64,000 nt of DNA, from positions 38,698-102,697 of the forward strand of contig JBAZVM010000001.1 in the NCBI GenBank assembly GCA_041660885.1, given 5' to 3'. Made by a program: the position numbers and the translations under genes. Numbering within the stretch: the stretch's first letter is position 1; every line of letters starts with the position of its first letter. The DNA is from Patescibacteria group bacterium. Lineage in GTDB: Bacteria > Patescibacteriota > Patescibacteriia > UBA9570 > JAHJKD01. Below the pieces are notes generated by a model. It made no database searches and was not told where the DNA came from. It saw nothing but the letters and a program-made list of their open reading frames with translations. Shown here one piece after another: positions 1 to 64,000 of the stretch.

Positions 1-794
1 TCGCCGCTGCCGATTTCCGGCACTTCTTCTGAAAACAAAGCTTTTACCAAATCAGCGTGCGCTCTTGAGGCGAGCATTTCCGGGCCTTTATTGGTTTTGG
101 CTACGGAAAGTAATAAAACTTTCAAGCGCTGGCCGGAGTAATAAGTTTCTCTGGGAATCTGCTCTTGGGGCGGCAACATGGATACGGCTTGGCCGAGGTC
201 GATAAACACCATGCGGCCTTCCACGCGCTGCACCACGCCGTTAACCACTTCGCCGGAGCGATCTTTATATAAATTGTATAAAGTTTCTCTTTCCGCTTCG
301 CGCAATTTTTGGATGATTACTTGCTTGGCGGTTTGCGCGGCCATGCGGCCATAGCCGGTTGGAGTTTTCAATTCGGTTTTTAGCTCATCGGCCTCTTTGG
401 CGTCTTTCTTTTTCTTTTTCGCTTCAGTTAAAGTAATATCCGTTTTTGGATTGAAGCGTTTCTTTTTTTCCACTTCCTCGCCCGCGTCTTGCTTCTTTTT
501 CGCTTCTTCTCGCTCCTTGGCAAGAATCTCATCTCGTTCTTCCTGGCTTAATTCCTTTTCTTTTTCATATTCTTCGAAGAGTTCGTCCGCCACCACGGTT
601 AAAACCTCGTACAAGCGGGAAGAGCCGTTGTTGGGGTTGAACTCGGCGCGGATGTCGTACCCTTTTTTAGAAAATTCTTTGCGATAGGCCACGGCCAAAG
701 CGCTTTCAATGGTTTCGATAACCGAAGCAAAGGGAATGCCCTTTTCTTCGCATATCTGCTTAATGGCGGCGCCTAATTCGGAAACGTCTGTCAT
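1..794 (-). CDS. nusA: Transcription termination/antitermination factor NusA, N-terminal portion (gene continues past the left edge)
   Basis: Absent from the ORF track because it is open at the window edge. Reverse-strand translation from ATG at 794 reads MTDVSELGAAIKQICEEKGIPFASVIETIESALAVAYRK ... GRMAAQTAKQVIIQKLREAERE ... GEVVNGVVQRVEGRMVFIDLGQAVSMLPPQEQIPRETYYSGQRLKVLLLSV ... SRAHADLVKALFSEEVPEI. This is the NusA N-terminal domain plus S1 domain pattern, with a Lys/Glu-rich stretch in between. Confidence 0.85.
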   Translation of the reverse strand, partial: MTDVSELGAAIKQICEEKGIPFASVIETIESALAVAYRKEFSKKGYDIRAEFNPNNGSSRLYEVLTVVADELFEEYEKEKELSQEERDEILAKEREEAKKKQDAGEEVEKKKRFNPKTDITLTEAKKKKKDAKEADELKTELKTPTGYGRMAAQTAKQVIIQKLREAERETLYNLYKDRSGEVVNGVVQRVEGRMVFIDLGQAVSMLPPQEQIPRETYYSGQRLKVLLLSVAKTNKGPEMLASRAHADLVKALFSEEVPEIGSG

Positions 795-924
795 AAAATA
801 TTTAGGTTATTTTTTAAGAAAAATAAAAACTAGTATATTGTGTATACTTGTCTATGTAAAAAACTATACAGGAAATTATAATGTCTGTCAAATATATAAG
901 TTAAAATTTTTTATCAATTATAAT

Positions 925-1932
925 TTAATGTATTTTTTCCCACTCTTGATAAGTGCTTGCCTGATATTCAACGTTCCCCAATCCATTCGGGTTAAAGCCG
1001 TTAATTAATTCCTCGCCATCTTTGTATCCATCGTTATCCGTGTCATCAACATCTTTCTCTAAACCCATCATAGTTTCGGCAGAATCTAATAAACCATCAT
1101 AATCTTTATCGCGCAATTGATATTCTGAAGACATATCTTGCAATAAAATTTCTTTGTTATCTGCAAAATTTAAATCTGTATGCTTTATTAATTCAATATA
1201 ATTTAAAATACCATCATTGTCAGTATCTATCATGGCAAAGCTCTCGTACATTAAACTTAATACATCGATATTTTTATTATCATTGCTGGAAGCATCCTCA
1301 ACAGCAGAATAAGGATATAATGGTCTTTTATACTCACAATTTTTAGATGTTTCCACCAAGAAAAAGCAGATATTATTATTTTGAGAGGCATTTTCATTTT
1401 TATTTTCTAAATTAAGATTACTGCTATTTTCGTTATTTAATAAAGAACCAGAAAAGGCGATGAGATCTGATGTCGAATTCTGAAAAAAATAAATTTGAGT
1501 AATTCTAATTATTGAATCATCAAGGCTTTTTAATTTACAACCAATCTCTACCTCTTTTCCTGATGGTACTTTTAATGTTAGTTTTTCTAAAAAAGAATCT
1601 TTATTGACTTTTTGTTGAGAATTTATTGATGCTAAAAAATTTTTAATATTATCATAACTGTCATTAAATGATATCTGAATTATTTCTTCTTTAATATCTC
1701 CTGCTTCACTAATTTCATTAATACATTGTTGATATTCCTCTTCATTATAATTCCATTCCAAAGGTATAGATAGCTGTTCCCCTGATACATCGGTTAAATC
1801 TTGCTCAGATTTTGAAAGAGGTAAAATATAAGTACGAAAATAGGGATAGCATAAAATTCCCCCGACCAAAATAAAAAATGCTAAACCAACTAATATGCCG
1901 ATAAATAATTTGCTCAAACCTTTATGATTCAT
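925..1932 (-). CDS. Hypothetical membrane-anchored protein with C-terminal Asp-rich calcium-binding-type repeats
   Basis: 335-aa ORF. N-terminal hydrophobic helix LFIGILVGLAFFILVGGILCY. C-terminal DTDNDGILNYIE, DKDYDGLLDSAE and DDTDNDGYKDGEE (DxDxDG loops as in thrombospondin type-3 / EF-hand / dockerin-like repeats). Confidence 0.6.
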   Translation of the reverse strand: MNHKGLSKLFIGILVGLAFFILVGGILCYPYFRTYILPLSKSEQDLTDVSGEQLSIPLEWNYNEEEYQQCINEISEAGDIKEEIIQISFNDSYDNIKNFLASINSQQKVNKDSFLEKLTLKVPSGKEVEIGCKLKSLDDSIIRITQIYFFQNSTSDLIAFSGSLLNNENSSNLNLENKNENASQNNNICFFLVETSKNCEYKRPLYPYSAVEDASSNDNKNIDVLSLMYESFAMIDTDNDGILNYIELIKHTDLNFADNKEILLQDMSSEYQLRDKDYDGLLDSAETMMGLEKDVDDTDNDGYKDGEELINGFNPNGLGNVEYQASTYQEWEKIH

Positions 1933-2006
1933 CTTATCAAAGAGATAAATTAATTAAATAAATAATACATTATGACTTGTTTACTGTCAAAATAAATTCA
2001 GTGAGA

Positions 2007-2369
2007 TTAGAAAAAAATATTAGGAAAAAAACGCACCTGCGCTTTGTTTAAAACGGTGTCGTAAAGAATGGCTAAAACATCTATCTGGTAGACCGCTTTA
2101 AAATTATTTTGGCTAAGATAAATAGCCACCGCTCTTTTGGCTCGGCGATATTTTCCCCATGTAATGGCTTCTTCCGGCCGGCCTCTATTTAGATTGGTTC
2201 GGGTTTTTACTTCTATAAAATGCAGGCGATCATCTTTTTCCGCGATAATATCTATTTCCCCCCAACGGGTATAAAAATTTCTATCAATAATAATAAAATT
2301 TTTCTGCTCTAAATATTTAATGGCGATTTTCTCGCCGACTTTTCCCAAATATTGATTGTATTTTTGCAT
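2007..2369 (-). CDS. YraN family (UPF0102) predicted endonuclease
   Basis: 120 aa. GEKIAIKYLEQKNFIIIDRNF...GEIDIIAEKDDRLHFIEVKTR matches the YraN/UPF0102 restriction-endonuclease-like core. Confidence 0.8.
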   Translation of the reverse strand: MQKYNQYLGKVGEKIAIKYLEQKNFIIIDRNFYTRWGEIDIIAEKDDRLHFIEVKTRTNLNRGRPEEAITWGKYRRAKRAVAIYLSQNNFKAVYQIDVLAILYDTVLNKAQVRFFPNIFF

Positions 2370-2459
2370 ATATTTTTTACAAATAAAAAAAGGCTCGCTC
2401 GCCTTTTATAAATCTCCGTTACAGGCGCATTGCAATGCGCCTCTACAGATATTAAAACA

Positions 2460-3041
2460 TTATTTCACAAAAATCAAACCCCAATGGCATTTGCCCGCGT
2501 CAAACTCATCTTGCAGCCGCATACCCAATTGCCCTTCCGCTATCTGTTTAATAGATTCAGGATTTATACGCCTATCCATAGCCGGACCAATAGGAGAATC
2601 TTGATTCTTTTTCCAATCTATTATTGCCAAACGGCCCCCCGGTTTTAATACTCTCATGGCTTCTTTAATAATTTCCGCCTGCTTTTTTGATTGAAACAGT
2701 ACGGTTACTATAAAAGCTACATCCACACTGTTATCGGCTATGGCTTTGGCCGCGCCGTATATTTCCAAATTTGTCCAAACAGGGCGGACATTTTTAAACC
2801 CGTACATGGCGGCTTTGGTCATTACCGCGGGAAGAAGGCTCTTTACCACATCTGCGGCGTAAACTATGCCGTCTTCACCTACCAACTTAGCCGCGGCTAA
2901 AGCCATGCGGGCTTCTCGGCCGGTGCCTAAATCGGCCACGGTGTATCCGTGCTTGATATCCAGCCTTTTCAAGATGGCCGGCACATTAAACATTACTGTA
3001 TTATAGGGCATGGGTATATTATATAAAAATAACCCGCACAT
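2460..3041 (-). CDS. Class I SAM-dependent methyltransferase
   Basis: VADLGTGREARMALAAAKLVG (motif I GxGxG-like), VDVAFIVTVLFQ, LKPGGRLAIIDW. The track start at 3041 lies inside a repeated palindromic element. The internal ATG at 3011 (MPYNTVMFNV...) sits 6 nt after a TATAAT on the minus strand and is the more likely start. Confidence 0.75.
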   Translation of the reverse strand: MCGLFLYNIPMPYNTVMFNVPAILKRLDIKHGYTVADLGTGREARMALAAAKLVGEDGIVYAADVVKSLLPAVMTKAAMYGFKNVRPVWTNLEIYGAAKAIADNSVDVAFIVTVLFQSKKQAEIIKEAMRVLKPGGRLAIIDWKKNQDSPIGPAMDRRINPESIKQIAEGQLGMRLQDEFDAGKCHWGLIFVK

Positions 3042-3049
3042 GTAAAATA
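3012..3049. repeat. Partial copy (C) of the repeated hairpin/promoter element seen at 5555-5645 and 6811-6909
   Basis: gggtatattatataaaaataacccgcacatgtaaaat compared with gggtattatataaaaataacccacacatgtaaaatgtgg at 6811-6848. The second hairpin arm is degenerate in this copy. Confidence 0.6.
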
Positions 3050-3164
3050 TGAGACTTTTATATCCTTACAATATACAGATAAATCCTTTTTTAACATGCG
3101 AGTTATTGATTAGTATTTATCTATGTTATAATAAATAAATTAATAATGATTATTCTATTATTTC

Positions 3165-5510
3165 ATGAAAAAAATATTATTATTCCTCCTTCTCGCTTTC
3201 CCCTTAGCCACCTTTTCCCAAGAAGAATACAGTTTGTCTTTGTTTGAAGAGTTTACCGGAGAAGCGGTTGGTGATTATGCCGGAATATCTTCTTGTACTG
3301 GAGATTTTAATAATGACGGGTATAATGATATTATAATAAGTGCAAATAATAATGATGAAACAGGCGTTAGTGCCGGTTCTGCATACTTGATTTATGGCCA
3401 AGCCGATGGGTTGGCCGGCGTCTCTTTATCTGAAGCAGATGCACGATTTCTCGGTACAGCTGCCGGAGATCAAACAGGCGAGAATGTATCTTCTGCCGGA
3501 GATGTTAATAACGACGGCTATGATGATTTTTTAATAAGTGCAACATACCACGATGACAGCGCTGCGAATGCCGGCGCGGTTTATCTTATTTACGGTCAAG
3601 CCGCATCTTACACAGGTGATATCAGTTTAACTAATGCAGACGCGGAATTTCTTGGTGAAGGCGCGGGCGATAGAGTCTCGAATAGTTATTATCCTGCCGG
3701 AGATGTTAATAACGATGGCTACGATGATTTTGTTTTTGGAACCTACGGTAACGATGAAAGCGGATCAAATGCCGGCGCAGTTTATTTAATCTACGGCCAA
3801 GCCACGCCTTATTCCGGTACTATCAGTTTAGCCGACGCAGATGTAAAATTTACCGGTGAAGTAGCTGGTGATGGTGCTGACGCTGCCTCTACTACCGCGG
3901 ATGTGAATAATGATGGCTATAATGATATTTTAATTGGTGCAAGCGGCAATGAAGGTGCTGGCTCGGTTTATTTTTTTTACGGCGGGCAAGGAACACCTTA
4001 TTCTGGCACTATCAGTTTAACCGCAGCGGATGCGAAATTTACTGGTGAAGTTGTTGATGACGGTGCCGGTTATTCTGTTTCGACCGCCGGAGATGTAAAC
4101 AACGATGGTTATGACGATATTTTAATAGGTGCACCTTATTATAATACTTCTGCCGGCGCAGTTTATTTAATCTACGGCCAAGCCACACCTTTTTCTGGTA
4201 CTTTCAGCCTGACTGATGCGGACGCACAATTTACCGGTGAAGAAGATTGGGAATATGCATGCGATTATTTTTCATCGGCTGGAGATGTCAATAACGATGG
4301 TTATAATGATATTTTAATTAGTTCAACTGATAATAATGGTACTGGCGCCTCCTATCTTATTTATGGACAAGAAATCCCATATTCCGGTACACATATCCTG
4401 GATGATTATGCAGAATTAAAATTTACAGGTGAAGCGATAGGAGATATTGCTGGCAGGACCCCTTCTGCCGGAGATATTAATAATGATGGTTTTGATGATA
4501 TATTAATTGGGACAATACGTAATGGTGACGCTGGCTACTGGGCCGGTGCCGCCTATCTCGGTTACCTCTACATGGATAACGACCACGACGGTCTTCTTGG
4601 TCCTTCTATTCTCTCTACCGGTACCGACACCAATGATAATGATCATGATAATGATGGAATAGAAACAGATATAGACTGTAATGATGATGATATTAATGTT
4701 TTAGGTAAAGTAAACTATTATCAAGATTTAGATAATGATGGTTTAGGTAATAATGAAGTAGATTTATTAAGTTGTACCGTAATAACTGGGTATGTCACTA
4801 ATAATACGGATATTAACGATATTGATCATGATAATGACGGGGTAAACACACTAAATGATTGTAATGACGATGATAATACCATTTCAGAAGAAGAAACATA
4901 CTATAAAGACGGAGATAATGATAATAGAGGCAATCCTGATAAAACTTTATCTCTTTGTTCAAACACGGCTCCTGAAGGATATGTAGCTAATGATTATGAG
5001 AAGTATAATGAAGACGCGGTATACGTAAGAGGAACCAAGAAAGGAGCAGGTGTCGTTAGCCTTTATGATATTAACAATGCTAAGCTAAATCATTGGAAAG
5101 CTTTTTACAAAGGAGGAGTAATAGCCAGACTTGTTACAATAAAGAACGCTACCTATGTTTTAGCCATAAAAAGAAGATCCGGTTCTACTATGCATATGTA
5201 TAATACCAATGGAGATATTCTAAAGAAGGAAAGGCTATCACCGAGATTACATTGGAGAAAACCCGCCATAGGCAATTTAGACAACCAAACAAACACCGAA
5301 GAAATAGTAATATCGGCCCAAAGAGGAGAAACAGTTTATTTTAGAGTATATAGCTTTAATCCTACCAAAAATACCTTTACCTTAGAAAAACAAACCAGTT
5401 ACCAATACCTAAACAAAGACTACCGAGTAGAAATACAAGATAAGCATGTAGTAGTGCTTCTTAACCATATTGGCAAGAAAGTGTTTTCCTGGATGCCGTT
5501 TGAGGAATAA
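3165..5510 (+). CDS. Secreted FG-GAP (integrin-alpha-like) 7-blade propeller protein with Cys/Asp-rich metal-binding-type repeats and a conserved C-terminal module
   Basis: Signal peptide MKKILLFLLLAFPLATFSQ. Seven repeats of the type GDVNNDGYDDxLI...AGAVYLIYGQ. Then DNDHDG / DCNDDD...DNDGLG repeats at roughly aa 470-600. C-terminal 159 aa (nt 5031-5507) are homologous to the C-termini of the 28898 and 33667 proteins. Confidence 0.8.
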   Translation: MKKILLFLLLAFPLATFSQEEYSLSLFEEFTGEAVGDYAGISSCTGDFNNDGYNDIIISANNNDETGVSAGSAYLIYGQADGLAGVSLSEADARFLGTAAGDQTGENVSSAGDVNNDGYDDFLISATYHDDSAANAGAVYLIYGQAASYTGDISLTNADAEFLGEGAGDRVSNSYYPAGDVNNDGYDDFVFGTYGNDESGSNAGAVYLIYGQATPYSGTISLADADVKFTGEVAGDGADAASTTADVNNDGYNDILIGASGNEGAGSVYFFYGGQGTPYSGTISLTAADAKFTGEVVDDGAGYSVSTAGDVNNDGYDDILIGAPYYNTSAGAVYLIYGQATPFSGTFSLTDADAQFTGEEDWEYACDYFSSAGDVNNDGYNDILISSTDNNGTGASYLIYGQEIPYSGTHILDDYAELKFTGEAIGDIAGRTPSAGDINNDGFDDILIGTIRNGDAGYWAGAAYLGYLYMDNDHDGLLGPSILSTGTDTNDNDHDNDGIETDIDCNDDDINVLGKVNYYQDLDNDGLGNNEVDLLSCTVITGYVTNNTDINDIDHDNDGVNTLNDCNDDDNTISEEETYYKDGDNDNRGNPDKTLSLCSNTAPEGYVANDYEKYNEDAVYVRGTKKGAGVVSLYDINNAKLNHWKAFYKGGVIARLVTIKNATYVLAIKRRSGSTMHMYNTNGDILKKERLSPRLHWRKPAIGNLDNQTNTEEIVISAQRGETVYFRVYSFNPTKNTFTLEKQTSYQYLNKDYRVEIQDKHVVVLLNHIGKKVFSWMPFEE

Positions 5511-5527
5511 GAAAATTATAAAACAAA

Positions 5528-5549
5528 ATACCCCGCTTGAGCGGGGTAT
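5528..5549 (-). terminator. Rho-independent terminator hairpin between convergent genes
   Basis: ataccccgc-ttga-gcggggtat. On the minus strand it is followed by TTTTGTTTT. It lies downstream of both the 3165-5510 (+) and 5651-6781 (-) genes. Confidence 0.6.
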
Positions 5550-5554
5550 TCTAG

Positions 5555-5645
5555 ATAAAAATAACCCACACATGTAAAATGTGGGGTTATTTTTTATTAT
5601 ATAGAACGCAGATAACCCCATGTTTTACACATGTGGGTTATCGAT
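5555..5645. repeat. Copy A of a ~90-nt double-hairpin intergenic repeat
   Basis: ataaaaataacccacacatgtaaaatgtggggttattttt, about 10 variable nt, then acgcagataaccccatgttttacacatgtgggttatcgat. Near-identical to 6820-6909. Both halves are imperfect inverted repeats built on TAACCC(C)ACAT / ATGTGGG(G)TTA arms. Confidence 0.8.
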
Positions 5646-5650
5646 AAATA

Positions 5651-6781
5651 CTAGTTCACCTTCAATGTTTGTTTCGTGCTGTTTATTCCAGCGCATTTGG
5701 CCTTAAAGTAATATGTACCTTTGGCCATGTTTTTCGCTTTTGGCTTAAATTTATATAAATAATAGCCGGTATTATCGGTATAGACGGTGTCTACTAAAGT
5801 ATAGGAATCATCACCTTTTAATTTTCTATAAATTTTTACCGCTTTATTTTTAAAGCTGGTCTTTTTCCAACCATACATCTTGGCATAATTGCCTCTTAGC
5901 ACGGTTTTCTTTTTAAACGCGGCGCTTAAATCTTCTTTTTCTTTCGTTTCCACGCTTTTTGTGACCGTACCAGTAGACAAAGCTGAAGCTGTTGTGGTGT
6001 TGCCTGTGCTAAAAGTAATGCCAATGTCTATATACGCACCGCCGGCAGCCGTGGTTGTAACGCTGGTCGTGGCTTGGGCGTCATCTATGAAGACGGCTAA
6101 ATCCTCAGCAGTGATCGTGGTGCTGGACATCGTGCCCATTAAATTTAACATGGTTTGCGGCATATACATCTTAAAGAATCCCGATACGCCGGAAGGACCG
6201 TCTAGAGTTAAGCCAAAACCGAATTCATCCGGACCAGATGGAGGAGTGATTTGGAATTCCTGCACCGTAGTGGAAATGTATCCGCCGGACATAGAGGCCG
6301 GGGGACCGGAAGATGTTGGGTTTTGCATGGAAGGATCGGCGCCAACGGCTATAAAAACCATTACAAAATCTTTATCCGCTTCAGCGTCGCCATCCGGTAC
6401 GTAAAAAGTTCCGGTTGTTCCTGTATAGGAATAGGTGTAAGAAGTAGTGCTGTTTTGCGTTACTGTAAAAGTATCGTGATCGATTTCAAAACCAGCGGTC
6501 ATTAACATGGGCGCGCCCAGCAATTCGGTGTCTGAAGTTACGGTACAAGAAACAGTATAAGTAGGAACTGCGGTATCAGCCGTATAAACATATCCTACTA
6601 CGTCTTCTACCACCAATGGGTTTGGGGAATTAGATGGAGGATCAAAAGAAACTACCATATCGGTAGCATCGCTTGATGTTACAGTGCAAGTGGTATCCAT
6701 TGCCGCGTTCGTTGTTTGCGGCAATAGGCACAGGCACATCGCCCCCATAAAAAACATGCTGAGAAGAAGATGTTTTTTCAT
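5651..6781 (-). CDS. Secreted Thr/Ser-rich hypothetical protein with a basic beta-sandwich-like C-terminal domain
   Basis: Signal peptide MKKHLLLSMFFMGAMCLCLLPQTTNAA. T/S-rich body. The C-terminus VKIYRKLKGDDSYTLVDTVYTDNTGYYLYKFKP...GTYYFKAKCAG resembles carboxypeptidase-regulatory-like / Cna-B-like folds. Bracketed by repeat copies A and B. Confidence 0.6.
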   Translation of the reverse strand: MKKHLLLSMFFMGAMCLCLLPQTTNAAMDTTCTVTSSDATDMVVSFDPPSNSPNPLVVEDVVGYVYTADTAVPTYTVSCTVTSDTELLGAPMLMTAGFEIDHDTFTVTQNSTTSYTYSYTGTTGTFYVPDGDAEADKDFVMVFIAVGADPSMQNPTSSGPPASMSGGYISTTVQEFQITPPSGPDEFGFGLTLDGPSGVSGFFKMYMPQTMLNLMGTMSSTTITAEDLAVFIDDAQATTSVTTTAAGGAYIDIGITFSTGNTTTASALSTGTVTKSVETKEKEDLSAAFKKKTVLRGNYAKMYGWKKTSFKNKAVKIYRKLKGDDSYTLVDTVYTDNTGYYLYKFKPKAKNMAKGTYYFKAKCAGINSTKQTLKVN

Positions 6782-6810
6782 GGTTTTTTTAGTTTTAATT
6801 ATTATCTAAT

Positions 6811-6909
6811 GGGTATTATATAAAAATAACCCACACATGTAAAATGTGGGGTTATTTTTATCTCATGGTACGCAGATAACCCCATGTTTTGCACATGTGG
6901 GTTATCGAT
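6811..6909. repeat. Copy B of the ~90-nt double-hairpin intergenic repeat, with a putative minus-strand -10 box
   Basis: Same two hairpins as 5555-5645. On the minus strand the element ends in TTATTTTTATATAATACCC (TATAAT = 6815-6820), about 34 nt upstream of the ATG at 6781. Confidence 0.8.
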
Positions 6910-6911
6910 TG

Positions 6912-8150
6912 TTAAAACCTTCTGGCTTTTTGCGCGGCAGCGATGCGGCCCGCGGCTACTATGTAGGCGGCCGTGCGGATATCGGTATTATACTTTTCGT
7001 GAGCTTGCCAAATCTCGTTGAAATTATTCACCATAATCGGTTTTAATTTCGCCAAGACTTCTTCTTCGGTCCAATAATAATTATACGCGTTCTGCACGCC
7101 TTCAAAATAGGAAACAGTTACGCCGCCGGCATTAGATAAAATATCCGGCACCAATAAAATTCCTTTTTTATTGAATTTTTCATCTGCTTCCGGCGTGGTG
7201 GGGCCGTTAGCTAATTCCACAATGGCTTTGGCTTTTACTTTACCCGCGTTTTCTTTGGTGAGTACGTTTTCCAAAGCAGCCGGAATTAAAATATCGCAAG
7301 GAATGCTAAAAATTTGCTTATTCGTAATATTTTTTGAGCCTTCAAAATCCATAACGGATCCGGTTTTCTTTTTGTGAGCTAAAACTTTTTTCGGGTCTAA
7401 ACCTTTGTCGCTGAAAATTCCACCCTTGGAATCGGAAACCGCGATAATATTATAGCCAGCTTTGGCTAAAATGGAAACCATATATGAGCCGGCATTGCCG
7501 AATCCTTGGATGACCACTTTCGCGCCTTTCTTTAGACCCATTTTCTTGGCCAGTTCAAAAACTATGTAAGCTCCGCCTTGAGCGGTCGCGTAGCCACGGC
7601 CTTGGGATCCGCCAATTTCCACTGGTTTACCGGTAATAACGCCAGGCAGATATTCTCCTTTAATTTTGCAATACTCGTCCATCATCCAAGCCATAATTTT
7701 CGGATTGGTATAAACATCCGGCGCCGGAATATCAATCGTCGGGCCGATATCCTTGGCCAAAGCTTGAATGAACCCGCGGGATAATCTTTCCAATTCTCCT
7801 TCGCTAAGTTCCCTATGATTGACGGTTACTCCGCCTTTGCTTCCGCCCATGGGAATGCCCACGGCCGCGCATTTGAATGTCATCCAAAAAGATAGCGCTT
7901 TTACTTCGTTAATTTCCGTTTGCGGATGAAAACGAATTCCTCCCTTAAAAGGACCGCGAGTATTATCATACTGCACGCGATAACCTTCAAACACTTTTAA
8001 AGAACCGTTATCCATACACACCGGTATGGAGATGTGTATCTCTCTCTTTGGTCTTTTTAAACGTTCGTGAACTTCGGGGTCCAAATTCATTAATTTGGCC
8101 GCTTTGTCTAGCTGCGCTAACGCGCTTTTGTAAGGATTGATTTTCGCCAT
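6912..8150 (-). CDS. gdhA: Glutamate dehydrogenase
   Basis: 412 aa. FEGYRVQYDNTRGPFKGGIRFHPQTEINEVKALSFWMTFKCAAVGIPMGGSKGGV carries the Glu/Leu/Phe/Val dehydrogenase active-site Lys motif. Rossmann motif VVIQGFGNAGS. Confidence 0.9.
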   Translation of the reverse strand: MAKINPYKSALAQLDKAAKLMNLDPEVHERLKRPKREIHISIPVCMDNGSLKVFEGYRVQYDNTRGPFKGGIRFHPQTEINEVKALSFWMTFKCAAVGIPMGGSKGGVTVNHRELSEGELERLSRGFIQALAKDIGPTIDIPAPDVYTNPKIMAWMMDEYCKIKGEYLPGVITGKPVEIGGSQGRGYATAQGGAYIVFELAKKMGLKKGAKVVIQGFGNAGSYMVSILAKAGYNIIAVSDSKGGIFSDKGLDPKKVLAHKKKTGSVMDFEGSKNITNKQIFSIPCDILIPAALENVLTKENAGKVKAKAIVELANGPTTPEADEKFNKKGILLVPDILSNAGGVTVSYFEGVQNAYNYYWTEEEVLAKLKPIMVNNFNEIWQAHEKYNTDIRTAAYIVAAGRIAAAQKARRF

Positions 8151-8167
8151 GTTCTCTTGATTAATGA

Positions 8168-9385
8168 TTAATTATTTTTGGCATTATATGCCTCTAAAGC
8201 CCTTTTTACAATATCCAAGGCTTTTTGTAAATCTTCGCTATTTAAAACATAAGCCAAACGCACTTCATTCTGCCCTTTGCCCGGTGTGGCATAAAATCCG
8301 GGAGCCGGCGCCAAAAGAACGGTTTCACCTTTATATTTGTATTCTTCTATAAGCCATTTGGCAAAATGTTCGCTATTTTTTACGGGCAACCCGCAGATCA
8401 CATAAAAAGCGCCTTCCGGTTTGGAAAAAACAGCTCCGGGAATCTTTTTTAACCCCTCATATATTACATCTCTTCTTTTTCTATATTCTTCCACCACCGG
8501 ATCAATATATTGCTTGGCGTTTTCCAGAATGGGAATCAAAGCTTCTTGTTCTATGGTAACCACGGATAATCTGGCCATGCAGAATTTAAAAGCTGCGGCC
8601 ATTACTTCTTCATTGTGGCTTCCGATTACGCCAATGCGCGCTCCGCATAAATTGAATCTTTTTGAGGCGCTATCCACTAGAATTACTTTGTCTTTTACTT
8701 CGGGAAAATTCATTAAAGAAAAGCACGCCTCTCCGGTAAAAGAAAATTCTCTATAAGTTTCGTCGGCAATAATAAATAAATTATGCTTGATAGCTAAATT
8801 CACCACTCTTTGCAATTCCGCTTTGTTAAACACTGTGCCCGTAGGATTAGACGGATTGGTAAAAATAATAGCTTTGGTTTTTCCTGTCATTCCTTTTTCA
8901 ATTTCTTCGTCGCTGGGCAAATGAAAACCATTATCAATAGATAAAGTAGCGGCTTTTACGGTAATGCCTCCCACAGAACCGAAACTATTATAATTTGTAT
9001 AAAAAGGTTCAAAAGCCAGAACTTCATCTCCCGGATCGGCCACGATGCACATGGCAAAAATCAAAGCTTCGCTGCCGCCGGCCGTAATCATAATTTCTTT
9101 TTCCCCCAACTCAATACCCGTATCATGAAAATATTTTTGCCAGGCGACAATAGATTTGGCTATGCCTTGCGAAGGCGCGTATGCTACGGGGTTTTCATTG
9201 AACTCGCGCACTCTTTCGTAAAAAATTTCCGGAGTTTTAATATCCGGCTGGCCAATATTAAGATGATAAACTTTAATTCCTTGCTTTTTGCGCGCTTCAG
9301 CCGCTCCTACCAGCTTTCTAATGGGAGAAGAGGGCATTTTTTGCGCGCGCTGGGATAAAGCTATGCTCATACTTTTTTTCCCCAA
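8168..9385 (-). CDS. Class I/II pyridoxal-phosphate aminotransferase (aspartate aminotransferase-like)
   Basis: 405 aa. SSPIRKL...NIGQPD, TNPSNPTG, DETYREF and SASKRFNLCGARIG (PLP lysine motif). An alternative start at 9370 (MSIALSQ...) gives an ATGA overlap with the trxB stop. Confidence 0.85.
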   Translation of the reverse strand: MGKKSMSIALSQRAQKMPSSPIRKLVGAAEARKKQGIKVYHLNIGQPDIKTPEIFYERVREFNENPVAYAPSQGIAKSIVAWQKYFHDTGIELGEKEIMITAGGSEALIFAMCIVADPGDEVLAFEPFYTNYNSFGSVGGITVKAATLSIDNGFHLPSDEEIEKGMTGKTKAIIFTNPSNPTGTVFNKAELQRVVNLAIKHNLFIIADETYREFSFTGEACFSLMNFPEVKDKVILVDSASKRFNLCGARIGVIGSHNEEVMAAAFKFCMARLSVVTIEQEALIPILENAKQYIDPVVEEYRKRRDVIYEGLKKIPGAVFSKPEGAFYVICGLPVKNSEHFAKWLIEEYKYKGETVLLAPAPGFYATPGKGQNEVRLAYVLNSEDLQKALDIVKRALEAYNAKNN

Positions 9386-10320
9386 TCCATGCCCGGAATG
9401 CTCTGACCTCTCTTCCGTAATAAATACATGTAAGCGGAAAGTGCGGCTTTAACTCCTTCGCCCGTGGCAATGGCTATTTGCTTATGGCTGACATTGGTAA
9501 TGTCTCCGCAGGCAAAAATTCCCGGCGTATTGGTAATGCCATTATAGTCAACGACTACTTCTTTTTTTTCATTAAGCCCAACCACACCTTCTAAAAATTC
9601 CGTGCTGGCTTTTCTGCCCACTTCTATAAAAACTCCGTTTACCGGCACTTCTTTTATTTGCTCAGTTTTCAAATTCTTTACTGTCATTCCTTTTACTAGT
9701 CTATCACCTTTTATTTCCGTGATGGCTGAATCGTAAAGTATTTCTATTTTTTTATTGCCCACTATTTCTTTTACAACCACTTCTTCTCCCCTGAATTGAT
9801 CTCTTCTGTGTATCAAATAAACTTTAGAAGCGATTTTAGAAAGATAATCCGCCGCGTCTAAAGCGGAATTACCGCCGCCCACAACCGCCACTATTTTATT
9901 CTTGTATAACGGTGCGTCGCAATTGGCGCAATAAGTAACGCCTTTGCCTTTAAATTCTTGTTCGCCCGGGACATCTAAGTTTCTTGGCGTTAAACCAAAA
10001 GCTAAAATAATCGCTTGGGCTTCTTCCTTATTATTATTGTAATGCACTAAAAAATTTCCATTTTCTTTCTTTTCTATTTTACTTACATCTCCCAATATAA
10101 ATTTGGCGCCGAATTTCTCCGCTTGCTTTTTCATTTTGCTGGCCAACTCAAAACCGCTGATGACATTTTCAAAACCGGGATAATTTTCTATATCCGTGGT
10201 TGAAGCCATTTGGCCGCCCAAATCTTTCGCAATAATTAAAGTACTTAAAGTTCTTCTGCTGGTGTATAAACCAGCGGTTAAACCAGCGGGCCCTCCGCCG
10301 ACGACAATGATATCGTACAT
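9367..10320 (-). CDS. trxB: Thioredoxin-disulfide reductase
   Basis: MYDIIVVGGGPAGLTAGLY (FAD GxGxxG), redox-active CANCDA, second dinucleotide motif VVGGGNSALD. Confidence 0.9.
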   Translation of the reverse strand: MYDIIVVGGGPAGLTAGLYTSRRTLSTLIIAKDLGGQMASTTDIENYPGFENVISGFELASKMKKQAEKFGAKFILGDVSKIEKKENGNFLVHYNNNKEEAQAIILAFGLTPRNLDVPGEQEFKGKGVTYCANCDAPLYKNKIVAVVGGGNSALDAADYLSKIASKVYLIHRRDQFRGEEVVVKEIVGNKKIEILYDSAITEIKGDRLVKGMTVKNLKTEQIKEVPVNGVFIEVGRKASTEFLEGVVGLNEKKEVVVDYNGITNTPGIFACGDITNVSHKQIAIATGEGVKAALSAYMYLLRKRGQSIPGMDWGKKV

Positions 10321-10321
10321 A

Positions 10322-10642
10322 TTATAATAATTTATCTAATTCCTGGCTTAAGGCTTCTATGGATTGAACGCCATTTAATTGTTTTACGTTTTTTCCCTCT
10401 TTGAAAAAAATAAAAGTGGGAATGCTCATAACTTCGTATTTTTGCGCTGTCTCCGTGTTGCTGTCTACATCCATTTTTCCTATTTTTACCGGTTTTCCTT
10501 TATATTTGTCTGCCAATTCATCTATTAATGGCTTCATCATTTGGCACGGGCCGCACCATTGCGCCCAAAAATCCACCAACACCGGATTTTTTTCTTTTAA
10601 AACCTCTTTTTCAAAATTCTTGTCTGTGAATTCCATGCTCAT
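10322..10642 (-). CDS. trxA: Thioredoxin
   Basis: 106 aa with FWAQWCGPCQ active site, immediately downstream of trxB. Confidence 0.9.
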   Translation of the reverse strand: MSMEFTDKNFEKEVLKEKNPVLVDFWAQWCGPCQMMKPLIDELADKYKGKPVKIGKMDVDSNTETAQKYEVMSIPTFIFFKEGKNVKQLNGVQSIEALSQELDKLL

Positions 10643-10702
10643 AAATGAATATTTAATGCTTAATTAAGAGGCTAACATTTTATCAAACTGAAATGAAAAA
10701 GT

Positions 10703-11308
10703 CTAATCATTTTTTTCAAATAAAATTCTTCCCAAACGCACCATGGTTGCTCCTTCTTCTATGGCAATTTTATAATCATCGCTCATGCCCATAGATAATT
10801 CTTGCAAATTATATTTATCTTTGCAAATATTAAAAATATTACGCATTTTTCTATAATCACTTCGGCTATCAATAATATTTTGTTTCGCCGTAATAGTCAT
10901 TAAGCCGATGACTTTGATTTTTTTTAATACGCTCAATCTTTTTAAAAAAAGCTCAGCATTTTCGGGTAAAATTCCGTATTTATTGGGATCCTTGCTAATA
11001 TTGATTTGTATCATCACTGGAAAAATTTTATTCGTTTTCTCATTGATTTGCTTTGCCAATTCAAAATCATCCAGTGTTTGCAAACAATCAAAATATTTTA
11101 ATAAATCATTTATTTTATTTGATTGAAGATGTCCGATGAAATGCTTTTCTATATTTCTTAAAGATATAAAATTTTTTTTATATTCCTGAATTTTATTGAT
11201 GCCAATAATTTTAATATTATTTTTTAATATTATTTTATTGACATCGTGCAGACTGCGATTTTTTATTACAGCTATTATTTTAATTTTTTTATCAAAATTT
11301 ATTTTCAT
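10703..11308 (-). CDS. YggS family pyridoxal-phosphate homeostasis protein
   Basis: HFIGHLQSNK, VMIQINIS...KYG, GLMTI and LSMGMSDDYKIAIEEGATMVRLGRILF are the characteristic YggS / alanine-racemase-N-terminal-domain motifs. Confidence 0.7.
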   Translation of the reverse strand: MKINFDKKIKIIAVIKNRSLHDVNKIILKNNIKIIGINKIQEYKKNFISLRNIEKHFIGHLQSNKINDLLKYFDCLQTLDDFELAKQINEKTNKIFPVMIQINISKDPNKYGILPENAELFLKRLSVLKKIKVIGLMTITAKQNIIDSRSDYRKMRNIFNICKDKYNLQELSMGMSDDYKIAIEEGATMVRLGRILFEKND

Positions 11309-11389
11309 AAGACGCTCTAAGCATATTATAAAAACACAAATAAAAAAAGTGTCAGAAATCTTGACAGTTCTAAAATTGTATGTATATAT

Positions 11390-12181
11390 ATGAGTATGAG
11401 AGAAGAAGATATCATTTCGTCATTAAGAGATATTGGGCTCAATAAAAATGAAGCGAGTGTTTACTTGGCTATAATTAAGCATGGTCCGGCTAATATTTCC
11501 GTGCTAGCTAATAAATCAGCGGTTAAACGTCCAACTGCTTATTTAGCTATTGAATCATTGATCGTTAAAAAGATGGTTATTGTTAATAGGCAGAATCCCA
11601 ATCGCCCGATATATAAAATTACCGATCCAAAAAAGGTTTTAGATGCTATAAGATTCAAAGAAAAAAGATATGCGGAAATATTTCCGCAATTGCGCGTAAT
11701 GAGCAAGCAAGAATTTGCGCCGTATGTAGAAATCTACGAAGGATTAGAGGGTTTAAAAAAAGTATATGAAGAAGTACTAAATGAAGCTTTAAATAATGAT
11801 GTTCAAATATACGGGACAATAAATGCTGAAAAAAGTCAAGTTCATAAAATCATTTATAAATACTGGATGTCTTTCTTAAAAAATAATAAAGTTCATATTC
11901 GAGAAATTTTAGATCGCACTCAAGCAAATATAAATTATGTAAATAAAATTAAAAAAATCAGAAATAAATATCATATTACTAAATTGATTCCGGAGAATTT
12001 TCAATTTTTACCGTATAAAATGAAATTAATGGAAGCTGATAATATTATATATGGCAATAAAATAGCTTTTTTCTCTTCTTACGAACGAAATTTATATGTA
12101 ATTGTTATTACACATAAAAATATTTGTAAAATATACAAAGATCTCTTTGAAATGGCCTGGGAAGTGGCTGAAGAGTATTGA
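11390..12181 (+). CDS. TrmB family transcriptional regulator
   Basis: N-terminal winged helix SLRDIGLNKNEASVYLAIIKHGPANISVLANKSAVKRPTAYLAIESLIVKKMV, typical of TrmB-type regulators. Divergent from the yggS-like gene. Confidence 0.7.
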   Translation: MSMREEDIISSLRDIGLNKNEASVYLAIIKHGPANISVLANKSAVKRPTAYLAIESLIVKKMVIVNRQNPNRPIYKITDPKKVLDAIRFKEKRYAEIFPQLRVMSKQEFAPYVEIYEGLEGLKKVYEEVLNEALNNDVQIYGTINAEKSQVHKIIYKYWMSFLKNNKVHIREILDRTQANINYVNKIKKIRNKYHITKLIPENFQFLPYKMKLMEADNIIYGNKIAFFSSYERNLYVIVITHKNICKIYKDLFEMAWEVAEEY

Positions 12182-12201
12182 ACCCCGCTCCGGCGGGGAA
12201 T

Positions 12202-12215
12202 GTTCCACGTGGAAC
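12202..12215. repeat. Perfect 14-bp palindrome GTTCCACGTGGAAC (copy 1 of the AATGTTCYACGTGGAACA motif)
   Basis: Follows the GC hairpin ccccgc-tccg-gcgggg between the convergent TrmB and DUF3795 genes. A near-identical copy lies at 12790-12803. Confidence 0.6.
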
Positions 12216-12221
12216 AATTAT

Positions 12222-12584
12222 TTATTTATAACGTTTTTTATCGTGAACACAAAAAGTGCCTTGCGCATTTACCCACTTTTTTTGTTCTTTAGTTAATAAA
12301 TATTTAATTCCTCTTTTTTTAATAATCTTTAAATTCTCGATTTCACTCATTCCATATCGCTCACGATATCGTTTATCCAATCTTTCCAATCTTTCACAGG
12401 GGAATTGATCGCATTTATAACAATATTCCCCTTTTCTCTTTTTACATAGTCTAATACCACATTTTATACATACATTATTCACTTTTCTGCCAGTATAGCA
12501 CCCGGGGCATTTATTCTTTGGTCGCAAATAATGCAAACATAGGCCACAGTTCATGCCACATGGAGCTATTAATTCTTTTTTCAT
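12222..12584 (-). CDS. Cys-rich DUF3795-like protein
   Basis: 120 aa. CGMNCGLCLHYL...CPGC...CIKCGIRLC...CYKCDQFPC pattern. Confidence 0.55.
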   Translation of the reverse strand: MKKELIAPCGMNCGLCLHYLRPKNKCPGCYTGRKVNNVCIKCGIRLCKKRKGEYCYKCDQFPCERLERLDKRYRERYGMSEIENLKIIKKRGIKYLLTKEQKKWVNAQGTFCVHDKKRYK

Positions 12585-12608
12585 AATAAGATTTAGAAGT
12601 TTATTTTG

Positions 12609-12681
12609 TGGACCCTAGGAGGCTCGAACTCCTGACCTCTTCCATGCCATGGAAGCGCTCTACCAACTGAGCTAAGGGCCC
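12609..12681 (-). tRNA. tRNA-Ala (anticodon GGC)
   Basis: Reverse complement gggcccttagctcagttggtagagcg-cttcc-atGGCat-ggaag-aggtc-aggagttcgagcctcct-agggtcca. Full cloverleaf with G3:U70 alanine identity pair. No encoded CCA. Confidence 0.9.
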
Positions 12682-12758
12682 TGGTGGGCAATGCTGGACT
12701 CGAACCAGCGACCTCTGTCGTGTGAGGACAGCGCTCTAACCAACTGAGCTAATTGCCC
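12682..12758 (-). tRNA. tRNA-Val (anticodon CAC), CCA encoded
   Basis: Reverse complement gggcaattagctcagttggttagagcg-ctgtc-ctCACac-gacag-aggtc-gctggttcgagtccagc-attgccc-a-cca. Confidence 0.9.
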
Positions 12759-12789
12759 TATTTTAATAAATATTTATTTTATTGTAAAT

Positions 12790-12803
12790 GTTCTACGTGG
12801 AAC
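12790..12803. repeat. GTTCTACGTGGAAC, copy 2 of the AATGTTCYACGTGGAACA motif
   Basis: In the spacer between tRNA-Ala(CGC) and tRNA-Val. Differs at one position from the perfect palindrome at 12202-12215. Confidence 0.55.
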
Positions 12804-12805
12804 AG

Positions 12806-12878
12806 TGGACCATGGCGGAGTCGAACCGCCGACCTTTGCAATGCGAATGCAACGCTCTACCAACTGAGCTAATGGCCC
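12806..12878 (-). tRNA. tRNA-Ala (anticodon CGC)
   Basis: Reverse complement gggccattagctcagttggtagagcg-ttgca-ttCGCat-tgcaa-aggtc-ggcggttcgactccgcc-atggtcca. G3:U70 present. No encoded CCA. Confidence 0.9.
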
Positions 12879-12885
12879 ATATTAG

Positions 12886-12957
12886 TGCCCCCGGGCTGAA
12901 TTGAACAGCCATTTAGGCGTTAGGAGTGCCTCGTTCTATCCGTTGAACTACGGGGAC
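12886..12957 (-). tRNA. tRNA-Arg (anticodon CCU)
   Basis: Reverse complement gtccccgtagttcaacggatagaacg-aggca-ctCCTaa-cgcct-aaat-ggctgttcaattcagcc-cgggggc-a. Resembles E. coli argW-type tRNA. One A:C mismatch closes the anticodon stem. Confidence 0.85.
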
Positions 12958-13004
12958 TATTAAAATTTTGGCTAATATTAGCCAAAATATAGTGTCGTAC
13001 AATA

Positions 13005-13154
13005 TTATTTACTCAGCACCCAATTATAAAGGCTATTTGACCAGGAATCTACGCTATGCGTTTTATTATCATATATATATAACCCGATACAACCAATAGA
13101 TAAAAAAACCACTAATACCAAAATTGTTAATACATCTTTTTTAATAAAATTCAT
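13005..13154 (-). CDS. Possible small membrane protein (49 aa)
   Basis: Below the ORF-track length cutoff. My translation is MNFIKKDVLTILVLVVFLSIGCIGLYIYDNKTHSVDSWSNSLYNWVLSK, with one predicted TM helix. Followed by the palindrome ttggctaatattagccaa at 12966-12988. Confidence 0.3.
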   Translation of the reverse strand: MNFIKKDVLTILVLVVFLSIGCIGLYIYDNKTHSVDSWSNSLYNWVLSK

Positions 13155-13254
13155 AGCTTTTTTCTTTTAAAAAATTACTTTACAAAAAACCCTTACTATT
13201 ATAATCTAAATACTGCTTTTAGCAACTTTTTTAATATTAATATTAAAATAATTT

Positions 13255-13650
13255 ATGGCTGCCATGTTTAGTAAAAATTCAACACCAACGGTTTCCAATG
13301 ACGCGGAAACAATTATTGGCAAATCTGTTAAGATTGAAGGAACTTTTAACGGTGAAGGCAATATTATAGTAGAAGGGGAAGTAAATGGCAATTTGAAAAC
13401 CGATAAAGACTTAGATGTAAAAGAAGGCTCAAAAATTACAGCGGATATTGAAGCGGCAAACATGAAAATTGCCGGGGAAATTAATGGCAATGTGAAATGC
13501 CATGGGAATTTGGATATCAGCGGACAAGGTAAAATAATAGGCGACATTGAAACTAAATTAATTTCCATTGCTACGGGAGCGGTGCTAAAAGGCCATTGCG
13601 CCACGAACGCGCACGAGGCCAAACCAAAAGAATCTCCTAAGCATGATTAA
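13255..13650 (+). CDS. Bactofilin (polymer-forming cytoskeletal protein)
   Basis: TIIGKSVKIEGTFNGEGNIIVEGEVNGNLKTDKDLDVKEGSKITADIEAANMKIAGEINGNVKCHGNLDISGQGKIIGDIETKLISIATGAVLKG is the repeating beta-helical bactofilin (DUF583) pattern. Confidence 0.8.
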   Translation: MAAMFSKNSTPTVSNDAETIIGKSVKIEGTFNGEGNIIVEGEVNGNLKTDKDLDVKEGSKITADIEAANMKIAGEINGNVKCHGNLDISGQGKIIGDIETKLISIATGAVLKGHCATNAHEAKPKESPKHD

Positions 13651-13673
13651 CCGGGATTTTTTCTCTTCACAAT

Positions 13674-14453
13674 ATGTTTTTCTATTTCTACGATACTTTC
13701 ATTAATGAAAAGAGGTTCGAATCTGATTTAATTAAAACGGAGAACCGTTTAATTGATCTTGGAATTAACGGAAGAATAGAAAAATTAACAATTTTACGCA
13801 ACGGAAAAGAACTGATAGAAGAAGCAATTAAAAACGGAGCACATACTATCGTAGCCGTAGGGGATGATAATACTTTATTGAAAGTAATTAATATAGTGGC
13901 TGATCATAGCGTGGCCATTGGTTTCATTCCTTTGCGCGCCAATTCCAAATTGGCCAGAATACTGGGCATTAAAGATTGTTTGGACGCCTGCGATATATTA
14001 TCAAAAAGATTGGTAAAAAAAATCAATCTGGGAAAAGCCAATCAGAATTATTTTTTCGCTTCCATTTCCATACCGCAAGTAGAGGGGATTAAAGTGGAAT
14101 GCGATGAAAAATATAAAGTAAGCTTAAAGCAAAAAGATAACGGCTTAGCCGTATATAATTTGGGTAATTTTTTAGATGTGGCTAACGAAGACCAATGGAA
14201 AGTTTTCAGCAATAAAAATTATTTAAACGTCTATGTTTTGCCTCCGGCGCCCAGCGGTTTATCTAAATATTTCAAGACCAATAACCCGCAAGATGCCATC
14301 AGTGTTTTTCCCGCGAAAAAAATAAAAATTTCCGCTGAAGGAAAAACTTTATCCGTAATTCTGGACCAGCAAACAACATTAAAAACTCCGGTGCAAGTTA
14401 CTATTAAACCTAAAAAAATTAATTTAATAGTAGGCCGGCACAGAAAAATATAA
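13674..14453 (+). CDS. Diacylglycerol kinase catalytic-domain family lipid kinase (YegS/BmrU-like)
   Basis: 259 aa. HTIVAVGDDNTLLKVINIV (GDG-type nucleotide-binding loop of the DAGK_cat domain) and IGFIPL. Confidence 0.6.
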   Translation: MFFYFYDTFINEKRFESDLIKTENRLIDLGINGRIEKLTILRNGKELIEEAIKNGAHTIVAVGDDNTLLKVINIVADHSVAIGFIPLRANSKLARILGIKDCLDACDILSKRLVKKINLGKANQNYFFASISIPQVEGIKVECDEKYKVSLKQKDNGLAVYNLGNFLDVANEDQWKVFSNKNYLNVYVLPPAPSGLSKYFKTNNPQDAISVFPAKKIKISAEGKTLSVILDQQTTLKTPVQVTIKPKKINLIVGRHRKI

Positions 14454-14482
14454 TTACATTTTTTTTCATAAAAAACAAAAAC

Positions 14483-14505
14483 CCCGAACTGATCGGGATT
14501 TTTTT
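14483..14505 (+). terminator. Rho-independent terminator
   Basis: cccga-actga-tcggg followed by a T7 run, 30 nt after the stop of the 13674-14453 gene. Confidence 0.6.
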
Positions 14506-14520
14506 ATATCTATCAATAAA

Positions 14521-16554
14521 ATGCGATTTTCTTTGACAATATCAAGGAAAATCGGTAAGGTATGGTATATGAATATATCCGAATTGATGCGACAACTTAA
14601 AATGAACAAGGAAGAATTTTTTCCTTTGGCCGCGGAACTGGGTTTTGACATTGGCGAGCGCGCCATAAAGATAGACGACCGCGTGGCTTTAAAAGTAATT
14701 TCCGCCATCAAGCAAAAAAGGAAAAGCGGCTTGAAAACCAGCCTTTTTTCCGAAGAGGTAATTGAGGAGAAAAAACCCGAAGAAGAAAGCGGAAAGAAAA
14801 CCATAAATATTCCGGAAAAAATTACCGTAAAACAATTCGCGGATAAACTAGGCAAGCATGTAACGGAACTGATCGCCATTTTAATGAAGAACGGCATCAT
14901 GGCCACGATCAACGAAAATCTTGATTTTGAAACCGCCACTATCATTGCGGAAGATTTGGGCTACCAAACAAATAAAGTGGAAGGCGAAGAAGAAGTAAAA
15001 TACTCTCAGGAGCAAGAAGGAAAAATCAGAAAAGTTTTAAAACAAGATAAAGAAGACAACACGAGCAAATTAAAAACTCGCCCGCCGGTAATAGTAGTTA
15101 TGGGACATGTGGACCACGGAAAAACAAAATTATTGGACGCCATAAGAAAAACCAATATTGTAGACCAAGAAGCCGGGGGCATCACGCAAAGCATCGGCGC
15201 TTATCAAGTAGCGCACAAAGAGAGATTAATCACCTTCATAGATACTCCGGGCCACGAAGCTTTTACAGCCATGCGCTCGAGAGGCGCCAATGTGGCGGAC
15301 ATTGCCATTTTAGTAGTGGCGGCCGATGACGGCGTAAAACCGCAAACCTTGGAAGTTATCGAGATTATGGAAAAAGCCCATTTACCTTTTGTAGTGGCCA
15401 TCAATAAAATAGACAAAGAAGGAGCGGATATTGATAAAGTAAAAAAGGATTTAAGCGAACTGAACTTAATTCCGGAAGATTGGGGCGGAAAAACCGTATG
15501 CGTGCCTATTTCCGCCAAACAGAATAAAAATATAGATGAACTTTTAGATATGGTTCTTCTGCTTACGGATATGGAAAAAGAAAAAATCATGGCCAACCCC
15601 GATCGTATGGCTGTGGGCACTATTATCGAATCGCAAATAGATAAAGACGCGGGCCCCGTAGCCACGGTTATCGTACAAACAGGCACTTTGCGCGTGGGGG
15701 ACTTGGTAATGGTGGGAAAAGTAGTGGGCAAAATAAAAGCTTTAAAAGATTGGCGCGGTAAAATGGTTAAAGAAGCCCCTCCGGCCATGCCCGTGCGTTT
15801 CTTGGGTTTAAAAGGAGCGCCAGTGGTTGGCGATGTTTTACAAGTAACTACTGATAAAAAAGCCCTGAAGAAACAACAAAAGCAGTATCAGACTTTCGGC
15901 TTCCTGCAAGCCAAAGAGGAGCAGCAAAAAGGCAAAGTAAACAAACTAGGGTTAGTGATAAAAGCGGATACCCTCGGCTCATTGGAAGCTATTATCAATT
16001 CATTGCAAAAAATAAGGCACAAAGAAGTAGCCATAGATATAGTCAGTAAGGGCTTGGGCAACATTACGGAAAAAGACATTGACCAAGCTGAAGCGGCGCA
16101 TGCTTTTATTGTGGGCTTTAACGTGGAAAAAACCCCCAGCGCGCAGGACAGGTCTCACGGCTCTTCCGTGGTTATCAACACTTATAAAATTATTTATCAG
16201 CTGATAGATTTCGTGAAAGAAAATTTGGAAAATTTGCTGGCTCCGGAAATTATTTATAATAAAACCGGATCTTTGAAAGTACTGGCCGTATTTAAAACCA
16301 CCACCAAATACATAATCTTGGGCGGCAAAGTGGAAAGCGGAGAAATAAAAGATAAAGCCATTGTAAAAATATACCGCAATGAAAAGAAAGTCGGCGAAGG
16401 CACCATTACTCAATTGCAATCGGAAAAGAAAAACGTGCCCGCGGTAACCAAAGGAATGGAATGCGGCGTGCAATTGGAATCGGAAACTAAAATTGAAGAC
16501 CGCGATACTTTAGAAGTCTATGAAAAAGAAGAACGCAAAAGAAAGCTTGCTTAA
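14521..16554 (+). CDS. infB: Translation initiation factor IF-2
   Basis: G domain VIVVMGHVDHGKTKLLD, DTPGHEAF, NKID, then IF-2 domains to the C-terminus. An alternative start at 14569 (MNISELMRQL), preceded by AAGG, is plausible. Confidence 0.9.
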   Translation: MRFSLTISRKIGKVWYMNISELMRQLKMNKEEFFPLAAELGFDIGERAIKIDDRVALKVISAIKQKRKSGLKTSLFSEEVIEEKKPEEESGKKTINIPEKITVKQFADKLGKHVTELIAILMKNGIMATINENLDFETATIIAEDLGYQTNKVEGEEEVKYSQEQEGKIRKVLKQDKEDNTSKLKTRPPVIVVMGHVDHGKTKLLDAIRKTNIVDQEAGGITQSIGAYQVAHKERLITFIDTPGHEAFTAMRSRGANVADIAILVVAADDGVKPQTLEVIEIMEKAHLPFVVAINKIDKEGADIDKVKKDLSELNLIPEDWGGKTVCVPISAKQNKNIDELLDMVLLLTDMEKEKIMANPDRMAVGTIIESQIDKDAGPVATVIVQTGTLRVGDLVMVGKVVGKIKALKDWRGKMVKEAPPAMPVRFLGLKGAPVVGDVLQVTTDKKALKKQQKQYQTFGFLQAKEEQQKGKVNKLGLVIKADTLGSLEAIINSLQKIRHKEVAIDIVSKGLGNITEKDIDQAEAAHAFIVGFNVEKTPSAQDRSHGSSVVINTYKIIYQLIDFVKENLENLLAPEIIYNKTGSLKVLAVFKTTTKYIILGGKVESGEIKDKAIVKIYRNEKKVGEGTITQLQSEKKNVPAVTKGMECGVQLESETKIEDRDTLEVYEKEERKRKLA

Positions 16555-16556
16555 AT

Positions 16557-16898
16557 ATGAATAAACGCCTCAGGCAGATCAACGAGCTAATACGAAATCT
16601 TTTAGGCCAGATTATTTTAGAAGAAGTGGAATTTCCACCGGGTTCTTTGGCTACCATTGTAAGAGTAAATACCGCTCCGGATTTAAAAAACGCCACGGTC
16701 TTTTTAAGCATTATTCCGGATAATAAAACCCTTTCCACCTTGGAGCTGCTAAATAAAAGAATCGGCCATTTGCAGCACTTACTGGGCGAGCAATTAAATT
16801 TTAGATTCACCCCCAAAATAACCTTTAGATTGGATTATACCGAGCAAGCCGCGGCCAAGATAGACAAATTGCTTGACACCCTTGATAAATCGAGTTAA
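16557..16898 (+). CDS. rbfA: Ribosome-binding factor A
   Basis: 113 aa starting 3 nt after infB. RLRQINELIRNLLGQIILEEV...ATIVRVNTAPDLKNATVFLS is the RbfA pattern. Confidence 0.85.
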   Translation: MNKRLRQINELIRNLLGQIILEEVEFPPGSLATIVRVNTAPDLKNATVFLSIIPDNKTLSTLELLNKRIGHLQHLLGEQLNFRFTPKITFRLDYTEQAAAKIDKLLDTLDKSS

Positions 16899-16909
16899 GC
16901 TAGCTCGCT

Positions 16910-17884
16910 ATGCAAAATTTAGACGAGATAAAAAGGCGCATTTTACAAGAGATAAAAGCCGCTAAAAAGGCGCTTTTAATTGCGCACCAAAAACCAGATG
17001 GCGATACAGCCGGAGCCGCTTTAGCTATGGCTCATTTTTTGGAAGACAGCGGAAAGGAATTCGCGGTCTTTTCTAAACACGAATTAAATCCGAATTTACA
17101 TTTTTTACCTAAAGCCGAAATATGGCAAACAGACCATCAAATAATCGTTAAAGCCGATTACGATCTTCTTATTGTTTTAGATTCCGGAGATCTGCAATAT
17201 GCCGGCATTGCCGAACATGTGGACCGCCTTAACCATCAATACACTATTATTAATATAGACCATCATCCCACCAACACGAATTACGGGCACCATAATTTAA
17301 TAAACTCCGATGCCTCTTCCACTTGCGAAATCGTATACGACTTGTTAAACGGAGCCAAAGCTTTAAACAAAAAAATCGCCACTTGTTTATTAACGGGCAT
17401 TGTTACCGATACTAACGGGTTCTCCAATTTAGCTACCACTTCCAAGGCCGTGGAAACCGCCGGCCAATTGCTTTTGCACGGAGCCAGCTTGAAAGATATT
17501 ACTTTAAGAACTTTGCAGCACCGCCCCATTAACACTTTAAAGCTTTGGGGCCGCGCTTTGCAGAGATTAACCAAAGACGGAAAAACCGGCATGATTTTAA
17601 CGGCCATTACCCAAGAAGATTTAATAGAGTGCAACGCCGATAACAGCGCCACCGAAGGCGTGGCTAATTTTTTAAACAGCTTGGAAGAAGCCAAAAATTC
17701 AACGATCGCGGTTTTAAGCCAAGGTGAACCCGGAAAAATTAAAGTTTCTTTGCGCACCACTTCTCCTTTGCTGGATGTTTCCAAGTTTGCTAAACTAATG
17801 GGTGGCGGAGGCCATAAAAAAGCCGCCGGATTCACTATAAAAGGAACATTAAAATCAACAACTTATGGATGGAAAATTATCTAA
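16910..17884 (+). CDS. DHH-family phosphoesterase (NrnA-like oligoribonuclease/pAp phosphatase)
   Basis: [27 protein letters not shown] and [11 protein letters not shown] (DHH and DHHA1 motifs). Confidence 0.75.
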
Positions 17885-18461
17885 TCAAATTTTAATCCCT
17901 ACGGTTATAGAAAAAACCCAAATGGGAGAACGAGCGTACGATATCTATTCTCGCTTATTAAAAGATCGCATTATTTTCGTGGGCAGCGCCATTGACGAAC
18001 ACATTGCCAATGCCATTATCGCCCAGCTTTTGTTTTTGGATTCCGAAGACAGTAAGAAAGACATTAAATTGTATATCAATTCACCGGGAGGCATGGTAAC
18101 CGCGGGGCTGGCCATCTATGATACTATGCAATATGTAAAATGCGATGTGGCCACTATTTGCGTGGGCACGGCCGCTTCCATGGCCGCCACTTTGCTGGCT
18201 GCCGGAGAAAAAGGCAAGCGTTTTGCTTTGCCAAACAGCGAAGTAATGCTGCACCAAGTAATGGGCGGAGCCGAAGGCCAGGCTACGGATATTAAAATTC
18301 GCGCTGAGCATATCTTGAAAATAAAAGAACGATTAAATAAAATTCTAGCTAAGCATACTGGCCAATCTTTGGCTAAAATCGATAAAGACACGGATCGTGA
18401 TTTTTACCTAAACGCGGAAGAAGCCCTGAAATACGGCCTGGTGGACAAAATTATCAAATAA
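17865..18461 (+). CDS. clpP: ATP-dependent Clp protease proteolytic subunit
   Basis: [20 protein letters not shown], catalytic-Ser context GTAASMAA, and MLHQ (His). Confidence 0.9.
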
Positions 18462-18646
18462 TGCTACACTATTTTTGCCTTAATAATTAATTACTTGGCA
18501 AAGTACACTAAAGTATTGCTTACCATAGATGTATTGAGGCGATTAATATGATTTTACGCTTTTATTCTTCTCGCAATATTAGAAAACAAAAAAACCAAAC
18601 TATCATTGGTTTGGTTTAATTTGCCAAGGATCAAGGAAATATTTTT

Positions 18647-20170
18647 ATGGACATTTTAGGACCGATTTTGCTTGTGGCAGGCCTTGGTTTGGGTTTGGGC
18701 GGCGGTTATTGGCTGCGCAAACAAATGGCCGCCAAAGAACAAAATTCCGCTGAAGCCAAAGCCGAGCGCTTGGTGAATGAAGCAAAAAAAGCGGAACAAG
18801 AAATAACTTTAAAAGCCAAAGATAAAGCTTTGGCTATCGTGGAAAAAGCGCAAAGAGATGAACAAGAAAGGCGCTTAGAATTAAAAACCCTGCAAAAAAG
18901 GCTGGAAAAAAGAGAAGGCTTATTCGACCAAAAATTACTGGATTTGGAAAATAAACAACAGCAACTTTTCGACAAAGCCCAGCAAGTAGACAAAGTAAAA
19001 AAAGAAATTCAAAACATTAAAGTAGAGCAAATTGCCAAATTGGAAAAAGTGGCTTCTTTAAGCAGAGAAGACGCAAAGAAAATTCTTCTAGAAAATGTGG
19101 AGCGTCAAATACAGGAAGATTTAATGTCTCGCATGCGCAAATTGGAGCAAACCGCCTCGGAAGAACTGGATAAAAAAGGCAAGCAAATGCTGACGACGGT
19201 TATTCAGCGCTGCGCTTCTTCGCACGCGGCAGAAAGCACCACTACTGTCGTTCAACTGCCATCCGATGAAATGAAAGGCAGAATTATCGGCAGAGAAGGA
19301 AGAAACATTAAAAGAATAGAAGAGCTTACTGGCGTGGAAATCATAGTAGACGACACTCCGGAAGCCATTATCGTTTCCGGATTTTCTCCCATTCGCAGGC
19401 ACTTGGCCAAAAGAGCGCTAGACTCGCTGATCGCGGACGGACGCATTCATCCTACCAAGATTGAAGAGGCCATTGAAAGAGCTAAAAAAGAATTGGCTTT
19501 GGATATTAAAAAAGCCGGCGAAGACGCCATGTATGAAACCGGCATGACCGGGCTTGATACCAAGCTGGTGCAAATTTTGGGCCGATTAAAATATAGAACT
19601 TCATACGGCCAAAACGTGCTGCGCCATTCCATTGAAGTTTCCGAATTAGCCGGCTTATTAGCCGAAGAATTAGACGGCAACGTGGCTATTGCCAAGAAAG
19701 CGGGCTTGCTGCACGACATCGGAAAAGCCGTGGACCACGAAGTGCAAGGCACTCACCCGGAAATCGGGCGCGACATTGCCAAGAAATTCAACCTCCCGCC
19801 GGAAATAATCGCTCCCATATTGGAACACCACGAAGACCATCCTTCCACCTTGGAAGCCGTGATCGTAAAAGTGGCTGATGCCATTTCCGGAGCCAGGCCC
19901 GGTGCGCGTAAAGATACTTACGAACACTATCTACAAAGACTAGAAGAATTAGAGAATGTCGCTTTATCCTTCCCCGGCATTGAAAAAGCTTATGCCATAC
20001 AAGCGGGCCGCGAAGTGCGCGTGTTCGTGAAAGCCGAAGCCGTGGACGATGTGCAAGCCAAGAACTTGGCCAAAGAAATCGCCAAAAAAGTGGAAGAAGA
20101 TTTGCGCTACCCCGGAGAAATCAAAGTTAACGTGGTGCGCGAAACCCGCGTAATCGAATACGCCAGATAA
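18647..20170 (+). CDS. rny: Ribonuclease Y
   Basis: N-terminal TM helix, long coiled coil, KH domain (GRIIGREGRNIKRIEELTGVEIIVDD) and HD domain (LLHDIGKAVDHE). Confidence 0.9.
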   Translation: MDILGPILLVAGLGLGLGGGYWLRKQMAAKEQNSAEAKAERLVNEAKKAEQEITLKAKDKALAIVEKAQRDEQERRLELKTLQKRLEKREGLFDQKLLDLENKQQQLFDKAQQVDKVKKEIQNIKVEQIAKLEKVASLSREDAKKILLENVERQIQEDLMSRMRKLEQTASEELDKKGKQMLTTVIQRCASSHAAESTTTVVQLPSDEMKGRIIGREGRNIKRIEELTGVEIIVDDTPEAIIVSGFSPIRRHLAKRALDSLIADGRIHPTKIEEAIERAKKELALDIKKAGEDAMYETGMTGLDTKLVQILGRLKYRTSYGQNVLRHSIEVSELAGLLAEELDGNVAIAKKAGLLHDIGKAVDHEVQGTHPEIGRDIAKKFNLPPEIIAPILEHHEDHPSTLEAVIVKVADAISGARPGARKDTYEHYLQRLEELENVALSFPGIEKAYAIQAGREVRVFVKAEAVDDVQAKNLAKEIAKKVEEDLRYPGEIKVNVVRETRVIEYAR

Positions 20171-20631
20171 TGTACCCGCAGACGCATTTATTATCGGGTA
20201 TTGTTATCGGGCTTGCGGCTAATCAATTGGGCTATTTAAACGTTCAAGAAACTTTGGCCGTACCCGCGCTTACCACTTTACTGGATGTAGACCATTATTT
20301 ATTTTACTCTTTCAAATATAAAACGCTTAACTTCCGCAAAACATGGGAAGCGGCTGTAAAGAATAAAGAAACGGGAGAGCGCACGGCCATTCACCATTGG
20401 CTGGGATTTCTTTGCTTCACTCTACTGATAATTTTTCTATTTTATTATTATCAGCCTTTCGGCATTATTTTGGCTTTGAGTTATTACACCCATATTCTGC
20501 TGGATTACTTGCCGATTTACGGCAAAAAGATAAAATTTAAAATATTCAATTTAAAATTTCAGCTGACCACGGAAGAGGTAGCGCTTGATTGCTTATTTTT
20601 ATTAAGCTGTGTTATATTATTAATAAGGTAA
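20170..20631 (+). CDS. Hypothetical polytopic membrane protein (possibly DUF457-like membrane-bound metal-dependent hydrolase)
   Basis: 153 aa with 3-4 hydrophobic helices and conserved-looking His/Asp (THLLSG, LLDVDHYL). ATGA-type overlap with the rny stop. Confidence 0.4.
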   Translation: MYPQTHLLSGIVIGLAANQLGYLNVQETLAVPALTTLLDVDHYLFYSFKYKTLNFRKTWEAAVKNKETGERTAIHHWLGFLCFTLLIIFLFYYYQPFGIILALSYYTHILLDYLPIYGKKIKFKIFNLKFQLTTEEVALDCLFLLSCVILLIR

Positions 20632-20632
20632 T

Positions 20633-20711
20633 CTGTTGGGAGCACTCCGCTAAGCGGGGTTGAGACGCATCCCTAGAACCCGATCTGGATAATACCAGCG
20701 TGGGGAAACAG
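20633..20711 (+). promoter_or_regulatory. TPP (THI-box) riboswitch aptamer
   Basis: ctgtt-gggagcactccgctaagcgggg-ttgaga-cgcatccctagaacccgatctggataataccagcgtgggga-aacag. Shows the CUGAGA-like bulge and the ACCYGAUCUGGAUAAUACCAGCG pyrimidine-sensor helix, closed by P1 ctgtt/aacag. Upstream of a thiamine ABC operon. Confidence 0.85.
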
Positions 20712-20727
20712 CAAACTTTTTAAAAGG

Positions 20728-20752
20728 CTGTTTCTTCGCGAAACAGTTTTTT
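20728..20752 (+). terminator. Riboswitch expression-platform terminator
   Basis: ctgtttc-ttcgc-gaaacag followed by T6. The 5' arm ctgtttc can alternatively pair with gaaacag at 20705-20711 (the P1 3' strand), which gives a classic terminator/antiterminator switch. Confidence 0.75.
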
Positions 20753-20771
20753 AAATATTAAAAATAAGTAA

Positions 20772-20791
20772 GGAACGCACATGTGCGTTCC
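20772..20791. promoter_or_regulatory. Perfect 20-bp palindrome GGAACGCACATGTGCGTTCC centred on the ORF start codon (copy 1)
   Basis: Self-complementary over all 20 nt. It sits inside a 34-nt block (20767-20800) identical to 24734-24767. AAGGA lies 6 nt upstream of the central ATG (20781). Confidence 0.7.
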
Positions 20792-21839
20792 CAACAAAAA
20801 CTATGAAAAAAATCTTTTACTCCTGTTGGTACCATTACTTTTAACAGGATGCCAAACTAAGCAGACGACAGAAGAAACAATTAACAATAAAATTACTGTT
20901 TACGCCTACGACAGCTTAACCGCCGAATGGGGATTGCTACCGGCTATTTTAGAAGATTTTAAAACGCAATATAACGCCGAAGTGGATGTGGTTTCCTTTG
21001 CCGATAACGGCACCATGTTAAGCCAGCTTATTTTAGAAAAAGACAACCCCAAAGCGGACGTGGTTATAGGCTTAGATAACGTAAATTTTTCCAAAGTAAA
21101 AGAAAATGAGCTACTGGCTACTTATCAATCCCAAGCAGCGGATGAAATACCGCTAGATTTATGGTTTGATGATAATTATACGATGACGCCGTTTGATTAC
21201 GGTTACGCGGGATTTGTTTATGATTCGGAAAAAATAAATTTTACCGAACCGATCAGTTTAATGGATTTAACTAAAGAAGAATACAAAGATAAAATCATTA
21301 TAGAACAAGCCGGGCTTTCATCACCGGGTACGCAATTAATGCTCTGGACCAAAGCCGCCCTTTCCGAAGATGATTATAATAAATTCTGGGAAGGCATGGC
21401 GGAGAATGTATTAACCGTGGCCCCGGATTGGAGCACGGCCTATTACACTTTATTTACTGAGGGCGAAGCGCCTATAGTTCTAAGCTATTTAACCAGCCCG
21501 GCTTACCATATTGATCAAGAACAAGTAACAAAATATAAAGCCATACCAATTAAGGAAGGGTACATCCGCCAAGTGGAGGGAGTGGGCATTGTGAACGGCG
21601 CCAGCAATACGGAATATGCGCAAAAATTCGTGGACTTTATGCTAAGCGATGAAGCGCAAACCGCGGTATTCACCACCCAATGGATGTTTCCGGTTCTTGG
21701 CCATAATACTACTTGGCCGGATGCTTATCAGCAAATTATAATACCAAAAGAAGAAGAAATTTTAATCATTTCCAAGGAAGATTTGGCTAATAAACTGGAA
21801 GACTGGACTAACGAATGGAAAGCATTCTTCAAAATATAA
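20781..21839 (+). CDS. thiB: Thiamine ABC transporter substrate-binding lipoprotein (ThiB/TbpA-like)
   Basis: Lipobox LLLTGC. ITVYAYDSLTAEWGLLPAILEDFKTQYNAEVDVVSFADNGTMLSQLILEKDNPKADVVIGLDN parallels E. coli ThiB. Preceded by the TPP riboswitch. The ATG at 20803 is out of frame, so 20781 is the only in-frame start before the lipobox. Confidence 0.75.
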   Translation: MCVPNKNYEKNLLLLLVPLLLTGCQTKQTTEETINNKITVYAYDSLTAEWGLLPAILEDFKTQYNAEVDVVSFADNGTMLSQLILEKDNPKADVVIGLDNVNFSKVKENELLATYQSQAADEIPLDLWFDDNYTMTPFDYGYAGFVYDSEKINFTEPISLMDLTKEEYKDKIIIEQAGLSSPGTQLMLWTKAALSEDDYNKFWEGMAENVLTVAPDWSTAYYTLFTEGEAPIVLSYLTSPAYHIDQEQVTKYKAIPIKEGYIRQVEGVGIVNGASNTEYAQKFVDFMLSDEAQTAVFTTQWMFPVLGHNTTWPDAYQQIIIPKEEEILIISKEDLANKLEDWTNEWKAFFKI

Positions 21840-23233
21840 ATTGGCAAGCTGTCTTAGATAAAACTTGGTTTAGTTTTTGGCAAAGTTTGCTAACTGTTTA
21901 TATTTCTCTGCTCCTGGGCGGGGGATTGGCCGTGCTGGAATATTTTTTAAAAAGCCGGCCATCAAAAATATTCTTATTCTTATGCAGTCTGCCTATTTTC
22001 CTGCCCGGGTTGGTGGTGGCTACGGGTTTTATGGCTATCTGGGGCAACGCCGGATATGTGAATGAGTTGCTTTCATTATTTGATATCTCACCCATAAAAT
22101 TTCTTTATTCCCCATTCGGCATTATCGCAGGCCACTGCTTTTATAATATTCCTTTGGCTTATTTGGCCCTAGCCACCAGGTTAACTTTAGCCGATAGAAA
22201 ACAGGAAGAAGCCGGACAAATAGCCGGTGGCTCTTCTTGGCAAGTTTTTTTCTTAATTACTTGGCCGCGCCTGAAAAACACGGCCATTGGCATTGGTTTA
22301 TTGATTTTTCTTTACTGTTTTACGAGCTTTAACTTACCATTGATTCTCGGCGGAATTAAATACCAAACTTTGGAAGTGTATATTTATTCTTTAGCCGTAG
22401 AACAATATAATTTCTTTGCCTCGGTTGCTTTAGGTATTTTTCAGTTTATTTTTTTATTGATTATTGTTTTTATTTTTTTAAAATTCTTGCGTACGGTCTC
22501 GGAAAAAAACGTACAAAGCAATGCCCCGTATCAAGTTTCTTTCCAATGGTCATTATTTATTTTGCGCTTTTTACTGGCCGTGTTTCTTGTCGCGCCTCTG
22601 CTGGCTCTACTGGCAAAAGGCGTCAACATGGATATTATCCGTATCTGGCGCACAGATTTTACCATGGCTCTTCTGCGCACTTACAGCCTTATATTTATTT
22701 CTATTTTTATAAGTTTATTCTTTAATGGTTTTATTCTTTATAAAATAAAAAACGCGGGAAAATGGCTGGTTCTTTTCCTGGCCATATCACCGGCAGTTGT
22801 AGGAATTGCCTTGCTTCTGATATTCGGCAAATCTTTATTGGTATTGGTGGCGGCCTATACCGTGCTTATGCTCCCGCTTAGTTATTTCTTGCTTTCCTCT
22901 CTCTGGCAAAGCCGGCCGAAATATTTCTTGGAAACCTTGGCTATACTCGGGGCTAACAAAACACAAAAAGCTATGGTCATCGCCGGATACTTAAGGCCCG
23001 CCATACTGAAAGTGATTGCTTTATCTTTTGCTTTTACTCTGGGGGATGTGGCTCTTTCCAGTTTGCTTACTCCTTTTTTACAACCCACGGCCATGAGTTA
23101 TAGCTACCAGCTTTTAGGCTCTTACCGCTTTGGTTTAGCCAGCAGCGCGTTGTGCGTTATTTTGCTTAATATTATTTTAATGATAATAATAATTTACAAT
23201 TATGATTTTAGAAGCAAAAGATCTCACGGTTAA
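21815..23233 (+). CDS. thiP: Thiamine/iron-type ABC transporter permease (two fused permease domains)
   Basis: 472 aa with about 12 hydrophobic segments and a duplicated permease architecture. Overlaps thiB and the ATPase gene. Confidence 0.7.
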   Translation: MESILQNINWQAVLDKTWFSFWQSLLTVYISLLLGGGLAVLEYFLKSRPSKIFLFLCSLPIFLPGLVVATGFMAIWGNAGYVNELLSLFDISPIKFLYSPFGIIAGHCFYNIPLAYLALATRLTLADRKQEEAGQIAGGSSWQVFFLITWPRLKNTAIGIGLLIFLYCFTSFNLPLILGGIKYQTLEVYIYSLAVEQYNFFASVALGIFQFIFLLIIVFIFLKFLRTVSEKNVQSNAPYQVSFQWSLFILRFLLAVFLVAPLLALLAKGVNMDIIRIWRTDFTMALLRTYSLIFISIFISLFFNGFILYKIKNAGKWLVLFLAISPAVVGIALLLIFGKSLLVLVAAYTVLMLPLSYFLLSSLWQSRPKYFLETLAILGANKTQKAMVIAGYLRPAILKVIALSFAFTLGDVALSSLLTPFLQPTAMSYSYQLLGSYRFGLASSALCVILLNIILMIIIIYNYDFRSKRSHG

Positions 23234-23909
23234 AATTAGTAATAAAAAAATTCTCAGCCAAGTATATTTTCAAACCGAAAATAACGAGACTTTGGGTATT
23301 GTGGGCCCTTCCGGCTCCGGCAAGACCACTCTGCTGCGCTGCATAGCCGGGCTTAATAAATATGAAGGAGATATTATTTTTGATGCACAAATAATCAACA
23401 CTGTTCTTCCGGAGAAAAGAAATATCGGCTTGGTTACGCAAGAGCTTTCTTTGTTCCCGCACCTGACTATTTACGAAAATATTGTTTATCCTTTAAAAGT
23501 AAGAAAAAAATCAAAACAAGAAATAAAAAAATCAGCAGACGAGTATCTGGAAAAATTTTATCTTCGTTCTATTAAAGATTCTCTGCCCCAAGAGGCCAGC
23601 GGCGGGGAACAGCAACGCGCGGCTTTAGCCAGAGCTTTGATTTATAAGCCAAAAATGCTCTTATTGGATGAGCCTTTTTCTCAGCTTGATACAATTTTAA
23701 GATATGAGCTGCTAAATTGGTTAAAAAACATATTAAAGCAAGAAAAAATACTCACTCTATTTGTGACCCATGATATTAAAGAAGCTTCATTTATTTCCCA
23801 GCGCTTGTTGGTGCTGGATCAAGGCCAAAAATTAGCTATGGGTACTATGGCCGAGCTTAAACAAAACGGGCATCCTGTTATTCAAAGCCTGCTTACAAAA
23901 ACTCTGTAG
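23202..23909 (+). CDS. thiQ: ABC transporter ATP-binding protein
   Basis: Walker A GPSGSGKTT, signature SGGEQQR, Walker B LLLLDEP, H-loop VTHD. Confidence 0.8.
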   Translation: MILEAKDLTVKISNKKILSQVYFQTENNETLGIVGPSGSGKTTLLRCIAGLNKYEGDIIFDAQIINTVLPEKRNIGLVTQELSLFPHLTIYENIVYPLKVRKKSKQEIKKSADEYLEKFYLRSIKDSLPQEASGGEQQRAALARALIYKPKMLLLDEPFSQLDTILRYELLNWLKNILKQEKILTLFVTHDIKEASFISQRLLVLDQGQKLAMGTMAELKQNGHPVIQSLLTKTL

Positions 23910-23929
23910 CTTTGTTATAATAGCTTCAT

Positions 23930-24724
23930 ATGAAAATATTATTCTTTGGAGACATCGTAGGCAAAATCGGGCGCAGTGCCATAAAGAAAAAGATTAACGA
24001 GATTAAAAAGACATATAAACCGGATTTGATTCTAGCCAATGGCGAGAATCTGGCGCACGGCACGGGCTTTACCAAAAAAACCGTTTTAGAGATGCAGCAA
24101 GCGGGCATTGATTGCTTAACCATGGGCAACCATGTGTGGGACAATAAGCAAGGAGTAAAGGATTTAAAAACCACGAACATGCCCATTATTCTGCCCGCGA
24201 ATATGGAACAAGAAGCGCCTGGCAAAATCTGGCAGACTTTTAAAATAAAAAAATTAAAAATTGCGGTGTTTAATTTGCTTGGTGAGGTTTTTATAAATAA
24301 AGAAACTACTTCTCTTTTTAAAACCGCCGACGCAGTGCTAGAAGAATTAAATAAAGAAGAGCCAGACGTGATAATAGTAGACCTCCACGCGGAAACCACC
24401 AGCGAAAAACAAGCGCTTTGGTATTATTTGGATGGCCGCGTTAACGCTGTGGTGGGCACGCACACGCATGTGGCTACGGCCAACCCTCGCGTTTCTAAAA
24501 AAGGAACGGCTTTAGTGGAAGATGTCGGTTTCGTTGGCGCGGAAGACGCGGTGCTGGGCGCCAGAAAAGAAAATATTCTGCGCCGATTTTTAAATAACGA
24601 AAAACTTTCCATTGATCCTCCAGAAAAAGGAAAAGCCATTATCAACGCGGTGCTGATTACGGTAGACGACAAAACCAAAAAAACCAAAACTATAAAAAGA
24701 ATTGATTTAAGCGTATCCATATAA
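23930..24724 (+). CDS. ymdB: YmdB-type (TIGR00282-family) metallophosphoesterase
   Basis: MKILFFGDIVGKIGRSAIKK...ANGENLAHGTGFT...MGNHVWD...DLHAETTSEK...GTHTHV parallels B. subtilis YmdB. Confidence 0.85.
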   Translation: MKILFFGDIVGKIGRSAIKKKINEIKKTYKPDLILANGENLAHGTGFTKKTVLEMQQAGIDCLTMGNHVWDNKQGVKDLKTTNMPIILPANMEQEAPGKIWQTFKIKKLKIAVFNLLGEVFINKETTSLFKTADAVLEELNKEEPDVIIVDLHAETTSEKQALWYYLDGRVNAVVGTHTHVATANPRVSKKGTALVEDVGFVGAEDAVLGARKENILRRFLNNEKLSIDPPEKGKAIINAVLITVDDKTKKTKTIKRIDLSVSI

Positions 24725-24738
24725 TATAATCTTAGTAA

Positions 24739-24758
24739 GGAACGCACATGTGCGTTCC
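24739..24758. promoter_or_regulatory. Perfect 20-bp palindrome GGAACGCACATGTGCGTTCC (copy 2)
   Basis: Identical to 20772-20791, inside the identical 34-nt block 24734-24767, at the 5' end of the HU gene. Confidence 0.7.
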
Positions 24759-25050
24759 CAACAAAAAATATATGAACCAAGCCACATTATTAGAAACCCT
24801 ATTTCAAAAAACAAACATTCCCAAGCCGGATATCGAGAAGGTGCTAAACGAATTTCAAGCCACGATTATCGCGGCTTTAAAATCCGGGCAAGAAGTTTCC
24901 CTTACGGGTTTTGGCACCTTCTTAGCCAAAAAAAGAAGCGCCCGCTTGGGCGTTAACCCCCGCAACCCGCAAGAGCGCATCCAGATTCCCGAAGTTTTGG
25001 TGCCCAAATTCAAAGCGGGAAAAAATTTGAAGATGAGTTTGAAAGTTTAA
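24748..25050 (+). CDS. hup: HU family nucleoid-associated DNA-binding protein
   Basis: GFGTFLAKKRSARLGVNPRNPQERIQIPEVLVPKFKAGKNLK is the HU/IHF arm. The canonical N-terminus MNQATLLETL starts at the second in-frame ATG (24772). The first ATG (24748) is the centre of the palindrome. Confidence 0.9.
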   Translation: MCVPNKKYMNQATLLETLFQKTNIPKPDIEKVLNEFQATIIAALKSGQEVSLTGFGTFLAKKRSARLGVNPRNPQERIQIPEVLVPKFKAGKNLKMSLKV

Positions 25051-25072
25051 ATAAATATTCAATTATACAATT

Positions 25073-25720
25073 ATGGCGAACACAAAATTAGAAAATATAC
25101 AATTGGGGGATCATCTTTGTTCTATTTATAAGAATAAAGAGGAACAATTCTCCACGATAATTCCTTTTTTCAAAACGGGATTAAAAAATAATCAGAAATG
25201 CATATATATCGCAGATGAAAATTCGGCCGATGAAGTTATTTCCCAATTGGAAAAAGGCGGCATTGATATTAAAAAATATATCGCCTCAAAACAATTTTTA
25301 ATATTAAGTAAAAGAGAGACTTATTTAAAAGAAGGGTCTTTTGATCCGGATAGAATGATCGATCTTTTAAAGGAAACGGAAAAAGGCGCCTTGAAAGAAG
25401 GCTATTCCGGCCTAAGAGTTACCGGAGAAATGACATGGGTACTGGAGCAGGTAAAGGGCAGTGAAAGATTAATAGAATATGAAGCCAAGCTAAATGACTT
25501 TTTTCCCGATAGCAAAGCTACGGCTATTTGCCAATATAATGAAAATAAATTTGAACCGGAACTTTTAGCGGAAGTTATCCATACCCATCCCTTTGTTATA
25601 ATTTATGGCAACTCTTACGAAAATGAATATTATTCTCCGGCAGAATACATAAACGGAGCGCATAACGTATTTCCGAATGATTCTTATAAGACTATAAAAG
25701 AGGACATTATAAACGGATAA
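25073..25720 (+). CDS. MEDS-domain protein (stand-alone)
   Basis: 215 aa. GDHLCSIYKNKEEQFSTIIPFFKTGLKNNQKCIYIADE ... GLRVTGEMTW ... AICQY resembles the MEDS (DcmR-type sensory) domain. Confidence 0.55.
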   Translation: MANTKLENIQLGDHLCSIYKNKEEQFSTIIPFFKTGLKNNQKCIYIADENSADEVISQLEKGGIDIKKYIASKQFLILSKRETYLKEGSFDPDRMIDLLKETEKGALKEGYSGLRVTGEMTWVLEQVKGSERLIEYEAKLNDFFPDSKATAICQYNENKFEPELLAEVIHTHPFVIIYGNSYENEYYSPAEYINGAHNVFPNDSYKTIKEDIING

Positions 25721-25754
25721 GGTACTTTTTGAAATGAGATTCAAATAAAACTTT

Positions 25755-26297
25755 ATGCCCACCATCCTCATCCTCCCCGGCTGGCAAGATTCAAGCCCAC
25801 AACATTGGCAAAGCCTTTGGCTGAAAAAATACCCAAATGCTATTAAGGTGGTACAAAAAAATTGGATGCATCCCAATAAACAAGACTGGGTAAATACTCT
25901 TAACGATTATATTGAAAAATATAAAAAGAATGACATTGTTTTAGTGGGGCACAGCTTGGCCTGCGCCACTTTTGCGTATTGGTCTAATGAGTTTGCTTCT
26001 AAAACATCCGCGAAAATAATAGGCGCATTGATGGTGAGCCCAAGCGATATGGACGCGCCGAATTTTCCCAAAGAAATTACAGGCTTTGCGCCTATGCCAT
26101 TAAAGCCGCTTGAATTTAAGGCAATAGTTGTGGTAAGTTCCAATGATCCCTGGGTAGGCTTGGAAAGAGCAGAATATTTTGCGAAATGCTGGCAAGCTGA
26201 ATTGGTAAATATCGGGGCGTATGGGCACATTAATGCCGATGCAGGATACGGCGAATGGCCAAAAGGGGAAGAATTATTAAAGTGCTATTCTAAATAA
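25755..26297 (+). CDS. YdeN/RBBP9-type serine hydrolase (alpha/beta fold)
   Basis: ILILPGWQDSSPQHWQSLW, nucleophile elbow VLVGHSLAC, late D and H (SNDPWV, GHIN). Parallels B. subtilis YdeN. Confidence 0.65.
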   Translation: MPTILILPGWQDSSPQHWQSLWLKKYPNAIKVVQKNWMHPNKQDWVNTLNDYIEKYKKNDIVLVGHSLACATFAYWSNEFASKTSAKIIGALMVSPSDMDAPNFPKEITGFAPMPLKPLEFKAIVVVSSNDPWVGLERAEYFAKCWQAELVNIGAYGHINADAGYGEWPKGEELLKCYSK

Positions 26298-26314
26298 TAA
26301 TTAATATAAACTAT

Positions 26315-26785
26315 ATGGGTATTGAAAACAGAATGAATCGTGCAATATTAAAACATCCAGATGCCGAGAGCTCAGATGTCAATAACGAAACAACGGGTCC
26401 AGAATCCACTGAACCTGTTGGATTATCAATGGATGTCAGCGACCTAGAAAATCAATCAAACGCAAAACCTCTTACAGAAAATAGCAGCCCTACTGAAAAA
26501 GCCCCATTGATCAATTGGAACACAGAACCGATCAAACAGGGGGATGGCGGTCCTATGTTGTCTCGTGAAAGTTTAATCGTATATTACCAAATGAGAGGTG
26601 GGGATGGGCGTAGTAATTTTAAAATCTCAATGGAGACGCGCGGAAAATCGCCAGACGAAGAATATGTGCCAATAAAATTAGCAATGGAAATACTGAATGC
26701 TAATCCATATGAAGATAAACCTGAATGGTTTATGGAAAGAATTGTTAATGCATGGGAAGAACAAAAAAGAAGTGCTGGGTATTAA
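26315..26785 (+). CDS. Hypothetical protein
   Basis: 156-aa ORF. The N-terminal half is acidic, Ser/Thr/Asn-rich and looks disordered. No motif recognised. Confidence 0.4.
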   Translation: MGIENRMNRAILKHPDAESSDVNNETTGPESTEPVGLSMDVSDLENQSNAKPLTENSSPTEKAPLINWNTEPIKQGDGGPMLSRESLIVYYQMRGGDGRSNFKISMETRGKSPDEEYVPIKLAMEILNANPYEDKPEWFMERIVNAWEEQKRSAGY

Positions 26786-26803
26786 AAGCTGTATAGAAAT
26801 TCA

Positions 26804-26854
26804 ATTATTTCTCTCATCCTTCCCGGCTGGCAAAACTCTGGACAAAAAATATGA
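26804..26854 (+). pseudogene. Relic of the 5' end of a second YdeN-type hydrolase gene
   Basis: ctcatccttcccggctggcaaaactc (26813-26838) matches ctcatcctccccggctggcaagattc (25767-25792) at 23/26 nt by hand alignment. It translates IISLILPGWQNSGQKI-stop versus PTILILPGWQDSSPQHW. There is no ATG and an upstream in-frame stop. Confidence 0.5.
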
Positions 26855-27162
26855 AACTAAAGCAAATATTTAATCTTCCCTTTTTTCTTTCCCTGATATT
26901 TTCTCACGGTTCCGGTTTTTACGCGCTGAAGATGCCCAAACAAGCCAAGCGCTATTTATGGGCCAGTATTATTTTTACAGATCTCCCGATTGTCATGGTG
27001 ATTATCGGCATTATCAGCAATAAAATGAATCCGGACTTTTATCAGGGGGCTGTACTCACCATTACGGAATATGTATTTAACATTATCTTGATCAGCTTAT
27101 GGGGATCCATACCGGTTATTCGCTGTTTTGAATGCTGGAATATTACTAAAATAAAAAAATGA
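26851..27162 (+). CDS. Hypothetical small membrane protein
   Basis: 103 aa with three hydrophobic helices. Its stop overlaps the next gene's start (ATGA). Confidence 0.4.
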   Translation: MKLKQIFNLPFFLSLIFSHGSGFYALKMPKQAKRYLWASIIFTDLPIVMVIIGIISNKMNPDFYQGAVLTITEYVFNIILISLWGSIPVIRCFECWNITKIKK

Positions 27163-27638
27163 ATTCTCAATTAGAGCCTGCTCTTAAGTGGATTGTAGAT
27201 ATATTAAGGAAACATAAGGTGCCTTTTCAAATAGCAGGCGGATTTGCTGTACATCTTTATGGCGGAACCCGCCCGATAAACGATATTGATATCGATATAC
27301 CGGATAAAAAATTCCCAAACATTATTCCAGATATAAAAAAATATATTAAATTCGGGCCAGCCCAATACAAAGACGAAGTATGGGATTTAAATTTAATAAC
27401 CCTGGATTATCATGGACAGGAGATTGATATTTGCGGCGCTCATGGCGCGAAAATTTATAATAGAACAACCAAAAAATTGCAGCCGTATCCTTGCCAATTT
27501 GAGACTGCGAGTTTAATCAGTGCCTATGGCATAACTGTACCGGTAATGGATGCTCATGATTTGCTTGCCTATAAAAGACTGCGTAATAATGAAAATCAAC
27601 AAGAAGATATTGTTGCTATGGAAAAATATATTGCGTAA
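27159..27638 (+). CDS. Nucleotidyltransferase-fold protein (ANT(2'')/lincosamide-NTase-like)
   Basis: FQIAGGFAVHLYGGTRPINDIDIDIP parallels the IGGGWAIDARLGRVTRKHDDIDLTFP motif of aminoglycoside 2''-nucleotidyltransferase (G-G...DxD NTase core). Confidence 0.5.
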   Translation: MNSQLEPALKWIVDILRKHKVPFQIAGGFAVHLYGGTRPINDIDIDIPDKKFPNIIPDIKKYIKFGPAQYKDEVWDLNLITLDYHGQEIDICGAHGAKIYNRTTKKLQPYPCQFETASLISAYGITVPVMDAHDLLAYKRLRNNENQQEDIVAMEKYIA

Positions 27639-27692
27639 ATATATAAAAATCTTATTTATCGTAAATTTGCTTAGTAAAAAATTTATAAAATT

Positions 27693-27720
27693 AACCCACT
27701 TGATTAAATAGTGGGTTTTT
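27693..27720 (+). terminator. Rho-independent terminator
   Basis: aacccact-tgattaaat-agtgggtt followed by TTTTT. The last AT-rich feature before the GC-rich island. Confidence 0.65.
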
Positions 27721-27792
27721 GCTTAAATAGGCGGTTCGACCCGATCATGGGCTGAACGCACGCGATTCTACGGAATCGCACTGAGGAATTTC

Positions 27793-28362
27793 ATGTACCG
27801 CTCCATCGTCATGATTGCGGCGCTCTCCCTCTCCACCTCGGCCATGGCCCAGGACTTCGACCCCACTCGGGTGCGACTCCTCATCCATGGGAGCCTCGAG
27901 GTAAAGGAAAATGTGGAGCTGCGCGCCCATTTTATTCCGGCGGGCAATCTGCTGGGTGAAGTCGCGCCTATCTTGTACCTGGGCGTCAACTTCAAGCCCG
28001 TGGAGTGGCTGGGGTTCGAGCCGGTCGTCGGGTGGACCTTCGTCACCGACGAGCCCATCGTCTCCCTCCGCGCCTCCCCGGACTTCGGGCTGATCTACGG
28101 TTGGGCGGACATCGAGCTCAACCTGCCCGGTCTGGGTGGGTACTGGTTCGTACAAGCCGATGTCCGTCTCCTCAAGTGGCTCCACATGGGCCTCGAGGGC
28201 GAGGGCTGGGGGAGCTACTACACCGACTTCTTCAGTAACGGCGGGGGGCCGAACTTGCTCCTGCGGTACGGAAAGGTTGGCGTGGATTTGGCAATCCATG
28301 CACGTGAAGTCAACGACTCGGTCGGTCCCGGGTTCGTGATAAGATTTCATACCTTCCTTTAG
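27793..28362 (+). CDS. Signal-peptide small beta-barrel outer-membrane-protein-like protein (GC-rich, foreign-looking)
   Basis: MYRSIVMIAALSLSTSAMA-QD signal. Alternating amphipathic strands (VRLLIHGSLEV, VELRAHFIP, ILYLGVNFKP, VSLRASPDFGLIYGWADIELNL, YWFVQADVRLL, VGVDLAIHAR). C-terminal GFVIRFHTFL. Strong G/C preference at third codon positions in this frame. GAGGA lies 6 nt before the ATG. Confidence 0.55.
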   Translation: MYRSIVMIAALSLSTSAMAQDFDPTRVRLLIHGSLEVKENVELRAHFIPAGNLLGEVAPILYLGVNFKPVEWLGFEPVVGWTFVTDEPIVSLRASPDFGLIYGWADIELNLPGLGGYWFVQADVRLLKWLHMGLEGEGWGSYYTDFFSNGGGPNLLLRYGKVGVDLAIHAREVNDSVGPGFVIRFHTFL

Positions 28363-28475
28363 CCGCCCTGGTTGCCACCAGGAACCGCCCCGCGTTGTCT
28401 TCACTGACAGCGCGAGGCGGCAAACATTACATGAATTTGACCACTAATAAATAATATTTTAATATAATTCTCTAG

Positions 28476-28503
28476 GCGCTCCCTTTGCGGGAGGGCTTTT
28501 TTT
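28476..28503 (+). terminator. Rho-independent terminator in the AT-rich spacer of the island
   Basis: gcgctccc-tttgc-gggagggc followed by T7. Confidence 0.55.
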
Positions 28504-28562
28504 ATTATGGAAAAAAAATAATTTAACAACCCTGGTCGCACATCCTAATGCTTCCAGGGTTT

Positions 28563-28790
28563 TTACGACGCTTTGTCCGCGATCGTAATCTCGACTTGGC
28601 AGCCGAGCGCTTCTAACGCTCGACACACCATCGAGAGCTTCGTCCGCTTATAGTCGGATTCTTCCCACCGGCATACTCTGGAGGGATCAACCCCCAGTAG
28701 CCGAGCGAGCTCGCTCTGCGACACCCCCCTTTCGAGCCGTAAGCTCTTTAGAGCACGGCCCAAATCGCGAATGTCAGTGAACTCTAGCAT
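28563..28790 (-). CDS. XRE-family helix-turn-helix transcriptional regulator (antitoxin-like), GC-rich
   Basis: 75 aa. LKSLRLERGVSQSELARLLGVDPSRVCRWEESDY is a canonical XRE HTH. AGGAGG lies 6 nt upstream of the ATG. Confidence 0.75.
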   Translation of the reverse strand: MLEFTDIRDLGRALKSLRLERGVSQSELARLLGVDPSRVCRWEESDYKRTKLSMVCRALEALGCQVEITIADKAS

Positions 28791-28897
28791 TGATCCTCCT
28801 GCCTAATGCTACGATACGCTACGATTAATCTATTGCATAATTGATGTTCTAAGTCAATACATTATTATTACTTATTATGTTATAATAACAGGGAATT

Positions 28898-31800
28898 ATG
28901 AAGATAATTCCTTATTTAATTTGCGGGTTTTTATTAATGACTTCTGTTTGTGCAGGGGAAACCGTTACCGTGGACACGCAAGCGGAATTCGAGCAGGCCA
29001 TAATATCCACGGGATTGGATACCACAACCACTTCCGGTTCTTTGCAATTGAGTTCTTTAACCCCAACGGCCAACCCGGAGCTGGATGTGCGCAATGTGGC
29101 TTTCTTGTGCCAGGATAAAACCGGCATAAGCACGGATTTCGATTATATATTAAACGCTTATTTTGATACGGTTGATTATTATAATTTTTCCGAGATCACC
29201 GATATTTCTAATCTAGCCGGCTATGATATTGTTATCACTTATGCTTCTACTTTCGGATACGCGGACAATGTGCCGCAGGATATAGTGGAACAATTTGCCT
29301 CAAGCGGCGGAACCGTAATCCAGCACATGGTGGATTACCAGCACGCCAGGCAAGAAGATTATTATGGGGCCTCTGAAAACATCGATAGAACTATAGATGA
29401 AGGAAACAACCGAGACTTAGTGGACATGACTTGGGATGGCACTTATTTCTGGGCAGTGGAATATCTCGCGGATACGGCCACTGATATGATTCATAAAATC
29501 AACAAAGATACCGGCGCCATTATTTCTTCCTGCGATTCGCCGGCAAACGAACCCAGAGGCATTGAATATACCGGCGGATTTTTATACGTACTTACCAATA
29601 CCGGTGATATGGTGTATAAATTGGATCCCGATGACTGCTCCACCGTAGGAAGCCCTACGGAAATGCCCGTTGGCTTTGATTTTCCAACCGGTTTGGCTTA
29701 CGACGGCAGTTACTTTTGGGTCTCTGAGTCCACCGACGACCAAATCATGCGCTTTCAGTTAAACCCCGGGGGTATAACTGCCACCTTCGACCAATACCAA
29801 GCCCCATACGACCCGGATGACGCTACCACCAATCGCTTGCCAAGAGGTCTGGGTTTTGATGGCACTAATATTTGGGTGGCGGATAATGGCGTGGAGCTGG
29901 CTTTTCAAATAGATATCACGGACGGTTCAGTTGAGAGCTACATTGATACCTTGCCTTATGACCCAGACGATGAATTACTCGTTCCCGAACCTTATGGAGT
30001 AGATTTTATTGATGGAAATATGTGGATTCTAGAAAATGGCGCTACCGAAGACCATATCTACAACAATGACAGCTATTATTTAATAAAAGATGTTTACGAA
30101 TATTCAGCCAGAGGAAACGAGTCTATTGACGCGCCGGGTGGGGATGTAGAAGATATAGCCTATGATGGCACTTATGTTTGGACAATTGATCAAATCTATA
30201 ATCGCATATATAAATTAAATAAAGATACCGGGGCTACTGTCAGCTATTTAAATACTCCTTGTGTTAATCCTAGAGGACTAGACTATTACGGCGGATCATT
30301 ATGGCTAGCTTGCTCAGGTGGTGAGGCCAAAGCCAACCAGAACCAAATAATGGAATTAAGCCCAACTACCGGAGCGATTATTGATCAATGCACTGGTCCG
30401 GGTTCCATACCAGAAGGCCTAGCGCATGATGGCACGAATATTTGGCTTTCAGATACGGGAACGGACACGATTTATGCATTAGACCCAAGTTTAGATCCGG
30501 ATACCTGCACGGTGAACGACAGCTTCGCCATACCGGGAAGCACTACTATGCCTCGCGGGCTGGCTTATTACTCCGGTACTGGCACTTTATGGTTAGCTGA
30601 CGAAGGAACCGATACTTATTATGAATTAAGCACGGCTGACGGCTCTACTATTTCCACCAGAGACGCAGTGGAACTTTCCGGGATTGGTTTAACTTTTGTT
30701 GATGGTGAGCTTTGGAGCTCGGATCATGATCTGGATAGAATTTATGATATTGAGAGCGGCACGCTTTGCCGGAATAAATTTGATTCTCCGGGAAACGAGC
30801 CACGCGGGCTGGCTTACGACGGCACTAATATTTGGCACGTTGATGCCACGAGCGATCTGCTATACAAACTGAATGCCGCTACCGGGGCCGTGGTTTCCTC
30901 TTACGCCTCTTTGGATTCAGAGCCGAAAGACTTGGCATGGGACGGCACCAATTTATGGATGGTGGGAGACACGAACGACCGCATCTATAAAATAAATCCG
31001 GCTGATGGCACGGAAGTGACGCATTATGACTCGCCATCCAGCGAACCTTCGGGCATAGCTTGGGATGGCTCCACTATCTGGACATCGGATAACAATGAAG
31101 ATGAATTCTACAAACATAATATTACCACTCTGGCGGTAGAGGAAACTTATAATACTCCATCGGACGGCACGCGCGCTTTGGCTTTTGACGGTACGGACTT
31201 GTGGGTTTCCGATTTTAACGAGCGCGCCTATTTCCGCATTACCCTCACGGTGGACGAAGAAGGAGAAATCGCGGAAACAGTGGAAGCTCTTTCCAGCTCG
31301 GAACAGGGTATGGAATTTATCGGAGGGGATATTTATACGGTTAACAATTCTACGGACAGATTCTACGATGAAGATTCCGCTTTGCCTCTTCCGGAATTTA
31401 TTATTTCCGAAGATGATAATCAATACACCGCTCCTTGGAAAGCGGGGGATGAATTATATATGGCTTTCAAAATAGCGGACAATGACGACAGCTACATTCA
31501 TCGCCGTTTGCTAAATGTGCCGGCCGCGGATAACCGGGAAATATTAGCCACTTCCAACCGTGGCGGAGATACTTATATCCATGAAACCGTGGGCTCGGGA
31601 AATTTATTCGCGATTGACTTAAGTTTTATCGGAAAAAACTACGAAACCGTACGCACCACTTTCCCGGGAAATTCTTTTATACTTGATGCCATGGGAATAA
31701 ATATCAATGATATGGGCGTGCATGATAATGAACGGCTAACATACGCCGACCTTACAACAATTCTTGATGATTTGGTGGCGGCTAACCCTGCTGTCATAAC

Positions 31801-33616
31801 CAAAGAAGTGGAAGGGCAAACCAGCGATGGCGATGACATGATTTCCATCAACTTCGGTACGGAAGGCAAGCCCATGATTATCTACACCTCGGGTTTGCAT
31901 GGCAATGAAGAGCACGCCTACATCGCGGAAGTGCATTATATTGAAAAATTAGTAGAGCTATATAACGCCGGCGATGAAGTGGCCACAAATTTATTTAGAA
32001 ATTATCGCGTGAAATTTATTCCGCTGGTAAATACTTACGGCATAAAAAATTTAGTGCGCCATAATGCCAATCATGTGGATATTAATAGAAACTTCGACTA
32101 TTATTGGGCGCCGGATGCGCTTGGCTTATACGGCACTGAAGCTTTTTCTGAAATAGAAGCGAGAATATTGCGCGATATTATTACAAACACCGATAACAAT
32201 GTAATTTTTGTTAACGACGCGCACGCGGCTAAAAACATTTCTCCCGGTTTTACCTGGGGCCGCGCCATTACCGATGAACCGCAAAGCATGAATGACGCCT
32301 ATGATATCTTTACGGCGGAAACGCCGTATCGTTGGTTTGAAGAAAGAGCCGGAGTTGGACGCTGGTTAACCTACGACAGATACGAACGCCACATTTATGA
32401 TGAACCCTATTTTGCCAATTGGATTACATCTACCGGAGTGGTGGCGGCTACTAACGAAGTAATGGGGAAAAAAGATACCACCACCAACCGCTACGTGCAT
32501 ACTTCCAGCTGGTATCTTACTCATTTCCACGCCGTCGCGAAATCTTTTTCCTACAAGGCCGGGGAAGCGGTTTACCGCATAGATACGGGGCACGACACTT
32601 CTTCTTTTTCCGCCTTTACCTACGATGAAACCAAACCAACGGACAGCGATATAACTTATACTTTCAGCTCCAACAGCATTGAAACAGAGCCCGCGACTTG
32701 GTACGCCACTTATAGCGAAGTGCCAACCAACAGATATTTATTTGTTAAAATAGATGAAGAAAGAACGCAATACGATGGAGAAACTCCAAAAGTAAACAGC
32801 CTGTCTATCTCTTATTGGTACCCGGATCACGACGCTCCAACCATATCTTCTTCTCCTTCGGCTGATGATGTATATTATTCCAAACAAGCTATAACTTTAA
32901 CGGCTACGGATGATAGAGATACCACGCCCATTATTTATTATACCAAAGATGGCACCACGCCAACGACCGCTTCCACTTTATATACTGCGCCTTTTAATAT
33001 TAAAAAATCCAAAACCATAAAAGCTATAGCTGTAGATAATGTAGGTAACACTTCTTCCGTCTATGAATTTACTTACACTCTGCGCAATGTGCATAAAATC
33101 CCTTTAATCATCGTGGCCAAAAGAACGGATACGGGAATAATAAAAGTGTACGATAAAGAGCTGCTAAATTTGATAGTGCGCATCCGTGCTTTTCCCGTTC
33201 ATGGGGTGCAAGCTAAAATATTCAAGTATAAAGGAAAAAAATATCTCGCGGCGATAAATTATTCCTCCGGAAGATACTTGCGCGTTTATAAGCTGCCCTC
33301 CGGCCATCGTCTTTATTCATATAATTTAAAAGATCAGAAAAAAAGAAAATTAGCTACGGGAAATTTATTCGGTAAAAAAAATAAGCAAGAAGTTCTAACC
33401 TCGCAAATAAAAAATGACCATGTTTTGCTTCAAGCTTTTTCTCTAAACAAGAAAAAGACCAAATTAATTAAAAAAGCCGACTACTTAACAGAGGAAAGCT
33501 GGGGCAATATCAAACATGGCAATTACTCGATTCTTATCAACAAAACAAAAAAAATAATAATGAAAATTGATTCTGTTATAAAGCTGATTCTTAACGCCAA
33601 ACAACTCCTTCTATAA
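28898..33616 (+). CDS. Giant secreted protein: about 15 NHL/beta-propeller-type blades, M14 zinc carboxypeptidase domain, chitobiase-C/Fn3-like domain, conserved C-terminal module
   Basis: 1572 aa with a signal peptide. About 15 repeats of the type P(R/E)GLAYDGTNIW(V/L)SD...D.IYKLN. M14 motifs SGLHGNEEH, FIPLVNTYG, RHNANHVDINRNF. ITLTATDD...IIYYTKDGTTPTTASTLYTAPF. C-terminal 173 aa (33095-33613) are related to the other two giants. Confidence 0.8.
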   Translation: MKIIPYLICGFLLMTSVCAGETVTVDTQAEFEQAIISTGLDTTTTSGSLQLSSLTPTANPELDVRNVAFLCQDKTGISTDFDYILNAYFDTVDYYNFSEITDISNLAGYDIVITYASTFGYADNVPQDIVEQFASSGGTVIQHMVDYQHARQEDYYGASENIDRTIDEGNNRDLVDMTWDGTYFWAVEYLADTATDMIHKINKDTGAIISSCDSPANEPRGIEYTGGFLYVLTNTGDMVYKLDPDDCSTVGSPTEMPVGFDFPTGLAYDGSYFWVSESTDDQIMRFQLNPGGITATFDQYQAPYDPDDATTNRLPRGLGFDGTNIWVADNGVELAFQIDITDGSVESYIDTLPYDPDDELLVPEPYGVDFIDGNMWILENGATEDHIYNNDSYYLIKDVYEYSARGNESIDAPGGDVEDIAYDGTYVWTIDQIYNRIYKLNKDTGATVSYLNTPCVNPRGLDYYGGSLWLACSGGEAKANQNQIMELSPTTGAIIDQCTGPGSIPEGLAHDGTNIWLSDTGTDTIYALDPSLDPDTCTVNDSFAIPGSTTMPRGLAYYSGTGTLWLADEGTDTYYELSTADGSTISTRDAVELSGIGLTFVDGELWSSDHDLDRIYDIESGTLCRNKFDSPGNEPRGLAYDGTNIWHVDATSDLLYKLNAATGAVVSSYASLDSEPKDLAWDGTNLWMVGDTNDRIYKINPADGTEVTHYDSPSSEPSGIAWDGSTIWTSDNNEDEFYKHNITTLAVEETYNTPSDGTRALAFDGTDLWVSDFNERAYFRITLTVDEEGEIAETVEALSSSEQGMEFIGGDIYTVNNSTDRFYDEDSALPLPEFIISEDDNQYTAPWKAGDELYMAFKIADNDDSYIHRRLLNVPAADNREILATSNRGGDTYIHETVGSGNLFAIDLSFIGKNYETVRTTFPGNSFILDAMGININDMGVHDNERLTYADLTTILDDLVAANPAVITKEVEGQTSDGDDMISINFGTEGKPMIIYTSGLHGNEEHAYIAEVHYIEKLVELYNAGDEVATNLFRNYRVKFIPLVNTYGIKNLVRHNANHVDINRNFDYYWAPDALGLYGTEAFSEIEARILRDIITNTDNNVIFVNDAHAAKNISPGFTWGRAITDEPQSMNDAYDIFTAETPYRWFEERAGVGRWLTYDRYERHIYDEPYFANWITSTGVVAATNEVMGKKDTTTNRYVHTSSWYLTHFHAVAKSFSYKAGEAVYRIDTGHDTSSFSAFTYDETKPTDSDITYTFSSNSIETEPATWYATYSEVPTNRYLFVKIDEERTQYDGETPKVNSLSISYWYPDHDAPTISSSPSADDVYYSKQAITLTATDDRDTTPIIYYTKDGTTPTTASTLYTAPFNIKKSKTIKAIAVDNVGNTSSVYEFTYTLRNVHKIPLIIVAKRTDTGIIKVYDKELLNLIVRIRAFPVHGVQAKIFKYKGKKYLAAINYSSGRYLRVYKLPSGHRLYSYNLKDQKKRKLATGNLFGKKNKQEVLTSQIKNDHVLLQAFSLNKKKTKLIKKADYLTEESWGNIKHGNYSILINKTKKIIMKIDSVIKLILNAKQLLL

Positions 33617-33666
33617 AAAAGGATAATTAGCTATACTATAGGGGATTATTAATTAATATTAATAGT

Positions 33667-36600
33667 ATGCGTTATAATTTAAAATCATCTTTTTTAACAA
33701 TACTGATAACCAGTATTTTTTTAATGTCTGCCCATACGGCTTTGGCCCATAGTTTTACCGTAGATGACACGGGAGAAGCTTCAGACGACAGCGCTGGCAA
33801 TGCCGTTTGCCACACGGCCGGAGGCGTTTGCACTCTGCGCGCAGCCGTGGAAGAAGCCAACGCTTTAGCCGGAGATGATACTATAACTTTCAGCATCACC
33901 GGCACCATAGACACCACTTCCGTAATTACCATTACCAGCACCAATAATACTATAGACGCGGGCACTAGTCATAACATTGTATTAAGCTGCAATGCTAAGG
34001 GGCATCATGGTTTATACATAAATAATAAAAGCGGAAATACCATTAAAGGTTTAGTATTTCAAGACTGTGATCGCGCTATTTATATTTATAACACCAGCGC
34101 CACGGGCAATAAAATATATAATAATTATATTGGCACCGATACCACCGGAGCTTCAGCTGTGGCCAACAACGAAGGCGTGTATATCAGCGGCGCGGCCACA
34201 GGAAACTATATAGGCACCAATGGCGACGGCAACAACGACAGTACGGAAGGCAATGTAATTTCCGGCAACACTAATCGCGGTGTTTATATTTATAATACCA
34301 GCACCAACGGTAATTATGTTTCCGGAAATTATATCGGGGTGACCGCGGCGGGAACGGCAGCTCTGTCCAATGGCACAGCCGGCGTATATATTTATAGCGG
34401 TCCGTCTTCCAATATCATCGGCACGAACGGCGATGGCACTTCGGATACCTTAGAGAGAAATATTATTTCAGGAAACACCAATGATGGCGTTTATATTTCC
34501 GCAGACACTACGGATTCCAATCGCGTGGCCGGCAACTACATCGGTTTAAACGCGGCCGGAAATGCAGCCGTGGCTAATGGCAGATACGGCGTTTATATTT
34601 ATAACGGTCCGGAATCAAACATTATCGGCACGAACGGCGATGGCACGGGAGATGCCGGCGAAGGTAATGTTATATCGGGCAACACAGATAATGGTGTATA
34701 TATTACAACAACCGGCAGCAACTCCAACCGCGTGGCCGGCAACTACATCGGTTTAAACGCGGCCGGCACCGCGGCCATAGCAAATTTATACGGTGTTTAT
34801 ATTTATAACGGTCCGGAATCAAACATTATCGGCACGAACGGCGATGGCACGGGAGATGCCGATGAAAAGAATGTTATTTCCGGCAACACAAATTCTGGCA
34901 TTTATATATCTTCGGCCGGAACCCCCGGAACAAGCAGTAATGTAGTAGCCGGCAATTACATCGGTTTAAACGCGGCCGGAAGCGGAGCCGTAGTCAATGA
35001 TCGCGGTGTTTATATTTCAAATAGCGCCCAATCTAATCGCGTCGGCACGGATGCCAATGGCACTTCGGATACCTTAGAAAGAAATATTATTTCCGGCAAC
35101 ACATTGGATGGTGTTTATATATCCGACGCCAGCACATCAAGCAATACCATAAAAGGAAACTACATCGGCACTGGTACGGACGGCACAACGGATTTTGGCA
35201 ATGGCCATCAGGGAATTTTAATAGATGATACCGCCGTTTCCAACACAATAGGCGGCAGCGTAACTGGCGAACCGAATTTAATAAGATACAATGGAGACGC
35301 GGCCAATGAATATGGCGTTTCCATAGAAGACACGGGTACGCGTTATAATAAACTTTCACGCAATCAGATATACGGCAACCAAATAGCCGGCATCCGGCTA
35401 TATGACGGCGCTAATGATGGAATTGCCCAGCCCACCACTACCGGCGCCACGGACGGGGGCGCATCTTCCACTATCACCCTCGCCGGCGCTTGCGAAACGG
35501 ACGCTTCCGGCGTAACAGTAGAAATATTTTCCTCTTCTTCGGGCCAAGGCCAAACTTATATCGGCAATACTACAACCACTAATGGCACTTATACCTACTC
35601 TTTAACCGGCGCGAACACGGCTACGGGTTCAACCTTGGTAGTAACGTCCACGGATTCCGAAAGCAACACTTCCATTTTTTCCGCGGAACGCACCATAACC
35701 GATCTTGAAGCGCAAGCCTTAACCACGGGTACCAGCGCTTCGGTAAATGAAGGGGCGACCGCTTCCTTGGTAGGCGCTTCTTCTTATGATCCTAATAATG
35801 GAGACGCTATAACTTATCTATGGGAAAGAACCGCCGGGGAAAGCGTCTCCATAACCGATTCCGACCAAGCCACAGCTTCCTTTACCGCGCCTTATATTTC
35901 CGGAGACAGCTCGGTAACAGTGCGCTTAACCGTTAACGGCAGCGACTACGCGGAAATAACTATCGACATTAACGGCATAAATGTTCCACCAACTTTAAGC
36001 AGCGTGCCCAACCAAAGTTTAAATGAAAATGTTAGTGAAGACGCAAAATTTGATTTAGATACTTATTTCGCAGACGGAGAAGGAGACGCTATAACTTATT
36101 CCGCGCTTAACGATTTATCCGCCACCCTGGGCACCATGGATGTAAACGCCAACGGTACTGTGGATTTCAATCTAGCCGCAGACTCTATAGGCACGGACAC
36201 CATACAGTTCCGCGCCACAGACGAACACGGTGAATACACGGATTCCAATGAAATAACCGTTACTGTTAACCACGTTAATCACGCGCCTACTAAAACTCAC
36301 GATATAGATCCGGTTTCATTTCAGGCCGGCACAACCACGCCTACTTTATTCGATCTGGATTATTATTTTTCCGATACTGACAGCGATGCTTTAACTTATA
36401 CTGTTTCCGGCAATACTAATGTCGATGTAGATATCGATGCTCAAAATCAAGTTACTTTATCTGCTCTTGCCGCCTATAACGGAACGGAATATTTAACTTT
36501 CACGGCTACGGATCCCAGCTCCTTAAGCGTTAGTTCCAACCAAGTGACTATAACTGTTACTGCGGCTTCAGACGGGGAAGAAGAGATAAACGAGGAAGTG

Positions 36601-37086
36601 TCCTATATAACCGGAAAAACAAAGGGGGCGGGAATAGTAACTCTTTATAACAGCGATAATGAGTCTTTATGCCAGATCAATGCTTGGCACGAAGGCGGCG
36701 CCATTGGCTCTCAAATTAAATTAAATAACAATTATTATATTTCCGTGGTAAAATACCTTTCCGGCAGCACTATGCATATATACGATTTAAATTGCCAGCT
36801 CGTCAATAAAAAAAAGCTGTCCCCGAAGTTACATCCAAGAAAGATGGCCGTAGCCGATCTTCTGGGCAATGCGGCTACCGAAGAAGTGGTTATTTCGGCT
36901 AAAAGAGACGGCCATGTATACGTGAAAATTTATCGTTATAATGTTTCCAAAAATACTTGGTCTTTGCTTATGCAAAAATCTTTTGCGTCAGTGCCGGATA
37001 ATTACAGTTTATCTATATCAAATAAAAAAATATTCATTAAAAACGGCAAAGACAAAACCTTACATAAGTGGGTTGTTTCTTCTTGA
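33667..37086 (+). CDS. Giant secreted right-handed parallel beta-helix (PbH1/NosD-like) protein with PKD/cadherin-like Ig domains and conserved C-terminal module
   Basis: 1139 aa with a signal peptide. At least 8 repeats of NVISGNTNxGVYI...SNRVAGNYIGLNAAG. PKD-like GDAITYLWERTAG. Ig-like VNHAPT segments. C-terminal 157 aa (36613-37083) are homologous to 5031-5507. Confidence 0.8.
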   Translation: MRYNLKSSFLTILITSIFLMSAHTALAHSFTVDDTGEASDDSAGNAVCHTAGGVCTLRAAVEEANALAGDDTITFSITGTIDTTSVITITSTNNTIDAGTSHNIVLSCNAKGHHGLYINNKSGNTIKGLVFQDCDRAIYIYNTSATGNKIYNNYIGTDTTGASAVANNEGVYISGAATGNYIGTNGDGNNDSTEGNVISGNTNRGVYIYNTSTNGNYVSGNYIGVTAAGTAALSNGTAGVYIYSGPSSNIIGTNGDGTSDTLERNIISGNTNDGVYISADTTDSNRVAGNYIGLNAAGNAAVANGRYGVYIYNGPESNIIGTNGDGTGDAGEGNVISGNTDNGVYITTTGSNSNRVAGNYIGLNAAGTAAIANLYGVYIYNGPESNIIGTNGDGTGDADEKNVISGNTNSGIYISSAGTPGTSSNVVAGNYIGLNAAGSGAVVNDRGVYISNSAQSNRVGTDANGTSDTLERNIISGNTLDGVYISDASTSSNTIKGNYIGTGTDGTTDFGNGHQGILIDDTAVSNTIGGSVTGEPNLIRYNGDAANEYGVSIEDTGTRYNKLSRNQIYGNQIAGIRLYDGANDGIAQPTTTGATDGGASSTITLAGACETDASGVTVEIFSSSSGQGQTYIGNTTTTNGTYTYSLTGANTATGSTLVVTSTDSESNTSIFSAERTITDLEAQALTTGTSASVNEGATASLVGASSYDPNNGDAITYLWERTAGESVSITDSDQATASFTAPYISGDSSVTVRLTVNGSDYAEITIDINGINVPPTLSSVPNQSLNENVSEDAKFDLDTYFADGEGDAITYSALNDLSATLGTMDVNANGTVDFNLAADSIGTDTIQFRATDEHGEYTDSNEITVTVNHVNHAPTKTHDIDPVSFQAGTTTPTLFDLDYYFSDTDSDALTYTVSGNTNVDVDIDAQNQVTLSALAAYNGTEYLTFTATDPSSLSVSSNQVTITVTAASDGEEEINEEVSYITGKTKGAGIVTLYNSDNESLCQINAWHEGGAIGSQIKLNNNYYISVVKYLSGSTMHIYDLNCQLVNKKKLSPKLHPRKMAVADLLGNAATEEVVISAKRDGHVYVKIYRYNVSKNTWSLLMQKSFASVPDNYSLSISNKKIFIKNGKDKTLHKWVVSS

Positions 37087-37132
37087 CAGCGATAAAAAAA
37101 AATGATAAATTACGGCATACCTAATAATTAAA

Positions 37133-37206
37133 GCCTATTCTTTAATTACCCAGGCTAAATCAGCAGATTTTACATAAAATCTTTCCGCTGATTCTAGCGA
37201 ATAGGC
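37133..37206 (+). promoter_or_regulatory. Structured 5' leader of the rpsF-ssb-rpsR operon (candidate S6:S18-binding ribosomal-protein leader)
   Basis: Outer stem gcctattc/gaataggc (8 bp) encloses aatcagcaGATTTTAcaTAAAATCtttccgctgatt (nested stems). It ends 20 nt before the rpsF ATG. Confidence 0.3.
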
Positions 37207-37226
37207 CAAATGGAAAGGAAAAGAAA

Positions 37227-37736
37227 ATGACAGAACATTACGAGCTTCTTTTTATTATTCCCGGCTCGATAAACGAAGGGGATGTGGCATCATCTAAAGA
37301 AAAGGTGCTGTCTTTGCTTAACAAACAGGGAGCTAAAATCACCCGCGAAGAGGAATGGGAAAGAAGAAAATTGGGCTATAAAATAAAGCAGGAAACATAC
37401 GGCTATTATAAGCTGTATGAATTCGACGCGGAAAAAAGCATTATCATGGAATTAAACAAGCAATTACGCTTGTTGCCTGAAGTGCTGCGCTTTATTTTGG
37501 TTAAATGCATCGTAAAAACCGCGGAAGATTTAGCTGAAGAAGAAAAAATCAAAGAAAAAATCCGCTTGCGCCAAGCCGAATCCGTAAAAAAAGAATTAAA
37601 AGAGGTCGGGAAAAAGGAAGAAGAAGAAAAGAAAATAGAGATCAAGAAAGAAGAAGAAAAAACAGAAGGAAAGCTTTCCATGGAAGATCTCGATAAAAAG
37701 CTCGATGAAATCTTAGGCGATGATTTAAAAGTTTAA
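37227..37736 (+). CDS. rpsF: 30S ribosomal protein S6 with a long Lys/Glu-rich C-terminal extension
   Basis: YELLFIIPGS...WERRKLGYKIKQETYGYYKLYEF is the S6 core. About 70 extra residues follow (EEEKIKEKIRLRQAESVKKELKEVGKKEEEEKKIEIKKEEEK...). Order is S6-SSB-S18. Confidence 0.85.
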   Translation: MTEHYELLFIIPGSINEGDVASSKEKVLSLLNKQGAKITREEEWERRKLGYKIKQETYGYYKLYEFDAEKSIIMELNKQLRLLPEVLRFILVKCIVKTAEDLAEEEKIKEKIRLRQAESVKKELKEVGKKEEEEKKIEIKKEEEKTEGKLSMEDLDKKLDEILGDDLKV

Positions 37737-37747
37737 CCAATAAATAT

Positions 37748-38179
37748 ATGGACTTAAATAAAGTAATGCTCATCGGCCGCTTAACGCGAGACCCGGAAGT
37801 ACGCACTACTCCCACGGGCCAAACCGTAGCCAGCTTTTCCATTGCCACTAACCGCAGTTGGAAAGACCAATCCGGTCAAAAACAAGATAAGGTTGAGTAT
37901 CATAATTTAGTGGCTTGGAGAAAATTGGCCGAAATCATCCAGCAATACGTAAAAAAGGGCAGCCGCCTTTACGTGGAAGGCCATTTGGAAACCAGATCCT
38001 GGCAAGACCAAACCGGCGTAAAAAAATATCGCACGGAAATAATTTTGGATAACATGATCATGCTGGATTCCAAAGGAGCCGGCGCCAAGGGTCCGGTGCC
38101 TCCGCCAGCCAGTCCGCCTCCGGAACCGGCCGTGAATAATCCGGATGAAGAAATCAGCGTGGAAGACATTCCCTTTTAA
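37748..38179 (+). CDS. ssb: Single-stranded DNA-binding protein
   Basis: MDLNKVMLIGRLTRDPEVRTTPTGQTVASFSIATNR OB fold. Pro-rich linker. Acidic tip EEISVEDIPF. Confidence 0.9.
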   Translation: MDLNKVMLIGRLTRDPEVRTTPTGQTVASFSIATNRSWKDQSGQKQDKVEYHNLVAWRKLAEIIQQYVKKGSRLYVEGHLETRSWQDQTGVKKYRTEIILDNMIMLDSKGAGAKGPVPPPASPPPEPAVNNPDEEISVEDIPF

Positions 38180-38199
38180 TAAATAAATAATATTCTCAT

Positions 38200-38433
38200 A
38201 TGTTTAAAAAGAAAAAACCAGTAAGAAAAGCGGAGGATCGCTTTTGTTATTTCTGCGTAAATAATTTTAAGGAAATTGATTACAAAAAAACCGAAGCTAT
38301 CGGCAAATTCGTATCCAACTATGGTAAAATTCTACCCCGCGAAAGAATGGGCACTTGCGCGAGGCACCAGCGCAAACTGGCGCAAGCGGTAAAGCGCGCC
38401 CGCTACATGGCTTTGCTGCCTTACGTCAAATAA
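38200..38433 (+). CDS. rpsR: 30S ribosomal protein S18
   Basis: CYFCVNNFKEIDYKKTEAIGKFVSNYGKILPRERMGTCARHQRKLAQAVKRARYMALLPY. Confidence 0.9.
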   Translation: MFKKKKPVRKAEDRFCYFCVNNFKEIDYKKTEAIGKFVSNYGKILPRERMGTCARHQRKLAQAVKRARYMALLPYVK

Positions 38434-38469
38434 GCAGATATCCCTCACAATTTAAGCTGTTCTACTTAG

Positions 38470-38500
38470 CCCCAAATTAATTTGGGGTTAAGTTTTTTTT
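38470..38500 (+). terminator. Rho-independent terminator after rpsR
   Basis: ccccaaa-ttaa-tttgggg followed, after 5 nt, by a T8 run. Confidence 0.6.
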
Positions 38501-38539
38501 CTGCTATAATAAGCCTATAAATTATTAACTATTTTTGTC

Positions 38540-39967
38540 ATGAAACGCACTAAAATAGTATGCACCATCGGCCCGGCTTCGGAAAAAAAGGAAGTCCTAA
38601 TTAGAATGATCAAAGCGGGCATGGATGTGGCCCGCTTGAACTTTTCCCATGGCGACTATGCCGAACACAGAACGCTTATTAACAACATCCGCAATGCCGC
38701 CAAAAAATTGGGGCGCCCCGTGGCTATCATGCAAGATCTGCAAGGGCCGCGCATTCGCGTGGGTAATGTGGCCAAAGAAGGCATAGATTTATCCAGACAC
38801 GATAAAGTTGTTTTGCTCTATGAAAAAAAGATCGGCCAATCTTGTCTGGTGGATAAAAATTTAAAAATCCTTCCCATTCAGTTTAAAGAATTGTATTGCT
38901 ACGCCAAAAAAGGATCACATGTATTGATAAACGACGGCTTAATAGATATTCATGTAAATAAAATATATAAAGAAGGCATTTACGGCACTGTCACCAAACC
39001 CGGCATAGTCTTCAGCCACAAAGGCATTAACATTCCTCATGCCAAAATAGAAACTTCCGCTTTAACGGAAAAAGATAAAAAAGATTTGGCTTTTGGCTTA
39101 AAGCAGGATATCGATTTCGTGGCTCTCTCTTTCGTGAACACTGCGGACAACATTAAAACTTTAAAAAAATTCATAAAAAAAGCTCCGGTAGAAATAATCG
39201 CCAAAATAGAAACCAACGAAGGAGTAAAAAATTTCGGGAGCATACTAAAAGAAGCGCACGGCATCATGGTTGCCAGGGGAGACCTGGGCATTGAATTGCC
39301 GCCGGATAAAGTACCCTTAATACAAAAGGATATGATTCGCGCTTGTTTAAAAGCAGCCAAACCGGTTATCGTTGCCACGCAAATGTTAGATTCCATGATA
39401 TTAAATCCCCGGCCCACTCGAGCCGAAGTATCGGATGTAGCCAATGCCGTAATCGATCACACGGACGCGGTCATGCTTTCCGGAGAAAGCGCCTTTGGAA
39501 AATACCCCGTGGAAACAGTCAGCATGATGGCGGAAATTATCAAAGAAACGGAACGCTCTCCTTATGATAACGTTTCCTCTCATTTTCTCACGCAAAAAAA
39601 ATACGAGATGTCCGAATCCATTTCCGCCAATGTTTTTGATCTGGCCAATGAAAATAAAGTAAAAGCCATTGTGATTGATTCCATTTCCGGACACAGCGCC
39701 AAATTAATAAGCCGCTTCAGGCCGGAAACAAATATTATTGTTCTTACCAGCCATAGAAAAACTTTGCGTCAACTGGCCTTAACCTGGGGAGCCTATGCCC
39801 ACCTCATGCCGCGCTGCCATACTCTGGACGAATTACTAAAAAAATCCGTAGTCATGGTTAAAAAAGAAAAACTTGTTAAAAAAGGCGATAAAATTATTAT
39901 TGTTACCGGCCATCCTGTCGGTTATGCTCTAGGTATGAATTTAATCAAAGTGCAGGAAATATCATAA
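38540..39967 (+). CDS. pyk: Pyruvate kinase
   Basis: MKRTKIVCTIGPAS, ARLNFSHG, IIAKIETNEGV, MVARGDLGIELP and VIVATQMLDSM. Confidence 0.9.
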   Translation: MKRTKIVCTIGPASEKKEVLIRMIKAGMDVARLNFSHGDYAEHRTLINNIRNAAKKLGRPVAIMQDLQGPRIRVGNVAKEGIDLSRHDKVVLLYEKKIGQSCLVDKNLKILPIQFKELYCYAKKGSHVLINDGLIDIHVNKIYKEGIYGTVTKPGIVFSHKGINIPHAKIETSALTEKDKKDLAFGLKQDIDFVALSFVNTADNIKTLKKFIKKAPVEIIAKIETNEGVKNFGSILKEAHGIMVARGDLGIELPPDKVPLIQKDMIRACLKAAKPVIVATQMLDSMILNPRPTRAEVSDVANAVIDHTDAVMLSGESAFGKYPVETVSMMAEIIKETERSPYDNVSSHFLTQKKYEMSESISANVFDLANENKVKAIVIDSISGHSAKLISRFRPETNIIVLTSHRKTLRQLALTWGAYAHLMPRCHTLDELLKKSVVMVKKEKLVKKGDKIIIVTGHPVGYALGMNLIKVQEIS

Positions 39968-39984
39968 TTAATCAATTAAAAATT

Positions 39985-42441
39985 ATGGCAATGCAAGCAC
40001 GGGATAAAAAATTTATTTTATGGTTCTCGGAACTGGGAATCAAAGATGTTCCTTTAGTCGGCGGTAAAAACGCTTCTTTGGGAGAAATGTATAATAATTT
40101 AACAAAAAAATGCATTAAAGTGCCCAATGGTTTTGCCATCACGGCTTATGCTTACCGCTATTTTATCGAAAAAGCGAAGCTGCATAAAAAAATTCAGCAA
40201 ATTTTAAAAGGATTAGATACGCATAACATGCATCAGCTCGCGGAAAAAGGCTACCGCGTGCGCGAAACAATACTTGGCGCAGACTTGCCCAAAGAATTAG
40301 AAAAAGAAATCATTATCGCGTATAAACAACTAAGTAAAGAAGCGAGAAGATCCGACCTTGATGTAGCCGTACGCAGCTCCGCCACGGCCGAAGACTTGCC
40401 CGACGCCTCTTTCGCGGGACAACAAGAAACTTTTCTGAACATTCGCGGAGAATACGAAGTAATTCAGTCTGCCAAACGCTGCATGGCTTCCTTATTTACC
40501 AATCGCGCCATCTCTTACAGAGAAGATAAAGGGTTTGATCACTTTGAAATCGCTTTATCCGTGGGCGTACAGCGCATGGTGCGCTCGGACGAAGCCATTT
40601 CCGGCGTTATGTTCTCCATTGATACGGAATCCGGCTTTAAAAACGCCGTACTTATTAATGGTTCTTATGGTTTAGGAGAAATGGTTGTACAGGGAAAAGT
40701 GGATCCGGATGAATTTTATATATTTAAGCCGTCTCTTTTGGAAGGCATAGATTTTAAAAATAAAAAAGCTTGCCAGTATCGTTTCAAACACGCGCCAATT
40801 GTGGGAAAAACTTTGGGTTCAAAAAAAATCAAAATGATTTACTCTCCGGACAGCGCGGAAAGCGTGCGCGAAGTACCGGTATTGCCGGATGACCAAAAAG
40901 TATTTTGCCTAAAAGAAACCGAAGCGCTTAATTTGGCTTATTGGGCTTGTTTGATAGAAGACCATTATAAAAAGCCTATGGATATTGAGTGGGCCAAAGA
41001 CGGCGTAACCAAAGAATTCTATATTGTCCAAGCCAGGCCTGAAACAGTACACTCGCAAGCCAATAAAAAAATATTAGAAGAATATAAAATAGAGCGCCGC
41101 GGAAAAATACTGGCCGAAGGCGTTAGCGTGGGCTCCAAGATCGGAGCGGGAAAGGCCAACTTCATTAAAAGCGCTTCCGATATCAGCAAGTTTAAGCCTG
41201 GTGAGGTCCTCGTCACGGAAATAACCGACCCGGATTGGGAACCGATTATGAAAATCGCCTCGGCTATCGTAACCAACTCCGGCGGACGCACTTCTCACGC
41301 GGCCATAGTCTCCCGCGAATTGGGCATTCCTTGCGTAGTGGGTACGCAGAACGCCACGCAAAATATAAAAACCGGACAGGAAATAACAGTCTCCTGCGCC
41401 GAAGGGGAGCGCGGCTATGTTTATCAGGGAAAAATCCCATTCCAAGTAAAGCGCACGGATCTCTCTAAACTGCAAAACCCTAAAGTTAAATTAATGCAAA
41501 TAGTGGCCGATCCTTCTTTAGCCTTTGATTATTCTCAAATCCCCAATAGCGGCGTAGGTTTAGCCCGGGAAGAACTGATTATTCTCAATCATATAAAAAT
41601 TCATCCTCTGGCTTTGTTGCACTTTGATAAAGTGGAAGATGAAAACACGCGCAAATTAATTACGGACATGACTTACGGTTGGAAAAACAAAGAAGAATTC
41701 TTCGTGAAAAAATTAGCCGAAGGCATCGGCCGCATCGTAGCCGCTTATTGGCCCAATCCGGTTATCGTGCGCCTTTCCGATTTCAAAAGCAACGAATACG
41801 CCAACTTGATCGGCGGAAAATACTTCGAGCCCAAAGAAGAAAACCCCATGATCGGATGGAGAGGCGCTTCCCGCTATTATTCGGAAAAATATAAAGAAGC
41901 GTTTGCTTTGGAATGCCAAGCCCTACGCATCGTGCGCGAAGATATGGGTTTAAAAAACATGTGGCTCATGATTCCGTTCTGCCGCACGCCCGAAGAAGGA
42001 CAAAAGGTACTGGACCTGCTGGCTCAGCACGGGTTAAAACGCGGCTCGGGCAAGGGCAAAGACAAATTAAAAGTAATCGTGATGTGCGAGGTGCCCTCTA
42101 ACGTTCTTATGGCAGACGAATTCTTAAAAATATTCGATGGCTTCTCCATTGGGTCCAACGATCTTACTCAGCTGACATTAGGATTAGACAGAGACTCGGC
42201 TCTGGTTTCTCATATCTACAATGAGAGAAACCCGGCCATGAAAAAAATGTTCAGCATGGCCATCAAGGCTGCCAAGAAAGCGCATAAATATATCGGCATC
42301 TGCGGCCAAGCGCCTTCCGATTTTCCCGAAGTGGCGGAATTTTTAGTTGATTGCAACATTGATAGCATATCCCTAACGCCGGACAGCGTCATGAAAACCA
42401 TGATCAATATCAGCAAATACGAGAAGAAAAAGAAAAAATAA
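39985..42441 (+). CDS. ppsA: Phosphoenolpyruvate synthase (pyruvate, water dikinase)
   Basis: 818 aa. ATP-grasp N-domain (VAVRSSATAEDLPDASFAGQQETFLN), phospho-His swivel GGRTSHAAIVSRELGIPCVVG, and PEP-utilising C-domain with catalytic-Cys context GICGQAPSD. Confidence 0.9.
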   Translation: MAMQARDKKFILWFSELGIKDVPLVGGKNASLGEMYNNLTKKCIKVPNGFAITAYAYRYFIEKAKLHKKIQQILKGLDTHNMHQLAEKGYRVRETILGADLPKELEKEIIIAYKQLSKEARRSDLDVAVRSSATAEDLPDASFAGQQETFLNIRGEYEVIQSAKRCMASLFTNRAISYREDKGFDHFEIALSVGVQRMVRSDEAISGVMFSIDTESGFKNAVLINGSYGLGEMVVQGKVDPDEFYIFKPSLLEGIDFKNKKACQYRFKHAPIVGKTLGSKKIKMIYSPDSAESVREVPVLPDDQKVFCLKETEALNLAYWACLIEDHYKKPMDIEWAKDGVTKEFYIVQARPETVHSQANKKILEEYKIERRGKILAEGVSVGSKIGAGKANFIKSASDISKFKPGEVLVTEITDPDWEPIMKIASAIVTNSGGRTSHAAIVSRELGIPCVVGTQNATQNIKTGQEITVSCAEGERGYVYQGKIPFQVKRTDLSKLQNPKVKLMQIVADPSLAFDYSQIPNSGVGLAREELIILNHIKIHPLALLHFDKVEDENTRKLITDMTYGWKNKEEFFVKKLAEGIGRIVAAYWPNPVIVRLSDFKSNEYANLIGGKYFEPKEENPMIGWRGASRYYSEKYKEAFALECQALRIVREDMGLKNMWLMIPFCRTPEEGQKVLDLLAQHGLKRGSGKGKDKLKVIVMCEVPSNVLMADEFLKIFDGFSIGSNDLTQLTLGLDRDSALVSHIYNERNPAMKKMFSMAIKAAKKAHKYIGICGQAPSDFPEVAEFLVDCNIDSISLTPDSVMKTMINISKYEKKKKK

Positions 42442-42466
42442 TTTCGGAGAATAAATGATAAAAAAA

Positions 42467-42498
42467 CAGAGGCGCCTTATACTGCGTCTCTGTTTTTT
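42467..42498 (+). terminator. Rho-independent terminator after ppsA
   Basis: cagaggcgc-cttatact-gcgtctctg (one G:U pair) followed by T6. Confidence 0.7.
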
Positions 42499-42506
42499 AA
42501 TTTGGG

Positions 42507-42579
42507 TGGGTGCAGAGGGATTTGAACCCACGACCTTATCCTTAAGAGGGATCTGCTCTACCAGCTGAGCTATGCACCC
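42507..42579 (-). tRNA. tRNA-Lys (anticodon CUU)
   Basis: Reverse complement gggtgcatagctcagctggtagagca-gatcc-ctCTTaa-ggata-aggtc-gtgggttcaaatccctc-tgcaccc-a. No encoded CCA. Confidence 0.85.
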
Positions 42580-42592
42580 AAATTATTAGCAG

Positions 42593-42666
42593 TGTGCTCG
42601 GGGGGATTCGAACCCTCAACCTCCTGGTCCGAAGCCAGGCGCTCTATCCAGTTGAGCTACGAGCAC
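42593..42666 (-). tRNA. tRNA-Arg (anticodon UCG)
   Basis: Reverse complement gtgctcgtagctcaactggatagagcg-cctgg-ctTCGga-ccagg-aggtt-gagggttcgaatccccc-cgagcac-a. One A:C mismatch in the T stem. Confidence 0.85.
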
Positions 42667-42743
42667 CTATCAACCACTTCTAATAATGGTTATTAGAGTA
42701 GTAAAAAAACAAGATAAAGTCAATACAATTAATAGAAGAAGGC

Positions 42744-43799
42744 CTAGGCTCCGGGACGCACGGTATACATGCGTAGTACATCTTTGGTAATCAGCCCCTG
42801 TTCGTACAAACGCTTCATGTCTTGATCCAGGGAAACCATGCCGGTTTCCGCTCCGGTTTGCAGAACCGATTTTAGCTGCGCTACTTTATTCTCACGAATT
42901 AAATTGGAAACAGCTGGTGTATTTAACATTATCTCCCTGGCTGCTATGCGGTTGCCGTTAATGCTGGGGACAAGCTGCTGGGAAACAACGCCTCTTAATT
43001 CCATGGAAAGCTGCAAACGAATCTGCTCTTGCTGGTGCGGCGGGAATACATCAATAATTCTATCTATGGTTTGCGCCGCGCCCAAAGTATGCAAAGTGGC
43101 AAAAACCAAGTGCCCTGTTTCCGCCACGGTAATGGCCGCTCCAATGGTCTCTAAATCTCTCATTTCACCAACCATGATAACGTTGGGGTCTTGGCGCACC
43201 ACGTGTTTTAAGGCTTGGTCAAAAGATAGGAAATCAGAAAACATCTGGCGTTGACGAATATAGCTTTTGTCCGATTCAAATATATATTCTATAGGATCTT
43301 CCAAGGTAATTATATGAGTTTTTCGTTCTTTATTGATCAAATCTATCATGGCGGCCATAGAAGTAGATTTCCCGCAACCAGTCGGTCCGGTAACCAATAT
43401 CAACCCTTGCTTTAAACGAGCCAATTCGTAAACTATTTTTGGCATGGATAGCCCTTCCATGGTGGGAATATCATTGCTAATCACTCTGGCCACTAAGCCC
43501 ATGTTGTCTTTTTCTAACATCACATTAACTCTAAAACGAGAAACCCCGGGAACCTCATAAGAAAAATCAACTTCTTTTTCCGAGATAAATTCCGCTTGTT
43601 GCCTTTTATTTAAAATACTGTAAATTAAAGCCTGCGCTTGCGGAGCGTTAAGAGAGGGGTAATCGGTTTGTTCAAGCAACTCGCCCTCTATACGTAAAAT
43701 TGGCGGTTTTCCCACTAAAATATGCAAGTCCGAAGATTTTTTCTGCGCTGCTAAAGTAAGCAGGGTTTGCATGGTCTGAAGCGCGTTGCCAAGCACCAT
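42744..43799 (-). CDS. pilT: Type IV pilus retraction ATPase PilT
   Basis: 351 aa. SDLHILVGKPPILRIEG, Walker A GPTGCGKST, ITLEDPIEY, MVGEMRD, TGHLVFATLHT. Confidence 0.85.
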   Translation of the reverse strand: MVLGNALQTMQTLLTLAAQKKSSDLHILVGKPPILRIEGELLEQTDYPSLNAPQAQALIYSILNKRQQAEFISEKEVDFSYEVPGVSRFRVNVMLEKDNMGLVARVISNDIPTMEGLSMPKIVYELARLKQGLILVTGPTGCGKSTSMAAMIDLINKERKTHIITLEDPIEYIFESDKSYIRQRQMFSDFLSFDQALKHVVRQDPNVIMVGEMRDLETIGAAITVAETGHLVFATLHTLGAAQTIDRIIDVFPPHQQEQIRLQLSMELRGVVSQQLVPSINGNRIAAREIMLNTPAVSNLIRENKVAQLKSVLQTGAETGMVSLDQDMKRLYEQGLITKDVLRMYTVRPGA

Positions 43800-43841
43800 A
43801 TATTTTGTTTTTTTATTGTATTATAGTAATATAATTATACC

Positions 43842-44294
43842 ATGATAAAACGAATTTATCAATTACATTCTTTGAAGGAATTAGCCCTTTTTACAAAAAA
43901 TACTTTGAAATATTTGTCTGATTATCATGTAATAACTTTAAAAGGAGATTTAGGCAGCGGCAAAACCGCTTTTACGAAAAAATTGGGCGCGGCTTTAGGT
44001 TATAAAAAAAGGATTGTTAGCCCGTCTTTTGTTCTAATGAAATTATATAAATTACCAAAAAATAAATTCTCTTACAAATATTTATGCCACGCGGACTTTT
44101 ATCGCTTTGCGCCTTCTTCGTTTTCCGGACTGACAGAATATATCAATAATAAAAAAGTGCTTACTGTTATTGAGTGGCCGGAAAAAATAAAAAAACTGCC
44201 TCCGAAGAGGCTAGAGCTGACTTTCACTTTAATGAAAAACGATGCGAGAAAAATTACTCTTCTTCCGAAATCCGGGAAAAAGAAGCGGGCATAG
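43842..44294 (+). CDS. tsaE: tRNA t6A37 biosynthesis ATPase TsaE
   Basis: ITLKGDLGSGKTAFTKKLGAALG...VSPSFVLMKLY...HADFYR...IEWPEK. Confidence 0.8.
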   Translation: MIKRIYQLHSLKELALFTKNTLKYLSDYHVITLKGDLGSGKTAFTKKLGAALGYKKRIVSPSFVLMKLYKLPKNKFSYKYLCHADFYRFAPSSFSGLTEYINNKKVLTVIEWPEKIKKLPPKRLELTFTLMKNDARKITLLPKSGKKKRA

Positions 44295-44577
44295 CCACGG
44301 GATTTTTTATCTTTGCTTTTTGTCTGGCTGCCCACTCTTTGGTAACCGCGTCTTCCACAATCATTTTTTCCGCAGTAATGCTTATTACTTGAGCCGAGGC
44401 AATTTCCAATTCAGATCCTAAATTTAGCCATTCTTTTACCAGGCTGGATTGAGAGATAACATATTTAATGATGATATGAGAGTCTGTATTAAACTCAAAG
44501 CCAGCCACTTTTCCCAAATGCTGGTCGCTTTGCGTATAAACCGGGAGGCTAATTAGTTGTTTGTGGCTTAATTTCAT
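44254..44577 (-). CDS. PRC-barrel domain protein
   Basis: 107 aa. LISLPVYTQSDQHLGKVAGFEFNTDSHIIIKYVI resembles the PRC-barrel pattern. Overlaps the yidC stop and the convergent tsaE end. Confidence 0.5.
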   Translation of the reverse strand: MKLSHKQLISLPVYTQSDQHLGKVAGFEFNTDSHIIIKYVISQSSLVKEWLNLGSELEIASAQVISITAEKMIVEDAVTKEWAARQKAKIKNPVAMPASFSRISEEE

Positions 44578-45343
44578 TGGAAGATTCTTTAGCGGCTTTT
44601 TTCCATCGTAAAAAATAAAGCTGCTGCAATAAGGTAAACAAAGTGGTAACTAACCAATAAAGCGCCACGCCGGCAGGGAACTGGTACCCGATAATAACCG
44701 TAAATATGGGCATCATGTACATCATCTGCTTATTCATGGTAGCGGCGATATTTTCATCTTTAGCCCCGGCGGTTTTAACGGGCGCTTTTTGCGTGGAAAG
44801 CATTTTGCCGGAAAAGAATTGAGCAATACCGGCTATCACGGCTAAATAAACATTATGTGTTTTTGTTAAATCCAAAAAACCTAAAAAAGTAGTGTGCACG
44901 GGCGAAGTTTCGTAAATTGCTTTTAAATAGGGGTAAAGGTGATCTAATTGCGCGCCGGCTAATAAATGCGTGGTGGAATCCACTTGTAATCCCTGTAAAA
45001 ATACGCGATAAAGCGCGATTAATATGGGTAATTGGATTAATAAAGGCAAGCAAGAAGAAAAAGGGTTTACTTTATTTTCTTTGTAAAATTTTATTAATTG
45101 CCGGCCCATTTCCTCTTTGTCGTTCTTGTATTTCTTTTTTATTTCATCGAGCTTCGGCTGAGTGTCTTGCAAAGATTTTTGCGCTTTTAAAGCGGAAAGG
45201 GAAGGCCAAAATAATATAAACTTTATTATCAGGGTCAGTAATATTATGGAAACGCCCAAATCTTTCCCGGGAATTACGTGATATAAATAAAACAAGGCGT
45301 TAAATATCGGTTCGTATAATACTGTGTTGAAAATTTCACCCAT
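44549..45343 (-). CDS. yidC: Membrane protein insertase YidC (short, Gram-positive-type)
   Basis: 264 aa. KLDEIKKKYKNDKEEMGRQLIKFYKENKVNPFSSCLPLLIQLPILIALY and PAGVALYWLVTTLFTLLQQ. In the rnpA-yidD-yidC context. Confidence 0.85.
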   Translation of the reverse strand: MGEIFNTVLYEPIFNALFYLYHVIPGKDLGVSIILLTLIIKFILFWPSLSALKAQKSLQDTQPKLDEIKKKYKNDKEEMGRQLIKFYKENKVNPFSSCLPLLIQLPILIALYRVFLQGLQVDSTTHLLAGAQLDHLYPYLKAIYETSPVHTTFLGFLDLTKTHNVYLAVIAGIAQFFSGKMLSTQKAPVKTAGAKDENIAATMNKQMMYMMPIFTVIIGYQFPAGVALYWLVTTLFTLLQQLYFLRWKKAAKESSNEIKPQTTN

Positions 45344-45356
45344 AAATTATTTTTGA

Positions 45357-45611
45357 TTAGGGAATAGGATCATATCCGCCACGACTGAACGGATGGCAGC
45401 GCAATACGCGCTTCGTGCTTAATAAACCGCCTCTAATAATACCATATTTATCTATGGCCTGATAGCTGTATTCCGAACAGGTGGGATGAAATTTGCACCC
45501 ATAGGGCGTCGTTTCGGAAAACCAGCCATGATCGGGAGATAGGGTCTTTTGATAAAGGCTAATAGCCTTTAAAAACAACGCTTTTATATAATAATTAAAG
45601 GACTTTTTCAT
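45357..45611 (-). CDS. yidD: Membrane protein insertion efficiency factor YidD
   Basis: ISLYQKTLSP...CKFHPTCSEYSYQAIDKYGIIRGGLLSTKRVLRCHPF. Confidence 0.85.
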   Translation of the reverse strand: MKKSFNYYIKALFLKAISLYQKTLSPDHGWFSETTPYGCKFHPTCSEYSYQAIDKYGIIRGGLLSTKRVLRCHPFSRGGYDPIP

Positions 45612-45930
45612 GCAAAAATCTTTTTATAGCGGTTTGCAGTTGTTCTTCAGTGGCTGAAACGCAGCCATGTTTGATTAATATAATAATATCGTATTTTTTA
45701 ACAGTTTCTTGCCAATTTTTACCCCAAATAGCGCGCACTCTTCTTTTTTGTTTGTTTCTGTCTACGGCTTTGGGCAAAGTTCTTTTAGAAACCACTATGC
45801 CCAAGCGGGCATGGCCAAGGCAGTTGGGGGAGTACTTAATATTAAAATAAGGAGTGCTAAAAAATTTACCTTTTTTATACGCTTGCTTATAGTCTTCTTC
45901 TTTGAAAAGCCGGTATTTCCTGGCTAGCAT
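45595..45930 (-). CDS. rnpA: Ribonuclease P protein component
   Basis: 111 aa. LGIVVSKRTLPKAVDRNKQKRRVRAI (RNR motif region). Sits between rpmH and yidD. Confidence 0.8.
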   Translation of the reverse strand: MLARKYRLFKEEDYKQAYKKGKFFSTPYFNIKYSPNCLGHARLGIVVSKRTLPKAVDRNKQKRRVRAIWGKNWQETVKKYDIIILIKHGCVSATEEQLQTAIKRFLHEKVL

Positions 45931-45933
45931 GTT

Positions 45934-46071
45934 TTAGGCAGTCAATTTTTTTCTGCCTTTAGTGCGGCGAGAACGCAAAACACGGCGGCCATTCTTGGTT
46001 TTCATTCTTTTGCGAAAACCATGTTCTTTTTGTCTTTGCCTTTTATTCGGCTGGTATGTTCTTTTGGGCAC
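45934..46071 (-). CDS. rpmH: 50S ribosomal protein L34
   Basis: Below the ORF-track cutoff. My translation from GTG at 46071 is (M)[44 protein letters not shown], the classic L34 sequence. Confidence 0.85.
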
Positions 46072-46142
46072 AAATATTTTTCTTAGTTAATAAAGTAGAT
46101 ATTAGAATACTAAAATTTTCGTTTTTCGTCAATATCAACACC

Positions 46143-46162
46143 TCATCCACATCTTATTCACA
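46143..46162. promoter_or_regulatory. Two adjacent DnaA-box-like 9-mers upstream of dnaA
   Basis: TCATCCACA (46143-46151) and TTATTCACA (46154-46162), each one mismatch from TTATCCACA. Confidence 0.55.
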
Positions 46163-46245
46163 AAATTTGCCTTTGCGCCTATATTTATACGTTGCTTTTT
46201 ATGTTATAGTTAAACAACAAAAATAATAATTAAAACTTAAATTCC

Positions 46246-47613
46246 ATGACAGCGGACCAACTTTGGCAAGCGGCCTTAGCCGAACTTGAATTGTCTCTTT
46301 CTAAAGCCAATTTCACTACCTGGTTTAAAAATACCTTTATTTTAAGCTATGAAAATAATAGTGTCGTCGTTGGCGTGCCCAATGCCTTTACTAAAACTTG
46401 GTTGGAAAATAAATACCACGCGCAAATATTAAGGGCTTTGCAAAATATCACCGAGCAAAAAGTGAAAGAGGTCACGTATAAAGTTTTTGCCAACCAGAAA
46501 AAAATTGCCAAAATAATCACCCAAGAAGTGAAAACTGAAGAAAAAAAAGAAAAGCTCCCCACCCTTCCGGCTAAAAAAACGCATCCCATCCACACCCTTC
46601 TTAATAATCGCTATACCTTTGAAACGTTTGTGGTAGGCAAAAAAAACGAATTAGCGCATGCTGCCTGTTTAGCCGTGGCAGATAAGCCAGGCACTGTCTA
46701 CAACCCGTTATTTATTTATGGCGGAGTAGGCCTAGGAAAAACCCATCTTATGCAGGCTATCGGCCACCGCATACTGGAAAAGCAACCGGATAAAAAAATT
46801 CTTTATGTCCCTTGTGAAACCTTTACCAACGAATACATTAATTCCGTGGGCAGAGGAGAAGCAGACAGCTTCAAAGATAAATATCGCTCCGTGGATCTTC
46901 TTATGATTGATGATATTCAATTCTTAGCCGGCAAAGAAGGTACGCAAGAAGCTTTTTTTCATACATTCAACGCTTTACACCAAACTAACAAACAAATCGT
47001 GATTACCTCGGACAGGCCTCCCAAAGCCATCCCCACCCTAGAAAATCGCTTGATATCCCGCTTTGAATGGGGGATGATAGTGGACATCGGCTTGCCGGAT
47101 TTAGAAACAAGAATCGCCATATTAAAAAACAAATGCCAGGAAAAAGGCTTTTCTTTAGAAAATGAAGTAGTTGTTTTTATCGCGACAACAGTACAAAATA
47201 ACATTCGCGAACTGGAAGGCGCTTTAAACCGCGTTATCGCTTCCACGCAGCTTTCCAATGATAAACCAACCCTGGAAGTGGTTAAAAAGCTTTTATCTTC
47301 TTTAACGCAAGCTCCTAAAAAAGGCGCTTTAACCGCGAAAAAAGTTATTACGGCCGTTTCTGAGTATTTCGAAATAAAAGCGGTTGATATCACGGGTAAT
47401 TGCCGTAAAAAAGAGCTTGTGGTGCCGCGCCAAATCGCCATGTATTTAATGCGCGAAGAAATGAATTCTTCTTATCCGAATATTGGCGAAGAATTAGGTG
47501 GCCGCGATCACACTACCGCCATGCACGCGTATAATAAAATTGTAAGAGAAATAGAAAACAATGAGAAGCTGCAGCAAGATTTAAATTTAATAAAACAAAA
47601 ACTTTACAACTAA
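46246..47613 (+). CDS. dnaA: Chromosomal replication initiator protein DnaA
   Basis: LWQAALAELE..., AAA+ Walker A GGVGLGKTHL, LMIDDIQFL, and domain IV RKKELVVPRQIAMYLMRE...IGEELGGRDHTTAMHA. Confidence 0.95.
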   Translation: MTADQLWQAALAELELSLSKANFTTWFKNTFILSYENNSVVVGVPNAFTKTWLENKYHAQILRALQNITEQKVKEVTYKVFANQKKIAKIITQEVKTEEKKEKLPTLPAKKTHPIHTLLNNRYTFETFVVGKKNELAHAACLAVADKPGTVYNPLFIYGGVGLGKTHLMQAIGHRILEKQPDKKILYVPCETFTNEYINSVGRGEADSFKDKYRSVDLLMIDDIQFLAGKEGTQEAFFHTFNALHQTNKQIVITSDRPPKAIPTLENRLISRFEWGMIVDIGLPDLETRIAILKNKCQEKGFSLENEVVVFIATTVQNNIRELEGALNRVIASTQLSNDKPTLEVVKKLLSSLTQAPKKGALTAKKVITAVSEYFEIKAVDITGNCRKKELVVPRQIAMYLMREEMNSSYPNIGEELGGRDHTTAMHAYNKIVREIENNEKLQQDLNLIKQKLYN

Positions 47614-47826
47614 TTTCCTGTTTATAACCCTGTTTACATTACTGTTGAAAAACTGTTCTTAAAAGCAAAAAAAATAAAATATTTATTTCTTCACATCTTC
47701 TTCACTTTTCTCCCCACTTCATATACACAGAAGAAAAATAATATACATCAATATTTATCGAAACAAAAACATCATATACACATATCAACAACGCTTATTA
47801 ATATTATTATCTAATTAAATACATAT
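47614..47826. other. Candidate oriC (dnaA-dnaN intergenic region)
   Basis: 213-bp AT-rich non-coding gap. Identical 11-mers TCATATACACA at 47719-47729 and 47772-47782 (ATATACACA = 8/9 of TTATNCACA), plus weaker TTCTTCACA-type boxes and the A/T tract aaaaaaaataaaatatttattt. Confidence 0.55.
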
Positions 47827-48933
47827 ATGAAAATATCATGCACCCAAGAAAATTTGCACAGGGGGTTAAATGTCATTAGCCATCTAGCAGCTAAGAATAC
47901 GAATCTTCCCATTCTTAACAATGTTTTAATTAAAACAAAAGAAGGGGGCGTGGTTTTGTCTGCCACTAATTTAGAAATAGGCATTAATTGCTTGGTGCGC
48001 GCCAAAGTGGAAAAAGAAGGTGTATTCACCGCGCCGGCTAATTTACTGGCTAATTTTATTTCCCTGCTTAGCAGTGAAGAAAAAGTAGATATTGAATTAA
48101 TTAATAAAGAACTGATAATTCAATCAGGAAATCAAAAAACAAAAATAAAAGGAGAGGACGCCTCCGAATTTCCTTTAATTCCGGACGTGGCAAAAGAAGA
48201 TAGATACGTGGTTAAAAGCGCGGATCTCAAAGAAGCACTCTCGCAAGTGGTGTTTGCCTCTTCTCTTGATGAAACAAGAATAGAAATATCCGGCATCTTA
48301 TTTAATTTTAATAAAAATGGACTAACTTTGGCTGCCACGGACAGTTATCGTTTGGCGGAAAAGAAGGTTTCCTGCAAAGAAAAGGGTAAAGACAAACAAA
48401 TTATCATTCCGCAGCGCACAGCCGCAGAATTTTTAAGAATTTTAGCTATTACAAACGAAGAGGACGTTCAAATTTATACTAATGATAATCAAGTATTATT
48501 TTCTCTTGATCAAATTGAAGTAGTCTCCCGCTTAATTGAAGGTAATTATCCTGATTATACCCAGATTATCCCCAAGCAGGAAAAGACTCAAATTATTACG
48601 GAAAAAAGCGAGTTGATTACGGTTATTAAAAGAGCCGCCCTTTTTTCCAAATCGGGCATTAATGATGTAAATTTGGAATTTAATATTGATAAACAATTAA
48701 TAGTAGTAAAAGCCGCCAGTTCGCAAGTCGGGGAGAATTTAAACGAACTGCCCGCGGAAATAAAAGGAGATAATAATTCCATCGTGTTTAATTTTCGTTA
48801 TTTATTGGATGGTTTGAATAATTTATCCGGTAATAAAATAATATTAAAAATTATTGATAGCGGAAGCCCGGGTATTTTTCGGGGAGAAAACGAAGAAAAT
48901 TATTTATATATAATCATGCCCATTAAACAATAG
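47827..48933 (+). CDS. dnaN: DNA polymerase III beta sliding clamp
   Basis: 368 aa. MKISCTQENLHRGLNVISHLAAKNTNLPILNNVLI...ATDSYRLAE...RLIEGNYPDY...MPI. Confidence 0.9.
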   Translation: MKISCTQENLHRGLNVISHLAAKNTNLPILNNVLIKTKEGGVVLSATNLEIGINCLVRAKVEKEGVFTAPANLLANFISLLSSEEKVDIELINKELIIQSGNQKTKIKGEDASEFPLIPDVAKEDRYVVKSADLKEALSQVVFASSLDETRIEISGILFNFNKNGLTLAATDSYRLAEKKVSCKEKGKDKQIIIPQRTAAEFLRILAITNEEDVQIYTNDNQVLFSLDQIEVVSRLIEGNYPDYTQIIPKQEKTQIITEKSELITVIKRAALFSKSGINDVNLEFNIDKQLIVVKAASSQVGENLNELPAEIKGDNNSIVFNFRYLLDGLNNLSGNKIILKIIDSGSPGIFRGENEENYLYIIMPIKQ

Positions 48934-48937
48934 AAAA

Positions 48938-49231
48938 ATGTTTGTAAAAATAAACAATTGGTTATTGAATAAATCAATAAACAAAGCGGGTATTTCGGAA
49001 AAAATCGCCGCCCAACAAACCATTTCTTTGTTTGTGGTCTATATAAATAAAATTATTGGAGAGGGTAAAGCGCGCCAGGCGCGACCGCTGTACGTAAAAA
49101 ATAAAAGGCTTATCATCCAAGTGGAAAATTCCTTGATAGCCGCGGAAATAAAAAAGCACGAGCAAGAAATATTGGATTATTTAGATAAACAAACCAACCT
49201 AAAGTTAAAGAGGTTGGTTTTTATAAGTTAA
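48938..49231 (+). CDS. DUF721 (DciA-like) protein
   Basis: 97 aa immediately after dnaN. RPLYVKNKRLIIQVENSLIAAEIKKHEQEILDYL matches the DUF721 pattern (...L.v.v.ss.wa.el....). Confidence 0.55.
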   Translation: MFVKINNWLLNKSINKAGISEKIAAQQTISLFVVYINKIIGEGKARQARPLYVKNKRLIIQVENSLIAAEIKKHEQEILDYLDKQTNLKLKRLVFIS

Positions 49232-51858
49232 TTCTTTTTCTTCTTATTGGTGTTGGAATTCTCGTTGGTATTCGTGTTGGTGTTTTTATTCGTGCTGCTG
49301 TTAGTGTTGGAGTTCGTTGGGGTTGTCCCGTCCTTAATGTTGGTAAAAGTGAAAGAAACAGAAGCGCTGGCTTCGTCCCCCATATTGTCGAAGATGGCTA
49401 CTTTTAAAGTATGGCTTCCGGTGGTTAAATTATCCGGTTTATAGGAGGTGGCAAAAGGAGCTGCTGTTTTTGTGTCAATGACATTATTGTCTATATAGTA
49501 AACTACTTTTGTCGCTTGCCTGTTACTGCCAACCGTATAGCTTATTTTTATGGAGAATGTGGAATTATTTAAAAAAGTTTTATCCGTGGGGTAGCTGATA
49601 GTCATTGTGGGTTTTTGGCCGGTTGCCCTAAGATCGCACTTTTCTTTTTCTGTTTCTTCCGTGTAATAATCCGGCTGATTTTTAGCCCAGGCTTGTATGG
49701 GGCCTTCCCAGGCGCTGAACATAGGGTCGCTTTGCGGACTTTTCGGAGCTGGGCCGTTTGGCTCGTCTTTGTTTACGTAGTATAAAATCGTATGGACTTC
49801 TTTAAATTCTTTTTCCTCAATATATTCCGCCGGGTAAGAGGCTAAGCATTCATCCGGAATAATTTTTTTGGTTATTTTATCCACTTTCTTTTTAACTGTT
49901 GTGCCCGCGTCTCCCCAAAGTACGGGTTTGCTCGGATTTTTTGGCGGAGGCGTGTTGAATTTTTCGTCTTCCGTGCCGTTTAATATTTGCGAGAAGTAGC
50001 CGTTCCATATGGGAGCGGCCACTATAGAACCGTCCGCTCCGTTTTTCATGGCGGAATTATCATTATTGCCCACCCAAACGCCAACAGCGAAAGAAGGGGT
50101 GTAACCCATAGTCCAAGCGTCATGAAATTCTTGCGTAGTGCCGGTTTTTGCGGCCACGGTATGCCCCTTGATGTTTAACCACTGGAACATGCCGCCACGA
50201 TTGGCCGCAGTGGATAATACTTGGTTGATATTCTGCGCGGAGGCTTGGTCGAGCACTTGGGTTTCTTGGTTTTTCCATTCATAAAGTACATCGCCTTTTT
50301 TATTTTCCACTTTTATAATAGTGGCCACCGGGTGACGCACTCCTTCGCGAGCCAGAGTGGCGAAAGCCGAGGTGTGTTCAAGTAATTTAACCTCTCCGCC
50401 TCCGAGTACCAAAGCCAAACCGTATCTGGAGCGGTCGGAAAAAGTGGTGTACCCCAAAGAGTCAGCCACGTCTAAAACATTATTAAGGCCGGCCAAATAT
50501 AACGTTTTTACTGCCGGTATATTCAATGATCTTCCTAGCGCTTGTTGCATGGTGAGAGGACCGGAAGTGGAACCGGAATAGTTATGTGGAGTGTAAGAAC
50601 CGGATTCTATGGGAAAAGTGGTGGTTAAATCAAAAAGAACTGTGTTTGGAGTATAGCCTCTGGAAAAAGCCGTGTAATAAGCAATGGGCTTAAAAGAGGA
50701 GCCCGGTTGTCTATTGGCAATGGCTACGTTAACTTGGCCGTCGTAATCATCCGCGTAATAATCATAAGATCCAACCATGGCCAATACTTGGCCGGTTTTT
50801 GTATCTATATTAACCAAGCCGGCATTGCTGCCCCCGTACTGTCTTACTAAGTCCATGTTATCGGCAATGGCTTTTTCCGCTAGTTGCTGCTTGTCCCAAT
50901 CTAAAGTGGTGGTTACTTTTAAACCTTGATTCATGAAGTTGGGGCCGAAGTCGTCTTCCAATTGCGTAATAACATAATCCACAAAATGAGGCGCTTTTTT
51001 ATAAACGGCGGCTTGTTCTAAATTTACCACCTCTTCTTTGGCTTTATCCGCTTCTTCTTTGGTGGCGTGTCCCTGCTCCACCATTTGATCAAGCACGTAA
51101 TCGCGGCGTACTTTTAATTTTTCCATGTCACTGATAAAAGTGGTGGGCCTTTGCGGTATGCCGGCCAAAGTGGCGGCTTCAGCCAAGGTTAATTCAGAGG
51201 GTTTTTTCCCGTAATAACTGTTGGCGGCCGCGGCAATGCCGTAATTTACTCCGCCATAATTGATTTCGTTCAAATACATGGTAAGGATTTCATCCTTGCT
51301 GTATTTTTTTTCCAATTGTATGGCCAGAATAAGTTCTTTTATTTTTCTGGTGTATTTTTTCTCCCCGCCTACAATGGCTTGTTTGATAAATTGCTGGGTC
51401 AAAGTGGATCCGCCGACCGTTTTGTCGGATACGAAATTAATACCCGCGGAACGAAGCATGCCTCGCCAATCAAAACCGGGGTGGTTGTAAAAATTTTTAT
51501 CTTCCACATCAATGGTGGCCCACTTTACCAAATCAGGCACCTCTTCCGGCTTAGTGGAAGTTCTTTTTATGTCTTTGCCCGCTTCGTATAATAAAGTGTT
51601 TCCGGTTTTATCGAAGATAATCGTGCTTTCCGCCACGAGGCGGTCGCCGATTTTATTCGGGTCCGGCAAATCTTTGGAAAACCAAGCGAAAACGCCAACC
51701 ATGAAAATGACGCCCAAAGCGAAGCAGATAGCCACGGCAATACCCAAGCGTTTCAGCCAAAGCTTTCGCTTGCTGATCTTTTTTTTCTTTTGCGCGAATT
51801 CTTTTGTCTGGTGTCCGTGCTTTGGCTTCTTTACGTCTATCACTTTTTTATTTTCCAT
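49228..51858 (-). CDS. Class A penicillin-binding protein (glycosyltransferase + transpeptidase) with C-terminal Ig-like domain and Asn/Thr-rich tail
   Basis: TM anchor. GT51 motifs EDKNFYNHPGFD and GGSTLTQQ. Transpeptidase RQPGSSFKP (SxxK), SGS and KTGTT. Tail TNSNTNSSTNKNTNTNTNENSNTNKKKKN. Confidence 0.85.
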   Translation of the reverse strand: MENKKVIDVKKPKHGHQTKEFAQKKKKISKRKLWLKRLGIAVAICFALGVIFMVGVFAWFSKDLPDPNKIGDRLVAESTIIFDKTGNTLLYEAGKDIKRTSTKPEEVPDLVKWATIDVEDKNFYNHPGFDWRGMLRSAGINFVSDKTVGGSTLTQQFIKQAIVGGEKKYTRKIKELILAIQLEKKYSKDEILTMYLNEINYGGVNYGIAAAANSYYGKKPSELTLAEAATLAGIPQRPTTFISDMEKLKVRRDYVLDQMVEQGHATKEEADKAKEEVVNLEQAAVYKKAPHFVDYVITQLEDDFGPNFMNQGLKVTTTLDWDKQQLAEKAIADNMDLVRQYGGSNAGLVNIDTKTGQVLAMVGSYDYYADDYDGQVNVAIANRQPGSSFKPIAYYTAFSRGYTPNTVLFDLTTTFPIESGSYTPHNYSGSTSGPLTMQQALGRSLNIPAVKTLYLAGLNNVLDVADSLGYTTFSDRSRYGLALVLGGGEVKLLEHTSAFATLAREGVRHPVATIIKVENKKGDVLYEWKNQETQVLDQASAQNINQVLSTAANRGGMFQWLNIKGHTVAAKTGTTQEFHDAWTMGYTPSFAVGVWVGNNDNSAMKNGADGSIVAAPIWNGYFSQILNGTEDEKFNTPPPKNPSKPVLWGDAGTTVKKKVDKITKKIIPDECLASYPAEYIEEKEFKEVHTILYYVNKDEPNGPAPKSPQSDPMFSAWEGPIQAWAKNQPDYYTEETEKEKCDLRATGQKPTMTISYPTDKTFLNNSTFSIKISYTVGSNRQATKVVYYIDNNVIDTKTAAPFATSYKPDNLTTGSHTLKVAIFDNMGDEASASVSFTFTNIKDGTTPTNSNTNSSTNKNTNTNTNENSNTNKKKKN

Positions 51859-52597
51859 ATGATTTGGTTAATAAATAAGCGCCCAATAAATTCGCCCTAA
51901 TGTTTAGCTGCGATTTCACAATGGGTGTTGTTTTAAGCGCTTGATAGTATATTAATTTTTTAAGATTTTGTCTAGCCTTGGCTATCAAACCGGGTATTTG
52001 GCTTATCCCTCCTCCTATTATAATAATCTCTGGGTCTAAAACATGCAAAATATTATAAAGCGCGTCGCTTAAACAAGATGTTTTTTTAATATTGTTTTTA
52101 TTTTTTTCCCAAATTTTATTTTGTATGAGCATATGGCCGAATTCACCGGCTAAATTATTTTTTCCATGATAGATTTTTTTATCTATGATTATGCCTCCGC
52201 CCACGCCCGTGCCCAAAGTAATGCCAACAAGGTTTTTATACTTTTTCCCCGCTCCGTAAACAGCTTCGCCCAAAGCAAAACAATTGGCGTCGTTATCTAA
52301 ATAAACTGGCACTTTAAATTTATCTTGCAAAATTTTTTTTATTTTGATATTTTTAAAATTTTTTGGAAAATTCGGGCTGCGCACAATAATGCCGCTCTTG
52401 GCGTCTATTTGCCCGGCTATGCTTAAACCGATGCTGCTTATTTTAGCGTCCTTTTTTATATCCTTTGCAAAATTAGCGATATCCAGCAAAGAAGAAGAGC
52501 TTTTAACAATTTTAAAGGACTTTAAGCTTAAAGGCTCTTTAATTAGAGCGCCGGCTATTTTAGTGGCTCCGATATCAAGTACTAAGGCATAGGACAT
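51848..52597 (-). CDS. ROK family sugar kinase (glucokinase-like)
   Basis: LVLDIGATKIAGALI, DNDANCFALGE, GITLGTGVGGGII and AGEFGH. Confidence 0.75.
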   Translation of the reverse strand: MSYALVLDIGATKIAGALIKEPLSLKSFKIVKSSSSLLDIANFAKDIKKDAKISSIGLSIAGQIDAKSGIIVRSPNFPKNFKNIKIKKILQDKFKVPVYLDNDANCFALGEAVYGAGKKYKNLVGITLGTGVGGGIIIDKKIYHGKNNLAGEFGHMLIQNKIWEKNKNNIKKTSCLSDALYNILHVLDPEIIIIGGGISQIPGLIAKARQNLKKLIYYQALKTTPIVKSQLNIRANLLGAYLLTKSYGK

Positions 52598-52647
52598 ATT
52601 GATATTATAGCAGAAATAAGCTAAAATTAAGAAAAATAATATAGTTT

Positions 52648-53859
52648 ATGTCAACAATTACGGATAAAAATAAAATCGAGGGAGTTTTAACTCGAGGAGT
52701 AGATACGATTTACCCCAATAAAAAGCGCCTGGAAGAAAAAATGCGCCGGGGTGAGCGATTGACCCTGTATTTTGGCGTGGATCCCACAGGCTTCGATTTG
52801 CATATTGGCCATAGCGTGCCGTTAAGAAAATTAGCGCAGTTTCAGCAGCTGGGGCACCGGGTGATTTTGCTCATCGGAGATTTCACCGGCATGATCGGAG
52901 ATCCCTCGGGCAAAGACAAAACCAGAAAACCGCTTACGCGTGAGCAGGTGCTTAAAAATGCCAAAGATTACAAGCGGCAAGCGGCCAAGATTTTAGATTT
53001 CGACAATAAAACCAATCCCATAGAAATTAAATTCAACAGCAGTTGGTTGGCCAAATTAACTCTTAAAGAAGTGGTAGAGTTGGCTGCAAATTTTACGGTG
53101 CAACAAATGATCGAGCGTGATATGTTTGAGCGGCGCATTAAAGAACACCAACCAATTTCTTTGCATGAATTTCTTTATCCTTTAATGCAAGGGTATGACT
53201 CTGTAGCTATGAACGTGGACATGGAAATCGGCGGGTCGGATCAAACATTTAATATGTTGGCCGGTCGTACGCTGATGGATAAAATATTGCATAAAGAAAA
53301 GTTCGTTTTGTCAGTGCCACTGTTAACTGATTCCCGCGGAGTAAAAATCGGAAAAACTGAGGGCAATATTATCGCCATCTGCGCCGAACCGAATGATCTA
53401 TATGGGAAAATTATGGCTTTAGGCGATGACGTGATCATCAAAACTTTTGAATATTGCACTGATGTGCCTATGGAGAAAATCCACCAAATGGAAAAAGATC
53501 TAAAAACCGGTTTGAATCCCAAGGATTATAAAGCACGGCTAGCTTATGAAATCGTAAAAATATACAGTGGAGAAAAAGCCGCGCAAAAAGCCGGTGAAGA
53601 ATTTAAAAAACAATTCGCGGAAAAGAAAACACCCACGGAAATTCCCGAAGTAACTATAAATGGCAAAGCCACCTTGCTGGAGATTATTAAATCGATTGGT
53701 TTAGCCAGCTCTGGTTCGGAAAGCAAAAGATTAATTGAGCAAAAGGGCATAAAAATAAACGGAAAACCCATTGTAAGCTGGAAAGATAAAATTAATTTTA
53801 AAATTGGTGATATATTACAACGAGGAAGAAAATTCAAAAAAATAAAAAAAATAATTTAA
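52648..53859 (+). CDS. tyrS: Tyrosine--tRNA ligase
   Basis: YFGVDPTGFDLHIGHSVPL (HIGH), GGSDQTFN, KIGKTEG (KMSKS-like), and C-terminal S4 domain SKRLIEQKGIKINGK. Confidence 0.9.
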   Translation: MSTITDKNKIEGVLTRGVDTIYPNKKRLEEKMRRGERLTLYFGVDPTGFDLHIGHSVPLRKLAQFQQLGHRVILLIGDFTGMIGDPSGKDKTRKPLTREQVLKNAKDYKRQAAKILDFDNKTNPIEIKFNSSWLAKLTLKEVVELAANFTVQQMIERDMFERRIKEHQPISLHEFLYPLMQGYDSVAMNVDMEIGGSDQTFNMLAGRTLMDKILHKEKFVLSVPLLTDSRGVKIGKTEGNIIAICAEPNDLYGKIMALGDDVIIKTFEYCTDVPMEKIHQMEKDLKTGLNPKDYKARLAYEIVKIYSGEKAAQKAGEEFKKQFAEKKTPTEIPEVTINGKATLLEIIKSIGLASSGSESKRLIEQKGIKINGKPIVSWKDKINFKIGDILQRGRKFKKIKKII

Positions 53860-53868
53860 TCATCGTAC

Positions 53869-54081
53869 ATGAGCGATATTAAAAATAAACTGATAGCGGA
53901 AGCATGTAAAATTATCGGAGACAACTTTGGCGAAAACATGGCCAAGAATTACACTTCTTTTTATCAACAGAGAAAAACAGAAGAAATTATTGATTCTTTG
54001 TACGAATTGTTGATTGAATTTGTAGGGGAAAAAAACGCGGAAAAACAAATAAAAAATATAAAGCAAAAATATAATTTATAA
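53869..54081 (+). CDS. Hypothetical small protein
   Basis: 70-aa ORF in an otherwise empty gap, on the same strand as its neighbours. No motif recognised. Confidence 0.3.
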   Translation: MSDIKNKLIAEACKIIGDNFGENMAKNYTSFYQQRKTEEIIDSLYELLIEFVGEKNAEKQIKNIKQKYNL

Positions 54082-54085
54082 TCGT

Positions 54086-54931
54086 ATGATGAAAAAAACC
54101 ATTTTATTATCTTTAGCCATTTCCCTACTCTTTATAATTTGTTGCGCTGCTTATTTTGTCAGGCTTCTAAACGAAGAATTTGCCAATACTGTTGAGGCTT
54201 TGATATATTTAGTACCCCCGTTAATTGCCGTAATTGCTGGAATTTACGCGGTTAGTAAATATCAGATAACTAATATTACGGGTAAAACTTTAGCCTTATT
54301 TACAATCGGTTTTCTAAGCTGGTTTATTGCGGAAGTGCTTTGGGCCATACTAAAAAATATTTTATTAATTGACGCTTTTCCATCTTGCGCCGATATTTTT
54401 TATTTGGCTGCATATTTTTTTATTTTTGCCGGGTTGATTACTTATCTAAAAATAAGTTATATTGCTTGGAATGTTAAAAAAGTAATTATTGCCGTTATTT
54501 TGTTTCTTTTTTTAGGTAATATAGTCGGTTATTATGGAGTTTATGAAGCCTATGATACAACAGCGTCTTTTTTGGAAAACTTTTTTTCCATTGTTTACGG
54601 CGTAGCGGATCTATTCTTGGTTTTTATTCTGGTCATTGCTTTAATAATGGCGACCGAATATCACACGGGAAAAATTTTTCTTACTTGGTTATTCATTCTT
54701 TTTGGTTTTATTTTCATGATTTCCGCGGATATTCTTTTCGCGGTTTATTATGAGGAATATGAAGAGTGGCTGGCACCGTACCGCTATATGGATTTTTTAT
54801 GGATGGCCAGTTATTTATGTTTCGGTTATGCTCTTTTCCGTTTAGGTTTTGTTGTACAATATTTTAAAGAAAAAACTTTACCTACTTTATCTCCTCGCGG
54901 TAAAAAGAAGCCGCGTCCTCGGGGGAAATAG
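54086..54931 (+). CDS. Hypothetical polytopic membrane protein
   Basis: 281 aa with about 8 hydrophobic helices and a basic C-terminal tail. Confidence 0.5.
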   Translation: MMKKTILLSLAISLLFIICCAAYFVRLLNEEFANTVEALIYLVPPLIAVIAGIYAVSKYQITNITGKTLALFTIGFLSWFIAEVLWAILKNILLIDAFPSCADIFYLAAYFFIFAGLITYLKISYIAWNVKKVIIAVILFLFLGNIVGYYGVYEAYDTTASFLENFFSIVYGVADLFLVFILVIALIMATEYHTGKIFLTWLFILFGFIFMISADILFAVYYEEYEEWLAPYRYMDFLWMASYLCFGYALFRLGFVVQYFKEKTLPTLSPRGKKKPRPRGK

Positions 54932-55823
54932 GATTAATAATAAGGCCGGAGCCGATCTCTACGCCGGCCCAAACCGATCCTCTGGGAATCACCTTCATGT
55001 AAAGGTGCTGGTCTTCGTCGTTTATTACTTGGTGAAAGTAATAATTATAAGGCAAGCCCAAATTATCTATGGCATTCAGAACCCTTTTTAGAATATAAGC
55101 GAAAGACTTTTTTTCCGCGTCATTCAACACGGTAACATTATCGATGTGCCTTTTTGGCAGTATCCAAACTTCATAATTATGGATAGAAGCGTATGGCGCG
55201 AAACAGATTATATTTTTATCTTCCCAGATCAAGCGCGGACTTTTTCTTTCTTTGGCAATAACATCGCAGAACACGCAAGTGCCGTATTTTAATTTATAGG
55301 ATTGCGTTTTTTGCGACTTGTCAAAAAGATGCGGAGGCAAAAATTCCGTGGCGAAAATCTGCGAATGAGAATGCTGTAAAGAAGCACCGGCGCTGCCGCC
55401 ATCGTTTTTAAAGATCAAAACATATTCTATTCGAGGATTTTTAGAAATGACTTCCGTGCGCTTGGCGTAAACATCCAGCAACTTTTTAATGTGTTCTTCG
55501 GAATGATCATCCAGATGCTTGTTGTGGTCCGGCGTTTCTATCACCACCTCTTGTGTGCCATAAGCTTTGGGATTATCCAAGCTCACGGCTGGAAATTTAT
55601 TTTTTATCACATAGAACTCCCAATTTTTTTTATCGCCGACAATATGTTCCGCCTGCTCTTTGTTGACATTAATCGGGCAAAAAACGCAATTTTCCGAGAC
55701 AGGCACTTCTACCCTCCTTTTTTTAATATTGGTGTCATGTGGCCTTGCTCCCCGCCTTGGAGCGATGATTACATATTTGTCTTGAATATAGTCTTTCCTT
55801 ATTTCAGATGATATTTTTGCCAT
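54882..55823 (-). CDS. galT: GalT-family (HIT superfamily) hexose-1-phosphate nucleotidyltransferase / NDP-sugar phosphorylase
   Basis: 313 aa. Zn-site context ENCVFCPIN, active-site LQHSHSQIFA (HxHxQ), and a second half-domain with CVFCD. Last gene of the glycosyltransferase run. Confidence 0.7.
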   Translation of the reverse strand: MAKISSEIRKDYIQDKYVIIAPRRGARPHDTNIKKRRVEVPVSENCVFCPINVNKEQAEHIVGDKKNWEFYVIKNKFPAVSLDNPKAYGTQEVVIETPDHNKHLDDHSEEHIKKLLDVYAKRTEVISKNPRIEYVLIFKNDGGSAGASLQHSHSQIFATEFLPPHLFDKSQKTQSYKLKYGTCVFCDVIAKERKSPRLIWEDKNIICFAPYASIHNYEVWILPKRHIDNVTVLNDAEKKSFAYILKRVLNAIDNLGLPYNYYFHQVINDEDQHLYMKVIPRGSVWAGVEIGSGLIINPISPEDAASFYREEIK

Positions 55824-55828
55824 AAAAA

Positions 55829-57229
55829 TTATTTTAAAAGCTTAAGGTAAAGTTTTTTATATTCCAAGGCTGATTTTTTCCAAGAAAAATCCTGTTTCAT
55901 GGCCGTGCACACCATTTTATTCCATTTTGTTTTGTTTTCGTAGGCTTTGATCGCTCTTTTTATAGTTTTTAGCAGTTCTCCCGCGTCGTATTTATTAAAG
56001 CTAAAACCATTTACCCCGTCTTTTACCGTATCCTTCAGGCCTCCCGTGGCTCGTACGATGGGGATGGTGCCATAAGCCATGGCGATCATCTGCCCCAAAC
56101 CGCAAGGCTCGAACCAAGAAGGCATTAAAAACATATCGGCGCCCGCATATATGTATTGACCGAAAGCCACATCGAACATACCCAAATAATAAAACTTTTT
56201 AGGATATAAGTGCTGGATCTGTTTAAAATTATTCTCATAGAGCTCATTGCCCACTCCGGTAAAAATAAACTGCGCATTAAACTGCATCAGCTCGTCCGCT
56301 ATATCGTCTATTAAATCGATGCCTTTTTGTTTTTGCAAACGAGAAACTAAACCAATAATGGGAATATTTTCATTAATTTCCAGCCGGCATTTTTTTTGCA
56401 GGAATTTTTTATTTGCAATTTTTTTAGATAAAGTATTAATATTATATTTTTTGTAAATATATTTATCTTGATCCGGACCAAAAAAATTATAATCTATGCC
56501 ATTGATAATGCCGCTTATCTTGTGTTTATTTTGGTGCAGCTGTTTGTCTAAGTGAAAGCTGTATTCATTGGTTAAAATATCCTTGGCATATTGCGGGCTT
56601 ACGGTGTTTATTAAATCGGCGTTGTAAAGAAGGTTGGCGATGGTATTATATTCAGTGGCCCGAGGTTTGAATAAAGACGGATGCCATAACTTTGTTTTGT
56701 AATTTGGCACGATGCCCTGCATGGCCAAATTATGAATGGATAGAAGATATTTATAATTAGCGTTTTTGAAAAATTCATCTTCCTTAATAAGGGGAATCAA
56801 ATTTCCGGCATGGGAATCATTTAAATGGATTATTTGCGTCTGGAAAATATTAAGTTTCAAAAATTCTTTTAGGCACTGCGTGAAAAACATGAATTTTTCT
56901 TTGTTGGCCCCGTAAATTTTCGTTTCTTTGAAAAAATGATTGTGCCGGAATAAATACACGGGAACTTTACTGTTGGGGATGGTGGTTAAAAAAATATCTA
57001 CTAAATATTCGTAATTGCCGAAAGGTACGAGCATATTCTGGCGGATGCACTTAGTTTTAATGTTTTTCTTTTTGATTACCGAATAAAACGGCAAAGCCAC
57101 GCGAATATCAATATTCGATTTTAATAATTCTTTGGGCAAAGATCCGGCAACATCGCCCAACCCGCCAACTTTAGCCAAAGGATTAAGCTCGGCGGAGACG
57201 TATAACACTTTGATGGATTTTTTCAACAT
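55829..57229 (-). CDS. glgA: Glycogen/starch synthase (GT5), paralog 1
   Basis: VLYVSAELNPLAKVGGLGDVAGSLPK (KxGGL motif), SPQYAKDI, and PSWFEPCGLGQMIAMAYGTIPIVRATGGLKDTV. Confidence 0.85.
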   Translation of the reverse strand: MLKKSIKVLYVSAELNPLAKVGGLGDVAGSLPKELLKSNIDIRVALPFYSVIKKKNIKTKCIRQNMLVPFGNYEYLVDIFLTTIPNSKVPVYLFRHNHFFKETKIYGANKEKFMFFTQCLKEFLKLNIFQTQIIHLNDSHAGNLIPLIKEDEFFKNANYKYLLSIHNLAMQGIVPNYKTKLWHPSLFKPRATEYNTIANLLYNADLINTVSPQYAKDILTNEYSFHLDKQLHQNKHKISGIINGIDYNFFGPDQDKYIYKKYNINTLSKKIANKKFLQKKCRLEINENIPIIGLVSRLQKQKGIDLIDDIADELMQFNAQFIFTGVGNELYENNFKQIQHLYPKKFYYLGMFDVAFGQYIYAGADMFLMPSWFEPCGLGQMIAMAYGTIPIVRATGGLKDTVKDGVNGFSFNKYDAGELLKTIKRAIKAYENKTKWNKMVCTAMKQDFSWKKSALEYKKLYLKLLK

Positions 57230-57287
57230 AAAAAAAATATAATTATTACTAATTAATTATAACATTTTTAATCGATTTAAAACACTA

Positions 57288-58679
57288 TTAAGAAGAGGCG
57301 AGCTTAAGATAAAGTTTTTTATATTCCAAGGCTGATTTTTTCCAAGAAAAATCCTGTTTCATGGCCGTGCGCACCATTTTGTTCCATTTAGCTTTGTCTT
57401 CGTAAACATTTAACGCTCTTTTAATAGCCAGAAAGAGTTCGTTGGCGTCGTATTTATCAAAGCGGAAACCATTTACCCCGTCTTTTACCGTATCCTTCAG
57501 ACCTCCGGTGGCGCGCACAATGGGAATGGTGCCGTAAGCCATAGCGATCATTTGCCCCAAGCCGCAGGGCTCGAATTTTGAAGGCATTAAAAACATGTCG
57601 GCTCCGCTGTAGATGCTTTGGCTAAAGGGCAAGTTATAGGCGTTAAGAAAAAAGAATTTATGGGGATATTTTTTCACGGCATTTTTTAAAGCATTTTCTA
57701 AAGGTTCTTTGCCGGCCCCGGTAAAAACAAATTGGGCATTTAATTTAGCTAATTTCGGTATTATTTTTACGATTAATCTTATACCTTTTTGCAAAGTAAT
57801 GCGCGTAACCAAGCCTATTAATGGTGTATTGTCTTTTTTGGGAAAACCGGCCCTATATTGTAAAAAGGCCTTGTTTGATTTTTTATTATTCAGGTGATTG
57901 ATGTCGTAATTTTTTTTTGCGTATTTTTCATTTTTAGGATTGAACAGTTCGGAATCTATGCCGTTTATTATTCCTGTTATTTTTTTCTTATTTTTAAGCA
58001 AGTCAGGCAATAATTTAGTGCCATATTCTTTTGTTAATATCTCCTTGGCGTACTGCGGGCTAACCGTATTTATCCAATCGCTATAGAGAATTCCTTGCTG
58101 TAAAATATTGTAGGTGCGTTTTTTGTTATTTTCGTATAATGAGGGATGCCAAAGCTTGGTTTTGATGTTGGCCACCTTGCCCTTCATTGCCAGATTATGG
58201 ATAGTCAATAAAGATTTAATTTTTGTATTTTGAAAAAATTTATCTTTTTTAAGCAGAAGCGGCACGGCAGCTACGTGCCAGTCGTTCACATGGATGATAT
58301 CAGGCGCAAAAAAATCGTGTTTTAAAAATTCCAAAACAGCTTGCGAAAAAAACATAAACCTTTCTCTTTTTTTGGAATAGATCGGCCCCGTGCTTAACCA
58401 CTCATGATGATGCAATAAATAAAGAGGGACGGTGCTGTTCGGCAAAGTTCCCTGATAAATCGTGACTATATAATTTTTATCACCGAACGGAACAATCAAT
58501 CTATCCGTGAGCTTATGTTTCTTTATATGCTGCTCTTCGATCGTTTGATAATAAGGAATCATTACCCTTATATCTATGTTAAGATTTTTTAAGGCTTTGG
58601 GCAAAGATCCGGCGACATCGGCTAATCCGCCAACTTTAGCTAAGGGCGTCAGTTCGGCGCTTAAATATAATACTTTCAT
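57288..58679 (-). CDS. glgA: Glycogen/starch synthase (GT5), paralog 2
   Basis: MKVLYLSAELTPLAKVGGLADVAGSLPK and PSKFEPCGLGQMIAMAYGTIPIVRATGGLKDTV. The C-terminal ~95 aa are nearly identical to paralog 1. Confidence 0.85.
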   Translation of the reverse strand: MKVLYLSAELTPLAKVGGLADVAGSLPKALKNLNIDIRVMIPYYQTIEEQHIKKHKLTDRLIVPFGDKNYIVTIYQGTLPNSTVPLYLLHHHEWLSTGPIYSKKRERFMFFSQAVLEFLKHDFFAPDIIHVNDWHVAAVPLLLKKDKFFQNTKIKSLLTIHNLAMKGKVANIKTKLWHPSLYENNKKRTYNILQQGILYSDWINTVSPQYAKEILTKEYGTKLLPDLLKNKKKITGIINGIDSELFNPKNEKYAKKNYDINHLNNKKSNKAFLQYRAGFPKKDNTPLIGLVTRITLQKGIRLIVKIIPKLAKLNAQFVFTGAGKEPLENALKNAVKKYPHKFFFLNAYNLPFSQSIYSGADMFLMPSKFEPCGLGQMIAMAYGTIPIVRATGGLKDTVKDGVNGFRFDKYDANELFLAIKRALNVYEDKAKWNKMVRTAMKQDFSWKKSALEYKKLYLKLASS

Positions 58680-58689
58680 TATGTTGGAC

Positions 58690-59901
58690 TTAATTTTTTT
58701 TGGAGAGGACTTGCTTATACAAGGAGAGAGTTTTTTTAGATATTATTGGCCAAGTAAAGTTTTTTAGTACGACGGCTCTTCCCTTTTTTCCCATTTCTTT
58801 CGCTTTCTTTTTATTGCTTAATAAATATTTTATATTTTTTGCCAAGCGTAATACGTAATTTTCCGGATTGCGCGGGGAATGATCAATTTCACTGACCGAT
58901 TTAAAAGCCACCAGTAATCCTGTTTCATCCGGCACCACCACTTCGGGTATGCCACCCACGGCCGAAGCAACGACCGGCGTTTCACAAGCCATGGCTTCAA
59001 GATTAGTAATACCGAACGGTTCATAAATCGAAGGGCAGACAAAAATATTAGCATGGCTGTAAAGCTCTCGTAATACTTCGGGATTGGTAAATTCTTCTAT
59101 ATGAATTATTTTCCAGCCTCTTTTTTTCAATTGCGCAATTTTATCTTTTATTTCCTTATAAACGCTTTTTTCGTCCGGTGAAGCCGCACAAATAACCAAA
59201 GGAATTTCTTTGTTTAAATGCTCCATGGCGCGCAATAAGTATATTAATCCCTTTTGCCTGGTGATGCGCCCGACAAATAAAAGATATGGCCATTTTGGGT
59301 TGATGCCGTATTTTTTTAAATGATCGGTTTTTTTGGTTTTGGAAAAATATTTTGTAGTTATTCCGTTATAAATCACCTCTACTTTAGCTGGAGAAACATC
59401 ATAGCAACGAAGAATATTTATTTTCATGTCATCGGAAACCGCGATTACTTTATCAGCATTTTCCACGGCCAGTTTTTCCATCCAACAAGACATGTCGTAG
59501 CCCGAGCCAAGCTGTTCGCGCTTCCACGGGCGCAGTGGTTCTATGCTGTGCATAGTTATAATTAAAGGCAAGCCATATAATTTTTTCATTAAAAAGCCGG
59601 CGTAATTCGTGTACCAGGTATGGCAGTGGATTAAATCCACGTCTGGTTTTTTGCTGGCCATTCTGATAGAAACTGATTTTGCCTCCAAAACATTAGTCAG
59701 CCTTTTATCCTTGATTGATAATCCCGAGCAGCTCGCGTAGCCGCGTACTTTCAAATTTTTTTCGGCAAAATTTTGATCTCCGAAGCATTTAACGTTAACT
59801 TGGTTAGTTTTAATCAACTCTTTTACCAAAGCCGCCACATGCACTCCGGCGCCGCCGTATACATACGGAGGATATTCTTTAGTGAGTATGCCGATTTTCA
59901 T
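58690..59901 (-). CDS. GT4 glycosyltransferase of the 'Corynebacterium-family glycogen synthase' / GlgM-like type
   Basis: MKIGILTKEYPPYVYGGAGVHVAALVKEL, CHTWYT, and PSIYEPFGITNLEAMACETPVVASAVGGIPEVV (GT4 E-x7-E region). Confidence 0.7.
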   Translation of the reverse strand: MKIGILTKEYPPYVYGGAGVHVAALVKELIKTNQVNVKCFGDQNFAEKNLKVRGYASCSGLSIKDKRLTNVLEAKSVSIRMASKKPDVDLIHCHTWYTNYAGFLMKKLYGLPLIITMHSIEPLRPWKREQLGSGYDMSCWMEKLAVENADKVIAVSDDMKINILRCYDVSPAKVEVIYNGITTKYFSKTKKTDHLKKYGINPKWPYLLFVGRITRQKGLIYLLRAMEHLNKEIPLVICAASPDEKSVYKEIKDKIAQLKKRGWKIIHIEEFTNPEVLRELYSHANIFVCPSIYEPFGITNLEAMACETPVVASAVGGIPEVVVPDETGLLVAFKSVSEIDHSPRNPENYVLRLAKNIKYLLSNKKKAKEMGKKGRAVVLKNFTWPIISKKTLSLYKQVLSKKN

Positions 59902-59916
59902 ATGTGGTTTTTTATT

Positions 59917-60390
59917 TTATAAATTATAGTAAACGTTTTTTTCCGGATTGATAATAAAGCCTTTCATGTCTTCTTTGCCTACGAGAAAAAGATATTTCAA
60001 ATGAGCTCTGTCCACTAAAGACGCTTTGGTTTTTATCTTTTTTCCCTTTAAAGAAAATTTTATTCTGAAATAAGGACGTATGGAAAAGCCGTTAGTGGCT
60101 GGAATCAATTTTACATCCACCAAGCCCGGGCATTTTTTTATTAAGTCTTTCTTATATTTATTTTTTATTTCTTTCTTGATGCGCGTAAAATTATTTTTGT
60201 TTATTTTAAATTTCGGACAATTTTTTTTAAAAGCGATAAGCGAGCCCGAGTAGCCTAACTTTTTTGCCAAGGATTTATCAATGGCCGAATAATGGGCGCC
60301 GGTATCTATTTTGGCTTGTAAACGAATAAATTTTTTATTGGGCAAGTATAGTTTTACTTCTTCAATCAGCCCCAAAATATTTTTAGACAT
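59917..60390 (-). CDS. Free-standing DUF785 / COG4067 domain protein ('ATP-dependent zinc protease' annotation family, retropepsin-like DTG motif)
   Basis: 157 aa. ILGLIEEVKLYLPNKKFIRLQAKIDTGAHYSAID ... RPYFRIKFSLKGKKIKTKASLVDRAHLKYLFLVGKEDMKGFIINP. Collinear with the C-terminal domain of the upstream ATP-grasp protein. Confidence 0.65.
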   Translation of the reverse strand: MSKNILGLIEEVKLYLPNKKFIRLQAKIDTGAHYSAIDKSLAKKLGYSGSLIAFKKNCPKFKINKNNFTRIKKEIKNKYKKDLIKKCPGLVDVKLIPATNGFSIRPYFRIKFSLKGKKIKTKASLVDRAHLKYLFLVGKEDMKGFIINPEKNVYYNL

Positions 60391-60392
60391 AA

Positions 60393-61838
60393 TTATCTAG
60401 TTAATGATTTAGCCGGATCTATTAAAAATTGTTTTAAATCCTGCCTGCCCACGATAAACGGGTAAGTTAATTCGTCGTTGTTGCTTATCGCTGCTTCCGT
60501 ATTTATTTTTTTGCCTTTTACCAAGAAAGAAAGATACACTTTTGGACGCAAGATATAATCATTGCCTCTTTTAACGCCCACTATTTTGGTTATGCCTGTT
60601 TCCGCCGGATTATTTTTTTTATTTAATTCGTCTTCGATCTCGTTAATATGTTTAGCTAATATTTTTTCTTTCGTAACGAGGCTGTCAAAGGCCTTGATGG
60701 CTTTTTCAAACCCAAGTTTGGCGCCCAAATCTCTGTTAAATGTCGTAGAGACCATGCCCGTATCTATTTTTGCTCTGATGCTTTCCCTTTTGTTGTCTGG
60801 TAAAATTATCGTAACCAGTTCCATGAAACCAAGAATTTTTTTATCGTCTGCGTCTTTAATGATCAGCGGATCTTCTTTGCTAAAAAGATCTTTCGCCACT
60901 TTAATTCCTTGGCTGGCGGAAGTTATTTTCAAATCCGCCACTTTTCTTAGACGATCTTTTAAGGGAAGCAGATTTGCGTTTTGTATGGAAAGGCCGGGAT
61001 GGCCGTTGATTTCCAAAATAACAGGGCCCTTATCTTTGTCTATAACAATATCCACTCCGCTATAGCCCAGGCCCGAGGCTTGGCTGGCTTTTACGGCAAT
61101 GGTTAGCAAATCTTCCCAATCGGCAATGGCAAACCCATGTAAAGGATTATTGGTGTCCGGGTGGTTTTTTATCAATTTATCTTTATAAGTGGCATAAGTG
61201 GTAACGCCTGTGATAAGATCGATGCCCGCGCCAATGCCTCCTTGGTGGAGATTCGCTTTTCCATCCGATTCTTTCGTGGGCAAACGAAGCATGGCCATGA
61301 CCGGCACATTATTAAAAATAAGAATTCTAATATCGGGCATACCCTGCCAGCTGATTTTTTTAAAATCCGGGTGCAGGCGCAAGCGTTCTTCAAAAAAAGC
61401 CACGTCAGGAATGTTGGAAAAAGAAAAATTACCATCCAAAATATTGGAAGTGTGTGCCACCAAATCTTCCACTTTGATTTCTTTATCGCCCGTACCCACC
61501 CAAAGCCCGTTTTTTTTCTTGCCAAAGACCAGCATAATGCCGCCTCCGCCCAATCCGTGATTGGGTTTAAGCACGAAACTTTCCGGAAGATTTTGCCAAT
61601 TAAAAGTAAGAAGCTCTCTACGATCTTTAATTACTCCATAAAGCTTAGCCACGGGCAATCCGGCTTTTTCTAAAACCAATTTGGTTTGCAATTTATCATT
61701 AGCCAAGCTGACAGCCTTTTTTTTGTTATACTGCCTGATGAATTGCAAATTGCGGGCGTTCATGCCCAGAATTTTTTTTCTATTTTGTAGCAGGCGGAGC
61801 ATTTTTAAATAATTTTCTAAATCTAAAATATTCCACAA
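60393..61838 (-). CDS. RimK-related ATP-grasp ligase ('alpha-L-glutamate ligase-like') fused to a C-terminal DUF785 retropepsin-like domain
   Basis: ILGMNARNLQFIRQYN, DKLQTKLVLEKAGLPVAKLYG, FVLKPNHGLGGGGI, and the late GVDIVIDKDKGPVILEINGHPGL (ATP-grasp Mg site). The C-terminus has ILGFMELVTIILPDNKRESIRAKIDTGMVSTTFN...RPKVYLSFLVKGKKINTEAAISNNDELTYPFIVGRQDLKQFLIDP. The start may be the ATG at 61802. Confidence 0.7.
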   Translation of the reverse strand: MWNILDLENYLKMLRLLQNRKKILGMNARNLQFIRQYNKKKAVSLANDKLQTKLVLEKAGLPVAKLYGVIKDRRELLTFNWQNLPESFVLKPNHGLGGGGIMLVFGKKKNGLWVGTGDKEIKVEDLVAHTSNILDGNFSFSNIPDVAFFEERLRLHPDFKKISWQGMPDIRILIFNNVPVMAMLRLPTKESDGKANLHQGGIGAGIDLITGVTTYATYKDKLIKNHPDTNNPLHGFAIADWEDLLTIAVKASQASGLGYSGVDIVIDKDKGPVILEINGHPGLSIQNANLLPLKDRLRKVADLKITSASQGIKVAKDLFSKEDPLIIKDADDKKILGFMELVTIILPDNKRESIRAKIDTGMVSTTFNRDLGAKLGFEKAIKAFDSLVTKEKILAKHINEIEDELNKKNNPAETGITKIVGVKRGNDYILRPKVYLSFLVKGKKINTEAAISNNDELTYPFIVGRQDLKQFLIDPAKSLTR

Positions 61839-63441
61839 CTCTTAAGCCGGAGAATCGGCCGAATATCAGATTTAAAATTATAGTAATTATAATTAGTTCC
61901 GGATATGCCAAAATTATTGTTTTAAAAGCTTCCCAAGATACTATTAAATAACTGATGATGGAAAGAATAAGCGTCTCTAAAGTCAGCCAAATGGCTTCTT
62001 TGTTTCCTTTTTCTATTTGCACTTCAATGAATTTTTCTGTAAGGATTATCATCATGAGAATGGGGAATATGGAAATAGAAAGCAAGCCGGTTTTATCCAA
62101 ATATCCGCCGGCTACGAACATACCGAAAATCGTTAGCGATACCAATGTTAATACGATAGCCATGCGGGGCATGTAAAGCAGCTTTAATTTACGCGCGATC
62201 AAACGAGCCAAGGTACCCGCGATCAGTAGTATAAAAAATATAAATAAGCCCCAACGCAGATTAATTTCTAAAAAAGTCAGGGCAATGATAGAGGGCACAT
62301 AAATGCCAAATGCTTTTACGCCGATCACTTGGCGAGCGAAAGAAATTATAGTGGCAATCACCGGTAAAACCAAAATTAGAAATATGGTATTTTGAGATAC
62401 GCCCTTGTTAATCAAAAAACTAATCAAATAAGACATGAAATTGAGAGGAGTAATATTTTCCAAAGAACGCTGGCTGTGCGAGCTGATTATCTGGTACGCT
62501 AAGCCATTCTTATGCAAGGCGGGAAGAATTTTATCTATATCGGGATTGTCAATTACGGTTTTTAACACGGAAGGTTCAGTTAATAATATGTAGCGCGGTT
62601 TTAAAACATTATAAGTGCTTTGGGCGATTCGGCTGGTGCCTGTTTTTTGGTCGGACACATTAATAACCACTTTTTGATTCCAACTGGCATCGGAAAAAGC
62701 ATCCGGCGTGCCGGAAGTTTCTTGGTCGTCGGTGGTGGCTTTGGTAATGCGCGCCATTTCCGTGAGAGCGCTCAAGCCGATATTGTTTTCCGTCCACAGT
62801 AAAATCAAATTGGATTGTTTGAAATCATCGGGCGAGGCTAGAAGCTGCTGAGCTAATTTTTCCGCGGTAATATAATCGGCGCTTTGTTTTTTCTTGTTCT
62901 TGACGTTAACCAGCAAAACCCCATGTTGGTGTGCGTAATCCGTTAAATCTTTTATTTCCTTGGGTGATATGCTGTCGTCGGTTATCAATAGTACAACTTG
63001 TTCTTCCACGGAAACAATCATGAAATCTTCGCTTATATTTTCGCCGTCGTTAACCGTAAGAGTCACTACGAATTGGCCGGCTCTATCGTATATATGCGTG
63101 GCTTCCTGGCTGGTATAGCTGGTGCCGTCGCCAAAGTCCCAAGCGTAGGTGGCTTGCTTGTCCGTGGGAACGGTGGAGCTGGATGCGTCGAAAGTAATGG
63201 TGCGTCCGATCGCCACGTTTTTATTTTCTCCGGCTTCCGCTCTTAATATAACCGTTTCAATAATTTCCGGAGCGATTGGAGTATTAGTGTTTGTGTTAGT
63301 GGTTTCTTGCGCCAAGCTGAAACGAGCAGCGAGCATGAAGGCTGCTAGACTTAAAAAAAACAGAATTTTATTTTGCATATAAAGGTGAATTAATATTTTG
63401 CAGGCAGGATAAGGCAATGGCCAAAGCATCGGCCGTGTCAT
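61780..63441 (-). CDS. Secreted PKD-domain protein fused to a C-terminal polytopic 7-TM domain (7TM_transglut-like)
   Basis: Likely start at 63378 (MQNKILFFLSLAAFMLAARFSLAQ signal). PKD-like ITFDASSS...YAWDFGDGTSYTSQEATHIYDRAGQFVVTLTVND. About 190 aa of unknown fold follow. Then about 7 hydrophobic helices ending in RFSGLRVVEYFRFRKLF. Confidence 0.6.
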   Translation of the reverse strand: MTRPMLWPLPYPACKILIHLYMQNKILFFLSLAAFMLAARFSLAQETTNTNTNTPIAPEIIETVILRAEAGENKNVAIGRTITFDASSSTVPTDKQATYAWDFGDGTSYTSQEATHIYDRAGQFVVTLTVNDGENISEDFMIVSVEEQVVLLITDDSISPKEIKDLTDYAHQHGVLLVNVKNKKKQSADYITAEKLAQQLLASPDDFKQSNLILLWTENNIGLSALTEMARITKATTDDQETSGTPDAFSDASWNQKVVINVSDQKTGTSRIAQSTYNVLKPRYILLTEPSVLKTVIDNPDIDKILPALHKNGLAYQIISSHSQRSLENITPLNFMSYLISFLINKGVSQNTIFLILVLPVIATIISFARQVIGVKAFGIYVPSIIALTFLEINLRWGLFIFFILLIAGTLARLIARKLKLLYMPRMAIVLTLVSLTIFGMFVAGGYLDKTGLLSISIFPILMMIILTEKFIEVQIEKGNKEAIWLTLETLILSIISYLIVSWEAFKTIILAYPELIIITIILNLIFGRFSGLRVVEYFRFRKLFKNAPPATK

Positions 63442-63868
63442 CTTGTTTTACGGGTTTTTTCATGTTCAACAGCAGGGAAACCATATATTGAATTTGTTTT
63501 TTATCAGCTTGGCCGTAACCGGTTAGCGATTGTTTCACTTGTAATGGAGTAAACTCCAATAAAGGAAGCTTGTGGTGTTTTATGGCGAGCAGAATTACCC
63601 CTCTGGCTTGGCCCACGGCCAGAGCGGTTTTTACATTCTTGCAAAAGAACAATTCTTCACAGGCGGCTGCTTCCGGCTTATATTTTTTTATAATCTTGTT
63701 TAATTCTTTATAGATTTTTTCCAATCTTGAAGCGAAGTCTTCCCCGGCTTTTGTGCTGATGATTCCGTAATTTATCGGTTGGATGCAATTGCCATCTTTT
63801 TTTATCACAGCAAAACCGGTTGTGGCCAAACCGGGATCGATGCCCAGCACTGTTTTATAAATCCGCAT
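63368..63868 (-). CDS. ruvC: Crossover junction endodeoxyribonuclease RuvC
   Basis: VLGIDPGLATTGFAVI (catalytic Asp), EELFF, and DTADALAIAL. Confidence 0.9.
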   Translation of the reverse strand: MRIYKTVLGIDPGLATTGFAVIKKDGNCIQPINYGIISTKAGEDFASRLEKIYKELNKIIKKYKPEAAACEELFFCKNVKTALAVGQARGVILLAIKHHKLPLLEFTPLQVKQSLTGYGQADKKQIQYMVSLLLNMKKPVKQDDTADALAIALSCLQNINSPLYAK

Positions 63869-64000
63869 TTGTATACGTTTCGTTTACGTCGTCATTTTCT
63901 TCCAGTTCTGTAAGCAGTTTATTTAATTTTTCCGCGATTTCCGAGGAAACGTCCAGGCGATTCTCCGGAACCATTTCCATGGAGCTATAATCTAAATTAT
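63855..64000 (-). CDS. yebC: YebC/PmpR family DNA-binding regulator, C-terminal end (gene starts beyond the right edge)
   Basis: Open at the window edge. My reverse translation is ...NLDYSSMEMVPENRLDVSSEIAEKLNKLLTELEENDDVNETYTNADL-stop (LEDxDDVQxVY-type YebC tail). It overlaps the ruvC start, and yebC-ruvC is the usual pairing. Confidence 0.7.
   Translation of the reverse strand, partial: NLDYSSMEMVPENRLDVSSEIAEKLNKLLTELEENDDVNETYTNADL

Follow-up and report, generated by a model that had tools for sequence, protein, structure and literature searches.

The 64,000 nucleotides of Patescibacteria DNA analysed here (the window) carry two same-oriented copies of a double hairpin, one at each end of a single gene for a 376-aa protein, raising the question of whether the repeat delimits an exchangeable gene cassette, serves a regulator or belongs to a dispersed family. 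The answer that we prefer, with a probability of about 0.6, is a low-copy, dispersed, insertion-derived non-coding element like REP/BIME (REPIN) or a very small MITE, which has been co-opted locally. The features concerned are the following.

2460..3011, minus strand: SAM-dependent methyltransferase gene, conserved right anchor of the interval
3012..3117 (about), minus strand: copy C of the double hairpin, full length and decayed (61.3 bits)
3165..5510, plus strand: FG-GAP repeat protein gene (781 aa), flanked by copies C and A
5524..5553, unstranded: bidirectional terminator hairpin of the ordinary G+C-rich kind (ACCCCGC-TTGA-GCGGGGT), not part of the repeat
5544..5650, minus strand: copy A (106.6 bits), in minus-strand order X then Y, with Y (hairpin 1 of the original prediction) at 5561-5590, the spacer at 5591-5610 and X (its hairpin 2) at 5611-5642
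5651..6781, minus strand: 376-aa protein gene, the product having an N-terminus that resembles a signal peptide and lacking Pfam domains
6811..6914, minus strand: copy B (98.9 bits), with Y at 6826-6855 and X at 6875-6906
6912..8150, minus strand: glutamate dehydrogenase (GDH) gene, conserved left anchor of the variable interval

The double hairpin and the gene that it flanks

The layout originally predicted, two full copies in the same orientation, proves to be real: hairpin Y (ATAACCCACACATGTAAAATGTGGGGTTAT) is matched exactly in copies A and B, a match that none of 100 shuffles gave, and hairpin X differs between them by one loop base. The two copies are 86% identical over about 107 nt, the differences being confined to the spacer and flanks, and the unit reaches further than the ends first assigned to it (5555-5645 and 6820-6909), to about 5544-5650 and 6811-6914. 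The hairpins had been said to be separated by about 10 variable nucleotides; the gap is in fact 19-20 nt, of which about 10-12 do vary. Each single hairpin (28-30 nt) has one bulged base, which is conserved in the consensus of X (TAACCC-A-CAYG-TGTAAAA-CRTG-GGGTTA) as well as in that of Y (TAACCCCACAT-TTTAYA-TGTG-T-GGGTTA), and within the window the two hairpins differ from each other by two compensatory pairs. The arms at 5561-5590 and 5612-5641 are 87% complementary and 21 nt apart, giving an inverted-doublet layout. Relative to shuffles, the folds of A and B have z values of −7.0 to −8.6 as RNA and −7.5 as DNA, and the single hairpins reach −4.7 and −5.6 in DNA folding. Copy C, described at first as a partial copy at 3012-3049, aligns with A and B over its full length at 70-74% identity, with both hairpins broken (fold z of −0.2 and −2.3) and with only the promoter part, from the Y loop to TATAAT, preserved.

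In copy B, X begins 5 nt past the GDH stop codon, and Y with its T-run precedes the predicted promoter of the 376-aa gene; copy A has on one side the stop codon of the latter gene, at a distance of 8 nt, and on the other the terminator of the FG-GAP gene, which is convergent; and copy C sits between the divergent methyltransferase and FG-GAP genes, the true start of the former being the ATG at 3011, not 3041. All three copies fall within 3.9 kb, one in each of three successive intergenic regions, and the remaining 60 kb of the window is free of them; B and C, moreover, have an extra flank, TATAATA(TA)CCCAT, in common. Both observations would suit a purely local duplication without any wider family. 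That explanation, to which we give next to no credence, is refuted by family members elsewhere: the same element, 88-91% identical (BLAST), is found in the rpoC/guaB spacer of a second contig from this sample and population, and at least three further Patescibacteria MAGs carry the doublet in unrelated intergenic DNA. Local duplication accounts for the clustering, not for the origin, and the three adjacent copies of the window may have arisen by it or by recombination.

With direct repeats at its two ends, the 376-aa gene had been taken for a cassette bounded by them. In the closest relative (L017; GDH 88% identical), however, an ortholog (63% identity) occupies the same place between the GDH and methyltransferase genes, with repeats on neither side; because of this, the gene is not a repeat-bounded cassette, but a resident, fast-evolving gene with a copy present by chance in the spacer on either side, and a tempting but wrong "gene cassette" annotation is thereby removed. 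A broader version of the idea would have a site- or hairpin-specific recombinase capture or exchange single genes at the hairpins, in the manner of integron attC sites or the Xer-dependent dif modules of Acinetobacter plasmids. Such sites, found between single genes, form imperfect palindromes 60-140 nt long that contain extrahelical bases. The element would resemble them, its 28-nt hairpin being readable as an 11-6-11 site, and three direct copies do separate two single genes, of which that for the FG-GAP protein, between A and C, is absent from this position in L017 and L020 and is the only indel gene relative to the relatives. The GDH-to-methyltransferase interval is variable among the latter, a 106-aa gene at another locus (L010) is bracketed by two single hairpins, and two 99.7%-identical contigs (L005 and L014) part at the element, although this breakpoint may come from a chimeric assembly. 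Gene capture is nevertheless very unlikely, since the 376-aa gene was in place before the repeats that bracket it, copies elsewhere mostly stand alone between housekeeping genes, the attC cores RYYYAAC (R'') and GTTRRRY (R') are absent on direct reading of the element ends (CGATAAC... and ...GGGTTAT), and no transposase, recombinase or integrase was found among the window ORFs (18 compared with Pfam, the translations of the others read by eye). The closest FG-GAP homolog (72%) is also found in another context without the element, on which ground co-mobility of this gene with the element was rejected. The G+C-rich terminator at 5524..5553 appears to be orthologous to the one that follows a 379-aa gene in L017.

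Distribution of the element and empty sites

A strict hairpin pattern was found at 8 loci in 3 MAGs and a doublet pattern on 6 metagenome contigs, most matches being doublets of the same layout (L004-L009, L011-L014 and L016), and the hosts of the family are several Patescibacteria genomes related to Kerfeldbacteria. All copies are intergenic, flanked by genes that are unrelated to one another (PEPCK, lepA, typA, the atp operon, a CDP-alcohol transferase, rpoC/guaB), with some between convergent genes and others, namely L006, L007 and copy C, between divergent ones. The copies seen number 3 in the 64 kb, 1 on the second contig and, with strict or exact patterns, 2-4 loci per MAG. Genome-specific subfamilies can be told apart by the flanks that their members have in common: ATCGA marks the copies of this genome and CCG those of MAG mb.65; the flanks of the Kerfeldbacteria group are long and complementary, and this subfamily has a three-way-junction fold and additional terminal inverted repeats, ACCTGAACCC and GGGTTCAGGT. 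RNA folding and covariance, the check envisaged with the original prediction, bear out the hairpins: besides folds far better than those of shuffles, the stem changes elsewhere are compensatory, 97% of stem cells being paired in the alignment and three pairs having double changes, a result reached by 0 of 500 shuffles, and 251 of the 252 pairs in intact copies are Watson-Crick pairs. These values show that the hairpins have been kept, by selection or by copying.

Presence and absence were tested at two orthologous loci, GDH/376-aa and rpoC/guaB, and empty sites were found at both. After GDH, the element is absent in L017, L018/19 and L020 (GDH 88, 82 and 77% identical), and between rpoC and guaB it is present in this population and absent in L041/42 and L043 (guaB 84 and 82%). 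Kerfeldbacteria UBA9570 carries the family at other loci and a plain terminator after GDH, and the occupied loci differ between the genomes that carry the family. It is evident from these comparisons that insertion or duplication has added copies, and that the loci concerned are not the same in each lineage; a REP/MITE-like nature, one of the readings first offered, gains support from such empty sites in relatives, together with the occurrence of the same double hairpin in unrelated intergenic DNA of other genomes. No consistent direct repeat flanks the copies as a target-site duplication would, with one possible CGATT pair at L009 only. Searches of plasmid and phage collections gave no meaningful match to the element. 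Viral contigs gave 17 matches to a loose single-hairpin pattern, all singletons without a partner hairpin, most of them without hairpin complementarity and the remainder representing one recurrent phage hairpin, for which reasons they were treated as chance or unrelated and rejected.

Possible host functions and predicted transcription signals

One and the same X 28-mer is found in the window, in MAG mb.65 (L008) and at Kerfeldbacteria loci, that is, across lineages in which the GDH proteins are only about 71% identical, and in the orthologous copies upstream of the atp operon in two genomes, which are 78% identical, X is kept at 27 of 28 positions. This near invariance implies a conserved trans-acting partner, and an identical X in distant lineages is no less compatible with a conserved function in the host than with a selfish element. 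The hairpins or palindromes could then be cis-sites that bind a conserved Patescibacteria protein (a nucleoid or topology factor, a DnaA-like protein or a global regulator) and are kept for the benefit of the host, as the small number of copies per genome and the retention of the copies upstream of the atp operon would suggest. The half-site TAACCCACA moreover has 7 of the 9 bases of the DnaA box TTATCCACA, and L006 and L007 have a perfect box of this type directly beside the element. However, different genomes have the element at different loci and the sites are empty in close relatives, the flanking genes are without a common function, one copy has been left to decay, and the inner stem positions covary symmetrically, which indicates intrastrand pairing rather than base-specific contacts by a dimer. 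The DnaA boxes upstream of dnaA in this genome are canonical (TCATCCACA and TTATTCACA), and a DnaA-box cluster was rejected on account of these and of the two of nine positions at which the half-site is off consensus; parS was likewise rejected, as the element does not match the consensus TGTTNCACGTGAAACA and canonical parS-like sites are found elsewhere in the window, at 12201 and 12789. On balance, we regard a conserved host site as unlikely. The same symmetric covariation, together with the heterogeneous flanking genes and the copies between convergent genes, speaks against the earlier suggestion of paired operators for a dimeric regulator, and the copy at a divergent promoter (C) is the decayed one.

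Two promoter-like sites lie on the copies, each matching the consensus at 11 of 12 positions.

6815..6843, minus strand: promoter-like site on copy B (−35 TTTACA at 6843-6838, 17-nt spacer, −10 TATAAT at 6820-6815)
3018..3046, minus strand: promoter-like site on copy C (TTTACA, 17 nt, TATAAT)

The putative −10 box that copy B had been proposed to supply to the 376-aa gene (ATG at 6781) is supported and can be widened to a full −35/−10 match, in which TTTACA is the loop of hairpin Y and TATAAT, at the very edge of the copy, coincides in position with the TATAAT of L017. In copy C, the −10 ends 6 nt before the methyltransferase ATG, which suggests a start of the leaderless type. Hairpin Y in this genome consists of an A-run, a stem-loop and a T-run (also present in L016) and is predicted to be a terminator in copies A and B, whereas X is without a T-run; all three intact copies in this genome start 5-10 nt past a stop codon and are co-oriented with the gene that it ends. 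From these consensus matches, the copies here appear to have been reused as a predicted terminator and promoter.

The same position and signals could instead reflect an element acting at the RNA level, either a duplicated intrinsic terminator or 3'-UTR stabiliser or a structured non-coding or cis-regulatory RNA. This would agree with the three-way junction of the Kerfeldbacteria subfamily and with L043, in which the orthologous spacer between rpoC and guaB holds a plain terminator that has the TTTTATA loop and the CCCC/GGGG stem in common with the element. The T-runs are, however, specific to the subfamily of this genome and missing at the hairpins in other genomes; orientation relative to transcription is mixed (about 5 co-directional and about 4 anti-directional copies); copies occur between divergent genes too; and the intact copies have hardly any G-U pairs. 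In the comparison of G-U with A-C strand bias, a test for a role as RNA, the non-Watson-Crick pairs of intact copies were too few to favour either side. Rfam gave no family at the gathering threshold, and its E-value mode gave weak generic hairpins of at most 31.7 bits, against thresholds of at least 47. We therefore hold a function of the family as RNA to be quite improbable.

According to the preferred explanation, an insertion-derived DNA element, the hairpins would act as single-strand structures, probably in DNA, and would be recognised by a trans-acting, structure-specific enzyme. In this genome, Y with its T-run would end the upstream transcript, and the Y loop (−35) with the flanking TATAAT (−10) would start the next one, that of the 376-aa gene from copy B and that of the methyltransferase gene from copy C; such co-option is supported by the preservation of only the promoter part of copy C, along with the promoter and terminator matches. 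One may speculate further, with little confidence, that the bulged double hairpin is recognised by a hairpin-specific enzyme that Patescibacteria have conserved, such as a domesticated HUH nuclease or a recombinase, which would maintain the nearly invariant X, while recombination would bring accessory surface-protein genes into conserved intervals, the FG-GAP gene and the 106-aa gene of L010 having been captured in this way; the whole would then be a gene-capture system peculiar to these reduced genomes.

Patescibacteria (CPR) genomes are small, streamlined and regarded as repeat-poor, and REPs and MITEs typically occur in tens to hundreds of copies. Unusual for a family of this kind are the apparently low copy number and the presence of one hairpin that is almost invariant across lineages with housekeeping proteins about 70% identical. 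The element breaks short-read assemblies, one contig ending inside both copies, and marks a possible recombination or mis-assembly breakpoint; as an apparent terminator and promoter module in this genome, it would also affect operon calling in these MAGs. In the searchable literature, no paper describes this element, and no REP-, BIME- or MITE-like family is described for Patescibacteria.

Comparison with known systems

REP doublets, the BIMEs of enterobacteria and the REPINs of Pseudomonas, are mobilised by RAYT (TnpA-REP) Y1 HUH transposases (PMC3116915, PMC3333891, PMC2817692, PMC6006769). Like these, the present element is composed of two imperfect palindromes of about 28 nt (REP units measure about 20-40 nt) with a stem irregularity, inverted and joined by a short variable linker, which fold as two hairpins or as one long hairpin; in both systems the repeats are strictly extragenic, cluster locally and lie near stop codons and between convergent genes, and doublets are better conserved than singlets, which decay. 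In REPs, a conserved guide tetranucleotide, GT[AG]G, is found 0-2 nt from the hairpin foot, on its 5' side (PMC6006769). This motif is absent here: the foot reads (A)ATC-GA in copies of this genome, CCG in those of mb.65 and CCTGC in those of the Kerfeldbacteria group. REP copy number usually exceeds 100 per genome (PMC2817692), in contrast to the few copies per genome seen for this element, and REPs are described as species-specific, whereas the sequence of this element, with stems that are A+T-rich at the base, is conserved across distinct lineages. REP systems have their RAYT gene flanked by the repeats; for the element, no RAYT gene was found among the window ORFs or in a crude tblastn search over 276 kb, in which IS200 TnpA and E. 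coli RAYT queries detected no Y1 transposase, a weak negative.

Comparison with MITEs endowed with regulatory signals, for example the Correia elements (CREE) of Neisseria (PMC3184786), reveals a similar mixture. Both are non-coding, about 100-150 nt long and bounded by inverted ends, vary in presence between related genomes and lie 5' of genes with outward-facing promoters, which are predicted in the present case. As in a MITE, the unit measures 80-150 nt with complementary outer arms, and its hairpins begin with TA and end with TA, but the arms are themselves palindromes and no reproducible target-site duplication was seen. We also know of no parent IS with matching ends. Known dispersed terminator-like repeats share with the element a resemblance to intrinsic terminators, owing here to the A-run, stem-loop and T-run of Y, and differ from it in that the present repeat is a doublet with a second hairpin, X, devoid of a T-run. 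Taken together, the double hairpin of the window appears to represent a previously undescribed family of DNA elements, resembling the REP/BIME or MITE kinds of repeat.

Structure of the element and its copies in the window

The element is described on the minus strand, where one register fits all members of the family, and consists of two hairpins of 28 nt, X and Y.

Anatomy of the element
Hairpin X: TAACCC-A-CAYG / TGTAAAA / CRTG-GGGTTA, minus strand, bulged A in the 5' arm
Spacer between X and Y: about 20 nt
Hairpin Y: TAACCCCACAT / TTTAYA / TGTG-T-GGGTTA, minus strand, bulged T in the 3' arm

Both full copies that the original prediction had described are present, with the exact 30-mer ATAACCCACACATGTAAAATGTGGGGTTAT at 5561-5590 and 6826-6855 (a repeat match reached by 0 of 100 dinucleotide-preserving shuffles) and the second hairpin at 5611-5642 and 6875-6906, differing in one loop base. 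Apart from this base, the differences between copies A and B (86% identity over about 107 nt) are confined to the spacer and flanks. Copy C, previously regarded as partial, proved to be full-length (~3012-3117), aligning end to end with A and B at 70-74% identity and scoring 61 bits against the family model, with both hairpins broken and a plus-strand fold no better than that of shuffles. A covariance-model search found no further copies in the 64-kb window.

X and Y are inverted copies of one another, so that the whole unit is a nested palindrome, which folds either as two short hairpins or as a single long one. In the window, two compensatory base pairs differ between X and Y, leaving the short hairpins intact and the long one mismatched; thus, the short hairpins, rather than the long one, appear to be the conserved structures. 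Among 13 copies, a set holding few independent events, 97% of the stem cells are paired and three stem pairs are changed on both sides, a covariation reached by 0 of 500 shuffles, with slid controls falling to 25-54% paired. Since the search patterns preset the outer stems in one hairpin per match, the invariance of these stems is informative for the partner hairpins only.

An RNA-level function, as a terminator, a stabiliser or a non-coding RNA, is a rather improbable explanation of the element. Copies A and B fold much better than shuffled sequence as RNA (z -7.0 to -8.6) and likewise as DNA (z -7.5), and the copies have no uniform orientation to transcription (about five co-directional, four anti-directional). 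The intact copies are Watson-Crick at 251 of 252 pairs, the exception being one T-G, and this near-absence of other pairs fits slightly better, not decisively, with DNA-level selection or copying than with RNA structure.

Gene order and transcription signals around the copies

The window organism is represented by a Patescibacteria MAG; among named taxa, Kerfeldbacteria are closest to it (glutamate dehydrogenase, GDH, about 71% identical). The copies lie in the following order.

Genes around the copies, in minus-strand order
8150-6912, minus strand: GDH, first, then copy B
6781-5651, minus strand: 376-aa signal-peptide protein gene, after copy B, then copy A
5553-5524: ordinary terminator, after copy A
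3165-5510, plus strand, opposite to its neighbours: FG-GAP gene, between the terminator and copy C
True ATG at 3011, minus strand: methyltransferase gene, after copy C
Last, after the methyltransferase gene: UPF0102 gene

In the closest available relative, L017 (GDH 88% identical), GDH is followed by a 379-aa gene, a plain terminator, the methyltransferase gene and UPF0102, with neither an element copy nor the FG-GAP gene; nor does the element follow GDH in two more relatives (GDH 82% and 77% identical). The product of the 379-aa gene is orthologous to the 376-aa protein (63% identity). Because this ortholog stands between GDH and the methyltransferase gene where the repeats are absent, the comparison of gene orders shows that the gene at 5651-6781 predates the repeats and is not the repeat-bounded cassette that the original prediction had proposed. 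The sole gene-level indel is the FG-GAP gene between copies A and C, and that the copies are recombination sites for gene capture is very unlikely. The only other "bracketed gene" seen is a 106-aa gene in mb.65, a marine rock-biofilm Patescibacteria MAG, flanked by two single family hairpins in the same orientation (L010, 835-872 and 1205-1232).

The terminator at 5524-5553 and a TATAAT at 5516-5521 align with the terminator and the methyltransferase -10 box of L017, and we therefore infer that the methyltransferase gene received, immediately upstream of its start, an insertion comprising the FG-GAP gene and copy C. General co-travel of this gene and the element was rejected, since the most similar FG-GAP homolog (72%) is found in another setting, from which the element is missing. 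Elsewhere, FG-GAP genes seem to be frequent insertions: in a Kerfeldbacteria genome (L047, 2100-5627), guaB and rpoC, which in other genomes abut or are parted by the element or a terminator only, have an amidohydrolase gene and a 689-aa FG-GAP gene between them. The methyltransferase TATAAT ends 5-7 nt before the ATG in three genomes (window 3011-3023, L017 6400-6420, and a second relative, L020, 12355-12370), which suggests a leaderless mRNA.

In a minus-strand scan, in which promoters and terminators were called as consensus matches, Y with TTATTTTTAT scored as terminator-like in copies A and B, and TTTACA of the Y loop, 17 nt from TATAAT, gave an 11/12 promoter match in copies B and C; the -10 box predicted in copy B for the 5651-6781 gene thus gains a -35 partner. 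Only this promoter stretch is preserved in copy C, with its decayed hairpins; copy A, directed towards the end of a convergent gene, has a changed -10. The three intact copies of this genome start 5-10 nt past a stop codon, co-oriented with that gene, and the element may here form a compact "stop, then start" module between genes. Copies in other genomes have neither the T-run nor the TATAAT, so the element was probably co-opted locally for this role.

Dispersal of the family and origin of the copies

Large collections were scanned with exact patterns, so that the following counts are of exact-pattern matches. Beyond the window, the strict single-hairpin pattern matched eight loci in three MAGs of the genome collection, namely mb.65, Kerfeldbacteria UBA9570 and a bin labelled Gammaproteobacteria, a contig of which is 99.75% identical over the overlap to an AMFJ01 metagenome contig; the doublet pattern matched six metagenome contigs. 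One of the six is a second contig from the window's own sample, with an element between convergent rpoC and guaB; BLAST aligns it, together with its spacer motifs, to copies A and B at 88-91% identity, and the longer ~107-nt units are about 80% identical. Most family matches are doublets of identical layout, beside unrelated genes (PEPCK, lepA, typA, the atp operon, CDP-alcohol phosphatidyltransferase, an ABC permease and large surface proteins) in tandem, convergent and divergent settings. They form genome-specific subfamilies, each with common flanks; those of the Kerfeldbacteria group are mutually complementary, giving a ~150-nt three-way structure.

In relatives (guaB 84% and 82% identical), the rpoC/guaB site holds abutting stop codons or a plain terminator, and in UBA9570, which carries the family elsewhere, GDH is followed by an ordinary terminator. 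Two genomes at 78% DNA identity share one location of the element, upstream of the atp operon, with X kept at 27 of 28 positions and the spacer length altered. These comparisons establish a dispersed family with variable site occupancy and conserved hairpins, and, from the varying occupancy and the orthologous atp copies taken together, the element gains copies at further sites, and copies can also be retained. Both atp loci (L006, about 2085-2100; L007, about 1975-1985) have a perfect DnaA box, TTATCCACA, on the 3' side of the element and no more than about 17 nt from it.

The most probable reading, at roughly 0.6, is a low-copy, non-coding double-hairpin element of the REP-doublet or MITE kind, derived by insertion, duplicated into three neighbouring spacers and partly co-opted. 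Insertion would bring the small element into intergenic spacers, local duplication would then place it in three neighbouring ones, a trans-acting enzyme may recognise the hairpins in single-stranded DNA, and in this genome the hairpins would serve in part as promoter and terminator. A conserved host binding site is a less likely alternative, favoured by the identity of the X 28-mer in distant lineages and by the low copy number. Local duplication alone is scarcely credible and, as the pure origin of the copies, is refuted.

On the right side of the element, L005 (at 4223) matches L014 (at 1729) and L013 at 99.2-99.7% identity, and on the left side it is unrelated to them; the breakpoint falls at the element or within it, which reflects either recombination between element copies or an assembly chimera formed at the repeat. 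Both ends of a Logan contig (L002) lie inside copies A and B. In mb.65, copies adjoin two arrays of paralogous ~550-aa proteins (37-45% identical), one with three members (L003, 820-6509) and one with two (L004, 2284-5562); the one member scanned against Pfam, a 549-aa paralog of L004, gave weak sub-threshold treble-clef zinc-finger matches at both ends.

Comparison with other palindromes and known repeats

An attC site, a DnaA-box cluster, an Rfam family (Rfam search) and parS were rejected as identities of the element. Canonical parS-like palindromes, TGTTCCACGTGGAACA and TGTTCTACGTGGAACA, sit elsewhere, at 12201-12216 and 12789-12804, one just upstream of a four-tRNA gene cluster and the other inside it, in a region with a gene-orientation switch and the cumulative GC skew minimum. 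This origin-type switch, near 12.6-13.6 kb, is about 33 kb from the dnaA region (45930-48933), in which rnpA-rpmH and dnaA-dnaN occupy opposite strands and two DnaA boxes, TCATCCACA and TTATTCACA, are found at 46143-46162. A second palindrome family, GGAACGC-ACATGT-GCGTTCC, within AGTAAGGAACGCACATGTGCGTTCCCAACAAAAAnTATG, has two exact window copies (20772-20791 and 24739-24758; 0.1 expected) and further members in L016, the rpoC/guaB contig of the same population (4469-4488), and L017 (6366-6385). The palindrome precedes the start codons of a thiamine ABC binding-protein gene, an HU gene and purA by 12-15 nt, and the L017 variant, with a different loop, serves as a terminator. Upstream of a thiamine-type ABC transporter operon lies a TPP riboswitch (20628-20723, 73 bits). 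At 27800-28400, G+C rises to 59-66% (window, 40%), and this patch may be foreign DNA; it contains a 189-aa ORF that begins with a signal-peptide-like sequence (27793-28362, plus strand), adjoined by an XRE-type HTH gene (28563-28790, minus strand).

No paper on such an element in Patescibacteria, or on its motif, was found in the searchable literature. The proposed REP/MITE-like nature agrees with the doublet architecture, dispersal and variable occupancy; on the other side, no reproducible target-site duplication was found around the copies, and no parent IS. The element is not filed as REP, because the GT[AG]G foot that defines REPs is missing, a search of the accessible sequence (tblastn with transposase queries over 276 kb) gave no RAYT gene, the copies seem to be far fewer than the usual >100, and REPs have been described as specific to their species (PMC6006769). 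It shares with BIME/REPIN two inverted imperfect palindromes with a short linker, extragenic location, decaying singlets and clustering copies (PMC3116915, PMC3333891, PMC2817692), and it further resembles MITEs with promoters, such as Correia elements, and the terminator-like SPRITE repeats (PMC3184786).
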